Under the pieces are notes generated by a model. That model worked only from the letters and a program-made list of their open reading frames with translations, had not been told where the DNA came from and ran no database searches. From Candidatus Heimdallarchaeota archaeon (lineage in GTDB: Archaea > Asgardarchaeota > Heimdallarchaeia > JABLTI01), in the NCBI GenBank assembly GCA_018238155.1, contig JABCTZ010000018.1, positions 1-64,000 on the forward strand: 64,000 nt of DNA, in the 5' to 3' direction. Positions within the stretch are counted from its first letter, which is position 1; each line of letters begins with the position of its first letter. A program made the translations under genes and the position numbers. Positions 1 through 64,000 of this stretch are shown in pieces.

Positions 1-52
1 GTGAAAGGAAGTATTAGAGAAAATGAGAGAGTGTATTGTAAGAAAGGTTGTT
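1..52 (+). repeat. Direct repeat copy 1 (upstream of ORF 110); may extend left of the window
   Basis: gtgaaaggaagtattagagaaaatgagagagtgtattgtaagaaaggttgtt matches 1968..2019 at 51/52 positions. Confidence 0.95.
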
Positions 53-55
53 AGT

Positions 56-85
56 CTTTACTAATCTTTTCTTTACTAATCTTTT
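56..85 (+). repeat. 15-bp tandem duplication in the leader of ORF 110
   Basis: ctttactaatctttt occurs at 56-70 and 71-85. Confidence 0.9.
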
Positions 86-109
86 CTTCGCAAAAGGAAT
101 GATAAGAAA

Positions 110-1285
110 ATGAAAAAAATAACCATAATTAACACATTACTAATATTTTTGGTAATAATTGGATCGTTTTTAGCAAACGTAGGTGTGATTGCTTCAATAA
201 TACCAAAAAATGTGAATAAAGACTACGATGGGGTTAAAGAAAATCAAGCAGCAGAAATTGATATAAATATATTAGATTTCAAAGCTGTGACAGAGGTTTT
301 TGATTACTTGAAGACTCAAGCAATACTTAATGAGTTTGATATTACAACAACAGTATTTTCATCTGGACTTTTATTTGAAACAGAAAATTCATTGATAGTA
401 ATAGGCCACGGATACTTTGATTCAAATGATCAATACAGAATTGCAGATTATACACAAAACCAAATTAAGCGATTTTCTGAACAAAAGCAAATAGTAGCTT
501 TACTTGGATGTTATTCAAGCACTATTAAATTAGACAATGAAATTCAACTAACTTACTTTGATAAAGTAGATCTTAAAACTGCATTACAAGATTTAGTAAA
601 TCTTCTCGATTGGACAATCAGTCATGAATTCTTACCATCGATGAACATTCAATTATTTGATCTTGACCCTGGTGGGAGTGGAAATGGGTGGAGTTTGAGT
701 AACCCTCCCCCAGCATTTAACATACAGAGAATGGCTTATTGTCCAGAAGACAATATCTATTGGAATTTACTAACATCAACTGGTGTACGATCACTCTCTA
801 CTTATTTATTGAATCATAAAATGAATGCTATCCGTTTTAATTATATAGGTGAATTTCTAGTGGAAACAAGTCCTAACTCAAATTCATATTATATAATAGA
901 TCAAAATTTACAATTTGATGCATGGATTTCCAATCCGGACGGTGTATGGGACTATCTAAATTTTGCAAATACAGAAATTAACGGAGTTTCAAAACCAGAT
1001 TTTCGTGGTAGCATAAAAGTATTTGATATCATAACTCAATTAGTGCAAGCAAATGGAATATCCTATTCTGAAGCAGCTTTCAATTTGGCATTCGTATTTA
1101 CACCGATTGGAATTGCTCTTTGTGGAGCAGCATATTTTATAATCAAATATGTATTTGCCGCTACTTTCTCATTCCTAATATTCTTAGGTTGGGTAGGTGG
1201 TGTGATAGCAGCTATAATCGGAGTAGGACTTGTAATTGCAGCCATTTATTATGGGATATCTGGTTATATTAGAAGAAATGAGTGA
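110..1285 (+). CDS. Secreted protein with putative caspase/CHAT-like (clan CD) protease domain and hydrophobic C-terminal helices; candidate toxin precursor
   Basis: N-terminal signal/TM; LIVIGHG (H100) and IVALLGCYS (C134), each after a hydrophobic strand; LDPGGSGNG linker; Gly/Ala-rich hydrophobic C-terminus. Confidence 0.5.
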   Translation: MKKITIINTLLIFLVIIGSFLANVGVIASIIPKNVNKDYDGVKENQAAEIDINILDFKAVTEVFDYLKTQAILNEFDITTTVFSSGLLFETENSLIVIGHGYFDSNDQYRIADYTQNQIKRFSEQKQIVALLGCYSSTIKLDNEIQLTYFDKVDLKTALQDLVNLLDWTISHEFLPSMNIQLFDLDPGGSGNGWSLSNPPPAFNIQRMAYCPEDNIYWNLLTSTGVRSLSTYLLNHKMNAIRFNYIGEFLVETSPNSNSYYIIDQNLQFDAWISNPDGVWDYLNFANTEINGVSKPDFRGSIKVFDIITQLVQANGISYSEAAFNLAFVFTPIGIALCGAAYFIIKYVFAATFSFLIFLGWVGGVIAAIIGVGLVIAAIYYGISGYIRRNE

Positions 1286-1721
1286 AAAAACAATGACTAT
1301 GATAAATAATATGGATGAAGAACAAAATAAAACAGATACAAATAAGAAATTTGATAATTTTTTTGTCAAATACCTTTTCGGTATGTCGCTTCTTTTTTGT
1401 ATTCCGCCTTTCCTAAAATTCCGCATTGACTTTTCTACTTTGGATCCAAGATCACTTGAAGCTAACTTGTTACTATTTATAATTTCAACAATATTGATTC
1501 TTTTATCAATCTTGTTGTACATCAGTCCTTTGATTTTCCAATTGCTTAAACATAGATCTCTAACGAAAAACGATTTTAGTGCTATTGAAAATGAGGTAAG
1601 TAATCCAACAAAGAATAGTTATAAAACTAGAAGAATATTTTTATGGTTCTGTTCTATTGGCACCTTAATGGTTTTAATAGCTCAAATAACTTTCTTGATA
1701 GTCTTAATTATTATCTGCTAA
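1278..1721 (+). CDS. Small 3-TM membrane protein, translationally coupled to ORF 110; candidate immunity protein
   Basis: ATG at 1278 overlaps the upstream stop (ATGAGTGA); three hydrophobic segments; paralogous to 2048..2500. Confidence 0.65.
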   Translation: MSEKTMTMINNMDEEQNKTDTNKKFDNFFVKYLFGMSLLFCIPPFLKFRIDFSTLDPRSLEANLLLFIISTILILLSILLYISPLIFQLLKHRSLTKNDFSAIENEVSNPTKNSYKTRRIFLWFCSIGTLMVLIAQITFLIVLIIIC

Positions 1722-1724
1722 TAT

Positions 1725-1759
1725 TCTCAGATTGATAAATAATCTGAGATAATTTTTTT
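1725..1759 (+). terminator. Hairpin plus T-tract after the 110-1721 operon
   Basis: tctcagatt-N7-aatctgaga followed by taattttttt. Confidence 0.6.
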
Positions 1760-1967
1760 ATTTATTGATTGCTTTGAAATACTAAAGGGACAAGGTTTTA
1801 TCTACTTTATCTTCAAATGTTGAAATAGTAGTATAAGCTCACTACTTTAGGAAATTTTTTGTTGTTTATATAGCAGGTAAAAATATAGCTTTACATGGTT
1901 GTAGTCACAAGCGACAAAATCTCACAAAACTTAATATCTCTGAGAGAATACTATCAATAATACTTGT

Positions 1968-2019
1968 GTGAAAGGAAGTATTAGAGAAAATGAGAGAGTG
2001 TATTGTAAGAAAAGTTGTT
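1968..2019 (+). repeat. Direct repeat copy 2 (upstream of ORF 2048)
   Basis: 51/52 identity to 1..52. Confidence 0.95.
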
Positions 2020-2047
2020 TCATTGCTATGGGAGAGGTTTAATAGAA

Positions 2048-2500
2048 ATGACTAATGAATCTAGCAAATATAGTAATAGTTCAAATGAGCAAAATAATGA
2101 TAATGTAAGATTTGTATATTTACTAATCCTTACAATGTCAATAGTTCTACTGACAATATTAGTCATCTCTGGTTTTCTTTTACCAACAAGTAACTATAGT
2201 ACAATGAGCGTAATCACATCGAGTGGTGCATATGGTTTAGCATACTTCATTCTTGTTGGTACAGGTCTTTTATTATTGGTATTAGCCTTTTGTCTTGGAT
2301 TTCTAATTCCATTATTGACATTTTCAAGAAAACTAGAAAAAGACTCGAAGCTAAACTTCTCAATACTTAATGAGGAAAGATTAAAACCAACAACTAGAAT
2401 GGGTAAAAGTAAGAAGATGATAAGTGATTTATCCTTAATCATTGGTATATGTCTATTCATTGCTTCTCAAGTAGTTCTATTTGGTTTCATATACTATTAG
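2048..2500 (+). CDS. Small 3-TM membrane protein, paralog of 1278..1721
   Basis: GGAGAGG RBS before ATG 2048; shared pattern PL...K..FS....E...PT....K...IG.......Q. Confidence 0.65.
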   Translation: MTNESSKYSNSSNEQNNDNVRFVYLLILTMSIVLLTILVISGFLLPTSNYSTMSVITSSGAYGLAYFILVGTGLLLLVLAFCLGFLIPLLTFSRKLEKDSKLNFSILNEERLKPTTRMGKSKKMISDLSLIIGICLFIASQVVLFGFIYY

Positions 2501-2508
2501 AACTCTTA

Positions 2509-2531
2509 AATTGGAACTTCAAGTTCCAATT
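2509..2531. terminator. Perfect 11-bp inverted repeat followed by T-tract (terminator or operator)
   Basis: aattggaactt-c-aagttccaatt then cgtttttattttt, just after the stop at 2500. Confidence 0.6.
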
Positions 2532-2678
2532 CGTTTTTATTTTTATGTAAGTGGCAAAGCTATTGTATCGTTTCATTATCTTTATTATTTGATTTCCATT
2601 CATTTCTTTGTTATGATGATTTAGGTATGCTTCTCTTGCTTATCGGGAAAAACAAATAGAGAAAACACTGTCATTGAT

Positions 2679-3654
2679 GTGATTGCTCCCAGCACTCCAA
2701 CTTTCGTAGCAGGGTTTGTTGTCGAGAATGGTGGTATATATGCTCTTGTATTACAAGATAACTACCTTTATCTTGGAAGTCATTATGGTTTAGAGATTCT
2801 GAATATTAGCAATCTTGACAATATCACTAAGGTGTGGGCAGCATTACAATACAACTGGAGCTGTTAGTGCTCTTACTTTGCAAGAAGATTATGCTTACTT
2901 CGCTGCTGATAGAAATGGTTTGGTTATCGTCAATATTAGCGATCCGACTCAACCCGTAGAAGTAGGTTGTTTTAATGATGGTGGGAGTGCTTGGGACCTT
3001 GCACTTAAGGGGTCGCTTGCCTTTGTAACTGATTCTGAAACTACTTTAGAGATAATTAACATAACCAACCCTCAGAATCCAGTTAAAGTTAGCCACTTTG
3101 AGGATGAGGTATATGATGATATGCGCGGATTAAGTATCATATTAAATGGTTCATTTGCTTATCTTGGTACTTCCCACTATGGACTCTTCATACTTAATAT
3201 TGTAGATATCGCTCATCCGGTTAGAATCAGTCATTATTTCGGTGGAACAATGCCAATAAGGGATGAGGGAAATGACGAAATTGTTAGGGGTGTTTTTATA
3301 AGCGAACAGTACGTTTTCGAAGCTGCAGTTTATAATGGTTTATATATCCTCGACGTCAGTAACCCCTCTGTTCCCATCCTATTAGGACAATATACCACGA
3401 TTAATTTTCTTTATGGAGTTTTTTTGCATGAGACATATCTTTATCTGCAAGATGAAGGTGGTGGTATCTTGATTCTGAACTTAACGTTCTATAGTGGTAA
3501 TCCTCCTGGGAGCTATACAGGACTTATCTTAACTTTAATTATCGTTCCCATTGTGGGTGTTGTGATTATTCTACCGCTTTTCTTGAAGTACAAACGAAAG
3601 AAGAAAATGGAAAAGATGATCAATCTCTTTCGCACAGAGAACACTAAAAAATAA
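2679..3654 (+). pseudogene. LVIVD-repeat beta-propeller surface protein with C-terminal TM anchor, frameshifted near 2835
   Basis: Repeats GLEILNISN, GLVIVNISDP, LEIINITNP, GLFILNIVD, GLYILDVSNP are split over ORFs 2679..2867 and 2815..3654; no intact signal peptide. Confidence 0.75.
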
Positions 3655-4093
3655 TCGCTTTGACTTTGACCAATCTATCTAAGAATCCTTTTTTTTCTTC
3701 TTTTTCTTTGTTTTATTTTCTCTCGTCCTTCTTTTCCAGACAAATTTTATAATCGAATTATTTTCATGCGTCAAATATGATTCTTGCTAGGTATTTGCTT
3801 CTTTTCTTCCGTTCATAGCTTCACAACTATTACTGTTCCTTGGATTGATATTTTTGATATGAAGATAAAAACATAATCTTGAAAAGAAATACTCTTAGAT
3901 TGAGAGTCTAAACATATTCTTCTTTTCTTAGTTATTTTCTTTGTGAATTAATCTAGGTAAATGAAGAAAACAAAATAGATTCTTAGCTGGATTTTTCAAA
4001 GGCATTTGAAATCTAATGGTATACTACATAATCATTGACAATTGTTTTAAAATCATACTTTGCTCTCTAGTAAAAAATGAAAAAAGTAGTTGG

Positions 4094-4119
4094 AAGAGGA
4101 AAAGAAGATTCTTCCTCTT
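4094..4119 (-). terminator. Hairpin downstream of paralog A
   Basis: aagaggaa...ttcctctt with adjacent A-runs (T-tract on the minus strand). Confidence 0.5.
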
Positions 4120-4148
4120 TCTTGATACTCGTCTTCACTTGTAAATAA

Positions 4149-7100
4149 CTATACAAGACGTCTGCGTCTTATAACTGCTACAATAAAAGTCAAAGCAATG
4201 CCAATTGTAACAATTGAAGCAGCAAAGATAATACCACCTTCTACCGTGATAGTAGTGTTCTGACCTGGAATTGTTATAGTTGTTGGTGGTGGTGTTTCAG
4301 TTATTGGTGGAAGAGTGATTTCAGGAGTGTCAGAAGCATCAGTTGGATCGGATCCGAGAGAAACTTCAACAAAATCACTGTAAGTGTCTCCATCGGTGTC
4401 AACAACATTAGGATTCGTTCCATGTGTTTGTTCCGCACTATCAGATAAACCATCTCCATCTGAATCGGCGTCATTTGGGTCGGTGAGATATCCGTCCGAG
4501 CCGGCAGTAACTTCTTCTTGATCATCTAAACCATCGTCATCCGAGTCAGCATCCAATGGGTCGGAATTGTGAGTATTGACTTCAGCACCATCTAAAAGCC
4601 CATCGTCATCCGAATCATTATCTGAAAGATCGGTCAAGTAAGTATCAACTTCTTCAACGTTAGTTAATCCATCTGAATCGGAATCAAGGTCAGCATCTGC
4701 AGTATTTGGATCCGTGAAATATCTATTTACTTCTTCGCCGTCTAGAAGACCATCGTCATCACTATCAGCATCATTTGGATCGGTAAAGCTGACAGTCGTT
4801 TCATAGTCATTACTCAAACCATCCCCATCTGCATCTACCTCAGGAATATCCGTAGAATTATTGGGATCCGTTCCGGCAACAACTTCAGCATAATCAGAAT
4901 ATGTATCATTGTCAGAATCAGTATCAGTTGGATCAGTTGAATGAGTCTTTATTTCTGCGCCATCTAAAAGCAAATCACCATCTGTATCATCATCATTTGG
5001 GTCGGTGATAAAACCATCTGCTCCTACTACTACTTCTTCACCATCCAAAATAGAATCGTCATCTGAATCGTCGTCAGTAGGATCAGTTGTGGAGGTATCA
5101 ATCTCATATGCATCAGTTAAACCATCACTATCTGTATCAGCAGCATTTGGGTCGGTGATAAAACCATCTACCCCTGCAACAACTTCCTCTCCATCGAGGA
5201 TAGTATCGCCATCGCTATCATCATCATTAGGATTTGTTCCTAAAGCATATTCAACACTGTCAGAAAGGCTATCAGTATCTGTATCTGCATCTGTAGGATC
5301 GGTAGTATATCCATCTAAGCCAAGAGTAACTTCCTCTTGGTCATCCAAACCATCGCCATCTGTATCGGCTTTAGTTGGATCAGTTGAATGAGTACTGATT
5401 TCAATATTCTCATTGAGACCATCTGAATCCGTGTCAGCACTTAATGGATTGGTCACGTAACCATCTGACCCGGCAACAACTTCTTCATCATCAGTGATAG
5501 TATCACTGTCAGAATCGGCTGCATTTGGATTTGTGCCATAAATATATTCTACTCCATCTGAAAGATTATCAGAATCGCTATCTGAATCGGTGGGATCTGT
5601 GGTATACCCATCCAAGCCGGGAGTTACTTCCTCTTGGTCATCCAAACCGTCGCCATCCGTATCGGTTTCAGTGGGATTGGTATTACTAGTGCCTACTTCA
5701 TAATCATCTGTAAGACCATCACCATCCGTGTCATTATCGTTTGGATCGGTGACATAGCCATCTGAACCGCTGGTCACTTCTTCACCATCAAGAATAGAAT
5801 CATTATCGCTGTCATCATCAGTTGGATCAGTACCATGATAAAATTCACTGTAATCAGATAGACCATCGGAATCGGTATCTGAATTGGTTGAATTGGTTAT
5901 ATACCCATCAGCACCAGATGTGTTTTCTTCTTGATCATCTAAACCGTCACCATCACTATCATCATCAATAGGATTAGTAAGACTGGTGTTTATTTCATAA
6001 CTATCGGATAAACCATCGCCATCTGAATCGGCGTCATTAGGGTCGGTAATATAGCCATCTGCACCGGCAACAACTTCCTCACCATCGAGAATTGTATCAC
6101 CATCGCTATCATCATCATTGGGATTTGTGCCAAAAACTGCTTCATCACTATCAGATAGATTATCATTATCAGAATCGCTATCATTAGGATCGGTAATGTA
6201 GCCATCAGAACCTGCAGTTACTTCTTCGAGGTCGTCAAGTCCATCATCGTCCGAGTCGGTATCATTAGGATCTGTATTGTGAGTGTTCACTTCAACATTG
6301 TCGTTGATGCCATCGCCATCTGTATCCATAAGTGTTGGATCTGTATGGCTAGTATCTATTTCGTAATCATCTGTGAGGGTGTCTCCATCTGTATCATCAC
6401 TTAATGGATTGGTCACATAGCCATCTGCTCCGGCAAGAACTTCTTCACCATCGAGAATTGTATCGCCATCGCTGTCATCATCATTAGGATCGGTATTTGC
6501 TGTGTCCTCACCTCCATCCGATAAGCCATCTGTGTCAGAATCGCTATCATTGGGATCAGTAATGTAGCCATCAGAACCGGCAGTTACTTCCTCTTGGTCA
6601 TCCAAGCCATCCCCATCCGTATCAGCACTACTCGGATCGGTATTATGGGTATTGACTTCAGCATAGTCTCCAAGACCATCGCTGTCTGTATCTGTGAGAG
6701 TTGGATCAGAGATGTATCCATCCACTCCAAGAGTCACTTCTTCGAGGTCATCTATTCCATCTGAATCCGTATCAGCTAAAAGTGGGTTCGAACCAAAGAT
6801 CTTCACTTCAGAACCATCACTCAAACCATCTGCATCTGTGTCTGGATCATGAGGGTCCGTATTGTTGTTATATTCTTCTGTATTGAACAAAGTGTCCAAA
6901 TCAGCATCATCACCACTATCATCAACTAGAGGGTTAAATGATTGTGCTATTTCATAACCATCGGGCATACCATCATTTTCTGTGTCGGTATCAGTTGGGT
7001 CAGTTCCATAATAATATATTTCATCCCAATCTTCAAGATTATCTCCATCGGAATCGGTATTTGTTGCATTTGTTCCAAAATAAAACTCTTCAGTTTGGTC

Positions 7101-8429
7101 ATCGATATAATCGCTGTCGCTGTCCATGTTCCCTGTATTGAAAGCTGAACCATGAAAATGTGACCAAGGCATTGCACCACCAGAAGACGAACCTGTTATG
7201 AGTAAGCAGAATAGTTTACCGCTTCTATCACCAACAACTACTTCTAAATCGCCATCGTTATCAAGATCTCCAATTGCAATACCAGAATAGACATCACCAT
7301 CGACGTCATAAGTCCAGAGTTTGTTTCCAGTACTGTTTATACAATGGATTTTATCATCATTTCCTCCAATGATTATTTCTTGTTTTCCATCGTTATCAAA
7401 ATCTCCTAATGATGGAGAAGAATAGACACGATTAGAAACAGTTGTAGTATAGTTCCATTCTTGATTTCCTTCATGATCAAGGCAATAGACTCTAGAATCA
7501 TATGACCCTATAATCACTTCATAAGTTCCATCCGCATCGATATCTACAACAGCGGGTGATGAAACGATTCCATTATCTGTATCATAAGTCCAAACAGTAT
7601 TTCCACTACTATTTACACAATAAACAAAAGAATCATAACAACCAACGATTATTTCCAAATGTCCATTTCCATTAAGATCTGCAAGAGCAGGTGAAGAATA
7701 AATGTTATTAGGAGTATAATATCGCCAATCCAAACCACCTGTACTGTTTAAGCAGTAAATATATCTATCTCTTGATGCAGCAATTATTTCTACATCTCCA
7801 TCATTATCAATATCACCTAATGCTGGTGTAGCATTGAAATCAAGTGGAAATACAAATGATGAATTATAATTCCATTGCAACGATCCAGTATCATCTAAAC
7901 AATAGACATTCAAATCCTTAGAACCAAAAATTATTTCCAGCTTTCCATCTCCATCAATATCTCCTACTGCTGCAGCACCATCAATATCTCCATTTGCAGA
8001 AAAATACCACAACCTTGTTCCATTGCTACTAATACAGTACAAATTATCATCTGTTGAACCAATTAAAATTTCCAATTCACCATCTTTGTCTAAATCTGCA
8101 ATTGTAGGTGCAGAATCGGATAAATATGTGGTTATAGAATCATTTGTTGCATAATTCCAAATAACTGTTCCATTTTTATCGAAACAATATAATTTTCCAT
8201 CAGCAGAACCAACAAGTATTTCTAAATCTCCATCCTTATCTAAATCTACTAAAGTAGGTGAACATTGGATATCCCCTCCTGTCGTATAATTCCAGAGAGA
8301 TGATATTCCAAGAGCATTAGTCCTAAAGTGGTCTCTCTCAGGTGGTAATCCTCCATTAACTTGTTCCGTAATAAAAAATGCTGACATTATAAGCATAAGA
8401 AAAATTGGTATTGCTTTAATATTTTTCAT
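4149..8429 (-). CDS. Large surface protein A: 8-repeat PQQ-like/FG-GAP-like beta-propeller, long TSP3-like Ca-binding repeat stalk, Pro/Thr linker, TM anchor
   Basis: Eight D[LIF]DxDGxxEI[ILV]xG-type repeats; roughly 35-40 D[TS]DxDGLxDxxE...TDP repeats; ends VAVIRRRRLV. Confidence 0.85.
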   Translation of the reverse strand: MKNIKAIPIFLMLIMSAFFITEQVNGGLPPERDHFRTNALGISSLWNYTTGGDIQCSPTLVDLDKDGDLEILVGSADGKLYCFDKNGTVIWNYATNDSITTYLSDSAPTIADLDKDGELEILIGSTDDNLYCISSNGTRLWYFSANGDIDGAAAVGDIDGDGKLEIIFGSKDLNVYCLDDTGSLQWNYNSSFVFPLDFNATPALGDIDNDGDVEIIAASRDRYIYCLNSTGGLDWRYYTPNNIYSSPALADLNGNGHLEIIVGCYDSFVYCVNSSGNTVWTYDTDNGIVSSPAVVDIDADGTYEVIIGSYDSRVYCLDHEGNQEWNYTTTVSNRVYSSPSLGDFDNDGKQEIIIGGNDDKIHCINSTGNKLWTYDVDGDVYSGIAIGDLDNDGDLEVVVGDRSGKLFCLLITGSSSGGAMPWSHFHGSAFNTGNMDSDSDYIDDQTEEFYFGTNATNTDSDGDNLEDWDEIYYYGTDPTDTDTENDGMPDGYEIAQSFNPLVDDSGDDADLDTLFNTEEYNNNTDPHDPDTDADGLSDGSEVKIFGSNPLLADTDSDGIDDLEEVTLGVDGYISDPTLTDTDSDGLGDYAEVNTHNTDPSSADTDGDGLDDQEEVTAGSDGYITDPNDSDSDTDGLSDGGEDTANTDPNDDDSDGDTILDGEEVLAGADGYVTNPLSDDTDGDTLTDDYEIDTSHTDPTLMDTDGDGINDNVEVNTHNTDPNDTDSDDDGLDDLEEVTAGSDGYITDPNDSDSDNDNLSDSDEAVFGTNPNDDDSDGDTILDGEEVVAGADGYITDPNDADSDGDGLSDSYEINTSLTNPIDDDSDGDGLDDQEENTSGADGYITNSTNSDTDSDGLSDYSEFYHGTDPTDDDSDNDSILDGEEVTSGSDGYVTDPNDNDTDGDGLTDDYEVGTSNTNPTETDTDGDGLDDQEEVTPGLDGYTTDPTDSDSDSDNLSDGVEYIYGTNPNAADSDSDTITDDEEVVAGSDGYVTNPLSADTDSDGLNENIEISTHSTDPTKADTDGDGLDDQEEVTLGLDGYTTDPTDADTDTDSLSDSVEYALGTNPNDDDSDGDTILDGEEVVAGVDGFITDPNAADTDSDGLTDAYEIDTSTTDPTDDDSDDDSILDGEEVVVGADGFITDPNDDDTDGDLLLDGAEIKTHSTDPTDTDSDNDTYSDYAEVVAGTDPNNSTDIPEVDADGDGLSNDYETTVSFTDPNDADSDDDGLLDGEEVNRYFTDPNTADADLDSDSDGLTNVEEVDTYLTDLSDNDSDDDGLLDGAEVNTHNSDPLDADSDDDGLDDQEEVTAGSDGYLTDPNDADSDGDGLSDSAEQTHGTNPNVVDTDGDTYSDFVEVSLGSDPTDASDTPEITLPPITETPPPTTITIPGQNTTITVEGGIIFAASIVTIGIALTFIVAVIRRRRLV

Positions 8430-8507
8430 TTTTGAACATCCTTTGACACTTCAATTTGCTTATGTTCTTTTTTGGAATGATAATAAGAATAAATAGTAAT
8501 TTACTTC

Positions 8508-8529
8508 CAAACTATTTAGTATTTTCCAA
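8508..8529 (-). promoter_or_regulatory. Conserved upstream element of paralog A (BRE/TATA-like)
   Basis: Minus-strand TTGGAAAATACTAAATAGTTTG, identical to 13202..13223 while the flanks differ. Confidence 0.65.
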
Positions 8530-8629
8530 GGAAATTATTTAATAAGAAACGCTCAAAGTAATTTTGAATAATTAATAAACATCTTTTCAAAAGCAAAATA
8601 CCATCAAAGTTCTAGTGCTGAATAAAAAA

Positions 8630-8755
8630 TTATGAAAGAAGGTTCTTGTAATTGTAGGGTTCAAGTGAATGAAGTCTATAGAAGAAAATTGTCTCTAAAG
8701 TTGTTTTACCACTTCCAGAAGCACCATAAATAACTATTCGTTCAAAATTGGTCAT
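8630..8755 (-). pseudogene. Truncated P-loop NTPase remnant (adenylate-kinase/FlaR-like N-terminus), 41 aa
   Basis: Hand translation MTNFERIVIYGASGSGKTTLETIFFYRLHSLEPYNYKNLLS*; Walker A GxxGxGKT; GTGA RBS-like motif upstream. Confidence 0.65.
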
Positions 8756-8824
8756 TAAACTATCACTAACTAAGCCAAAAAATACTAATTAAAAAAAGAA
8801 AAAGAATACTAAAAAAACAATGCA

Positions 8825-8849
8825 AGAGAAAAGGAGATTTCCTTTCTCT
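8825..8849 (-). terminator. Hairpin downstream of paralog B
   Basis: agagaaaagga-gatt-tcctttctct with adjacent A-runs; same position as the 4094 hairpin. Confidence 0.5.
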
Positions 8850-8876
8850 CGAAACTCTTCTTCTACTTGCGTAGAA

Positions 8877-19462: not shown

Positions 19463-21391
19463 TCAAAACTCTTCCTCCTTTTCTGTTTCTTCTGTTCCGT
19501 TTACGTCTTCTGTTTCTTTTACTTTTTCTGTTTCATTTGTTTCTTCTATTCCATCCGTAGTTCGAATATCACTCATGTTTTCGGGTACATCATCCTTCGC
19601 CAATTTTCCTGCTTTTAATGATTGTTTTCTACGAAGTTTAGAGAATCCAAAAACAGCTAATCCTATCAGAGCAAATATTCCTAATGCAATTCCTATTACT
19701 GCGAACCATCCACCTACAGAATATCCATTCACCCAACATAAGGTTATAACTGCAACCGTTGAAACCATAAGCAGAGCAATAGGTGCTGTCTTTTTAATTA
19801 CTTCACCTTCTATTCCTTGTTCATCTATTACTGCTGTTGCACCTTGTATCTTAGCTGGACTAAGAACACTAGCTAATCCTCCACCAATGCCATTGGAAGC
19901 GCCTAAAACTAAAATGCTAGAACTAGACATACCTAAAGAATTTCCAGTTTTAAAATGAAAACCGGTAAACATTGCAATAGAAGATGTTTCACTTCCAGAA
20001 ACAAAACCGCCGAGTAAACCTACAAATGGAACTATGAGAGGATAGTATTTTCCAAATATTTGTGCACTAGCAGTTGCTAAAATGCTTATCATATTGTTAT
20101 CAGCAATAATTTCCCAAGCACCCTCTCCAGTTAGAAGACCTGTTGCTCCAGAAGAAGTCATTATACTTGCAACTGAGAAAAATATTGCTGATGCAAAAAC
20201 GGGCTTAATTGATCTCTTTGCCCATGTAGACATAATATCCTTCAATTTTCCTTTTACACCTAGAAATGGTATGGATAAGAGAGTTGCAATTAGAACCCAA
20301 AAGTATGCATTCCAAAATACGCGCAATTTTACTGGCTTAAAACCGGTAATTTCTACAGGCATTGCTAGAGAATGAAATAGGAAATCATATATTTGAGGTA
20401 TGAAATTTGTTATTGAACACAAAACAACTAAAATAAGCCAAGGCAATGCTGCTTTCCAAAGTGGCATAGATTGTTCAATCTTAATATCTTCCTCAGTTAA
20501 ATTATCTTTATCAAAAATTTTTAGTTTAAGCATTTTTGCTAACAACATCATTGATCCACACGTTAAAAGGCCAGCAAATAAACCGGTCAAAGGAACTAAG
20601 CCATCCATTTCGAATGTTTTTGCCAAAAAGTTAACCAAAACAGCTGTTCCTCCAGTAGTTAAACCTCCAACACATGCAAATAAGATTGCTCTCTTATTAA
20701 AGAGCATTTTTTTTCCTCCGGCAATAAACATCATTCCCAAAGATATCCCTACAGTAACAACAGGCATAAACAATGAAAAAGTAAAGCCGCTTTGAGCTAA
20801 AGTTGGAAAGTTTTCTAATCCGGGAAATAGATGTGAGAATTCACTAAATAAACCTGACATCTCACCTTGGAAAATAACTGCCGGAATGGCTAAAAGTGCG
20901 AAAGTAGTTAGCGGATCGTATCCAATGGAAGGTAAAGCAACAGCTGCAAGAGATGAATAACCCAGAGCAATCATAATTGGAGGAAGCATGGTTGTTGGTG
21001 CTGCGCCAATCGAAACAAGAAAACAACCTAACCCAATATTAATGAACATTATTTGAAATGGTTTTTTCCCTTCTCCACCTAATTTTTTAAAAGCAACTAC
21101 AATCCTTTGTAAGGCACCTGTTTTTTGCATGTATGTAATCATGAAAATACTTGTGCAAACCATAAACGTAATCGGAAAAGATTTGATAAAACCAACAATT
21201 GAAGCTAGAAATGAAACTTTGGCATCTGTTTTAAAGAGAGTAATGGCTAAGACAAACATTACTAACCACATTACAAAACCGGTAGTATCTGCTTTCCATT
21301 TTGCTAAAATTAATAATAATAACGCACCAATAAATGGTAAAAGAATCATTATTGTACTAAGCCAAGTTGCAACCATCTCAAGTTCACCCAT
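19463..21391 (-). CDS. lctP: L-lactate permease family transporter
   Basis: Polytopic membrane protein; GGFVSGSETSSIAMF and GGGLASVLSPAKI motifs typical of LctP; extra acidic tail. Confidence 0.8.
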   Translation of the reverse strand: MGELEMVATWLSTIMILLPFIGALLLLILAKWKADTTGFVMWLVMFVLAITLFKTDAKVSFLASIVGFIKSFPITFMVCTSIFMITYMQKTGALQRIVVAFKKLGGEGKKPFQIMFINIGLGCFLVSIGAAPTTMLPPIMIALGYSSLAAVALPSIGYDPLTTFALLAIPAVIFQGEMSGLFSEFSHLFPGLENFPTLAQSGFTFSLFMPVVTVGISLGMMFIAGGKKMLFNKRAILFACVGGLTTGGTAVLVNFLAKTFEMDGLVPLTGLFAGLLTCGSMMLLAKMLKLKIFDKDNLTEEDIKIEQSMPLWKAALPWLILVVLCSITNFIPQIYDFLFHSLAMPVEITGFKPVKLRVFWNAYFWVLIATLLSIPFLGVKGKLKDIMSTWAKRSIKPVFASAIFFSVASIMTSSGATGLLTGEGAWEIIADNNMISILATASAQIFGKYYPLIVPFVGLLGGFVSGSETSSIAMFTGFHFKTGNSLGMSSSSILVLGASNGIGGGLASVLSPAKIQGATAVIDEQGIEGEVIKKTAPIALLMVSTVAVITLCWVNGYSVGGWFAVIGIALGIFALIGLAVFGFSKLRRKQSLKAGKLAKDDVPENMSDIRTTDGIEETNETEKVKETEDVNGTEETEKEEEF

Positions 21392-21725
21392 GTATTAGAT
21401 TAACTTTTCAACGTAAGTAGCTCTAGTTCAAAAGTGTTTTGAAAAATTGGACATTTTTGTAAAAGATTTTGAGTTCATATTTTAGCTGATAAGGAGTTAA
21501 AAATAAGTATGAAATGGACGATTTTCCATTTAAAATGGAAATGAAAAAATATACTCATCTTTGAAGGGAAAAATGATGAGATAAATAAATATTAGTGAGT
21601 TATCTTCATTACTCATCAATCGAATTACTCTAAAAATTTACTTTAAGACAGAAAGTATTTAAATTTTTCAAAGAATAGAACCTAAGATTAAACTAACCAA
21701 TATATTTCAAATGGTGAATTAAATA

Positions 21726-22184
21726 ATGTCAAAAAATGTCAAATATTGTGAATCTTGTGGCGAAAAAAATGAAGCAAAAGCAAAGTTTTGTGATGGTTGT
21801 GGAAAATCATTTAGTAAAAGTAAAAAAACAGATAAAGACACATCACCCAGCACCGAGAAAGGCTCCGGTTTAGAAGTCATTTCTTTAGTATCCAGTATCT
21901 TAGGATTCACTTGTCTTCCAATCATAGGTCTTATTCTTGCTATTATAATCGGTTCAATGTCTCCGAATCCAAAGGAGAACAAGTATACAAAAGCAGGTAT
22001 TACAATCGGTTCACTCGGACTAATAATACCAGGTTTCATCTTGGGTGTTCTTGGAATTATTGGTGGAGCAATGGAAGGAACAGATGATTTGGTTTGGATG
22101 ATTATTTTAGGAATCATTGCTTTGATAGGCTCTGGAGTTGGTCTATTCTTCTTTATAAAATGGATGAAAAAACCTGCAGAATAA
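21726..22184 (+). CDS. Zinc-ribbon membrane protein (DUF4190-like TM region)
   Basis: CESC...FCDGCG followed by hydrophobic helices; GGTGA RBS. Confidence 0.75.
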   Translation: MSKNVKYCESCGEKNEAKAKFCDGCGKSFSKSKKTDKDTSPSTEKGSGLEVISLVSSILGFTCLPIIGLILAIIIGSMSPNPKENKYTKAGITIGSLGLIIPGFILGVLGIIGGAMEGTDDLVWMIILGIIALIGSGVGLFFFIKWMKKPAE

Positions 22185-22188
22185 TTAC

Positions 22189-22225
22189 TTCCTCTCTAAG
22201 AGGAATTTTTCTTTTTTATTCTTTT
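22189..22225 (+). terminator. Hairpin plus T-tract
   Basis: ttcctct-cta-agaggaa followed by T-runs. Confidence 0.55.
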
Positions 22226-22375
22226 TGAACAACAAAATACGTTTTGGATACGAATATTACTTTGTAGTGGAAATTTATTCAAGTGAAAATTTTGCTAAAT
22301 AACATTCATCCAGATGCAGTATTTTCTTACAAAGGAATAGCTTCTTCTGATTTCAAAAATAATCAGAAAAAGAAA

Positions 22376-24334
22376 CTAAATGCCAAGTTTTTTTCTTTTG
22401 GAATCAATATGATTAACAATTCCATCTACTGCTTTAACAGCATCTTTTTCAACATTTAATAGACCACCAGTTATTCCTTGCAAGTCTTCAGTTAGCAATT
22501 TTACGAGATTCGGTGCTCCGGTAACTGTTGGCACAGGGTTAACATACGTATATAGACCAAAGGCAAGAGCAAAGATTGCATCAATAGTTGCTTTTTGTTC
22601 CATGTACTCAGGTGCAGCAGCAGCAATAGGCAAATCTACAACTGAAACTTGTAATGCATTAGCAATTGCATGAATAAGATCAGCGAGTCTTCCAGTATCT
22701 GTACATGTACCATAACTTAGAACGGGAGGGATACTGAGTGCTTTGCAAACTTTTTGTAATTTTGGTCCGGCTAATTTGATAGCTTTTAAGTTGCATAAAC
22801 CGGCAACTTGCACACCAGCATTTCCGCAACCAAGAGATAAAACCAGAACGTCTCGTTTAATTAATTCTTTGACAACAGCAACTGTATGAACATCTTGACC
22901 AAAATCTCTCAGAGTGGTGCAAGAAACCATTCCAACAATACCGCGTATTGAACCATTTTTTATTGCATCTAGCAATGGATCTAGAGAACCACCAAGTGCT
23001 TCTAGTATGCTTTCAGTGGAAAAACCAACTATTGCTTCACTCATTGGTAACCCTGTAATAGGCTTAATTGATGCTTTTCGTTCTTTGAAATTATCAATAG
23101 CCATTTGGAGTAGTTGCTCTGATTGCTCTTCAACTTTTTCAGGAACATAATTGATTCTATCAGTAATTCCTTCAAAAGCGACCAATGCACTAACTGGAAC
23201 TAATTTGAAATGATATTTCTCTGCGTATATTGGGTTGACAGGCATTGAGCAATTCATATCTGCAACGAAAATATCTACACAACCACTTGCCAAAATTGCT
23301 TCTTGCATTAACCAATTACCGGTGTAACCATAAAAAACGTCATCCATTTCCCATCTTTGAATCATTTCTTGACCTGTTTCAATATTGGCTATAATTCGAA
23401 TGCCTTTTGCTCCTTGTGCTATTGCTTTTTTCTGCCATTTTGCTTTTCGTGCTTCTTGGACTAAACCAAATCCTAGAAATGGTTCGTGACCATTTGGGAG
23501 AACATTTACATAATCGGGGTCAAGAACACCTAAATCAACTCTCATTTTGTGAGGTTTTGGAATGCCAAAAATAGCATCTTGAATATATTCATTTACGATT
23601 TGACTTTGATAAGCCATAGCAATACCCAATCGCATTGCCTTAAGAGCAAGACTAACGTAATATCCATCTACATTGGTTAAACAAGAACTGGTTGCAAATA
23701 AAATTTCACCATGAATTCCGCCAGGATAAATATCTAATTTTCGCCATAATTCCTTTCGCTCTTCTGGTGCAAGTAAATCAACAATAACACTGGGCTCATC
23801 ATATTTTTTATTGAAATCTTGTTCTACAAAATCACACAAGCGAATAGCTATTTCAGTTATTTTTCCACTAACATCTATGCCTAACCGTTTCGCGAATACA
23901 GTCAATTTTTCTGGTGATTCAATTTTGAACGTTGTTTTACCATCTGCAATTGCACGTAGAGTTTTCACCGTTTGATCAGTATGATATTGATATGTTGATG
24001 ATCCCATAACATTTCGAAGCAACATCATTCGCATTGCCATACCATCACCAGTCATCCCACAGACTCCTCGTTTATCCTTTGCCACATTTGCGCGGCAAGG
24101 ACCATGCGAGCATAAATCACATCTTACACCATCCATACAAAACTTACACCTGCGATCTGGTTCTCCAGGAGCTAAGCCTTGTGCTTCATATCTATCCCAA
24201 ATATTTGTTATTCCATCATTTTCTAAGCGTTCAAACAATCTATCATGAGACGAGTGCGGTTTGATATATTCCATTCTAAGTCTATTGTAAAGTTTAATAA
24301 CAGATTTGTGTTCAGAAATTCTTTTGTCTTCCAT
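22376..24334 (-). CDS. cooS: CooS family (anaerobic CO dehydrogenase-like) protein with atypical ligands, CooS-V/clade D-like
   Basis: CKFC...CDLCSHGPC...VCG; NGHEP; DMNC; VSCT; LGCG; GTCTD; EQKA. ATG 24334 preferred over TTG 24346. Confidence 0.85.
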   Translation of the reverse strand: MEDKRISEHKSVIKLYNRLRMEYIKPHSSHDRLFERLENDGITNIWDRYEAQGLAPGEPDRRCKFCMDGVRCDLCSHGPCRANVAKDKRGVCGMTGDGMAMRMMLLRNVMGSSTYQYHTDQTVKTLRAIADGKTTFKIESPEKLTVFAKRLGIDVSGKITEIAIRLCDFVEQDFNKKYDEPSVIVDLLAPEERKELWRKLDIYPGGIHGEILFATSSCLTNVDGYYVSLALKAMRLGIAMAYQSQIVNEYIQDAIFGIPKPHKMRVDLGVLDPDYVNVLPNGHEPFLGFGLVQEARKAKWQKKAIAQGAKGIRIIANIETGQEMIQRWEMDDVFYGYTGNWLMQEAILASGCVDIFVADMNCSMPVNPIYAEKYHFKLVPVSALVAFEGITDRINYVPEKVEEQSEQLLQMAIDNFKERKASIKPITGLPMSEAIVGFSTESILEALGGSLDPLLDAIKNGSIRGIVGMVSCTTLRDFGQDVHTVAVVKELIKRDVLVLSLGCGNAGVQVAGLCNLKAIKLAGPKLQKVCKALSIPPVLSYGTCTDTGRLADLIHAIANALQVSVVDLPIAAAAPEYMEQKATIDAIFALAFGLYTYVNPVPTVTGAPNLVKLLTEDLQGITGGLLNVEKDAVKAVDGIVNHIDSKRKKLGI

Positions 24335-24517
24335 CTTTATCAACAAATTTCTTCATTAGCATTTTAATAGAATGTACTCTTGTCTACTGAAATTAAATCA
24401 TGTATTTATAATTTGCCGCTTTAGAAAAGCTATGCGGATTCAAGTGAAAATTAGTCAAGTTTACTCTATAGCAATTTAATAGGAAACTTCTATATTGAGT
24501 TATTTGAAGAATTAAGT

Positions 24518-25354
24518 ATGCAGTTAGTTATTTTAGGTTCAGGTCAAGATGCTGGTGTTCCACAAATTGGTTGTTATTGTGGCAATTGTGTAAAGTCTCG
24601 AGAAGATAAAGCTTATCAAAGGCTAGGTCCATCTATCGCTTTAATAACTTCAAATAAAAAAACCTGTTACATCATCGATGCATCTCCTGATTTAAAAGTT
24701 CAAGTAGACATAGTTAACAAACTAATGCTAAAAGAACTACCTGCAAAAAGTGTTCCCATTACTGGAATTTTCTTAACTCATGCTCATTTTGGGCATCTTG
24801 CCGGTCTTTGGTCTTTAGGAAAAGAGTGTATAGATATCAAAGGAATAACTGTTCATTGTACACACAAACTAAACCATTTTCTAAATAGCCAACATCCTTT
24901 CAAACATATGACTGAGCAAGGAAATATCAAACCCACACCCTTCGAAATCGGTGTACTGCAAGAATTCAATGGATTTTCTATCTCTTCATTTGAAGTGCCA
25001 CATCGAAATGAATTTGCCGATACTGTTGGTTATATTATTCATGCAACGAAAACGGTTGTTTATTTACCGGATATAGATGATTGGACGGAAGAAATACTAA
25101 CAATAATTGAAGAAGCAGATATTGCCTTAATAGATGCAACATTTTATACAAAAGCAGAATTGCCACGAATGTCAAATGTAAAACATCCGCCTATGATAGA
25201 AACAATGGAACGCTTGAAAGATTCAACAACAGAAATTTACTTCACTCATTTCAATCACACAAATAAAACACTTGATGAAACAAGTAAAGAAAGAAAAGAA
25301 ACCCTTGAGAAAGGGTTCAAATTAGCATTCGATGGCCAAATTATTGAGATATGA
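24518..25354 (+). CDS. PqqB-like metallo-beta-lactamase-fold hydrolase
   Basis: LGSGQDAGVPQIGCYCGNC, IIDASPD, THAHFGH, THFNHTN. Confidence 0.8.
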   Translation: MQLVILGSGQDAGVPQIGCYCGNCVKSREDKAYQRLGPSIALITSNKKTCYIIDASPDLKVQVDIVNKLMLKELPAKSVPITGIFLTHAHFGHLAGLWSLGKECIDIKGITVHCTHKLNHFLNSQHPFKHMTEQGNIKPTPFEIGVLQEFNGFSISSFEVPHRNEFADTVGYIIHATKTVVYLPDIDDWTEEILTIIEEADIALIDATFYTKAELPRMSNVKHPPMIETMERLKDSTTEIYFTHFNHTNKTLDETSKERKETLEKGFKLAFDGQIIEI

Positions 25355-25355
25355 A

Positions 25356-26231
25356 TTATTTTCTTTTATCTTTTTCGCGCTTATCTCGAAGCATATCCAT
25401 ATAATCAGCTGTAACTTCAGTCAAACCCGCTTCAATAGCTTGTTTATTGATCTCTCGAACAACTTTATTTAGGAAAAGTCGAGGCACTTTGACCAGTCTT
25501 TCACAAGCTTCATCTGTCCAGTCAAGTTTTGGATCACATCTAGTAACGGAATACCTAACTGTTTTGATATCTACACCTTTGCTTTCGGGGATAGCCATTT
25601 TATAGGGTTTGGAATGTTTAGTGAACCAAAAATTTGCATTGTCTCTATACCCATAATCAATAGGTAATTTTGGAAAACCCTTTCCCTCGAATAAAGCTTG
25701 TTTCCATTTACTCTTCAAAACGATCTTGTCTATCAGAAGGACCATATGACATTCTGTTGTGTTTTCATCTACATATACAGGTTCCTTTGGATCAACGGTA
25801 CATTCAAAAACTTGTACTGCTTCTTCAACAATTTCCGGATATTGTATACCTTTTTTTCTCTCATCATTAGTTCTCGTAGATGGGTGGAGGGTAAAGATAC
25901 TGTTTGGCATCTTTTCTTCTGTGGTCTCCCCTGGGAAACCCAACATCACACAATTTTCCATATATTTCTTGTCATCTTCTATGAAATTAATGGAGCAGAC
26001 ACCAGTTCTACGAATATTCGTAGCGGTGTTACTATCCGCTCGGGCATTTAGTTTCATAGCATGTTTGCCTTCACCGGCTATTCTATATGGAAAACACAAA
26101 GAATATGGACCCAAATTTGTTTTGCCTGATTCAGATACAGTACCAATTAATACTACAGGCATAGGAAAAAAGCTAGAAGTTTGATAGAAATTATTCAAGA
26201 TTCTAACATTTTCAAATTTTTCTTCTGTCAT
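25356..26231 (-). CDS. Flavin reductase-like (FMN-binding split barrel) protein with C-terminal PCP_red-like domain
   Basis: PMPVVLIGT...NLGPYS...TATNIRRTGVCSINF; C-terminal WTDEACERLVKVPRLFLNKV...EVT. Confidence 0.7.
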   Translation of the reverse strand: MTEEKFENVRILNNFYQTSSFFPMPVVLIGTVSESGKTNLGPYSLCFPYRIAGEGKHAMKLNARADSNTATNIRRTGVCSINFIEDDKKYMENCVMLGFPGETTEEKMPNSIFTLHPSTRTNDERKKGIQYPEIVEEAVQVFECTVDPKEPVYVDENTTECHMVLLIDKIVLKSKWKQALFEGKGFPKLPIDYGYRDNANFWFTKHSKPYKMAIPESKGVDIKTVRYSVTRCDPKLDWTDEACERLVKVPRLFLNKVVREINKQAIEAGLTEVTADYMDMLRDKREKDKRK

Positions 26232-26359
26232 GATTATTTATTACATGATTAATTTATTAAAAGTATTTTTGTATAAGAAAAATAGGTGATCAAGAGAAAA
26301 AAAGATTATTATAAATTTAAAGAAAAGTGGAAATATAATTCCACTACTAGAATTTTTGT

Positions 26360-26515
26360 TTATCGTCCAGCACCGATACCGATGATGTGACCGCAATTTG
26401 TGCAATAAGCCATCGCTACTAAATCTCTGGTAAATTTTTTGCCACTTTCATGTGCTAATTGTTTGTATTTAATATGACCGGATTTTCCACAATTTGAGCA
26501 GGTTGGTTGTTCCAT
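26360..26515 (-). CDS. 51-aa zinc-finger microprotein (below ORF-track cutoff)
   Basis: Hand translation MEQPTCSNCGKSGHIKYKQLAHESGKKFTRDLVAMAYCTNCGHIIGIGAGR*; two CxxCG knuckles; GGTGA RBS. Confidence 0.8.
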   Translation of the reverse strand: MEQPTCSNCGKSGHIKYKQLAHESGKKFTRDLVAMAYCTNCGHIIGIGAGR

Positions 26516-26637
26516 TTTATTTTCACCATTTAACTCTATCTTGTTATATCAATCTAAAGCGTACACAGCTTCTATTATTATCACTTAAATAGCTTTTTTT
26601 GATTAAATTTATTATCCTAAAGACCATTTCTCTTAGC

Positions 26638-27441
26638 ATGGCATCCCAAGGAATAATTTTTGATATAAAAAAATATGCTATTCATGACGGACCGGGCATT
26701 CGAACAACCATTTTCTTTAAAGGCTGTCCCATGGACTGCTGGTGGTGTCATAATCCCGAAAGCCAGGAGAAAGAACTGAAACCTTTTATAAATTTGTTGA
26801 AAACTAGTTCAGTAAATAATTGTGACAATGATGGAGAACCTATTGGTAGAATTGTTTCAGTGAAGGAGACTATGAAAGAAATCAAAAAAGATCTTGTCTT
26901 TTATGAGGAATCTGAAGGTGGAGTTTCCTTTTCCGGAGGAGAACCTTTGATGCAAAAAGACTTCTTAAATGAGTTATTGATTTGTTGTAAAAAAAATGGT
27001 TTGCATACTACTCTTGATACCGCTGGTTGTGTTTCCAAAGAAATAATCCTCCAAATTGCTCCTAATGTTGATTTATTTCTTTACGATTTAAAACTCATAG
27101 ATGATAAAAAACATCAGAAATATACCGGAATATCAAATAAGGAAATACTCGAAAACTTGTTGTTGCTCTCTGATCTGAAATATAATATTGTTATTAGAAT
27201 TCCTGTTATCCCTACAATAAATGATAGTTTGGTAGATATTGCTGATTTTGGGAAATTTATTCAAAAACTCAATATTATTCGTATAGATCTATTACCATAT
27301 CATACAATTGGGGAAGAGAAATATAAGAGGCTTAAGAAAGTAAACCGAATGAAAGAAATTATTCCTCCATCAAAGGAAAGAATAGAAGAAATCAAGAAAC
27401 AACTCGAGAGCTTTGATCTAAATGTCAGTATTGAGGTTTAA
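26638..27441 (+). CDS. Glycyl-radical enzyme activating protein (radical SAM)
   Basis: HDGPGIRTTIFFKGCPMDCWWCHNPES, SGGEP, LLPYH; ATG 26638; directly upstream of the GRE gene. Confidence 0.92.
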   Translation: MASQGIIFDIKKYAIHDGPGIRTTIFFKGCPMDCWWCHNPESQEKELKPFINLLKTSSVNNCDNDGEPIGRIVSVKETMKEIKKDLVFYEESEGGVSFSGGEPLMQKDFLNELLICCKKNGLHTTLDTAGCVSKEIILQIAPNVDLFLYDLKLIDDKKHQKYTGISNKEILENLLLLSDLKYNIVIRIPVIPTINDSLVDIADFGKFIQKLNIIRIDLLPYHTIGEEKYKRLKKVNRMKEIIPPSKERIEEIKKQLESFDLNVSIEV

Positions 27442-27443
27442 TC

Positions 27444-29807
27444 ATGAATGAAAGAATCCAACTATTACGATCACAATCCAGAAATGCACAACCAACTCTT
27501 TCGATAGAACGTGCTAAACTTATTACTGATTTTTACAAAAGTGGACAAGTAGAAAGAGTATCCATTCCTGTTGCACGAGCTAAAGCATTCAAATACTTAC
27601 TTGAGAACAAAGAAATATGTATCAATGCACGTGAATTGATTGTTGGAGAAAGAGGAGAAAAACCAAAAGCAACTCCAACGTATCCGGAAATTTGTTGTCA
27701 TACATTGAAAGATTTGAGTATATTAGACTCTCGAGAGAAAATATCATTCAAAGTTACATCAGAAACGAAAACGATTACTAAAGAAGAAATCATTCCTTTT
27801 TGGAAAGGACGATCAATACGAGATAGAATTTTTTCAGAAGTAGATGCAAACTGGATGAGCGCATATGAAGCAGGTATCTTCACTGAATTTATGGAACAAA
27901 GAGCGCCAGGACATACTGTTGCCGATGGAAAAATATTCGCGAAAGGGTTTAATGATTTCAAAAATGAAATCAAAACAAGTATGAAAAAATTAGATTTTAT
28001 TTATGATCCAGATGCTCTAGATAAACGAGAGCAATTGAAAGCAATGGAAATTGCTGCAGATGCGATAATTGCTTATGCGAAAAGACATGCAGAAAAAGCA
28101 CTTGAATTAGCAGAAAAAGAATACGATTCCAAGCGAAAGAAAGAACTCAAGTTAATAGCAAAAATTTGTTCCAAAATTCCGGCGGAAGCTCCAACTAACT
28201 TCTACGAAGCTTTACAACACTATTGGTTCATCCATCTTGGTGTAATATCTGAACTAAACACCTGGGATTCATTCAATCCAGGTAGATTAGATCAACACCT
28301 CTATCCATTCTATAAGCAAGAAGTAGAAACAGGAAAGTTATCTGCTGAAGAAGCAAAAGAATTACTTGAAGCTTTTTGGATAAAATTTAACAACCAACCT
28401 GCACCTCCTAAAGTTGGCGTAACTGCTGAAGAAAGCAATACTTATACTGATTTTTGTACTATTAATTTAGGTGGATTACTCGAAAATGGAGAAGATGGAG
28501 TAAATGAACTATCCTTTATGATTTTAGATGTAATAGAAGAAATGAGAATTTTACAACCAGGATCAAATGTTCAAATCAGTCGCAAAACACCAGATGAATT
28601 TCTGAAGAGAGCACTGAAAATCATAAGCACTGGTTTTGGACAACCATCAATTTTTAACACAGATATTGTTATCCAAGAAATGTTGCGCGTTGGAAAAACA
28701 ATAGAAGATGCAAGAAATGGTGGTACCAGCGGTTGTGTAGAGACAGGTGCTTTTGGAAAAGAAAATTACAATCTTACAGGGTATTTCAATTTAGTAAAAA
28801 TATTAGAAATAACGCTATACAATGGAGTCGATCCGAGAACAGGAAAAGAACTAGGACTAAAAACTGGAAATCCAGTGAAATTCAAATCATATGAGGAATT
28901 GTTCTCTGCCTTTGAAAAACAAGTAAATTATTTCATTGATATTAAAATTAAAGGAAATAATATCATCGAACAAATTTGGGCGAAATATCTTCCTTCACCA
29001 TTTTTATCAATAATCATAGATGATTGTATTATAAAAGGAAAGGACTACAACGCAGGAGGAGCAAGATACAATTCAAGTTACATCCAAGGTGTAGGTCTTG
29101 GAAGTATAACTGATAATCTGACATCCTTAAAGTACAATATTTTTGATAAGAAAAATCTCTCAATGAATGAAATACTTACAGCAATGAAAAATAATTTCAA
29201 AGGAAAGGAAGAACTTCAAAAAGCATTAACTTGTAAAACACCGAAATATGGAAATGATGATGATTATCCAGATTCAATAACTCAGCAAGTTTTTGATGTT
29301 TATTTCAATGCAGTTGATGGAAAACCAAACACAAAAGGCGGTCATTATAGGATCAATCTTCTCCCAACAACTGTTCATGTTTATTTTGGCAGTGTAATTG
29401 GAGCAATGCCAGATGGAAGATTAGCAACTGAACCATTATCAGAAGGAATTTCTCCTGTGCAAGGAACAGATATCAATGGACCTACATCAGTATTAAAATC
29501 CGCAAGCAAAATTGATCATGTAAAAACTGGTGGAACATTACTAAATCAAAAATTTACTCCAAACTTTCTGGAAACAGAAAAAGGAATAACACTAGTTGCG
29601 CATTTGGTAAGAGGCTATTTCAAACTCGGAGGACATCATATACAATTCAATGTTGTTTCCGCAGAGGTCCTCAAAAATGCACAAAAGAATCCTGACAAGT
29701 ACCGAGATTTAATTGTTCGCGTTGCAGGATATAGTGATTATTTTATTAACCTTGGAACAAAATTACAAAATGAGATAATTCAAAGAACAGAACATGGAAC
29801 ATTTTGA
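27444..29807 (+). CDS. hypD: Glycyl radical enzyme, trans-4-hydroxy-L-proline dehydratase type
   Basis: EFMEQRAPGHT, ELNTWDSFNPGRLDQ, ESNTYTDF, SGCVE, LTGYFN, LPTTVHVYFG, VRVAGYS. Confidence 0.85.
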   Translation: MNERIQLLRSQSRNAQPTLSIERAKLITDFYKSGQVERVSIPVARAKAFKYLLENKEICINARELIVGERGEKPKATPTYPEICCHTLKDLSILDSREKISFKVTSETKTITKEEIIPFWKGRSIRDRIFSEVDANWMSAYEAGIFTEFMEQRAPGHTVADGKIFAKGFNDFKNEIKTSMKKLDFIYDPDALDKREQLKAMEIAADAIIAYAKRHAEKALELAEKEYDSKRKKELKLIAKICSKIPAEAPTNFYEALQHYWFIHLGVISELNTWDSFNPGRLDQHLYPFYKQEVETGKLSAEEAKELLEAFWIKFNNQPAPPKVGVTAEESNTYTDFCTINLGGLLENGEDGVNELSFMILDVIEEMRILQPGSNVQISRKTPDEFLKRALKIISTGFGQPSIFNTDIVIQEMLRVGKTIEDARNGGTSGCVETGAFGKENYNLTGYFNLVKILEITLYNGVDPRTGKELGLKTGNPVKFKSYEELFSAFEKQVNYFIDIKIKGNNIIEQIWAKYLPSPFLSIIIDDCIIKGKDYNAGGARYNSSYIQGVGLGSITDNLTSLKYNIFDKKNLSMNEILTAMKNNFKGKEELQKALTCKTPKYGNDDDYPDSITQQVFDVYFNAVDGKPNTKGGHYRINLLPTTVHVYFGSVIGAMPDGRLATEPLSEGISPVQGTDINGPTSVLKSASKIDHVKTGGTLLNQKFTPNFLETEKGITLVAHLVRGYFKLGGHHIQFNVVSAEVLKNAQKNPDKYRDLIVRVAGYSDYFINLGTKLQNEIIQRTEHGTF

Positions 29808-29956
29808 AAACCAATTCTTCTCTCATTAACAACAAATTTTTCCGACAAATTTAGATTTATTCAACAATTCATTTGCCACAAAATATTGCTTTAAATATTA
29901 AAAGGGCAGTTTTAATATTGGAAGAGTTTAGCTTATCGAAAACTCTGGTGATTTAG

Positions 29957-30829
29957 ATGAAGAAAAAAATTATTACATCAATTTTCATTATCGTTCTTAC
30001 ACTCTCCTTGCCAATTAGTGCAAGTCAAGGATTAAGCGTTGGTGATTCTTTTACATTTGTAGTAAAATCAGCTACAGGTAATTTTGAATATATCAATGGA
30101 GCAACTACAGTTTCAGGTGAAACAAAAAAATTCCGTGTTGGGAGTACAGGTTTAAGTAAAGGTGCTAGTTTGGATGTTGAAGTAACATCAATTGGTTCAT
30201 CCAATGTTGGCTTTGATATAAAGAATAATGGTACTACTTTAGCTTCTCCAACAAACAATGGATTACTTTTTGCTTTAAGTTTAATTTTGTATACTCTTTA
30301 CCCTTTCCTTGTCATGGGTATCTCTGAAGGAGATGTTGGTCCTATTGATCCTACAAAAGGTGTCAGTTTAGGAGACATTTGGTATATTGCACCTCCATCA
30401 ATAGTTTGGACTGATGTCTACGATAGCTTTGAAAATACTACTAATTGGGATCCATTTTTCACTGCTTACAATCAATCGGAAGCGGATATGACAGTACAGA
30501 CTTCTGCTACTTGGTATGACGGTGGCGAGACATTGAGCTTCGTTGTTTCTGCATCAGGTAATTATCTAATAGCTGCAGAAAGCACCGATCTTGCAATAAT
30601 ACATTCTGTAGAATTCCATTACAATACTACTAGTTATGTTCTTCAAGGGTATGATATATTAACAATTATATCCGGAGACTATAAAGGGGACTCAACATCT
30701 TTCAGCATGAATGCTGAAGTTGCTGAGCAATCATATACTCGAAGAATTGGTATAGAACCTCTTGCTCTTATACTTGGAGTTATTCTATCTTCAGGAGTTC
30801 TTGTAGTAATCAAAAAACGAAAGGAATAA
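29957..30829 (+). CDS. Secreted, C-terminally anchored surface protein of unknown function
   Basis: Signal peptide; beta-rich body; C-terminal TM then KKRKE; GGTGA RBS. Confidence 0.75.
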   Translation: MKKKIITSIFIIVLTLSLPISASQGLSVGDSFTFVVKSATGNFEYINGATTVSGETKKFRVGSTGLSKGASLDVEVTSIGSSNVGFDIKNNGTTLASPTNNGLLFALSLILYTLYPFLVMGISEGDVGPIDPTKGVSLGDIWYIAPPSIVWTDVYDSFENTTNWDPFFTAYNQSEADMTVQTSATWYDGGETLSFVVSASGNYLIAAESTDLAIIHSVEFHYNTTSYVLQGYDILTIISGDYKGDSTSFSMNAEVAEQSYTRRIGIEPLALILGVILSSGVLVVIKKRKE

Positions 30830-31015
30830 TCACGTTTATTCGTGAATTATTCTCACTTTTTTTTTCAAATTATGAGAACTCTGAATTGATTTATTTTGTA
30901 AATTGTTAGATTACTTTTTATCAAAGAATTAAAGAAATAAAAAGTAGGAATTTTTATATATAATATAACACATTTCTCTTTATCATATTATTTGAATACA
31001 GAGGAGAGTTACTTC

Positions 31016-32713
31016 TTGAAAAGAAATAAAGCAATTAATACTTTTGTTATAATATCACTAATTTTCATTGGAATAATTATACCCAATACTTTGGGTTTAA
31101 TCAATGAACCTGAGCCCACTTTATCTATTTTAATTGATGCTCCAATTATCATTAGTCCAGTTAACAATGCATTTATTGGAGAATCGTCAGTTACTCTTGA
31201 TTGGTATGATGTAACTGGTGCAATAGAGTACCATCTTATATTTAGAACGACTAGTGGTGGTAGTTCTAGCGGTATCTACATTACCGAATCACGTGTGGAA
31301 TTTTCAGATATTAATGATAATTCATACGAGTGGTATGTTTCTGCAAAAAATTCAGATAATCAATGGAGTGCTAATAGTATAACTCGTCAATTCACAATTG
31401 ATACAATTCCACCAGATACTCCTACATTACTATCTCCAATTAATGGAGTATTTAGAGATGTTAATACTCCCACATTTTTTGATTGGGATTATGTTCCATC
31501 TGCATTTAGATACGATATACAAATTGACAATAACGATGATTTTAGTTCAATAATTTCTTCTGTCTATCTAACATCAAGTCAATATAATTATGTTAATAGT
31601 CTATCTGATGGAGTATATTATTGGCGTGTTCGAGCTGAAGATCGAGCTGGAAATTATGGTGATTGGAGTGAAATATTTCAGTTTACGGTTGATACTTCTT
31701 TTGCAGGAGGTACTCCCGTATTAATTTCTCCACATGATGGTGTAACATTTAATAACAATAATGGACCATTCTTTGAGTGTCGCGTAGTTCCTACTGCAAC
31801 ACAATACCAATACCAAATAGATAATAATGACGATTTTAGTTCACTTGAAATTGATAGTGTTCGTTCTTCAAGAGGGCTTGTCTGTCCATATTTATCGGAT
31901 GATACTTATTATTGGCGTGTTCGTGCTGGAACAAATCCTGATAACCGAGGACCTTGGAGTGAAGTTAGATACTTTAACATTGTTGCTCCTTTAGACAGTC
32001 CAACATTGATTTCACTTGCTAATGGAACAATAACTAATGATGTTACTCCTGATTTAGATTGGGGAGATTTGCATGGAGCAGCAAGATATAATATCGTACT
32101 TTATCAGAATAATACTGAATATGCTTCACAAGTGTTTTCTGATTATGTCACATCTAGTAATCTTACTTGCTCAAGTTTATCTGATGGCAATTATATTTGG
32201 CGTGTTCGAGCTCGTCGATCTGTAGGTAGTTATGGCAGATGGTCTGATTATCAGCACTTTCAAATTGATACCAAGGCTCCAGTAATAACCCAAGTTAAAC
32301 ATACGCCAAATAATCCAACTGAAGCAAATTCGATATTCATCAGCTGTGATGTTTTTGATCAACATGTTATTGATTCTGTTATTTTGCACTATAGATTCAA
32401 TTCAGGTATTTGGAATGATATTGCAATGATTTTGATTTCTGGTACTACCTATCAAGTAAATTTGGGGTCATTCGCAGGTGGGACAACTATTGATTATAAA
32501 ATTTCTGCAATAGATTCGGTAATTGGATCTAATGAGGATGTGAATGATAATGGAGGTTCCAATTTTAGCTTCATAATACAATCATTATCATCATCACCTC
32601 CACCCACTTCAACACCGTCCACAACACCAACAAATCAATTAGCTATTGCATTGTTGATACCATTTAGTGTCATAATGTTGATATCGATTATAATTATAAG
32701 AAAGAAAAAGTAA
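31016..32713 (+). CDS. Surface protein with four FnIII/Ig-like repeats, an additional Ig-like domain, Ser/Pro/Thr linker and TM anchor
   Basis: Repeated PxLxSPxNG...LSDGxYYWRVRA...WS; TTG 31016 after GAGGAG; ends IIIRKKK. Confidence 0.8.
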   Translation: MKRNKAINTFVIISLIFIGIIIPNTLGLINEPEPTLSILIDAPIIISPVNNAFIGESSVTLDWYDVTGAIEYHLIFRTTSGGSSSGIYITESRVEFSDINDNSYEWYVSAKNSDNQWSANSITRQFTIDTIPPDTPTLLSPINGVFRDVNTPTFFDWDYVPSAFRYDIQIDNNDDFSSIISSVYLTSSQYNYVNSLSDGVYYWRVRAEDRAGNYGDWSEIFQFTVDTSFAGGTPVLISPHDGVTFNNNNGPFFECRVVPTATQYQYQIDNNDDFSSLEIDSVRSSRGLVCPYLSDDTYYWRVRAGTNPDNRGPWSEVRYFNIVAPLDSPTLISLANGTITNDVTPDLDWGDLHGAARYNIVLYQNNTEYASQVFSDYVTSSNLTCSSLSDGNYIWRVRARRSVGSYGRWSDYQHFQIDTKAPVITQVKHTPNNPTEANSIFISCDVFDQHVIDSVILHYRFNSGIWNDIAMILISGTTYQVNLGSFAGGTTIDYKISAIDSVIGSNEDVNDNGGSNFSFIIQSLSSSPPPTSTPSTTPTNQLAIALLIPFSVIMLISIIIIRKKK

Positions 32714-32779
32714 TTTCTTTCTTATTTATTTTATACTAGAAAAAATAAGAAGAGTCTTTATTTGAAAAAAAAGAAGCTT

Positions 32780-33541
32780 TCACTCTTTTTTAGCTTCAAT
32801 CTTCTCTGTATCAAATTTTTCTGAGAATTGTTGTCCTTCTGACATTTTTAGCGTCCATTCCTCACCTTTAATAGCCGCTATTAAGCTTGGAATGTGTCTT
32901 GGTAATTGAGCTAACCACATTCCAAAAAGTATGAAAAACTGTGCCATGAACAAAGTAAAAGTTCCAAATGCAACTATTGACCATTCTGTAGGAATTGTTG
33001 TCCAAGGCGGACCGAACCCCATAAACATTGCAACGGGAACGTAGAATATTGCTGATAAGACTGTTGATACTCTTGTAGGTACCTTAAATAGTCCAATCAT
33101 GAGACCAAACGGTAAGAAGTAAACGATTAGAACGAGGGGATTCACCCAAAACAAAGTTCCAATGAACACTGCGGATCCACGACCTCCTTTAAATTTCAAA
33201 AACGGAGAGTGATTGTGACCTAAAATACAAAGTGCAGGACCAATGGTCACAGCTAATGTGTGCCAAATTGTTGAATCGTTAGTAAAAGTATTCATAGAGA
33301 AAATCCAATCTAACAACGCAATTGGAATAAAACCTTTCAAAATATCGACAAACATAACAGTAAGTCCTATTGGGAGTCCATAAGTCATAACGGCATTAAA
33401 TCCACCGGGATTTCCAATATTGAAATTCCTAAGATCTTTACCTGTTGCTAATCTTCCAATGATTACAGAATAAGGAATAGAACCACTCAGAAATGAACCT
33501 AGCAATCCTAATACGAGCCATAGAATATTGATGAGAGCCAT
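32780..33541 (-). CDS. plsY: PlsY-family glycerol-3-phosphate acyltransferase-like protein
   Basis: GSIP...DLR...GNPGGFN, DILKG, GHNHSPFLKFKGGRG, RH motif; multi-TM; GGTGA RBS. Confidence 0.8.
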   Translation of the reverse strand: MALINILWLVLGLLGSFLSGSIPYSVIIGRLATGKDLRNFNIGNPGGFNAVMTYGLPIGLTVMFVDILKGFIPIALLDWIFSMNTFTNDSTIWHTLAVTIGPALCILGHNHSPFLKFKGGRGSAVFIGTLFWVNPLVLIVYFLPFGLMIGLFKVPTRVSTVLSAIFYVPVAMFMGFGPPWTTIPTEWSIVAFGTFTLFMAQFFILFGMWLAQLPRHIPSLIAAIKGEEWTLKMSEGQQFSEKFDTEKIEAKKE

Positions 33542-33831
33542 TTTTTCACCTAGAGACTTCTACATAACCATTACTATACCCCTTATTAATTTTTCAGATG
33601 ATATTTTCATGATGAAAATATAAAAGAAAGAACAATATAAACTGCTAATTTGACTTTATGAGTAGTTTATCATTTTCTTTGACATTCCTTAAAAATTTAT
33701 ACTTTAATAACTCAAAAATCCTATTTTACTAGATTTCTTATGTGAAGTTAAAAAAAATTTTGGATAGAAAAATATTAAATAGAGTTAGATAATAAACAGA
33801 GTAATTAAAAATACGGATGATTGATTAAACA

Positions 33832-34353
33832 ATGATTTGGGTAACTAGAGATTACGTTCACGTCGATCGTGTTGCTTGTCCATGGTTAATTAAGCGGTTT
33901 ATAGATATTAAAGCTCAATTTATCTTTCTTGGAAAAGATGAAATAGCTGGTTTTGCAGAAAAAACAGGTGCAATTCCATATGACGTTAAAGGTGCTAAAC
34001 TTGACCATTATAAAAAAGATGGAAAAAACTATTGCACTTTTGATGCAATAATTGAAAAATACGAATTAAAAGATGAAGCCTTAGGACTTCTTCGTAATAT
34101 AGTTAATGCAGCAGATACAAACAGATTTGAAGAAGAACCATTAGCTTTAGGTCTTGAAGCAATCGCTTGTGGTGCGCCATTATTGACAAATTCTGATCAT
34201 GAATCTTTAGAAATGGAATTTCCATTCTATGATGCATTATATGCTTATCTTCAAGAAAAGATAATTCATAAAAAATATCCAAAAGAACTCGAAAAATTAG
34301 CAACTCGCGGTGAGCGGCAAGCTTTCGTAAAAGAGAAGTTAAAAGAATGGTAA
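33832..34353 (+). CDS. ChrB-like (chromate resistance domain) protein
   Basis: WVTR...VDRVACPWLIKRFID...AIPYD...CTFDAII. Confidence 0.8.
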   Translation: MIWVTRDYVHVDRVACPWLIKRFIDIKAQFIFLGKDEIAGFAEKTGAIPYDVKGAKLDHYKKDGKNYCTFDAIIEKYELKDEALGLLRNIVNAADTNRFEEEPLALGLEAIACGAPLLTNSDHESLEMEFPFYDALYAYLQEKIIHKKYPKELEKLATRGERQAFVKEKLKEW

Positions 34354-34380
34354 TTTTTTGTTGATCTCAATTGTAGATCC

Positions 34381-35310
34381 TCAGTGAGTTATTCTTTTAA
34401 ATATCCTTTTTTTGTATTTAATTTTCGTCTCAAGTTTTTCAATTTCTTCTTGATAAGAATTATTTTCAGGATTTATTTCAGCTGCTTTTTTGTAATATTC
34501 CAATGCTTTATCATATTCCTCTGTTTCTGTGTAGACTTCTCCTAAACTACACCATGTGCTATCATTTTTTGGGTCTATTTCGAGGCTTTTCTCAATGTTC
34601 TTTATTGCCTCTTTATATTTTCCCAATCTTAGATAAAGAATGCCAATATTGTTCCAAGTTGTGGGATATTCTGGAGTAATCTTTACTGCTTTCTTTAAGC
34701 ATTTCAAAGATTTCTCAAACTCATTCCTATGATAATGTAAATCTGATAAATGTACAATAATTAAAGGGATGTCAATATTATTATCTAGCACTTTGTAATA
34801 ATATTCAATCGCCTTATCAATATTTGACATTAATTCATAGAGTTCTGCAATGACGAAAAGAATCTCTGCATCATTTTCAGCAAATTTTTCAGCTTGTAGA
34901 AAAAATTTAAGAGATTTTTCATGTTGGGATTGTAATTTATACAAACTTCCTAAATTGTAATTTATATCTACATTATCTGCATCCAATGCTTTTGCTTTCA
35001 AATAGTACTCTTCACTTCTCTCAAATTCTTGCTTATCAGAAAAGATATTACCCAAAATTTGTAATGCAATAATATCTTTAGCATTAATTTCCAATGCTCT
35101 TTGAGAATACTCTTCTGCTTTCTCCAATTCTTCATTATGATAATAGTGATTAATGATAACTCGAAAAACAGCTTCATTTTTTAGTTCAGGTTCAATGGCT
35201 TTTTGGAAGCATTCCTCTGATTTTTCAATTTCATTCTTGAAATAAAGCAAAACACCTTCTTTAAGTACTTTTTTCGTTTCTTCTTTAAAAATCTGAGAAT
35301 TGTTTGCCAT
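34381..35310 (-). CDS. TPR repeat protein
   Basis: Multiple WNNIG/LGxxY...A...YxKA repeats; ATG 35310 preferred because it avoids overlap with the upstream gene. Confidence 0.85.
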   Translation of the reverse strand: MANNSQIFKEETKKVLKEGVLLYFKNEIEKSEECFQKAIEPELKNEAVFRVIINHYYHNEELEKAEEYSQRALEINAKDIIALQILGNIFSDKQEFERSEEYYLKAKALDADNVDINYNLGSLYKLQSQHEKSLKFFLQAEKFAENDAEILFVIAELYELMSNIDKAIEYYYKVLDNNIDIPLIIVHLSDLHYHRNEFEKSLKCLKKAVKITPEYPTTWNNIGILYLRLGKYKEAIKNIEKSLEIDPKNDSTWCSLGEVYTETEEYDKALEYYKKAAEINPENNSYQEEIEKLETKIKYKKRIFKRITH

Positions 35311-35341
35311 TGATTGCACTTCCTTCGTAAAAAATAACCAG

Positions 35342-36550
35342 TTAGAATATAGATATTTTTGTTGCATTTTCAACAGTATTACAACCATTAAACTTGGCAA
35401 AACAATTGAAACCATGAATTAGTCTTTCTTTTCTAGCTTCAGTAAGTATTATTCCATCTTCAAATTCTAATGCTTTTATCTCAAGAATCTTTTTAGCTCT
35501 ATGTGCTTTCAAATCCGCTCTTCCAATCAATTGATAACCATCTAAAATTGGCAAAGCAAAATAACCAAATTTACGTTTTGGCGCAGGAACATAACATTCA
35601 ATCTTATATTCAAAGTGCCAAATTTTTGACGGAAAGCTTCTTTCACGAATGATATTATCAAAAGGAGTTAGAAATTTCACTTTGTTGTTTTTGATATCTT
35701 TGTTAATTATTGCTTCTAACTTAGATACGTTTTCTTTAAGTGAATAATGCTTCTCTTCATTATCTTCGATTTGAATCTCAACAAGTATATCATTTTTAAC
35801 GCAATCTTGTAGATAATCTGTAATTGCATTTTTATTGTTTTTCCAGAGATATTTTGCAGGAGATTTACCTAAGTAAGTTTTCAATTCATCTTTATTTGCA
35901 ATACCTATGGATGAAAGTATCGTTTTAGTTAAATATCCCGGGAGAAGGTCATCACTCATAGGTTCGATATCAATACCTGCAGGCACAACATTTTCAGATA
36001 AATCAAATGTCTTCTGAAAATTCTTTCGGTAGGCTACGAGAAGTTTTCCTTGTAGGAATAAACTTTCGAGAGCCATTTTTTCTGTTTTCCAATCCCACCA
36101 CCCTTCACTTTTTGTTGGCTTTTCTTTTTTGAAATCGGTGCTAGAAGTTAAGCCATTCTTTTTTACGTGTGAATAGACTCTATCCATTACAGATTGATTT
36201 ATCTTAACCCATTTTTTCCACCAACTTGGCATGTTTTTTTGATTGTATTTCATTTTCCAAGCATAGAAGGGATATTCTTCAAAAGGCATTAAACACATTG
36301 CGTGAGACCAAAATTCAAACAATTTTTTTTCATTGAGCCATTTCCAAACATCTTTTTCTTGATAATCATCTATTCGATTGAATAAAATTAGATCATGCGA
36401 TCGAGCAACAACAGAAATAGTGTCAATTTGGATATTATGAATCTTCTTTGCTACACTCAAAACATCGTCAAAACAGTTAATCGCCCCTAGACCTTGTTCC
36501 TCAATAATGAACTTTTGTGCAGTTTGGTTTGATATTTCCACCATAGACAA
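35342..36550 (-). CDS. YcaQ-family (HTH_42) DNA crosslink-repair glycosylase
   Basis: IQIDTISVVARSH, LFEFWSH, WWDWK, LTPFDN, YKIECYVPAPKRKFGYF. Confidence 0.85.
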   Translation of the reverse strand: MSMVEISNQTAQKFIIEEQGLGAINCFDDVLSVAKKIHNIQIDTISVVARSHDLILFNRIDDYQEKDVWKWLNEKKLFEFWSHAMCLMPFEEYPFYAWKMKYNQKNMPSWWKKWVKINQSVMDRVYSHVKKNGLTSSTDFKKEKPTKSEGWWDWKTEKMALESLFLQGKLLVAYRKNFQKTFDLSENVVPAGIDIEPMSDDLLPGYLTKTILSSIGIANKDELKTYLGKSPAKYLWKNNKNAITDYLQDCVKNDILVEIQIEDNEEKHYSLKENVSKLEAIINKDIKNNKVKFLTPFDNIIRERSFPSKIWHFEYKIECYVPAPKRKFGYFALPILDGYQLIGRADLKAHRAKKILEIKALEFEDGIILTEARKERLIHGFNCFAKFNGCNTVENATKISIF

Positions 36551-36723
36551 TTATTCCTGTGACTTAAAGTTAATACAATAGAAATATAAAAATTACCTAT
36601 TATAGTATAGTGAAATATAGCTAAAAATACAATTACATTTACACTGCTAATTTAAATAACAATAAAAAAAATTGAATAAAAAAAAGTTACCCCTTTTAGG
36701 GTCGAAATCGAATGTCTAGCAAC

Positions 36724-39585
36724 CTAAACTGTTGGCTGCAGTGACTCAGCTACTTTTTCTCCTTTTACTCGTAGTAAAGATGGTATTATTGAGAGGAGTG
36801 GTGCTCCAAGAATAAATACAATAATTGCTCCTAACCAAATAAAATTGACAGAATATCTGAGAGGTAATATTACTCTTTCTAGTAAGAAAGGTTTGGTTAA
36901 TAATAAACACAGTAGTGCCATTGGAAATGCAATGAGTGCACTTACAAATAGAGTTACAAAATTAATGACTAATAACTCAGAGGAAACCATCCAAGCAAGG
37001 TTTCTATGAGAGTTTCCTAATGCAGAGAGTATAGCATTATTTATTTTTCTTTGCGAAAGAATAAAGTCAATATTTGTCAATATTACAAGTAAACCAATGA
37101 TATTGACCAAAACGATTTGTGCAATGAAGAAAGTTTCTATGAATGGAACATATCGAAAAACATATCCTTCTCCAAAGCTAACATATTCTAATGGAGAATT
37201 CACTTCAATGATAGTAGAAAAAGAAGAAATTTCTGTTTCAACTTCTTCTAAATTAGCATCTTCTGTTATGCTAGCGAAAAACAAATCAGTTGCTGGTACG
37301 CCATAATCATTGAATATTTTCTCATCATGAACAATCAAATAATATGGATTTAACTGATCGAGGGCAAAATTTCCTTCAGAGGATAATCCTAATCCGGGAG
37401 CAGAATGAATAATTCCTACAACAGTTAAAACATCTGACTTAGCATAAGCTTCAAGTGGTAAATCACTAAGAATGACTGTATCCCAAACTTTCAGATTGAA
37501 TCGTCTTGCTAGAGAATCACTAATGAGAGTACCATTTGCAACCATTTCTAATCTATTTAACCAATCAATATGAGTGTAATCGCTGTAGTCTTCTGACATA
37601 ATATCATCACTATATATGAAACTAGTATCATCCCAGCGACCGATCTTGATGAACTGACTAACATTGATACCATAAATTGATACATAACCTTGTCTCAATT
37701 CAGGTGAAGCTAATTTTGCTGAAATTTTCATCAGCGGCATAACTTCATCTATACCATCTATATCACTTAGCGTTTTGGCAAAACTTCGATCAACATTGTG
37801 TGTACTTATTCGTAAATCTGCGCCTTGATTATAATAAGCTGTATCGATTTCATTTTGATTCAAAGAGCTTAAAACCGTCATTGAAAAGAATGTCGTACTT
37901 GTTACAATAAGTAAAATAAGCAATATTGGTGAAAATTTGAATCTAGAATTTCGAAGATTGCTCCGAACAAAGAAACCATTTTTTCCAAGAAAAGTGTTAT
38001 AAAACCATTTAGAACGTCCAAGTAGGCTTATTAGTCCAACTGAAGCGCAAATAGCAAGGAGAACTATTAAAGCTATTAGAATAATAAACAATATAGAGCC
38101 CTTCTGAGCAAGTTCAAGTGTAAAAGAATACTCATAATTGAAATCTTTTCCATAAATAATTCCAAAGACAACTAGTAATACAATTGTCGCTAAAGTGGTT
38201 GCTATCAGAAAAGCAAACAGAATCCATTTTTGAATTTTATTTCTAAATTTCTGTTCTCTTTCAGATACTTCACTAACAAGTATCCTATCTATTTTATAGA
38301 TAGCATAAATCATCGATATAATAATTATTGTTGATATTGAAAGTAATACAGGAATAATACTAATGCTGAGATTCTGTATATAGGTTGAGAACGTGAGCCA
38401 TGTCAATTGTTGGGTGCCAAAGGCAGGTATTATTGCAGCTATAAATAACGATGTTATTATTGAGCATGATAGTGCAATTAGGATAATTATTAAAAATTCA
38501 AGAATAAATATACCAATAATTTGTGATTTTTGTCCTCCAAATTGCTTCAATAATTGAATTTCATTTTCCTTTTTTTCCAAAACAATATTTGTTGAAAATA
38601 GTGTTTGTAATATGCCTAATATAATTACAGGTAATAAAATAAATACATAAACATTGGTTTTCTTGAACGCTTCCTCTAAATCGTTTAAAGGAGCGTTTAG
38701 AATTGCTGGCAGTGAGCTTGTTTGAGCAAGTATTAGTTGGTCAGTTAGCAATTCAATCTTTGGTATAATTTCATTTACTCCATCTTCAGTTAGTAATTTG
38801 GCATTTAATTTAACTACCAAGATAGGCGTTAATCCATTTTCGTCCATGCGATCGATATCGTCAATGTTAAGGTTTTTAGTTAAAAAGATAGCCGAATCTT
38901 CAATGAAATCTTGAGAGTAAGTTGATTGTAACATTGTTATTCCAGGAATAGCTTTGTAAATTCCTCGAATAGTTATATTGTAGAAGTGTTTTGGTTCATA
39001 TTGATACAATTTTATACCAAAATCAGTGCTCTTTTTACAAATAGACATATTTACTTTCATACCTGGTACAATAGTTTGATTATAAATTACTTCCAATTGT
39101 AAAGCAACACTCTCAGAGATTAGTGTATCATTTCCTGTAAGTTTGAATTCACCATTAACAGTAAATTGTTTTGAAATTCTGGTAATAGTATTGTTTGAAA
39201 CCAGTAATAAAGTAGATAATCCAATGGGATTAGACATATCATCTTGATTGTTCAATGGTAAGAAACGATAGTCTGGAACTTTATTTTCTGCATTAAAAAA
39301 GGCTATATTTGAACGAACTAAAGCTGTTGAATCTACTAAACTATCAGAGTCTAACCATTCTTTGATTTCGGGAATTCTATGTGGAAGATATGAATTCACT
39401 CTTAGTTCAAAGTCCAAATCAGACATGAAATCTGTTATCGCTAAATCCTCAGAGGTGCTAGACCAAACACTTAGAGAAATGATAGCTGTGATTGAAATGA
39501 AGAATCCCAGAAAATAAATTAGTGATTGTCTTTTCCCACTCCAAATATTCCTAAATGCACTTTTTAAATAGAAAGCAAATGCCAT
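36724..39585 (-). CDS. FtsX/MacB-like ABC transporter permease (duplicated architecture)
   Basis: Two units of TM, large extracytoplasmic loop and 3 TM; EIQLLKQFGG and AILSALG motifs; GADL. Confidence 0.75.
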   Translation of the reverse strand: MAFAFYLKSAFRNIWSGKRQSLIYFLGFFISITAIISLSVWSSTSEDLAITDFMSDLDFELRVNSYLPHRIPEIKEWLDSDSLVDSTALVRSNIAFFNAENKVPDYRFLPLNNQDDMSNPIGLSTLLLVSNNTITRISKQFTVNGEFKLTGNDTLISESVALQLEVIYNQTIVPGMKVNMSICKKSTDFGIKLYQYEPKHFYNITIRGIYKAIPGITMLQSTYSQDFIEDSAIFLTKNLNIDDIDRMDENGLTPILVVKLNAKLLTEDGVNEIIPKIELLTDQLILAQTSSLPAILNAPLNDLEEAFKKTNVYVFILLPVIILGILQTLFSTNIVLEKKENEIQLLKQFGGQKSQIIGIFILEFLIIILIALSCSIITSLFIAAIIPAFGTQQLTWLTFSTYIQNLSISIIPVLLSISTIIIISMIYAIYKIDRILVSEVSEREQKFRNKIQKWILFAFLIATTLATIVLLVVFGIIYGKDFNYEYSFTLELAQKGSILFIILIALIVLLAICASVGLISLLGRSKWFYNTFLGKNGFFVRSNLRNSRFKFSPILLILLIVTSTTFFSMTVLSSLNQNEIDTAYYNQGADLRISTHNVDRSFAKTLSDIDGIDEVMPLMKISAKLASPELRQGYVSIYGINVSQFIKIGRWDDTSFIYSDDIMSEDYSDYTHIDWLNRLEMVANGTLISDSLARRFNLKVWDTVILSDLPLEAYAKSDVLTVVGIIHSAPGLGLSSEGNFALDQLNPYYLIVHDEKIFNDYGVPATDLFFASITEDANLEEVETEISSFSTIIEVNSPLEYVSFGEGYVFRYVPFIETFFIAQIVLVNIIGLLVILTNIDFILSQRKINNAILSALGNSHRNLAWMVSSELLVINFVTLFVSALIAFPMALLCLLLTKPFLLERVILPLRYSVNFIWLGAIIVFILGAPLLSIIPSLLRVKGEKVAESLQPTV

Positions 39586-39829
39586 CTCAATCACTTAACC
39601 TACTTTTATTTGCTTATTGTTTCTTATTATAAATCTTTATTGACTGATTGAATAGAATGAATTCTCAAAATCATAAGAAATAAAACTACTATACCTATAA
39701 AATTAGTGGTCTTTTGAATATTAGCTGTTACTTTTGAAGATTCTATTCCGTTCTATTAACAAAAATGAGTCAATATCCTCTTCAAGTAAACAAAATATTT
39801 AATTGTATTTGAATGTTTAAAATGTACTT

Positions 39830-41656
39830 ATGACAAATTACAAGCCTGATCCGTTACCTTTTGACGAATTGTTAGGATTACCATCTTATTCGATGCCAAC
39901 ATTGACTAAGAATAAGGATAAACTAGCTTTTTTTTGGGATAAAACAGGTCAAATAGAATTGTATGTGCTTGATATGGAAACCAAAGAAATTGAACAGATT
40001 TCTCATGGAGAATTACCAAAATCACCAAGAACAGGTTTCACTTGGGATAAAGAAGGGAAGAAAATTTTCTTTGGAAAAGATAGTGGTGGAAATGAGCAAA
40101 GCGATATTTGGGTTATAGATATTCTAACAAAAAAAGCAAAACCTTTGACTGAAACACCCAAGGCTCAAGAGCATGTAGGAAAAATTAGCAATGATAATCA
40201 ATGGTTAACTTTTATGAGCACACGAGAGGGACAAATGAATGTTTTCAAAATGAAATTAGATGGTTCTGAAGTGACTCAACTTTCTGCATCGGATATTCCT
40301 GTGAATGGTGGTATTTGGAGTCCAGATGACAAATTTATCGCTATGGGCACTAATGAGATGAAAACGAATCTAGAGAATGATGACATTTATCTTTACAACA
40401 TTGAAACAGGTGAAATGGAAAGAGTGATAAGAATTACTGAAGAAGGTTCTCACGATAGATTTGGTGATTGGTCTCCAGATGGAAAAAGCTTCTCATTAAT
40501 GTCAGATGCATCTGGTTTGAATCAAGTAGGAATCTACACCATTGATTCTAAAGAAATCAATTGGTTGAGTGATGGTTCAGTAGATGAAAATGGAGGCAAG
40601 TTCAGTGAATCTGGAAAATATCTCGTAGTATTGCGAAATCATGAATCAACACTAAAACCAATTGTTTATGATTTAAAAACAGGTGATAAAAAGGAGTTAG
40701 ATATACCTGAAGGATTAGCCTTTTTCTATGATTTCATTAGCGATGATAAACTTCTTTTCTTATTCACTAATCCACAAATTAAAGGAGATATTTGGATATA
40801 CGATATAGCTACTGATAAATATCAAGTACTTCTTGCTTCAGAATATGGTTCAATTGACAAATCAAAATTATTGGAACCGGAATATATAAAGTACAAATCT
40901 TTTGATGGATTAGAAATACCGGCAATTGTTTACAAGCCCAAAAATATTCCCAAAGGAGTAAAGTTACCAGCAATTATCAACGTTCATGGTGGTCCAACAG
41001 GACAATTTTTCAGAACATTCGATGTCATGGATTCATATACAGCTTCAGAAGGTTTTGTTGTTATTTTGCCAAATATTCGAGGAAGCACTGGATATGGTGT
41101 TGAATTTAGAGATGCTTGTATAAAGGACTGGGGTGGAAAAGATTTACAAGATGTAGTTTATGCTGCAAAATATTTGAAATCCCTTCCATATGTTGATCCC
41201 GATAGAATTGGCGTTGGTGGTGGATCATATGGTGGCTTCATGACATTCATTGCGGTAACTAAAGAACCGGAACATTGGAAAGCAGGATTTGCTTGGATTG
41301 GTATCTCCGACTTCTTTACTATGTATGAGGAATCAATGCCACATTTCAAGTATTTCCTCGCAAGGCAAATGGGCGATCCGATAACTGACAAAGACCTATG
41401 GTATGACAGGAGTGCAGTAAACTTTGCTGAAAAGATGACTGCTAAATTGCTTATTTTCCATGGAATAAATGATCCCCGTTGTCCAATCAGTCAAGCAAGA
41501 ATATTCAGAGATAAATTGAATGATCTTGGCAAAAAAGAAGGAGAGGATTATGAATATATGGAATTAGACTCTGTTGGTCATGGTGGGTTTGGTGATATTG
41601 CTACTAGAAAGCTTACTGTAAAAACCATGGTTGATTTCTTCAAAAGAGCATTATGA
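39830..41656 (+). CDS. S9 family (acylaminoacyl/prolyl oligopeptidase-like) serine peptidase
   Basis: WSPDG propeller repeats; VHGGP; GGSYGG; HGINDPRC; GHG. Confidence 0.92.
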   Translation: MTNYKPDPLPFDELLGLPSYSMPTLTKNKDKLAFFWDKTGQIELYVLDMETKEIEQISHGELPKSPRTGFTWDKEGKKIFFGKDSGGNEQSDIWVIDILTKKAKPLTETPKAQEHVGKISNDNQWLTFMSTREGQMNVFKMKLDGSEVTQLSASDIPVNGGIWSPDDKFIAMGTNEMKTNLENDDIYLYNIETGEMERVIRITEEGSHDRFGDWSPDGKSFSLMSDASGLNQVGIYTIDSKEINWLSDGSVDENGGKFSESGKYLVVLRNHESTLKPIVYDLKTGDKKELDIPEGLAFFYDFISDDKLLFLFTNPQIKGDIWIYDIATDKYQVLLASEYGSIDKSKLLEPEYIKYKSFDGLEIPAIVYKPKNIPKGVKLPAIINVHGGPTGQFFRTFDVMDSYTASEGFVVILPNIRGSTGYGVEFRDACIKDWGGKDLQDVVYAAKYLKSLPYVDPDRIGVGGGSYGGFMTFIAVTKEPEHWKAGFAWIGISDFFTMYEESMPHFKYFLARQMGDPITDKDLWYDRSAVNFAEKMTAKLLIFHGINDPRCPISQARIFRDKLNDLGKKEGEDYEYMELDSVGHGGFGDIATRKLTVKTMVDFFKRAL

Positions 41657-41817
41657 ATTCATTTTTAGCTCTTTTTTTCCTTCTTTTTACCATTTTTTCG
41701 TTTATTTCCTCTCTTTTTTTTACCTCAAAAAGAAAAGATATAATTAAGATACGTTTATTTTACTTTAAAAGAAAGTAATACTTGTTAAAAACAACACAAC
41801 GTGGCGAGAATCTACTA

Positions 41818-43998
41818 ATGACATACTCTAAACCAGAAGAGATTGCTCAAGTTGAAATACTTGTAACAGAAGGGAAATATTCCTTAGCATTAAATGAATT
41901 AGATATTATAGATACTACATGTAAATTGGATTCTTCAGCGAGTATTCTTTGTAAAATCATTAAAGGAAATATACTCCTAAAACTGGGTGAGTTTGAGGAA
42001 GCTTTAATAAAAGCTGATGAGATTTTAGAAAATTATCAATATTTAGGGGATTCCTTATTTGTTTTTGATGCGCATATAATTAAGATTTATGCTCTCGCAA
42101 ATTTCAACAGATTACCAGAAGCATTTGAAATTTTAGAAAAAAGTATTGAGATTCTCAAATCTCTTTTGAATGAGAGTATTTCAGAATTGAATCAAAGAAG
42201 AGCTGTCGTTCATCTACTTCGAGGAATTCTCTACGAAAAAAAAGCAGAATTAAAACGCGCGTTAAACAATTTTTTACAAAGTCTCTCTTTCTTTCGAGAA
42301 TTAGATAATAAACCATTTATTGCTGAAACATTAAATGCTAATGCAAGGATTTATTTCAAAACTGGGGATGTTATTCGAGCTCAACTAATTTACAAGCAAA
42401 GTCTAGAGATTTACAAGGAACTTGGTAATGAACTAGATGCAGCTTATGTATTGAATGATCTTGGTAAAATTTACGCTTGGAAAGGTGATTATGGATTAGC
42501 ACTAGAGCACAGTCTCCAAAGTTTAAGTATAAGTGAAGAATTAGATAACGAATATGCAAAAGTAATTTTTCTTCAAAATATTAGCAAAGTATTTTTCAAA
42601 CTAGGAGAATTAAATCGCTCTCTTGAATATCTTGAAAAATGCTTATCCATCTATGAAGGTCGAGATAATAAATCAGGAATAGCTTCTATTCTAAATTCCT
42701 TAAGTAGGATATTCTTTAGAAAAGGTGAAATTGATAAATCCTTAGACTACGCAAAGCAAAGTAAAAAAATCTATAATCAATTAGAGGAAAAACTCGGTCT
42801 CGCATCTGTAAATGAAACTCTTGGTAAACTGGAACTTAGTTTAGGGAATGTTGGAAAAGCTTATTCACTTTTAATAGAAAGTCTGGATTTACAAAATGAG
42901 CAAACAAATCGCATGGAAACTACTAGTACCTTATTTTGGTTAATTGTTACTAGTATCGAAAGTAATTCGCTCAATCAAGTACATACTTTTCTCCACAGAA
43001 TTCAAAAGATAATCGAGAAACAGAAAAATGAAGTGAGTGAATTAAGATATCGTTTAGCTTCTGCATTAATACTAAAAACTAGTTCAAAACATGATATTCT
43101 TCAAAAAGCAAAAAAAATGCTTCGTGACATAGAAGCAGGTGTTCTTCTTGACCATGAATTAATTTCTCTTGCTCAATATCATTTATGCGAATTACTAGTA
43201 AAAGAAATTGAATTATTCCATGAAAAGGATGAAATTCAAAATCTTGCAACAACCATTAACAAATACTATGCAACAGCAAAAAATATTGAATCGCATACAA
43301 TGTATGCAGAAAGCTTCTGGTTAAAAGTACAATTATCAATGATCAGACATAATTATCAAAAAGCAAGAATTTATCTTGAGCAAGCGCAACAAATAACTGA
43401 AGATAAAGGCTTTAGGAAATTAGCCATGGAAATTCCTCGAATGAGAACAATGTTGGAAGCCTATTTTGATTTAAATATAGAACCAACGATTGACACTCGC
43501 GTTAATTTTACAAATGATTTAAATGAACCCCTAAATGAAGATATAATCCGATTGGTCAACAAAAGGACAGTTGAGATACCTCAATTTGAGGAAGAAGAAC
43601 CAGTACTCCTTATTATTGTCTATGAAGGAGGAGTAACAATCTATTCGAAGAAATTCTCACAAAAGGAAATGATAGATGAAATGTTTGTTGGCGGATTTCT
43701 TACTGCTATTGATTCGTTTATGCATCAAACATTTGCTACAGGTGGATCAATTGAACGAATCAAACATCAGGAATATACTTTGTTATTAAAAGTTGAAAAT
43801 CCACTGCTTTTTTGTTATGTTTACAAAGGACAGTCATTTTCTGCAATTCAAAAATTAGATAAAATTATTAGCGAACTGAAAAAATCAATTACTATTTGGC
43901 ATGCACTTATCAATAATTTAGGTGAACAACTCTCAGATAGAGAAAAAGAGCAAATTGAAGGATTGGCTGATAAAACCTTCCTTGAAGAAACTAAGTAA
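41818..43998 (+). CDS. TPR protein with C-terminal longin-like domain
   Basis: Long TPR array, then PVLLIIVYEGGVTIYSKKF...DEMFVGGFLTAIDSFMHQTF...IERIKH...LFCYVYKG; ATG 41818 preferred. Confidence 0.8.
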   Translation: MTYSKPEEIAQVEILVTEGKYSLALNELDIIDTTCKLDSSASILCKIIKGNILLKLGEFEEALIKADEILENYQYLGDSLFVFDAHIIKIYALANFNRLPEAFEILEKSIEILKSLLNESISELNQRRAVVHLLRGILYEKKAELKRALNNFLQSLSFFRELDNKPFIAETLNANARIYFKTGDVIRAQLIYKQSLEIYKELGNELDAAYVLNDLGKIYAWKGDYGLALEHSLQSLSISEELDNEYAKVIFLQNISKVFFKLGELNRSLEYLEKCLSIYEGRDNKSGIASILNSLSRIFFRKGEIDKSLDYAKQSKKIYNQLEEKLGLASVNETLGKLELSLGNVGKAYSLLIESLDLQNEQTNRMETTSTLFWLIVTSIESNSLNQVHTFLHRIQKIIEKQKNEVSELRYRLASALILKTSSKHDILQKAKKMLRDIEAGVLLDHELISLAQYHLCELLVKEIELFHEKDEIQNLATTINKYYATAKNIESHTMYAESFWLKVQLSMIRHNYQKARIYLEQAQQITEDKGFRKLAMEIPRMRTMLEAYFDLNIEPTIDTRVNFTNDLNEPLNEDIIRLVNKRTVEIPQFEEEEPVLLIIVYEGGVTIYSKKFSQKEMIDEMFVGGFLTAIDSFMHQTFATGGSIERIKHQEYTLLLKVENPLLFCYVYKGQSFSAIQKLDKIISELKKSITIWHALINNLGEQLSDREKEQIEGLADKTFLEETK

Positions 43999-44185
43999 GA
44001 ATAACTTTTTTCCAATTAAAGACCAATCAATAAAATTATGATATTCATTTTCAATTATTTGATTACTTCATACTCGTGAGAATATCTCAAAACATCATAG
44101 TCAGAAGATTTGAAAGGTTGACCTTATGTTTCTTCAATGGAAGGTGATATGATAAGGGATTTTGATACTTAAATCAACAATCCAT

Positions 44186-44515
44186 TTATTTTTTAAGTAT
44201 ATTCAATGTTATTAACATCAATTCTTGAGAACCAGTATTTCTATAACCATGCCTTTTTCCTGCAGGAACTTCCACAACTAAACCAGGTTTTATTTCATAT
44301 TCTTCGTCGTCTATCCAACCAATTCCTGATCCTTCGAGATAATAAAACACGTGATGATAATCATCTATATGTGTTGAAAATTCTCCTTGAGTTTCAACTT
44401 TTGTTAAAACCATTTTTACATCAGACCATTCTTGTGGTATCAGTGATTTTCCAAAAACATTAATTGTGTCTTTAGGTCTTGTTTCTTTCCATTCTTTATC
44501 TGTAATGTAGTACAT
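44186..44515 (-). CDS. Cupin domain protein
   Basis: HID...HVFYYLEGSG...VPAGKRHGYRN. Confidence 0.85.
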   Translation of the reverse strand: MYYITDKEWKETRPKDTINVFGKSLIPQEWSDVKMVLTKVETQGEFSTHIDDYHHVFYYLEGSGIGWIDDEEYEIKPGLVVEVPAGKRHGYRNTGSQELMLITLNILKK

Positions 44516-44623
44516 CGTTCCAACTTTCCATGGTTTTTCTTTCTAATACTATCCTTAGCAAATAAAAAATCTTGTTAATAAAATTACAGAAGCTATTTAA
44601 ACTAAATTTTAACATCTATAATT

Positions 44624-45105
44624 ATGAAATTGAATTGGGGTAGAAAAAAAATCATTTCGTTATGTTAACTATTCTAGGGATAGTATTAGGAAGTTGTGGA
44701 TTTTTTACCTTAAAAAATAATTTTACCGTAGTTTTCATTATAATGGTTGCAAGTGGGGGAATAATTTTTATGATAGGTTTTGGCAATTTTATCCTTGGAA
44801 CATCTAATGATAGCAAAGATGAATGTTCTGATAGAGCAAATAATATGTCCATTCAAAAAATAAAAGAAATAATTAGAAGTGACGTTAAAACCAAAGTATT
44901 GTTTGAATATATTTACTTAGAAACAACTCCTCCTGAAAAAACCATTTGTATGATAACAAAGATTCCCTTAGACAATCAAAAGGATATTTTACTATGCCCT
45001 CATTGTGAATCCTATTTTCTTGGCACATATCTTAGTGAATAGGTAGAAGAAAAAACTATATATCCTGTTTGTAAAAGCAATCTAAAAATAACTATTAAGA
45101 AATAG
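44624..45105 (+). pseudogene. Decayed membrane-anchored RING-like zinc-finger gene
   Basis: Two TM, then CMIT...CPHC...YLSE*VEEKTIYPVCK; TAG at 45040 lies where Trp (TGG) is expected; upstream ATG 44624 is out of frame. Confidence 0.6.
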
Positions 45106-45128
45106 AAAGAAAAAAAGATTGATTCGAA

Positions 45129-46016
45129 TCAATCTTTATCAGTAAACCAATTTTCTGTCCAATTTCCTATCCAAGAGATTGCTAACGCTCCAGTACCGAT
45201 GTGTGCACCAATCGTTGGTCCAATTGCCACAAGAGCAATATCTTTTGGTAAATTTGCTAAATCTTTGATTGATTCGTAGTATCTCTCTGCAAGAGTTTTA
45301 TCATTGGTATAGCCTATCCAGAGTATATCATAATCTAAATTTGAGATGATTTTTGGTGCGATTCTTACCATTCCATTGTAAGCTTCTTCAGAGCCGGTAA
45401 CAGAAAGAAAACTTTCAACTAAACCATCCCTGACTTGCATTATTGGTTTCTTGTTCAATAATTTACCAAAAATTTTCTTTGCTCGTCCAATCCTTCCACC
45501 ACGATGAAGATACTCAAGTGTATCTAAAGTACAAACAATTCTTGACTTTGGAATGAGATTATTTTTTAGAGTGGCTAAAATTTCTTCCTTCTTTTTACCT
45601 TCTTTATTTAACTTTCCAGCAATTAGAACTATCAATCCTAAAGGAAGCGTTGTAGTGTTTCCATCTATAGCAATAATGTCTTTTCCTTTCAATTGATTTA
45701 TTGCCAATTGTACTGAATTCATTGTTCCAGACATATTTGGTGTTATATGAATTGAGATAATTGTTTCGTAACCTTGGTCGAAAATTTTTGTGTATACTTC
45801 CATGAATTCCTTTGCAGAAGGTTGAGAAGTTTTAGGCCATTCATAAATACCACTTTCAACCATTCCGTAGAACTCACCAGGTGATATTGTAACTTTATCT
45901 TTGTATCGATCTTCACCAAAGAAAACATTTAGAGGAATAATTTCGATATCGTATTTATCTGCTAAATCTTTAGGCAGATCACTAGTAGAATCTGTAACTA
46001 TCTTAATTTTTGACAA
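45129..46016 (-). CDS. DegV/FakB fatty-acid-binding protein
   Basis: IVTDSTSDLP, KTSQPS, SGT, LHRGGRIG, GAHIG; TTG start after GGAGA. Confidence 0.92.
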   Translation of the reverse strand: MSKIKIVTDSTSDLPKDLADKYDIEIIPLNVFFGEDRYKDKVTISPGEFYGMVESGIYEWPKTSQPSAKEFMEVYTKIFDQGYETIISIHITPNMSGTMNSVQLAINQLKGKDIIAIDGNTTTLPLGLIVLIAGKLNKEGKKKEEILATLKNNLIPKSRIVCTLDTLEYLHRGGRIGRAKKIFGKLLNKKPIMQVRDGLVESFLSVTGSEEAYNGMVRIAPKIISNLDYDILWIGYTNDKTLAERYYESIKDLANLPKDIALVAIGPTIGAHIGTGALAISWIGNWTENWFTDKD

Positions 46017-46176
46017 AATACTATCTCCAGTTATATACAAACTAGTCGAAAATTCTAACTAGTAATTTAAAAAACTTGTTAAATATAAAAAGAAGCAAAA
46101 AATTTCTTCAAAAAGTAATTTGGAATGCAAAATAAACGAATTTTTTTATTTATACTTTATTTGAAGGGTACAACAG

Positions 46177-46881
46177 TTATTCATCTACAACCTTTTTCAA
46201 TTTCCGTGCATTAGCAATATTATACTCGAGATCTTTTGGATTAGGTACAATTCCATCCCAATCGGATTCTTCTACAAATTTAATAAAAAATTCATGTAAT
46301 TCTTCTGGTTCGAATTTTGCTACTTTCAGTGGTGAATCTAATCCTGCATCATTGTATAATCGTGATAGTTTAGTTCTAACGTACCCCATTCTTGTGATGT
46401 CTGAAAGCTTTACTAATTCTAAAACAACCTTTTCTGATATGTTTAATTGTTTAGCAATTTGTTCTCTTTGAATTTTTGTTTTTCCAGCTTCAAGCATTTG
46501 TTCAACATCTTTTATTCCTATTATAGCGAGTTTTTTCACTTGTTCTTGATCGATATTTTGAAATTCTTTAATCGGAAATATTCTTCTTGACTTTTTAGTT
46601 CTCTCCTCTCTTAGAGTTCTTGCACAATCAAGCATCTCACCTTTTTCAATGAAGCTAAAATAATTCATAAGAACATAAAGAAATCCTTTGGCAGATCCCT
46701 TTGCCAATTCAATTATATCTACATACGATTCAATGTCATCTGATTTGACATCGACAATCTTCTTATTTCTTTTAATATCAAGAAACTCAGTGAATTTTTT
46801 CATTGTCAGAACATTTCTATCAACAACATTTTGCTTCTTGCCTTTTCTTCTTAGATTTTTTCGAAATGCTTCTTCATCCAT
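46177..46881 (-). CDS. DUF4332-like helix-hairpin-helix protein with helical N-domain
   Basis: KLAIIGIKDVEQML...LVKLSDITRMGYV...RLYNDAGLDS. Confidence 0.6.
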   Translation of the reverse strand: MDEEAFRKNLRRKGKKQNVVDRNVLTMKKFTEFLDIKRNKKIVDVKSDDIESYVDIIELAKGSAKGFLYVLMNYFSFIEKGEMLDCARTLREERTKKSRRIFPIKEFQNIDQEQVKKLAIIGIKDVEQMLEAGKTKIQREQIAKQLNISEKVVLELVKLSDITRMGYVRTKLSRLYNDAGLDSPLKVAKFEPEELHEFFIKFVEESDWDGIVPNPKDLEYNIANARKLKKVVDE

Positions 46882-47071
46882 TTATTTCATATCCGTAATT
46901 ACTCTTTTGGTAATAAATCATCTTCAAGTAGATTGCAAAAATAGCATACATCATCTTTCTTTGATGATTTAATAATATCAAACTTTATATAATAATATAG
47001 AGGAAATATTATCTCTTCACCTGTATACAAAAATAAAAAGAAAGGATAGATTAAGAAAATAATCTACCTGC

Positions 47072-47956
47072 TTATTTATTGAAAAACCATTTTTCGTCCC
47101 AATCGCCTACCCAAGATAGAGCCATAACATTTGGTCCAATATGAGCACCAACTGCGGGTCCAATATCTGCTTGAATAATATTTTTGGGTGCGTTTGGTAA
47201 TTTTCGAATAGCAGCTTCAACTTTATTTGCGAGTTCTTGATTACTAGTATAGCCAACCCATAGGGTATCAAATTCTAAAACATCACAAACTTTTGGAGCC
47301 ATATTCATAAGTCCTTCAAAACCTTCATCATGATTTTTTGTTGTACCAAAACTATCTACAAGACCATCTGTTATTTGAATCAAAGGATTCTTTTTAAGAA
47401 GAGTGCCAAGTATTTTCTTTGCGCGACCTATTCTTCCTCCTTTATGGAGATAATCTAAACTCTCCAGAACGCCAACTATATGAGAATTTGGAACATATTT
47501 TTCATTTAGTGTTTTAATAATTTCATCTTTACTCTTTCCTTCTTTATTTAGCTTAGCAGCAAAAAGTGCTAGTAAACCCAATGGATTTGAAACAGTGTTT
47601 CCATTTACCAGAGTAATATCCTTGCCGGGCATTTTATTGATTGCTAAATTAACAGAATTTTGTGTTCCTGAGAGTTTTGGTGAAATATGGATTGAAATTA
47701 TTGAATCATATCCTTCTTTGAAGATACTCTCATATAAGTCTATAAATTCTTTAGCTGATGGTTGAGAAGTTTTTGGCCAATCATAAATACCACTATCACA
47801 CATTCCGTAGAATTCACTTGTGGTGATCGTGATTCGATCTTTGAACTTTTCATCACCAAAGAAGACGTTTAATGGAATTACACTGATATCGTATTCTTTT
47901 GCAACTTCTTTTGGTATGTCACTTGTTGAATCTGTAACTATTTTAATTTTTGACAA
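47072..47956 (-). CDS. DegV/FakB fatty-acid-binding protein (paralog)
   Basis: IVTDSTSDIP, KTSQPS, LSGT, LHKGGRIG, GAHIGP; TTG start after GGAGA. Confidence 0.92.
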   Translation of the reverse strand: MSKIKIVTDSTSDIPKEVAKEYDISVIPLNVFFGDEKFKDRITITTSEFYGMCDSGIYDWPKTSQPSAKEFIDLYESIFKEGYDSIISIHISPKLSGTQNSVNLAINKMPGKDITLVNGNTVSNPLGLLALFAAKLNKEGKSKDEIIKTLNEKYVPNSHIVGVLESLDYLHKGGRIGRAKKILGTLLKKNPLIQITDGLVDSFGTTKNHDEGFEGLMNMAPKVCDVLEFDTLWVGYTSNQELANKVEAAIRKLPNAPKNIIQADIGPAVGAHIGPNVMALSWVGDWDEKWFFNK

Positions 47957-48213
47957 AATGCTTTCTCCTGAGCTGGATTACCAAAACATAATCCATTAAC
48001 AATTGATATCTAGCTATTTTTCTACTTTTATCCGACTAAAAACTTATTATTCTTTTACAGTAAAAGAAAATGGAGCTCAAAAATCAACTTTAATCTTAAA
48101 GAAATGATTTAAAAGCAGGTTCAGTAAACAATCTGATGAGAGTAAGGAGCCCTCTCTTAGCCACTTTGCTATCAATAAAACTCCACCAGCAAATTGAATT
48201 ATTGGTGATATCA

Positions 48214-49149
48214 ATGAATATAGTAGCAAAGTTTGGTCGTGACGATTTAGCGATTTTATATATAGCTAAAAATGATGATAAATATATTGAATTTGTCGAA
48301 TCCTTACAACCACCAATTACTCGAGAGGAAAAATGGGTTATTATTATTTCTACCATGTATGGGTGTCCCGTACGTTGTGATATGTGTGATGCAGGTACTT
48401 ATTACAAGGGGAAAATATCCTATCAAACAATGCTAGATCAAATTGATCATATAGTTACTAAGAGATATCCAGATAGAATAGTTCCAGCAAAAAAATTCAA
48501 GGTTCAATTTGCACGGATGGGTGAACCTGCACTAAATGATGATGTTCTAGCGGTCATGAAACACCTTCCAGACAAATATGATGCTCCAGGATTATTACCA
48601 TGTATCTCCACAATTGCTCCTACTAAAGCTGAGAAGTTCATGAATGAAATGATAGATATTAAGAATGAATTTTATTCCAATGGTTATTTTCAATTACAAT
48701 TTTCAATCCATTCTACTGATGAAAAAACGAGAAGAAAAGTCATTCCCTACAACATCTGGTCTTTAGAAGAGATAGCAATTTATGGCGAATCTTATTGGAA
48801 AAAGGGTGACCGAAAAATAACACTTAATTTTGCAGCTGAAAAGTGCAATCCACTTGAGCCTGAGAAACTCGTCGAAATTTTCGATCCGAAAAGATTTTTC
48901 TTAAAAATAACTCCAATAAATCCAACAGGTATTGCGAAAGCACATAGCTTACAATCAATGATTTCTGTAGAGACAGGAGAGTTCGCTAAAAAGAAAATAA
49001 AAACATTGGAAGATTTAGGTTTTGAGGTTCTCTTAAGTATTGGAGAATTAGAGGAAAATCACATTGGGAGTAATTGTGGCCAACACGCTCTAAAATTCCA
49101 AGATGGTAATTTTACTATAGAAAACTATCAAAAATATCAAAAATCTTGA
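48214..49149 (+). CDS. Short RlmN/Cfr-like radical SAM protein
   Basis: ISTMYGCPVRCDMCDAG, RMGEP, QFSIHS, SNCGQ; ATG 48214 after GGTGA. Confidence 0.8.
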   Translation: MNIVAKFGRDDLAILYIAKNDDKYIEFVESLQPPITREEKWVIIISTMYGCPVRCDMCDAGTYYKGKISYQTMLDQIDHIVTKRYPDRIVPAKKFKVQFARMGEPALNDDVLAVMKHLPDKYDAPGLLPCISTIAPTKAEKFMNEMIDIKNEFYSNGYFQLQFSIHSTDEKTRRKVIPYNIWSLEEIAIYGESYWKKGDRKITLNFAAEKCNPLEPEKLVEIFDPKRFFLKITPINPTGIAKAHSLQSMISVETGEFAKKKIKTLEDLGFEVLLSIGELEENHIGSNCGQHALKFQDGNFTIENYQKYQKS

Positions 49150-49162
49150 TAATTTAATTCAC

Positions 49163-49834
49163 GTGAAGACTATGAGAAAAGAACCCTATTTTACAAATGA
49201 GAATCGAGAAACAAAGACTGCTGAATGGAAGGAAATACTTTCAAAGTACTATTCCAGTAAAAAGAAGTTTGCCTTTACAATGGAAAATAGTGCATTATTG
49301 ATAATTGATATGCAAGAATATTTTCTCAACTCAAACTCATATGCTTTTATACCTGCATCAAAGGCAATAATTGAACCAATTTTACGATTAAAGAAAGCTT
49401 TTGAGAAAAATAACAAAGGTGTTTTTTTCACACAATATGGTTTACAACCTGTAATTGATGATAGTAGTATGATGCACAGATGGTGGAAAAAAACATTAAG
49501 TACAAAAGATTCTATGTTTGAAATTTCGTCTGAAATGAATGCAGACGAGAAATCAGTCTATTTTAAATCAACATATGATATATTTGAAACAACAAGTCTA
49601 GCACTTAATCTTGATAAACAAGGAATAACAAAATTGGTTATTACTGGAGTTGCAACACATTTGTGTTGTGAAGCAATTGCAAGAAGTGCTTTCGATTTAG
49701 GGTTTGAGGTTTATTTACCAATTGATTGCATGGCAACCTCTACAGAAGAATTCCATCTGAATTCATTAAAAGCAGCTAGCAATGGTTTTGGAATACCAAT
49801 AACAAGTGAGGAGATCTTGGAGAAGGCAAAATGA
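49163..49834 (+). CDS. Isochorismatase-family cysteine hydrolase
   Basis: ALLIIDMQEYF, K-x-x-YDIF, TGVATHLCCE (start could be ATG 49172). Confidence 0.88.
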   Translation: MKTMRKEPYFTNENRETKTAEWKEILSKYYSSKKKFAFTMENSALLIIDMQEYFLNSNSYAFIPASKAIIEPILRLKKAFEKNNKGVFFTQYGLQPVIDDSSMMHRWWKKTLSTKDSMFEISSEMNADEKSVYFKSTYDIFETTSLALNLDKQGITKLVITGVATHLCCEAIARSAFDLGFEVYLPIDCMATSTEEFHLNSLKAASNGFGIPITSEEILEKAK

Positions 49835-50712
49835 ACAAAAGGCAAACTAAGGTTGCAATAATTGGTGCTGGTCCTGCTGGTTGCGCAGCAGCAATCCAAC
49901 TTAAAAGAGCAGGAATTGACCCCATTTTATTTGAAAAAAATAAAATAGGCGGGTTAGCTCTAAATGCCAATCTCATCGAAAATTATCTTGGAATTGAACA
50001 AGGGATTTCTGGCTTAGAATTTGGCGAAAAAATGGAAGAACAAGTTCTGTCATTAGTTGTTGACATTATTTTTGAAAAAGTAGAAAAAATAACTATAGAA
50101 CAAGATAAAATTGTGCTTACTACAAAAGAAACAACTTGTCTGTGTGATTTTCTTATTGTAGCTACCGGTTCAATCTCAAAACCCCTAGGAGTTAAAGGAG
50201 AAAGCGAAGCAGAAAAGAGAGAACAGTTATTCTATGAACCAATTTTTGTTCCAGAAACTAAAATCACAAATTCAAAAATAGCTATTATAGGTGGAAGTGA
50301 TGCTGCATTTGATTACGCCTTAAATTTTGCTCAGAGAGAAAATGAAATTATCATTATTCATCGTACTGAAAAATTCAAATGTTTGCCTTTACTATATTAT
50401 CGTGTTTCTAATCTCGGGTCAATTGAACTGCAATATCCAAAAAAAGTAAAAGAAGTCCTATTTTCTGAAGAAAATAAGCTAAATCTTCTATTGGATGATG
50501 ATTCAATATTAACAGTAGATTTTGCATTAGTTGCTATTGGTAGAGAACCAAATAATATGTTACTCAAAGATATTCCTGAAGAATTAATGGAAAGCAAAGT
50601 ATTCACTATTGGTGATTTAGTAAATGATCGTTATCGTCAAATATCAATTGCCGCTGGAGAAGGCTTACACTGTGCGATGAAAATCATTGAATTAATTGAA
50701 AATAATGAATGA
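49831..50712 (+). CDS. TrxB-like FAD/NAD(P) oxidoreductase lacking the CxxC motif
   Basis: IIGAGPAG, IVATG, IIGGSDAA, IGD, AAGEG; ATGA overlap with the upstream gene. Confidence 0.85.
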   Translation: MNKRQTKVAIIGAGPAGCAAAIQLKRAGIDPILFEKNKIGGLALNANLIENYLGIEQGISGLEFGEKMEEQVLSLVVDIIFEKVEKITIEQDKIVLTTKETTCLCDFLIVATGSISKPLGVKGESEAEKREQLFYEPIFVPETKITNSKIAIIGGSDAAFDYALNFAQRENEIIIIHRTEKFKCLPLLYYRVSNLGSIELQYPKKVKEVLFSEENKLNLLLDDDSILTVDFALVAIGREPNNMLLKDIPEELMESKVFTIGDLVNDRYRQISIAAGEGLHCAMKIIELIENNE

Positions 50713-50764
50713 TTGCCCTAACTTCAGAGTAAACTATGTGGTGGAAAAAACCAAGAGAAACGAT

Positions 50765-51358
50765 TCATTCTATTCCTTGTTTTTTCTTTAGTCTTTTTAG
50801 CATACTTTTTGCTCCTTTTACAGCGGGATAAATTTCTAATACTTTCTCAAGTGCTTCAATAGCTAAATCAAATTCTCCTATTTCATCATAAACTTTACTC
50901 AAACCGGACCAACTTTCAACTTTAGTGGGTTTAATTTCAACTGCTTTTTTCCAGCATTCAATTGCTTTCTCACTGTTTTTCTCGTTAATATAAGCAATTG
51001 CCATATTATTCCATGCTTCATGGTCATCTGGTTGTAAAGTAACTACTTTAGTGTAAATTTCAATTGCTTTATCATTAACATCTAATTCTCTAAGAGTATT
51101 AGCCATATTATATAGGACATCTATATCATCAGGTCTAATTTGTAAAGCTCTTCTCCAACAATAGAATGCATTCTCCCAATCACCTCTACCCTCATAGAGT
51201 ACATTCCCTAAATTATACCAACCATCGAAATGATCGGGATCTAATTCTGTTGTTTTTCCCCAACATTGAATTGCACCTTCTGCATCACCATTTTTTCCGT
51301 ATTCTACACCTTTTTTATATTGTTTTTTGGCTTCTGTGAGCTTTTCCTTTTTTGTCAT
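50765..51358 (-). CDS. TPR repeat protein
   Basis: WYNLG, LYNMA, WNNMA, WSGLS repeats; ATG 51358 preferred. Confidence 0.85.
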   Translation of the reverse strand: MTKKEKLTEAKKQYKKGVEYGKNGDAEGAIQCWGKTTELDPDHFDGWYNLGNVLYEGRGDWENAFYCWRRALQIRPDDIDVLYNMANTLRELDVNDKAIEIYTKVVTLQPDDHEAWNNMAIAYINEKNSEKAIECWKKAVEIKPTKVESWSGLSKVYDEIGEFDLAIEALEKVLEIYPAVKGAKSMLKRLKKKQGIE

Positions 51359-51564
51359 ACTTTTTTTTTCTGTCAATAATATCAACCTTTTTTAAGAAGA
51401 CAATTACTGTCTATTAATGTGTTGTAGTCAAATTTTACCATATAAAAGGATTAGAAAAATCAACAAAAAAATGAATTTTGGTTAAATCGATTGAATTATC
51501 TTTGATACACCCGCTGAGAAAGGGTTTTTTATTTAGATATCATTAACTAATTAAGTGACTCGCT

Positions 51565-52449
51565 ATGAAAATAAAGAAAATTTCAATGAAAGATGTTGTA
51601 TTTAAAGCGGATAAGAACAACTCTCCAGTTTTAACCATAGAATCTGGTGAAATTGTTACTTTTGAATGCCGGGATGCATTTAATCAAGTAATTAAACAAC
51701 CTGAAGACTTACCAATTAATTTTGATATGGACCATATTAATCCTGCAACAGGTCCTGTTTTCATTAAAGGTGCGGAACCAGGAGATACCCTCGAAGTTCA
51801 TATACTAGAAATCGATGTGGCCGAACAAGGTGCTTGCTGTATTATACCGAATTTTGGATTTCTAGCATCAGAGTATCCAGAACCATGGACAAGAATCATT
51901 CCTATTAAAGATGGACATGCAATCTTCAGTGATAAAGTAAAAATACCAATTGATCCTTTCCCAGGAACAATTATTGTTGCACCTGCTGAAGGATCACATG
52001 GAACGCTAATTCCAAAAGAGTATGGTGGAAATATGGATTCAAAAGCATGTAGAGTAGGGACAATTGTTTATCTACCAATATTTGTAGAAGGTGCTTTATT
52101 TGCAGTTGGTGACGTACATGCAGTTCAAGGAGATGGAGAAGTATGTGGCACAGCTGTAGAAATTGATGCAGACGTAACAATAAAATTGGTTGTGAACAAA
52201 AAGAAGAAAATTGTACGACCACAATATGAAACAAAAGATCACTACATGACAACGGCCTGGGGTGAAACAACTGATGATGCAGCGAAAATTGCCCTAAAAG
52301 ACATGATCGATTGGTTAGTTGTTGAAAAAGGATTAACTCGAGAAGAAGCATATGCTCTCTGTAGCTGTACTGTTGATTTAAGAGTGAGTCAATTTGTAGA
52401 TGTCACACCAGGCGTAAGAGCGGTTCTCCCTAAGAATATTTTCACATAA
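51565..52449 (+). CDS. Acetamidase/formamidase family protein
   Basis: NPATGPVFIKGAEPGDTL, GGNMD, GDVHAVQGDGEVCG, EAYALCS. Confidence 0.92.
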   Translation: MKIKKISMKDVVFKADKNNSPVLTIESGEIVTFECRDAFNQVIKQPEDLPINFDMDHINPATGPVFIKGAEPGDTLEVHILEIDVAEQGACCIIPNFGFLASEYPEPWTRIIPIKDGHAIFSDKVKIPIDPFPGTIIVAPAEGSHGTLIPKEYGGNMDSKACRVGTIVYLPIFVEGALFAVGDVHAVQGDGEVCGTAVEIDADVTIKLVVNKKKKIVRPQYETKDHYMTTAWGETTDDAAKIALKDMIDWLVVEKGLTREEAYALCSCTVDLRVSQFVDVTPGVRAVLPKNIFT

Positions 52450-52474
52450 AAAAATCAAAGCACGTTGATACTCC

Positions 52475-52893
52475 ATGCAAAGCGAATATTTTGGTTATTA
52501 TAAATCTCCAATAGGCATCTTGAAATTACTATTGTACATCGTTCTGAAAATTTCAAATGTCTACCATTACTTTATTATCGTGTTTCTAATCTCGAGTCGA
52601 TTGAATTGTTATGGCCTAAAAAAGTTAAAGAATTGCAATTTTCGGATGATAATAATTTGAATCTTCTGCTGGAAGGCAATACAATCCTAAATGTAGATTT
52701 TGCCTTTGGTGTTATTCGTAGAAAACCAAATAATATGTTACTCGAAGAAAATACTAAAGAATTATTTGAAAGCATTATATTTGGCATAGGTGATTTAGTA
52801 AATGATAATTATCGTCAAATGTCAATTGCTGCTGGTGAAGGTATGCTTTGTACAATGAAGATCATTAATTTAATAACAAATGAAATATATTGA
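52475..52893 (+). pseudogene. Chimeric pseudogene: Ogt-like N-terminus joined out of frame to the 3' part of a paralog of oxidoreductase 49831..50712
   Basis: MQSEYFGYYKSPIGIL, then from 52522 EITIVHRSENFKCLPLLYYRVSNL..., colinear with 50344..50712. Confidence 0.75.
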
Positions 52894-53060
52894 ATTTGAG
52901 AAAAAATAACACTTATTTCTTTCTTTGATTACTTAGCTTTAAATAAACACCCTCCCATTTACTATATGTGAACATAAATGATTACCAATATTAATTCTCT
53001 TTTTTTTGTAAAGTTTGCGGGAGAGAAATCACTAAAGATATAAATGGATATTACAATTCA

Positions 53061-53330
53061 ATGACCAAAGAGCCAGATTATTGTTCTTCTAAGTGTAATT
53101 TAATTCCTTTTCGGCATTATTTTCTACTGGCGACATTTATTATGTGCTCAGTTAATATTCCACTTATGATATTTACCATAAGAAGTTCTAAAGAATTAGA
53201 TCCTCCAATTGATATTATTTTATCATTTTTTGGGATTACAATATATGTTTTTATGATTCTAGTTATTCTTTCATTTACTACTTACGGATATTATGCAAAT
53301 CATATATTTAAGAAAGAAAGTAAAAAGTAA
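53061..53330 (+). CDS. Small 2-TM protein, possibly truncated by a premature TAA (frame stays open to 53474)
   Basis: Two hydrophobic helices; 47 further sense codons follow the stop. Confidence 0.45.
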   Translation: MTKEPDYCSSKCNLIPFRHYFLLATFIMCSVNIPLMIFTIRSSKELDPPIDIILSFFGITIYVFMILVILSFTTYGYYANHIFKKESKK

Positions 53331-53602
53331 CATGTCATTCAAGATGAATACTTGGAGAAATGCGTATATTTGCATGATGTGCAAATTAATAATAAATCAT
53401 TAAACACAATTAGCTTTGTTGATGTATTAACACAGGCTGGTGCTATCTTCGTGGAAAACAAGAAGAAAAAATGATTTTTTTCTTGTCCACTACAGATTCA
53501 TAGCAATAAATTTGTTATATCCTGACTACAATGAGTAATTGACAAAAACTATTTATTTTATGTCGAGATGCAAACGTAGTTTAATTTTGGAGTGTACTTG
53601 AA

Positions 53603-54304
53603 ATTAGTGTTAAAATTATTTGTAGAAAAAAATCATTATTAGTAATATTCTCTCTAGTTATATTATTAGGTTCATTTACTGCAACACTTGCACCAGTAAG
53701 AGCTGAATATGCCATATACGCAGAAGAAGATGAATTAGATGCATTAGTCGTTAAGGACCTAGAAGAAGATGTAACTTATGTTTTTAATGCAACCTACAAC
53801 CCAGCTTATTATAGCTTTGATCTCACCTTATCGATCCACAAAAGAACTGATTATTCAAATCGGAGTTTACTTTTTATTCAATATACACCAGGAGTTGGTC
53901 CTGAGAGCCTTGTCTTCGTTGCACCATATGATGGAGATTTCTATCTCGGTATTTATGTTAACAATGATGAAGATGGATTAGTAACAGTTACAGTCATAGA
54001 ACAAGGTACGGGCATCGAAAAAGATGTTGAATTTCAAGGAATTAGCGTTCTTTACACTTTAAGCTGGCTTTGGATAACTCTTGGAGTTATAGTTTTAGCA
54101 GCTATTTTTGTAAGTGTTTTGTTCATTATAATAGGTTTTCTATTTATTAGAAAACGGAATGCAATTGTTGCAAAAGCTCTTGAAACTGGACAAGCATTAC
54201 CAAGAGCAGGAAGAAAGAAGAATAAGTGTCCTTTCTGTAAAGTAAAGTTACCACTTGAGAGTTTAGTAACTTGCCCATATTGTGGTGCACCAATAACTGA
54301 ATGA
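53603..54304 (+). CDS. Hidden single-pass membrane protein: signal peptide, beta-rich ectodomain, TM, cytoplasmic zinc ribbon; probable ATT start
   Basis: Frame is open from 53585 to 54304 with no ATG; GGAGTG lies 8 nt before ATT 53603; CPFC...CPYC at the C-terminus. Confidence 0.7.
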   Translation: MSVKIICRKKSLLVIFSLVILLGSFTATLAPVRAEYAIYAEEDELDALVVKDLEEDVTYVFNATYNPAYYSFDLTLSIHKRTDYSNRSLLFIQYTPGVGPESLVFVAPYDGDFYLGIYVNNDEDGLVTVTVIEQGTGIEKDVEFQGISVLYTLSWLWITLGVIVLAAIFVSVLFIIIGFLFIRKRNAIVAKALETGQALPRAGRKKNKCPFCKVKLPLESLVTCPYCGAPITE

Positions 54305-54343
54305 TTATTTAAAAACTAATCAAAAATTGATACTAAAATGGAA

Positions 54344-54739
54344 TTATGGCTTAAAAGTCATAGTCCATTTATCTTGCCCTTTCCATGAATCAAATATTTC
54401 TCCAAATCCTTCTTTTCTCATTATTTTTTCCATTTCTATTAGCAATTCTTGCTGTAGTTTGTAATCACCCGTTTCTAGGACCTTTAGTATTTTATCCATT
54501 AATTCTTTAGCGGTCCATGGGAATTTTATCAAGGGAAATTTTTCCAACTCAAATTTGATATACTTTGGGTATGGAGATAATCGTCTATCATGCACAGCAA
54601 AAGCACAAATTAGAAAAAGGCTAATAGAAATTGCTGCTTCAAGACGAAAACCAAAAATGTAGTTATCTCTTAGGCACTTCATTGAACGATAAACTGCGTT
54701 GATGTACCCATCGAGATATCCTGAAATATATTTCTGCAA
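54344..54739 (-). pseudogene. Probable 5'-truncated fragment of a helical, possibly nucleotidyltransferase-associated protein
   Basis: LDGYINAVYRS...RLEAA...PYPKYIKFELE; weak TTG start, no RBS, appears to begin mid-domain. Confidence 0.4.
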
Positions 54740-54807
54740 ATGCTTTTTTGGAATTTATTCTTTAGCTTTAAATAGCTGAAAAACAAACAATATTTAGGGA
54801 TTAATTA

Positions 54808-55737
54808 ATGAGAAGAAACAATAGAATTTGTCTTTTAACATTAGGGATTGTATTAGTTTTATTGATGTCCAATGGATTATCTAAGATAGATATTGTAAAA
54901 GCAGTCATTGAAGATAACACTACAACTCTTAGTTCAAATGGAAAAACAAAGCAGATTGTATCGGATTTTAGTGGATTTAAATTAAGTTGGCCTCGACCGC
55001 AATTTCTATACAATAATACCGATGATTACATCAGCATTCGTTGTAACGCTACTAACTATTTGTATATAACATATTTCTTAAACATAAGCAAATATTGGAT
55101 CAATGGTACGAATGCTGATTTTGAGATAAAGTTCGATTACGATTTTACCGAGGGAGGAACACTACTTAGGTTCAGTTTCTCCTCTGCATATACACTCACA
55201 GGTGAATCTTTAAGAAGTTGGTTTGATCTTCATTTACTTGGTTATGCTGATTTACGAGAGTATGATTGTCGAGTAGCTACAGATTTTGCTGATTATCATG
55301 CAGCTTATAAGAATCATAAAATGGGACTAAAGAACTCTGCTACACTTTTCTTAAAGAAACAAACAAGCTCAATGAAATGTGGAGTTAAAGATAATGAAGG
55401 TAAAACAATATTATCAAGAAAATGGTGTTCTTTGGAATATTATATACCACTAAATTATATATTAATTACTTTTATATCAGATAATATTGGAAATGAAGTT
55501 AATATTACTTCTATTGATGGGGTAATAACTTTACAAGATAGAAATTGGTTCGCTATGATTCTGGCATATAGAATAGCTATTGGCGTAGCAATTACAATTG
55601 TGGCTGTGCTTGTAGTAGTTATCCTCATCAGAAGAAAACTATCTAAATTCAGAAGAGAAGAAATCTATAGAAAATTGAATAAAGATGAAATGTCAAAAGA
55701 TGAATATATTGCTAGATTAGAGAAAGCTTTACAATAA
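54808..55737 (+). CDS. Single-pass membrane protein of unknown function
   Basis: Signal peptide, beta-rich ectodomain, TM, charged cytoplasmic tail. Confidence 0.75.
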   Translation: MRRNNRICLLTLGIVLVLLMSNGLSKIDIVKAVIEDNTTTLSSNGKTKQIVSDFSGFKLSWPRPQFLYNNTDDYISIRCNATNYLYITYFLNISKYWINGTNADFEIKFDYDFTEGGTLLRFSFSSAYTLTGESLRSWFDLHLLGYADLREYDCRVATDFADYHAAYKNHKMGLKNSATLFLKKQTSSMKCGVKDNEGKTILSRKWCSLEYYIPLNYILITFISDNIGNEVNITSIDGVITLQDRNWFAMILAYRIAIGVAITIVAVLVVVILIRRKLSKFRREEIYRKLNKDEMSKDEYIARLEKALQ

Positions 55738-56016
55738 AAGCTTTCTACTAGCTATTTTTTCCCTTTTTAGCTACTATAACAAGCAATCCCAGAGCTGCTA
55801 ATGCATGCATATAATGTGATTAACCTAGAGAAACCTAGGGTGGCAATTGTTATCACTTCTTATGGACAATTTGGATATGCTTCAAACAGTAGTAATTTTC
55901 AATATTTTAGCTATTTCTTTTTGAAGAAATTTCTAAAGAAGTAATAACGTACTGATTTTTGAACAGACCATTATCTATTAATACAAGTCTCACTTATCAA
56001 AATATAGTGATTATAG

Positions 56017-57609
56017 ATGATGATTAAAAAAAAATTCACTTTTATATTGGTAGCTTTCATTATCCCTAGTTTGCTGTTTAGCAACAATAATCTTGGAAAT
56101 GTTTTAGCTAAAGCAAATGAAGATTTTGGTAATACAACCTTTGCACCAAAGAATATGCTTGGTTCAGAAGATGCTTCATTTGATACTCATGTTGGATTGT
56201 ATTCATTTGAATACTTGGATGGATTCATCTATGGTGTTGATGGCTCTTCAAGCAATCTCTATGTTTTTGATGTTGCTACAGGAACTAGCACAGCAAATAT
56301 CTCAATATCTTTCATTTCACAAGGTATCACTACAGATGGTACTAATTTGTATCTTTCTTATTACGCATTAGGAGCAAAAAATGGTTCGATAATTAAAATG
56401 GATACATCAGGAGTTGAGATTTCAAGAATACATGTAGATATTTACGATGAGCATATCGGAGGATTAGCTTGGGATGGTACTAATCTCTGGGGTTATGAAA
56501 CTGCTTCAATGAGTCTTCTACGAATAAATCCAAATACAGGCGATGCGTCTACAAATATTTCTGTTTCAAATATTTTGCGCGGTATTACTTGGTATGATAA
56601 TAAAATCTGGACTGTTGCTTTTTTTATTGATCGCGTTATAGCCTTTGATCCTTTAACAGGAGCATACTCAGATGGATATGCAAGTCCATTCCATCATGAT
56701 TCAGGAATAACCAATAATGGTACACATATGTTTCAAAGTGATTACTTAACTGAGCTAAGAATTGCAATAACAGAATTACATACTGATCCCGGTGAAGTAT
56801 TTCTAAGACAAGAGATATTTGCGTCGACAAACTTAGATATAACATTTACTGATGAATTCTATTTTATCACTGCAAATTATTCTTCACTTATCTATAGATT
56901 TGATAGATCAAATCTCTACAATGGTATTTGGGCTGTTCCATTTCAGCCAGCAGGAATAACAGCTATAGATGAAAATACTTTATTAATAGCTCAAGAGGAA
57001 GCACCCTACAATTTATTCACATACACAACAAGTGGAACATTAGTGGCTAATCATACTGCATTAGATGTTATGATTGTCTCTCTAACTTTTGATGGAACAA
57101 ACATCTGGGCTCTGGGTCATGATAGTATCTTGTATAAAATTAATGCATTCGATATGACAATAGTTGCTGAATATTCATTTGAAAACTTCCAAGGAATAGC
57201 ATTTGATAGTAATCAAAATATAATATGGGCAACCTCAAGAGCAGAAGATAAGATAAAATATTTTGATCCGGAAAAAGAAGAAATCGGTAATGCAACAATT
57301 AACCTTGAAGCACCTGTTAATGGATTTGAATCAGGTTTGACTTATACTGGTGACTATATTGTTTTAATGTCATATTATTCAGGAAAAGCTTATTATTACG
57401 AAATAATTCCTATTGAAAAAGATGCAGAACCGACACCAACACCAACACCTACGCCCACTCCAACGCCAACAGATAGTACAACTCCTCCATCAGGTTTATT
57501 CCCAGGACTAAAGCCTCTCTATGAAGACTTGATTTTTCTTGGAATCGGTATAATAGGAACAGGTATGATTGCGACTATTATAATTATTATAGTTAAAAAG
57601 AAAAACTAA
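56017..57609 (+). CDS. Surface beta-propeller protein with (PT)n linker and TM anchor
   Basis: GITTDGTNLY, GLAWDGTNLW, LTFDGTNIW repeats; PTPTPTPTPTPT; ends IIVKKKN. Confidence 0.8.
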   Translation: MMIKKKFTFILVAFIIPSLLFSNNNLGNVLAKANEDFGNTTFAPKNMLGSEDASFDTHVGLYSFEYLDGFIYGVDGSSSNLYVFDVATGTSTANISISFISQGITTDGTNLYLSYYALGAKNGSIIKMDTSGVEISRIHVDIYDEHIGGLAWDGTNLWGYETASMSLLRINPNTGDASTNISVSNILRGITWYDNKIWTVAFFIDRVIAFDPLTGAYSDGYASPFHHDSGITNNGTHMFQSDYLTELRIAITELHTDPGEVFLRQEIFASTNLDITFTDEFYFITANYSSLIYRFDRSNLYNGIWAVPFQPAGITAIDENTLLIAQEEAPYNLFTYTTSGTLVANHTALDVMIVSLTFDGTNIWALGHDSILYKINAFDMTIVAEYSFENFQGIAFDSNQNIIWATSRAEDKIKYFDPEKEEIGNATINLEAPVNGFESGLTYTGDYIVLMSYYSGKAYYYEIIPIEKDAEPTPTPTPTPTPTPTDSTTPPSGLFPGLKPLYEDLIFLGIGIIGTGMIATIIIIIVKKKN

Positions 57610-57630
57610 TCTCTAAAACTTATCTAATAA

Positions 57631-57655
57631 TGGATGAGGCGAAAAGTTTCATCCA
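57631..57655. terminator. Hairpin between convergent genes
   Basis: tggatgaggc-gaaaa-gtttcatcca. Confidence 0.55.
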
Positions 57656-57695
57656 ACATTTTATTTTATGGAAATTTTCCAGAATTTGTGAACAT

Positions 57696-58616
57696 TTATC
57701 CATCAGCTAAATCTTCTTGTGTTGTGGTAATACTTTTTCGTGCAATCCTTTTTGCTACTTGGTAGCTATTTTCAAGCAACCTCTTAAGATTTTCACCATT
57801 TATTATATATGGAGAATCATCTATTTCTGACCAGATATTAGCAGAGACTGTTTCAATTTCTGAATTAGTGTTTGCTTCATAATTATTTCTTTCATGTGAA
57901 TATAACTCACTTACAAGATTATCTAATGATGAATTTTCTGACAAACCCATCTCTCTTTTGTATACATCTGAAATAATTCTAACACCAACACGAGTAATTG
58001 TAGATGTATCATTCGCGAGAGTATTACGCTTTACACGAAATATCTCAAAAAGCTCTTCCTTGGTTTTTCCACGCAATTTAAACAATATAAATGGATCTTT
58101 ATTTAACATATCAGCTAAAATAAGTAAAACAGCAGCAGAATGTTTACAAGGATTTGCCCAATCTGCACAATTACAACCTGCTCGTAAATCTTGTTCCATA
58201 AATGGAATCAATGAAGTATTTCTTTTAGTAAAAATTTCATTGACTTGTTCTGGAAGTTTATTAGCTAGTAATTTTGCAATAAGATAAGCATTTGAAACAA
58301 TTTCCGTTAGAATGTCTCCCCAAATCTCTTCTGAAATGATATTCACTTCAATACGTATAAGATAAGGTTTTAAACGCTCACCTTGAACTTTTGCTATGAT
58401 GAACCCTTTCTGCACCTTGATGTAAATCACTTGGCTGTTCTTAGCAACATTTTTTCCTTGGGTCAATCTATTTCCAGATTCAAGTTTTTCAATCAATTCT
58501 ATCCATTGCTCTGTCCACCAATTTCGACTTTCATCTACCTTGTTAAGTTTGAGACCATCTTTTACTTGCCGTGTTTTGGTTAGAAATCGTTTAACTCTTT
58601 TATCATCGTCTTGCAA
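57696..58616 (-). CDS. SWIM zinc-finger protein (YwqB-like partner of SNF2)
   Basis: CNCADWANPCKH; DPFILFKLRG; GAGGTGA RBS overlapping the upstream stop. Confidence 0.88.
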   Translation of the reverse strand: MQDDDKRVKRFLTKTRQVKDGLKLNKVDESRNWWTEQWIELIEKLESGNRLTQGKNVAKNSQVIYIKVQKGFIIAKVQGERLKPYLIRIEVNIISEEIWGDILTEIVSNAYLIAKLLANKLPEQVNEIFTKRNTSLIPFMEQDLRAGCNCADWANPCKHSAAVLLILADMLNKDPFILFKLRGKTKEELFEIFRVKRNTLANDTSTITRVGVRIISDVYKREMGLSENSSLDNLVSELYSHERNNYEANTNSEIETVSANIWSEIDDSPYIINGENLKRLLENSYQVAKRIARKSITTTQEDLADG

Positions 58617-58628
58617 TCAGTGATCACC

Positions 58629-61600
58629 TCAATGTATTGTTCTTAAACTTAGAACACTCCTTAGATCGTCTATGGATAGCTCAGTCAAATATGACCCTCC
58701 AGAAGAAATAACTGCATTTGCTAGACCAATTTTTTTCTTGATCAAATGGTCAATACTTTCTTCTAGTGTACCTATACAAACAAATTTGTGAACCATTACA
58801 TTCTTCTTTTGACCAATTCTAAATACTCTGTCTGTTGCTTGATTTTCAACTGCGGGGTTCCACCAACGATCTATATGAAAAACATGATTTGCACTTGTTA
58901 AGTTCAAGCCAACTCCTCCCGCTTTGATTGAAAGAATAAATAATTTTGGACTTTCAGGATTATCTTCGTCTTGGAATGCTTGAATCATTTTCTCGCGATT
59001 CTTCTGTGAAGTATCTCCTGATAAAAACAATGGTTCTATATCAAATTTATTCTTGAGATAAATTTTCAACATTTTACCAAGTTCTTTGTACTGTGTGAAA
59101 ATCAATGCTTTTTCACTATTTGAAAGAACTTCTTCAAGCATTTCCTCTAATCGTTCAAATTTACAAGAACGGTTGTTTAATTTCTTTGACCCTTCGTGCA
59201 TGAACTGTGCTGGATGATTGCAAATTTGCTTTAATTTCGTGATTGTAGCTAATACTAATCCTTTTCTTTGAATTCCTTGAACAGTATTTAATTGTTCAAA
59301 TAGATCTTTAATGACGGCCTCATAGAGGATTGCTTGCTCTTCTGTTAGAGAACAGTAGACATTATATTCCATCTTCTCAGGCAAATCATTAATTATTGAT
59401 TTGTCAGTTTTCAATCGTCTCAGTAAGAACGGTTGAATTATTTTTGATAGGTGGTTGATCTTATTTTTGTCGAAATTTTTCTCAATTGGTTGAATGTAGT
59501 TTTCGTTAAAAGCATTTAATGAGCTGAGATATCCGGGATTGATGAAATCAATAATTGACCATAATTCGGATAAACGATTTTCAATCGGTGTTCCAGTAAG
59601 TGCAATCTTATATTTGCTTTCTAGTTTTTTAATAGCACGAGTTTGTTTTGCATGTGGATTCTTAATATTCTGTGCTTCATCAAGAATAATGTTATACCAT
59701 TTCATTGTTGATAATGTTGAAAAGTCTCGCTGTGCTAAATTGTAAGTAGTAATAACAATATCATATGTCTCGAGTGTCCTTTCAAATTCTTCACAATTTG
59801 GTCTTTCAGGTCCATGATAGATTAGAGCCTTTAAACTAGGAGCAAAGCGATTAATCTCTCGTAACCAGTTACCAACAATGGATGTTGGGCAAATTAAGAG
59901 AGAAGGATTCATAGTTGTAGTCTTTTGATTTTTAGTACGCAATAATAGAGCGATTAATTGAATTGTTTTCCCAAGACCCATATCGTCTGCAAGACAAATA
60001 CCAAAACCGTAATCTTGAAGAAAATGCATCCATGAAAAGCCTTCAATCTGATATGGCCGTAATTCCCCTTGAAAGTTTTCAGGAGTTGAAAGTAATTCTA
60101 TTTTATTTGAACCACCAATTCTCTTAGTAAAATACCGAAATGCTGGTGTTTCATCCATTGAGAATTCAAATAGTGAATCAATATCAGGGTCCTCTGTTAT
60201 TGCAATCTGTAAAGCTTCTGCAGAGGAAATCAGCTTTCTTTGATATCTGTTTTTGATTATATCAAGCATCTGATTGATTCTATCTTGATCAATTTTTATC
60301 CATTGACCCCGTATTCTAACGAATGGTACTCGTAGTTCAGCTAATTTCTCAAATTCCTCAATTGATAGCTGAGTTCCATCTATTGCTATTTCCCACTCAA
60401 ATTTCAAGAAAGAATTTAACCTGAACATATCAGTATTTGTTTTTGAGCCTACATTGTTAGGTTCTACTTTTAATAATAGGTCGACATCTTTTGGTGGATT
60501 TTTCCACCAAGCAGGTAACAGTACTCCAAAACCTTGATCCTCCAATATTTGGGAGTAATTTTCTAAAAAGTCAAAAGCCTCATCCTTTTCAATAACAAGC
60601 TCAGTTGGAAATGCTCTTTGAAGGCTTTCCTCAATCTTCGGATAAATACTCGAGACTCTTCCTAGATCTATGAGCAACCTTTCTTGGGGGTTCTCAAACC
60701 TCTTCTCAAGAAAAGCAATCGTTCCAGTCTTACTATTCCAAATATCTTTTGCCGGGATAATTAAGCTAGGATCATTCTGTGCTTGTAGATGATATTCAAG
60801 CTTCCAAATGGATTCATCCATATCTGATATTTCTTCTTCACTTGGAGGAGTTAGTTTTAAAGATAATCTAAAAGGGTTAGCATTTTTTTCTGGAAGAATT
60901 TTATTCAACCAAGCATTTAGCGTACCCAAAAAAACATCAAATTCATTTGAAGAATAAGTTACTAACATTTTATCAGAGTCAAATAGAGATTGAAACCAGT
61001 CTCGAGCAATTTCAGAAGTTTGAATGTTAATATCATTTCTATATTTCGGAAGAAAGACACCAAGTTTATTTCTGATAAAAGAATCTAGTAGTGAATTAAT
61101 AAATGAAAGAATTTGATTTCTTGCTGCAAGAAAATCTGATGTATCAGTAAAGTTATTGTCAATTAATTCTTGTGAAAAGGTTACTATTTTTGACTCACCC
61201 TTCAAGTCCAATATCGCTTTCCACATACCAAGGAAGCTAGTTTCAGTTCTATTTCTTTTTTCAATATGGACGAAGGGAATGAATTTTTCTTTAGCAATAA
61301 TCTCTAAAACGAATTTTGCAATTTTCAACCAAAATTTAGTTGAGTCGCTTAGCGAGAAATAATCCAATTTATTTTCCAATTGCTGTAATAAGAAATCCAT
61401 TATCTCGAGAGGAGGAATGGTTAGAGCTTCTACTTCGAAATTTTTATTTGAATGATTTATGGTAATTGTACTTGCTTTTGTGGCTACAAAATTAATATCA
61501 TCCAAACCGGCTATTCGCAATATTTTCAGAATTTGGTTGATGTTTCTAGCATTGGGGTATATTGTTGAGTTAGCAATAGTTCGTTTATCAGTTCGAAACT

Positions 61601-61700
61601 CCTTTCTTCCGAATAGTGAATCAAATGTTTCAACCCAGATATAGAAATTATCCTTATCCCAAACTGAATGAACTAATTCCAAAACACAAGCTCCTAACAT
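58629..61700 (-). CDS. SNF2-family helicase/ATPase (YwqA-like)
   Basis: LADDMGLGKT, DEAQ, TGTPIENRLSELWS, GGVGLNL, QATDRVFRIGQ. Confidence 0.93.
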   Translation of the reverse strand: MLGACVLELVHSVWDKDNFYIWVETFDSLFGRKEFRTDKRTIANSTIYPNARNINQILKILRIAGLDDINFVATKASTITINHSNKNFEVEALTIPPLEIMDFLLQQLENKLDYFSLSDSTKFWLKIAKFVLEIIAKEKFIPFVHIEKRNRTETSFLGMWKAILDLKGESKIVTFSQELIDNNFTDTSDFLAARNQILSFINSLLDSFIRNKLGVFLPKYRNDINIQTSEIARDWFQSLFDSDKMLVTYSSNEFDVFLGTLNAWLNKILPEKNANPFRLSLKLTPPSEEEISDMDESIWKLEYHLQAQNDPSLIIPAKDIWNSKTGTIAFLEKRFENPQERLLIDLGRVSSIYPKIEESLQRAFPTELVIEKDEAFDFLENYSQILEDQGFGVLLPAWWKNPPKDVDLLLKVEPNNVGSKTNTDMFRLNSFLKFEWEIAIDGTQLSIEEFEKLAELRVPFVRIRGQWIKIDQDRINQMLDIIKNRYQRKLISSAEALQIAITEDPDIDSLFEFSMDETPAFRYFTKRIGGSNKIELLSTPENFQGELRPYQIEGFSWMHFLQDYGFGICLADDMGLGKTIQLIALLLRTKNQKTTTMNPSLLICPTSIVGNWLREINRFAPSLKALIYHGPERPNCEEFERTLETYDIVITTYNLAQRDFSTLSTMKWYNIILDEAQNIKNPHAKQTRAIKKLESKYKIALTGTPIENRLSELWSIIDFINPGYLSSLNAFNENYIQPIEKNFDKNKINHLSKIIQPFLLRRLKTDKSIINDLPEKMEYNVYCSLTEEQAILYEAVIKDLFEQLNTVQGIQRKGLVLATITKLKQICNHPAQFMHEGSKKLNNRSCKFERLEEMLEEVLSNSEKALIFTQYKELGKMLKIYLKNKFDIEPLFLSGDTSQKNREKMIQAFQDEDNPESPKLFILSIKAGGVGLNLTSANHVFHIDRWWNPAVENQATDRVFRIGQKKNVMVHKFVCIGTLEESIDHLIKKKIGLANAVISSGGSYLTELSIDDLRSVLSLRTIH

Positions 61701-61945
61701 TCTTTAATGTGGAATACAGTATTCGCTCTTTTATTACTTAAATGCAAGTAAGATTTACATATTGTACAGAAAAATAATGAGATTCAACAATTATTATATT
61801 CACATAGCTGAGGTTGTAAAGTAGAAAACAAAAAAAAGAGTGGTTTCAAAATTCTTCTCTAAAGAATTGCATAGTTGATTGTTATTTTATTGTATTATTA
61901 GACTAGTAGGAATTTTGAAAGCCTTTTTCTTGCAACAATATCGAC

Positions 61946-64000
61946 TCAAACAATATCTACTCCTAAAAAGGGAGCGATCATAGATTGTTTGGTTACTTTA
62001 ATTTCCTCAGGAGTACCAGTTGCAATTATTTTTCCTCCTTTTGGCCCACCTTGAGGACCTAATTCAATAAGGAAATCCACATAGCTCAATACATCAACAT
62101 CATGTTCTATGATTAAAACAGTGTTTCCTTGTTCAACCAATTTATTTAGAAGAGTTATCAATTTCAAGACATCATTTTGATGGAGACCTGTTGTTGGTTC
62201 ATCGAACACATACAGAGTATTTTTCCTTTTTTTCGTTCGACCCAATTCCTTTGCTAGTTTTATTCGTTGAGCTTCTCCACCACTGAGAGTAGTAGTTGGT
62301 TGTCCTAATGTAATATAACCCATACCTATCTCCTCAAGAATTTCAAGATAATTATAAACTCGCTTTTCATCCTTGAAGACTTCTAGTGCATCTGTCACTG
62401 TTAGGTTAAGAATATCAGAAATGTTTTTGCCATTGAACTTTATGTCAAGTATCTCCGCTTTGTATCTTGTTCCATTACATTCGTTACAAGGTAAATCTAC
62501 TCGAGTAAAATAAGAAATTTGAAGTTCTATTGCTCCTGCACCTTTACAAATTGGGCATCTTCCCTCACTGTTATATGAAAATTGACCTTCGTTGTATTCT
62601 CTTTCCTTTGACAAAGATTGTTTAGCAAATAACTTTCGAACGGCATCCCAAAAACCAATATAGCTTGCAGGGGTGGATGTTTTCACTCGTCCAATTGGAG
62701 ATTGAGTAACAACAATACAATCCTTTATGTTATCCCAACCTGTGAGCTTTCCTTTAATTTCACCAATCTGATTACTCTCTTCTTCAGCTTCTTCTCCATT
62801 ATCTCTACTAGTAAAGCGCTCTCTTAACAAAGGAACCAAAGTATCACTGATTAACGAACTTTTTCCACTTCCAGAAACACCTGCAATGCCAACCAGAATA
62901 CCTAGCGGTATTTTTATCTTGAGATTCTTCAAATTGTTTGTCGTTATATTTTGTATTTCAAGATATTTCGTAGAAGAAGAGAGAGCTCTCCTTTGCTCAC
63001 CGGTTTTCTTTGGAATCATCATTTCTCCACTCATGAACTTTCCAGTGATGGATCTTTTCTCATGTAGAATGCCTTCTGCAGATCCTTGGTAAACAATTTC
63101 TCCACCTAGCTTTCCAGCTCCAGGACCAAGATCGATAATTTGATCTGCTTGAGAGATAATATTTCTATCATGTTCAACAATTATCAATGTATTACCCAAT
63201 TCTTTTAGTTCCTTTAAAATGGTCATTAGGTTTTCTTTCTCAAGTTCATGCATGCCCATTGAAGGTTCATCAAGAATATAGATTAAAGAATCCAAACCAG
63301 CATCTAAGTGAGTCATTAAACTTAGTCTTTGAAGTTCTCCTCCGGAAAGAGTCGCAAGACTACGGTATAAACTCAAATAAGAAATGCCTACAAGCCTTGC
63401 TTTTTTCAAACGTTGAAGAATATCCTCTTTAGAACTACGACCTAAATTAGTTATTATATGTTTATTATCAATCTTTTTAAAAAAGGTTATCAAATCATCA
63501 ATTGACATAGTACCCAATTCACCAAAATGTTTTCCATTAATTAATGCATCTTGTGAAGAGAGACATATTTTATAACCATTACAAGTGGGACAAACTAACT
63601 TTGTCATGAAATTTTTCACAATCTTATTTTGACGATATGCACTTGGTGACTCAGTTAAGACTCTATGTAGATAAGGAATAGCACCTTCAAATTTGGTTTC
63701 AAGCATACCTTCGAATCTTTTTGAAGACCATTTGATTTGCATAGTTTTATCAGAACCATACAAGAAGATATCTTGAATTTCTTGGGGAAGATCACAAAAG
63801 GAAGTATCAACAGAAAAATTCATTGCTTCTGTCAATCCTTTTGTTAATGTAAATAATGGTCCAAAGGATGCTGAACTTGATTTACAAATTTGTTTAATTG
63901 ATTTTGTAGAATCAGGAATAAGTTTCTCTTTTAGAAACTCTCGAATATATCCTCGCCCTTTACATTCAAGACACATCCCATTGGATTCATTAAATGTGAA
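61946..64000 (-). CDS. uvrA: UvrA-family ABC ATPase, 5' end outside the window
   Basis: LSGGELQR, GVSGSGKS, LSGGEAQRIKLA, DEPTTGLH, zinc-finger Cys pairs; frame open to the window edge. Confidence 0.9.
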   Translation of the reverse strand, partial: FTFNESNGMCLECKGRGYIREFLKEKLIPDSTKSIKQICKSSSASFGPLFTLTKGLTEAMNFSVDTSFCDLPQEIQDIFLYGSDKTMQIKWSSKRFEGMLETKFEGAIPYLHRVLTESPSAYRQNKIVKNFMTKLVCPTCNGYKICLSSQDALINGKHFGELGTMSIDDLITFFKKIDNKHIITNLGRSSKEDILQRLKKARLVGISYLSLYRSLATLSGGELQRLSLMTHLDAGLDSLIYILDEPSMGMHELEKENLMTILKELKELGNTLIIVEHDRNIISQADQIIDLGPGAGKLGGEIVYQGSAEGILHEKRSITGKFMSGEMMIPKKTGEQRRALSSSTKYLEIQNITTNNLKNLKIKIPLGILVGIAGVSGSGKSSLISDTLVPLLRERFTSRDNGEEAEEESNQIGEIKGKLTGWDNIKDCIVVTQSPIGRVKTSTPASYIGFWDAVRKLFAKQSLSKEREYNEGQFSYNSEGRCPICKGAGAIELQISYFTRVDLPCNECNGTRYKAEILDIKFNGKNISDILNLTVTDALEVFKDEKRVYNYLEILEEIGMGYITLGQPTTTLSGGEAQRIKLAKELGRTKKRKNTLYVFDEPTTGLHQNDVLKLITLLNKLVEQGNTVLIIEHDVDVLSYVDFLIELGPQGGPKGGKIIATGTPEEIKVTKQSMIAPFLGVDIV

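Follow-up and report, generated by a model that had tools for sequence, protein, structure and literature searches.

Polymorphic toxins, such as those of the CDI (CdiA-CT/CdiI) and Rhs systems, have a conserved N-terminal part, and past a short motif their identity is suddenly lost. The small partner encoded downstream diverges together with the variable part, orphan partners and 5'-truncated stumps are left behind, and multiple loci per genome are found with a patchy distribution. Unrelated toxin domains are swapped in these systems, which rely on YD/FHA/LXG-type delivery domains and a secretion system; Rhs/YD toxins consist of a YD-repeat shell with a DPxGL...DPxGL aspartyl autoprotease. Releasing peptidases in polymorphic toxins sit directly N-terminal to the variable module, and large toxins such as MARTX and TcdB process themselves through a C80 domain (CPD). 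Pore-forming colicins bury a hydrophobic hairpin in a ten-helix globular pore domain, which is accompanied by translocation and receptor domains, and are paired with immunity proteins of 3-4 TM segments. A different kind of pairing is known from Proteus mirabilis, in which IdsD and IdsE, two membrane proteins with variable regions that must match, serve strain-specific recognition and depend on a type VI system for delivery. Among archaea, in the VARTIG modules of Thermococcales, the N-terminal part is conserved, the C-terminal part is hypervariable and recombines, and the genes that follow vary as well; at their centre are large proteins of multiple Ig domains, one of them hypervariable, and conflict or self/non-self roles have been proposed for them (Makarova et al., 2021, PMC8416519).

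The cassette described here lies at the beginning of the window, the whole stretch of 64,000 nt that was analyzed, whose source organism is a Candidatus Heimdallarchaeota MAG. It comprises ORF110 (P0001), which encodes a large protein of 391 aa (110..1285, + strand), and a small downstream gene encoding three transmembrane (TM) segments. The conserved N-terminal part of polymorphic toxins, the sudden loss of identity, the small downstream partner, the orphan partners, the stumps, the multiple loci and the patchy distribution have counterparts in the cassette, and a polymorphic, toxin-immunity-like layout is supported by the sequence comparisons. In contrast to polymorphic toxins, the cassette has a single homologous membrane module in place of swapped toxin domains, neither delivery domains nor a secretion system accompany it, and its DPGG motif is single and not invariant. 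The archaeal, lineage-restricted, polymorphic-toxin-like layout is shared with VARTIG, but instead of a hypervariable Ig domain the cassette has a variable beta domain and membrane tail, a 3-TM partner and a caspase-like head. The cassette has no homology to IdsD/IdsE, which lack a peptidase head. The most likely reading, held with a confidence just short of even, is that the cassette is a Heimdallarchaeia-restricted polymorphic two-gene membrane pair, either toxin-immunity-like or acting in lethal or non-lethal self-recognition.

The sequence features that an earlier note on this DNA had described in ORF110 (a leader, a GHG/GC pair, LDPGGSGNG, a second domain and a Gly/Ala-rich tail) were all found. 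Residues 1-32 (110..205, +), in which A22, N23, S29, and P32 are conserved, form a basic n-region followed by a hydrophobic stretch of 28 residues. Since this stretch is long for a cleaved signal peptide, the N-terminus could be a signal anchor. The following compact alpha/beta head (residues 56-180; 275..649, +) is a putative miniature clan-CD-like cysteine peptidase. It was modelled with an AF2 pLDDT of 89.8 (about 90-97 across residues 56-180). H100 (nt 407-409) is carried by the motif SLIVIGHG and C134 (nt 509-511) by QIVALLGC, and in the model the hydrophobic strands 94-98 and 128-132 precede the GHG and GC motifs, respectively. Five residues, G99, H100, G101, C134, and S136, are invariant among 35 homologous sequences, including both members of the His-Cys pair on which the clan CD proposal had been based. 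The head carries the clan CD hallmark (His-Gly, then Cys, each ending a hydrophobic beta-strand), and shares with clan CD peptidases the order of His before Cys, the position of each after a hydrophobic strand, the Gly after the His and, in the model, a general alpha/beta architecture.

Structural comparison of the head by VIA-align gave SAVED-CHAT 8tl0_A as the top neighbour (Z 6.1, rmsd 3.4, 111 aligned), a best clan CD match that falls below the comfort zone of the method (Z of at least 8). Clan CD accounted for approximately 18 of the top 50 neighbours, the others of this clan scoring Z 4.1-5.0 and including legumain, caspases 3/8/9, separase, metacaspases, MALT1, RtxA CPD, a C11 peptidase and DdvA-CHAT. 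At about 125 residues, the head is roughly half the size of a usual caspase-like domain, and it differs from clan CD peptidases also in its scores, which reach Z 6.1 at best, and in having no Pfam match. No significant Pfam match was obtained for the three window proteins or for the 35 family members, one of which matched Peptidase_C80 weakly and below significance (E 0.043). Foldseek searches of both models against the PDB returned nothing at E ≤ 0.001. When the family was aligned by hhalign to ten Asgard CHAT domains, a probability of 1.7% was reached over 9 columns covering only the GHG motif, and the language-model features of the ESM Atlas pointed to DUF6345 (0.87) and a CHAT cluster (0.85), both below the lead threshold of 0.9. 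Weak as they are, the C80 match and the CHAT score agree with the structural comparison. The modelled head resembles clan CD peptidases most, though only weakly. The invariant His-Cys pair and the clan CD membership of the best neighbours uphold part of the proposal, at Z values of only 4.1-6.1 and with no significant sequence-profile link, and the head is probably a miniature clan-CD (caspase/CHAT-type) cysteine peptidase. For every part of the cassette, the Pfam, PDB and profile searches gave no significant match to a known toxin, immunity or peptidase family.

The cognate partner gene, P0002 (147 aa; 1278..1721, +), starts at an ATG (1278) inside ATGAGTGA and overlaps the TGA stop of ORF110 (1283-1285), which confirms the overlap described before; three TM segments were recognized in its product by hydropathy. 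A second 3-TM gene, the orphan partner P0003 (150 aa; 2048..2500, +), lies after the second copy of the leader. P0003 is most closely related to the cognate partner of the large gene in G073, a genome of the same genus (31% over 134 aa, E 6.5e-19). The two genes of the window had been called paralogs. A direct BLASTP between them was not significant (E 0.17 over 25 aa), and the relationship holds through intermediates, namely the match of P0003 to the G073 partner. In the genome of the window there are six large genes, each with a 3-TM gene of 138-152 aa directly downstream. In nine other genomes, this linkage is kept wherever a locus is adequately covered, and a 3-TM gene also follows LamG-headed homologues that have no His-Cys head, so that a linked small TM gene was present at every homologue locus examined. 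The single orphan first noticed turned out to be one of several, since 12 partner-family genes stand against the six large genes, leaving six extra partners. One of these, in contig C29, is preceded by the 3' remnant (116 aa) of a large gene of the G073 type (54% identity, E 1e-24), another, in C28, retains the final ~34 nt of an ORF110-type gene, and tandem extra partners are present in C20 and in G075. The extra copies of the partner gene could simply be left over from duplication.

Upstream of ORF110, the purine-rich first part of the promoter-leader (cassette copy 1; 1..52, +), within which both the window and contig C44 start, is followed by two tandem 15-nt pyrimidine-rich units (TCTTTACTAATCTTT; 55..84, +), present as 2 to 6 units in other cassette copies. 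A conserved start-proximal leader (CTTCGCAAAAGGAATGATAAGAAAATG; 86..112, +) includes the ORF110 start codon. This leader was found in ten copies with at most two mismatches, and precedes the six large paralogues, two Big_7 genes and one gene for a 533-aa secreted protein. The repeat of the ORF110 upstream sequence reported before the second 3-TM gene was confirmed: leader copy 2 (1968..2019, +) is identical to positions 1-52 at 51 of 52 nt and is joined to the P0003 gene without the 15-nt repeats. It follows a conserved promoter region (1886..1967, +), which contains a TATA-like box near 1931-1938 and recurs in the C22, C4 and C10-end cassette copies; in complete cassette copies, such a box lies ~30 nt upstream of the 52-nt element. 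The element was also located at C10:4934, C21:228124, C22:114(-), and C26:76(-), and diverged variants occur upstream of the C4, C10 and C20 paralogues and of one C26 gene. With at least ten genome copies, and nine contig ends stopping inside it, including window position 1, the 52-nt element is part of a multicopy promoter-leader cassette and not a private duplication.

Other interpretations of the leader and of the contig breaks were discarded. A 17-aa upstream ORF (MKGSIRENERVYCKKGC) is broken in frame by a 2-nt indel in other cassette copies. No Rfam match was found for the leader as a structured RNA, and the fold z-scores of -0.14 (window 1-115), 0.02 (the leader of the orphan) and -1.9 (one variant) left such a structure unsupported. 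Shufflon-type inversion is not needed for the contig breaks, which are explained by at least five loci with an identical leader.

The family is tiny (41 matches among 1.84 billion representatives), and the cassette is patchy and accessory in its distribution, being present in 10 of the 83 genomes of the class. Among the paralogues of the window genome, identity amounts to 54% in the head, 53% in the hinge, 27% in the beta domain, 18% in the tail and 21% in the partners, and in several paralogue pairs the nucleotide identity drops from 67-77% to 27-38% just past residue 194. The expectation that the head would be kept while the sequence past DPGG and the downstream TM gene vary was borne out. 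The C-terminal part is one homologous, fast-diverging module, not a set of swapped unrelated toxin domains. The first 20-40 codons of the C4, C45 and C20 paralogues are 97-100% identical, and such mosaic 5' ends suggest recombination. The correlation between the divergence of the partners and that of the C-terminal region is only modest (Spearman 0.2-0.4); the rapid divergence of TM segments can also reflect weak constraint.

At the end of the variable module lies a hydrophobic tail rich in Gly and Ala (residues 316-391; 1055..1282, +), modelled as a long helical hairpin, in which 2-3 TM segments are possible by hydropathy. This tail, a predicted integral membrane hairpin, is the first of several observations that would suit a non-antagonistic surface system, in which a membrane-anchored ecto-peptidase or surface protein would be served by the 3-TM protein as an obligate subunit for assembly, anchoring or regulation. 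The paralogues would then provide substrate or surface diversity, for example against viruses, and the truncated copies would be silent recombination cassettes. An anchor-like role is also suggested by the occurrence of the C-terminal module and its partner with either His-Cys or LamG-like heads. The cassette neighbours encode surface proteins, namely Big_7 Ig and LVIVD propeller proteins with the same leader, with giant adhesin-like genes next door, and the shared leader, in which the number of 15-nt repeats varies, is reminiscent of surface gene families with phase variation. Against this stands the distribution of the variation, since conservation is highest in the exposed head and variation is greatest in the buried tail and the partner, the reverse of what surface variation predicts. 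Nor does an anchor account for the stand-alone partners with a promoter of their own, or for the partner that is matched by a large gene in another genome only. The composition of the tail also differs from that of ordinary TM helices such as those of the partner: the Gly+Ala fraction is 0.29 in the ORF110 tail and 0.10 in the remainder of the protein, and ranges over 0.15-0.33 across the tails compared with 0.03-0.11 in the TM helices of the partners. A surface system of this kind is considered rather unlikely, although it is the strongest of the alternatives.

The head and the variable module are separated by the LDPGGSGNG hinge (residues 185-193; 662..688, +), the boundary at which paralogue identity collapses. 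A DNA pattern for DPG[GD]xG[ND]G occurred seven times in the 83 class genomes and not at all in the control, and all seven occurrences sit in proteins of the cassette system. Besides the large proteins, the DPGG tag was seen only on the presumably co-regulated Big_7 Ig neighbours and LamG-headed relatives, among them the Big_7 protein at C10:62-1303 and the LamG protein P0036. The hinge is followed by a beta-rich second domain, predicted to be extracytoplasmic (residues 206-305; 725..1024, +; AF2 pLDDT about 90), for which the structural matches of the ORF110 model obtained by VIA-align and Foldseek were heterogeneous, none of them above Z 5.1 and none pointing clearly to one fold.

The earlier note had interpreted this arrangement as a secreted, autoproteolytically released archaeocin. 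In this narrow reading, the caspase-like head would cut at DPGG and free a soluble pore-forming C-terminal fragment that attacks other cells, the 3-TM proteins providing colicin-type immunity. A peptidase-like head directly N-terminal of the variable module, as with the releasing peptidases of polymorphic toxins, and the existence of partner and orphan partner genes would fit, and the tail weakly resembles the hairpins of ClyA-family pore-formers (AhlB, Z 8.8; SmhB; MakA/NheB). Such similarity is no greater than chance would give for long helical hairpins. The VIA-align list of the whole ORF110 model, filled with generic hairpins of this kind that match the tail, was uninformative, and the matches to MakA/NheB (E about 1), the only ones given by single-sequence and profile searches of the PDB, were discounted as compositional. 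Moreover, with its 66 or more hydrophobic residues, the tail should become embedded in the membrane of the producer itself, and the post-hinge fragment has no amphipathic bundle that would keep it soluble; a secreted and released fragment is therefore topologically doubtful. The colicin analogy extends no further than a hydrophobic helical hairpin whose small multi-TM partner would act in the membrane. It fails on fold: the model consists of the beta domain and an exposed long hairpin with no helical bundle burying it, the globular pore domain and the translocation and receptor domains of colicins are absent, and neither Pfam nor VIA-align gave a colicin sequence or fold match for ORF110. The analogy to Rhs proteins was also abandoned, as ORF110 has a single DPGG and lacks YD repeats, the double DPxGL motif and any Pfam RHS/YD match. 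D186, the linker residue named in the note, is not invariant, with LCPGG, LDSGG and LHPGV replacing LDPGG in homologues. Finally, the LamG-headed relatives have neither a peptidase nor a hinge before the C-terminal module, so release by the head cannot be obligatory. The archaeocin is consequently regarded as improbable.

An intracellular conflict system for abortive infection or addiction, in which the partner would keep a membrane-depolarising tail of the same cell in check until the partner is lost or the head senses a trigger and the tail is set free, would agree with the tight coupling of the genes, their patchy accessory distribution and the origin of the SAVED-CHAT top match and several others in defence systems, but it is the least credible alternative and very improbable, given that the head is predicted outside the cell, away from intracellular infection signals, that no defence genes were seen adjoining the cassette loci and that orphan partners are unexpected for an addiction module.

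Returning to the polymorphic membrane pair, the scheme that we infer, including its peptidase activity, cleavage site, toxicity, protection and route to the target cell, is as follows. The large protein would be exported through its N-terminal signal or anchor helix, with the head outside the cell, and the Gly/Ala-rich tail would sit in the membrane as a membrane-active or recognised effector. The translationally coupled 3-TM protein would be the specific partner of the tail inside the membrane, where a matching partner would neutralise or recognise it through helix-helix contact. The head may cut in cis at or near the DPGG tag, and possibly in trans in the co-regulated DPGG-tagged Big_7 and LamG proteins. 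Spare partner genes build up in the genome, some of them behind 3' stumps of large genes. As for the route, no secretion genes were found in the six loci of the window genome, where the Sec-type hydrophobic N-terminal leader is the only export signal, and no delivery machinery is encoded near the cassette. In a more speculative and improbable extension, DPGG would be a private tag read by the miniature caspase-like ectodomain as a dedicated maturation peptidase, and the variable tail and its 3-TM partner would form the matching code of an Asgard-specific self/non-self system, a code that is read when the membranes of two cells meet or exchange material.

Asgard cell-cell contacts are central to ideas on the origin of eukaryotes and, to our knowledge, almost nothing is known about competition and mutual recognition among Asgard archaea. 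The cassette shows genomic signs of conflict or recognition, namely a conserved head, a hypervariable putative effector, matched and orphan partners and probable recombination at the hinge, and all of its parts are protein families without annotation. The head is possibly the smallest caspase/CHAT-like domain so far, and one predicted to lie outside the cell. With two genes, about 540 residues in total and six natural variants in one genome, the cassette constitutes a small testable system. Should the head prove active as a peptidase and DPGG be its private tag, it would represent a new archaeal protein-maturation route, and a matching code of the kind proposed would place cell-cell recognition or antagonism entirely inside the membranes of archaea, in the lineage that is closest to eukaryotes.

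The open frame at positions 110-1285 (+) encodes a 391-aa protein, ORF110 (P0001), in a 4.08 Mb assembly of 46 contigs in which base 1 of the window is base 1 of contig C44. The features listed in the earlier note were all recovered: H100 within SLIVIGHG (codon at nt 407-409), C134 within QIVALLGC (codon at nt 509-511), the hinge LDPGGSGNG at nt 662-688, and a Gly/Ala-rich hydrophobic C-terminus, with a Gly+Ala fraction of 0.29 in the last 76 residues vs 0.10 in the remainder. The small gene overlapping the stop was also present and encodes P0002, the cognate partner (147 aa, three hydropathy peaks), with its ATG at 1278 within ATGAGTGA. A Pfam search returned no match for ORF110, P0002 or P0003, the 150-aa 3-TM protein at 2048-2500, and direct comparison of P0002 with P0003 gave no significant match (E 0.17).

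Five residues of the N-terminal His-Cys head, G99, H100, G101, C134 and S136, were invariant in a 35-sequence alignment; D186 of the hinge varied, with LCPGG, LDSGG, LDAGD and LHPGV found among the homologues. The AF2 model of residues 46-310 was confident (pLDDT 89.8, pTM 0.82) and placed the head His and Cys immediately C-terminal of parallel hydrophobic strands. In an exhaustive structural comparison the top match was the CHAT protease 8tl0_A (Z 6.1, rmsd 3.4 Å, 111 residues), the head Z values falling under the level that the tool treats as safe. About 18 of the top 50 matches were clan CD enzymes drawn from almost all of the clan's families (legumain, caspases 3/8/9, separase, metacaspases, MALT1, RtxA CPD, C11 peptidase and DdvA), and the remainder were generic Rossmann-like folds. 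Foldseek with the models found nothing significant, and against ten Asgard CHAT domains the profile alignment covered the GHG motif alone, at a probability of 1.7%. Because of the weak Z values and these two results, the head is graded only as a probable clan-CD-like domain of miniature size whose dyad is intact, a putative clan member and not a proven one. The source genome also encodes a canonical CHAT protein (C26:14153-14908(-), L033; Pfam CHAT, E 5e-37; 987-aa open frame), which has no sequence relationship to the ORF110 head.

Six ORF110 paralogues were found in this genome, on C44, C4, C43, C45, C20 and C10, with 36-47% identity to P0001, and each was followed within about 30 nt or less by a 138-152-aa 3-TM gene. 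A search of 5.8 billion sequences returned 11 proteins, one named Candidatus Heimdallarchaeota, and a profile search of 1.84 billion representatives gave 41 matches; the single named-genome match was likewise a Heimdallarchaeota MAG. The large gene was present in 10 of the 83 genomes of the class, patchily even inside the genus, and in every other genome with adequate sequence a 128-168-aa 3-TM gene lay directly 3' of it. In two genomes (G082:C3:5528-6668(-), L012 and L018; G022:C15, L016) the large gene is seemingly split or interrupted, with head and C-module in different frames or an in-frame TAA, and the 3-TM partner is intact in both.

The pattern proposed in the earlier note, a conserved N-domain with variable sequence after DPGG and a variable downstream TM gene, was borne out. 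Mean identity among the six paralogues was 54% in the head, 53% in the hinge, 27% in the beta domain and 18% in the tail, and their partners shared 21%. At the DNA level, identity in several paralogue pairs was 67-77% before the hinge end and only 27-38% in the comparison interval beginning at residue 194, and the first 20-40 codons of the C4, C45 and C20 large genes were 97-100% identical; this mosaic pattern points to recombination. The post-hinge region was a single homologous module throughout, with W218, L220 and Y282 invariant in a 14-sequence alignment, and not a set of different toxin domains. The C-module, from the beta domain to the C-terminal end, recurred in P0036, P0037, P0038 and P0048, where one or two LamG-like domains precede it and the His-Cys head is absent. 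Since the only such gene with a readable locus (G075:C1) is followed by a 144-aa 3-TM gene, the partner goes with the C-module and not with the peptidase-like head.

Among six-frame ORFs of the source genome, DPG[GD..]SGNG-type strings occurred only in five large paralogues and two Big_7 Ig-domain proteins, which carry VLDPGDSGNG directly after the signal peptide and share the leader of the large genes. A degenerate DNA pattern for D-P-G-[GD]-x-G-[ND]-G matched seven times in the 83 class genomes (in four of the large paralogues, both Big_7 genes and the N-terminal end of LamG-headed P0036), and the reversed control gave zero matches. The motif copies differ in codon usage, which indicates maintenance at the protein level. 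The motif behaves like a functional tag common to proteins of the cassette system, and the head is hypothesized to cleave or recognize it. The Big_7 genes (C4:111246-112478(-); C10:62-1303(+), L026:62-1300; 410-413 aa) lie under the leader cassette, and both an LVIVD gene and a large/partner pair are found downstream of them. In the window, an LVIVD-repeat beta-propeller gene at 2679-3654 (+) (Pfam LVIVD, E 9e-32; C-terminal TM segment) is 5'-truncated and in two frames (2679-2867, 2815-3654), and is probably a pseudogene left behind by locus rearrangement; the intact copies (445-449 aa) sit upstream of the C4 and C10 large paralogues.

A profile built from 19 partner proteins detected 12 partner-family copies in the source genome: six cognate, three extra at cassette loci (P0003, C20_s2, C20_s3) and three elsewhere (C28:39297-39716, C29:77867-78286, C7:277746-278111). 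The orphan partner described in the earlier note is thus one of several. The nearest relative of P0003 was the cognate partner of the large gene of G073, a second genome from this genus (31% over 134 aa, E 6.5e-19). P0003 is therefore a genuine member of the family, and the large gene that matches it is present in a relative and not in the source genome. Upstream of the C29 partner, a 116-aa open frame matched residues 298-413 of the G073 large protein (54%, E 1e-24) and is the 3' stump of a large gene. The C28 copy shared 77% identity over 508 nt with window 1252-1759 and, given where this match begins, still carries ~34 nt from the 3' end of an ORF110-type gene; the C7 copy showed a similar resemblance to the C20 junction. 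Two tandem partners were also found in G075, and many genomes of the class that lack the large gene gave weak partner-like matches, some of which hydrophobic composition may explain. Upstream of the C28 orphan, at ~39875-40020, lies a 110-145-nt element, possibly a MITE-like repeat, with at least 15 copies (73-86% identity) on C28, C31, C33, C35, C5 and C9.

The repeat noted upstream of ORF110 and P0003 (1-52 and 1968-2019) was real, 51 of 52 nt being identical, but it does not belong to ORF110 alone: it is the first part of a promoter-leader cassette that stands in front of at least ten genes whose products are secreted or membrane proteins. The cassette consists of a TATA-like box ~30 nt upstream, the purine-rich 52 nt, two to six 15-nt pyrimidine-rich repeats, variable in number among copies, and a conserved start-proximal stretch. 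All six large genes and both Big_7 genes have an exact or diverged copy in front. Positions were 1-112 and 1886-2019 in the window, C4:109380-109547, C10:1-64, C10:2975-3095, C20:144893-145000, the C26 start, C26:34937-35059, the C21 and C43 ends, and the C22 and C45 starts. The copy at P0003 retains just the first ~46 nt, without 15-nt repeats. Another 52-nt copy, C10:4934-4985, has ATG for GTG at the start and four substitutions, lies just 3' of the C10 large/partner pair and has no gene after it on that strand; this cassette remnant is positioned like the copy heading P0003. A cassette variant also precedes a 533-aa secreted protein (C26:33339-34940(-), L027:1342-2940:-) without a Pfam match, which may belong to the same regulon as the large genes. 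Nine contig ends fall inside the cassette, and for this reason the window begins within one. A same-genus genome carries a related leader. The leader gave no Rfam family match and was not significantly structured, no stable fold being found; a conserved small ORF was ruled out.

Taken together, ORF110 and its partner are tentatively interpreted, from this comparative analysis, as a toxin-immunity-like or recognition pair. The next reading, a surface enzyme anchored in the membrane together with its obligate partner, is unlikely: the buried tail and the partner vary most and the exposed head least, and the Gly/Ala-rich tail differs from ordinary TM helices. For the same reasons, specific helix-helix pairing of tail and partner in the membrane is favoured over simple anchoring. 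The literal secreted, self-processing archaeocin of the earlier note is doubtful, as 66 or more hydrophobic residues, unshielded by any bundle, should keep the fragment in the producer's membrane, nearby genes encode no delivery system, the peptidase is absent from the LamG-headed relatives and no known toxin was matched. An intracellular addiction or abortive-infection module is very improbable, and a small residual probability is given to none of these readings. Returning to the toxin-immunity-like or recognition pair, the conserved head, the sharp junction, the fast-changing effector with its matched neighbour, the orphan neighbours with stumps, the several loci per genome and the patchy distribution together give a genomic behaviour that fits polymorphic toxin-immunity or recognition cassettes.
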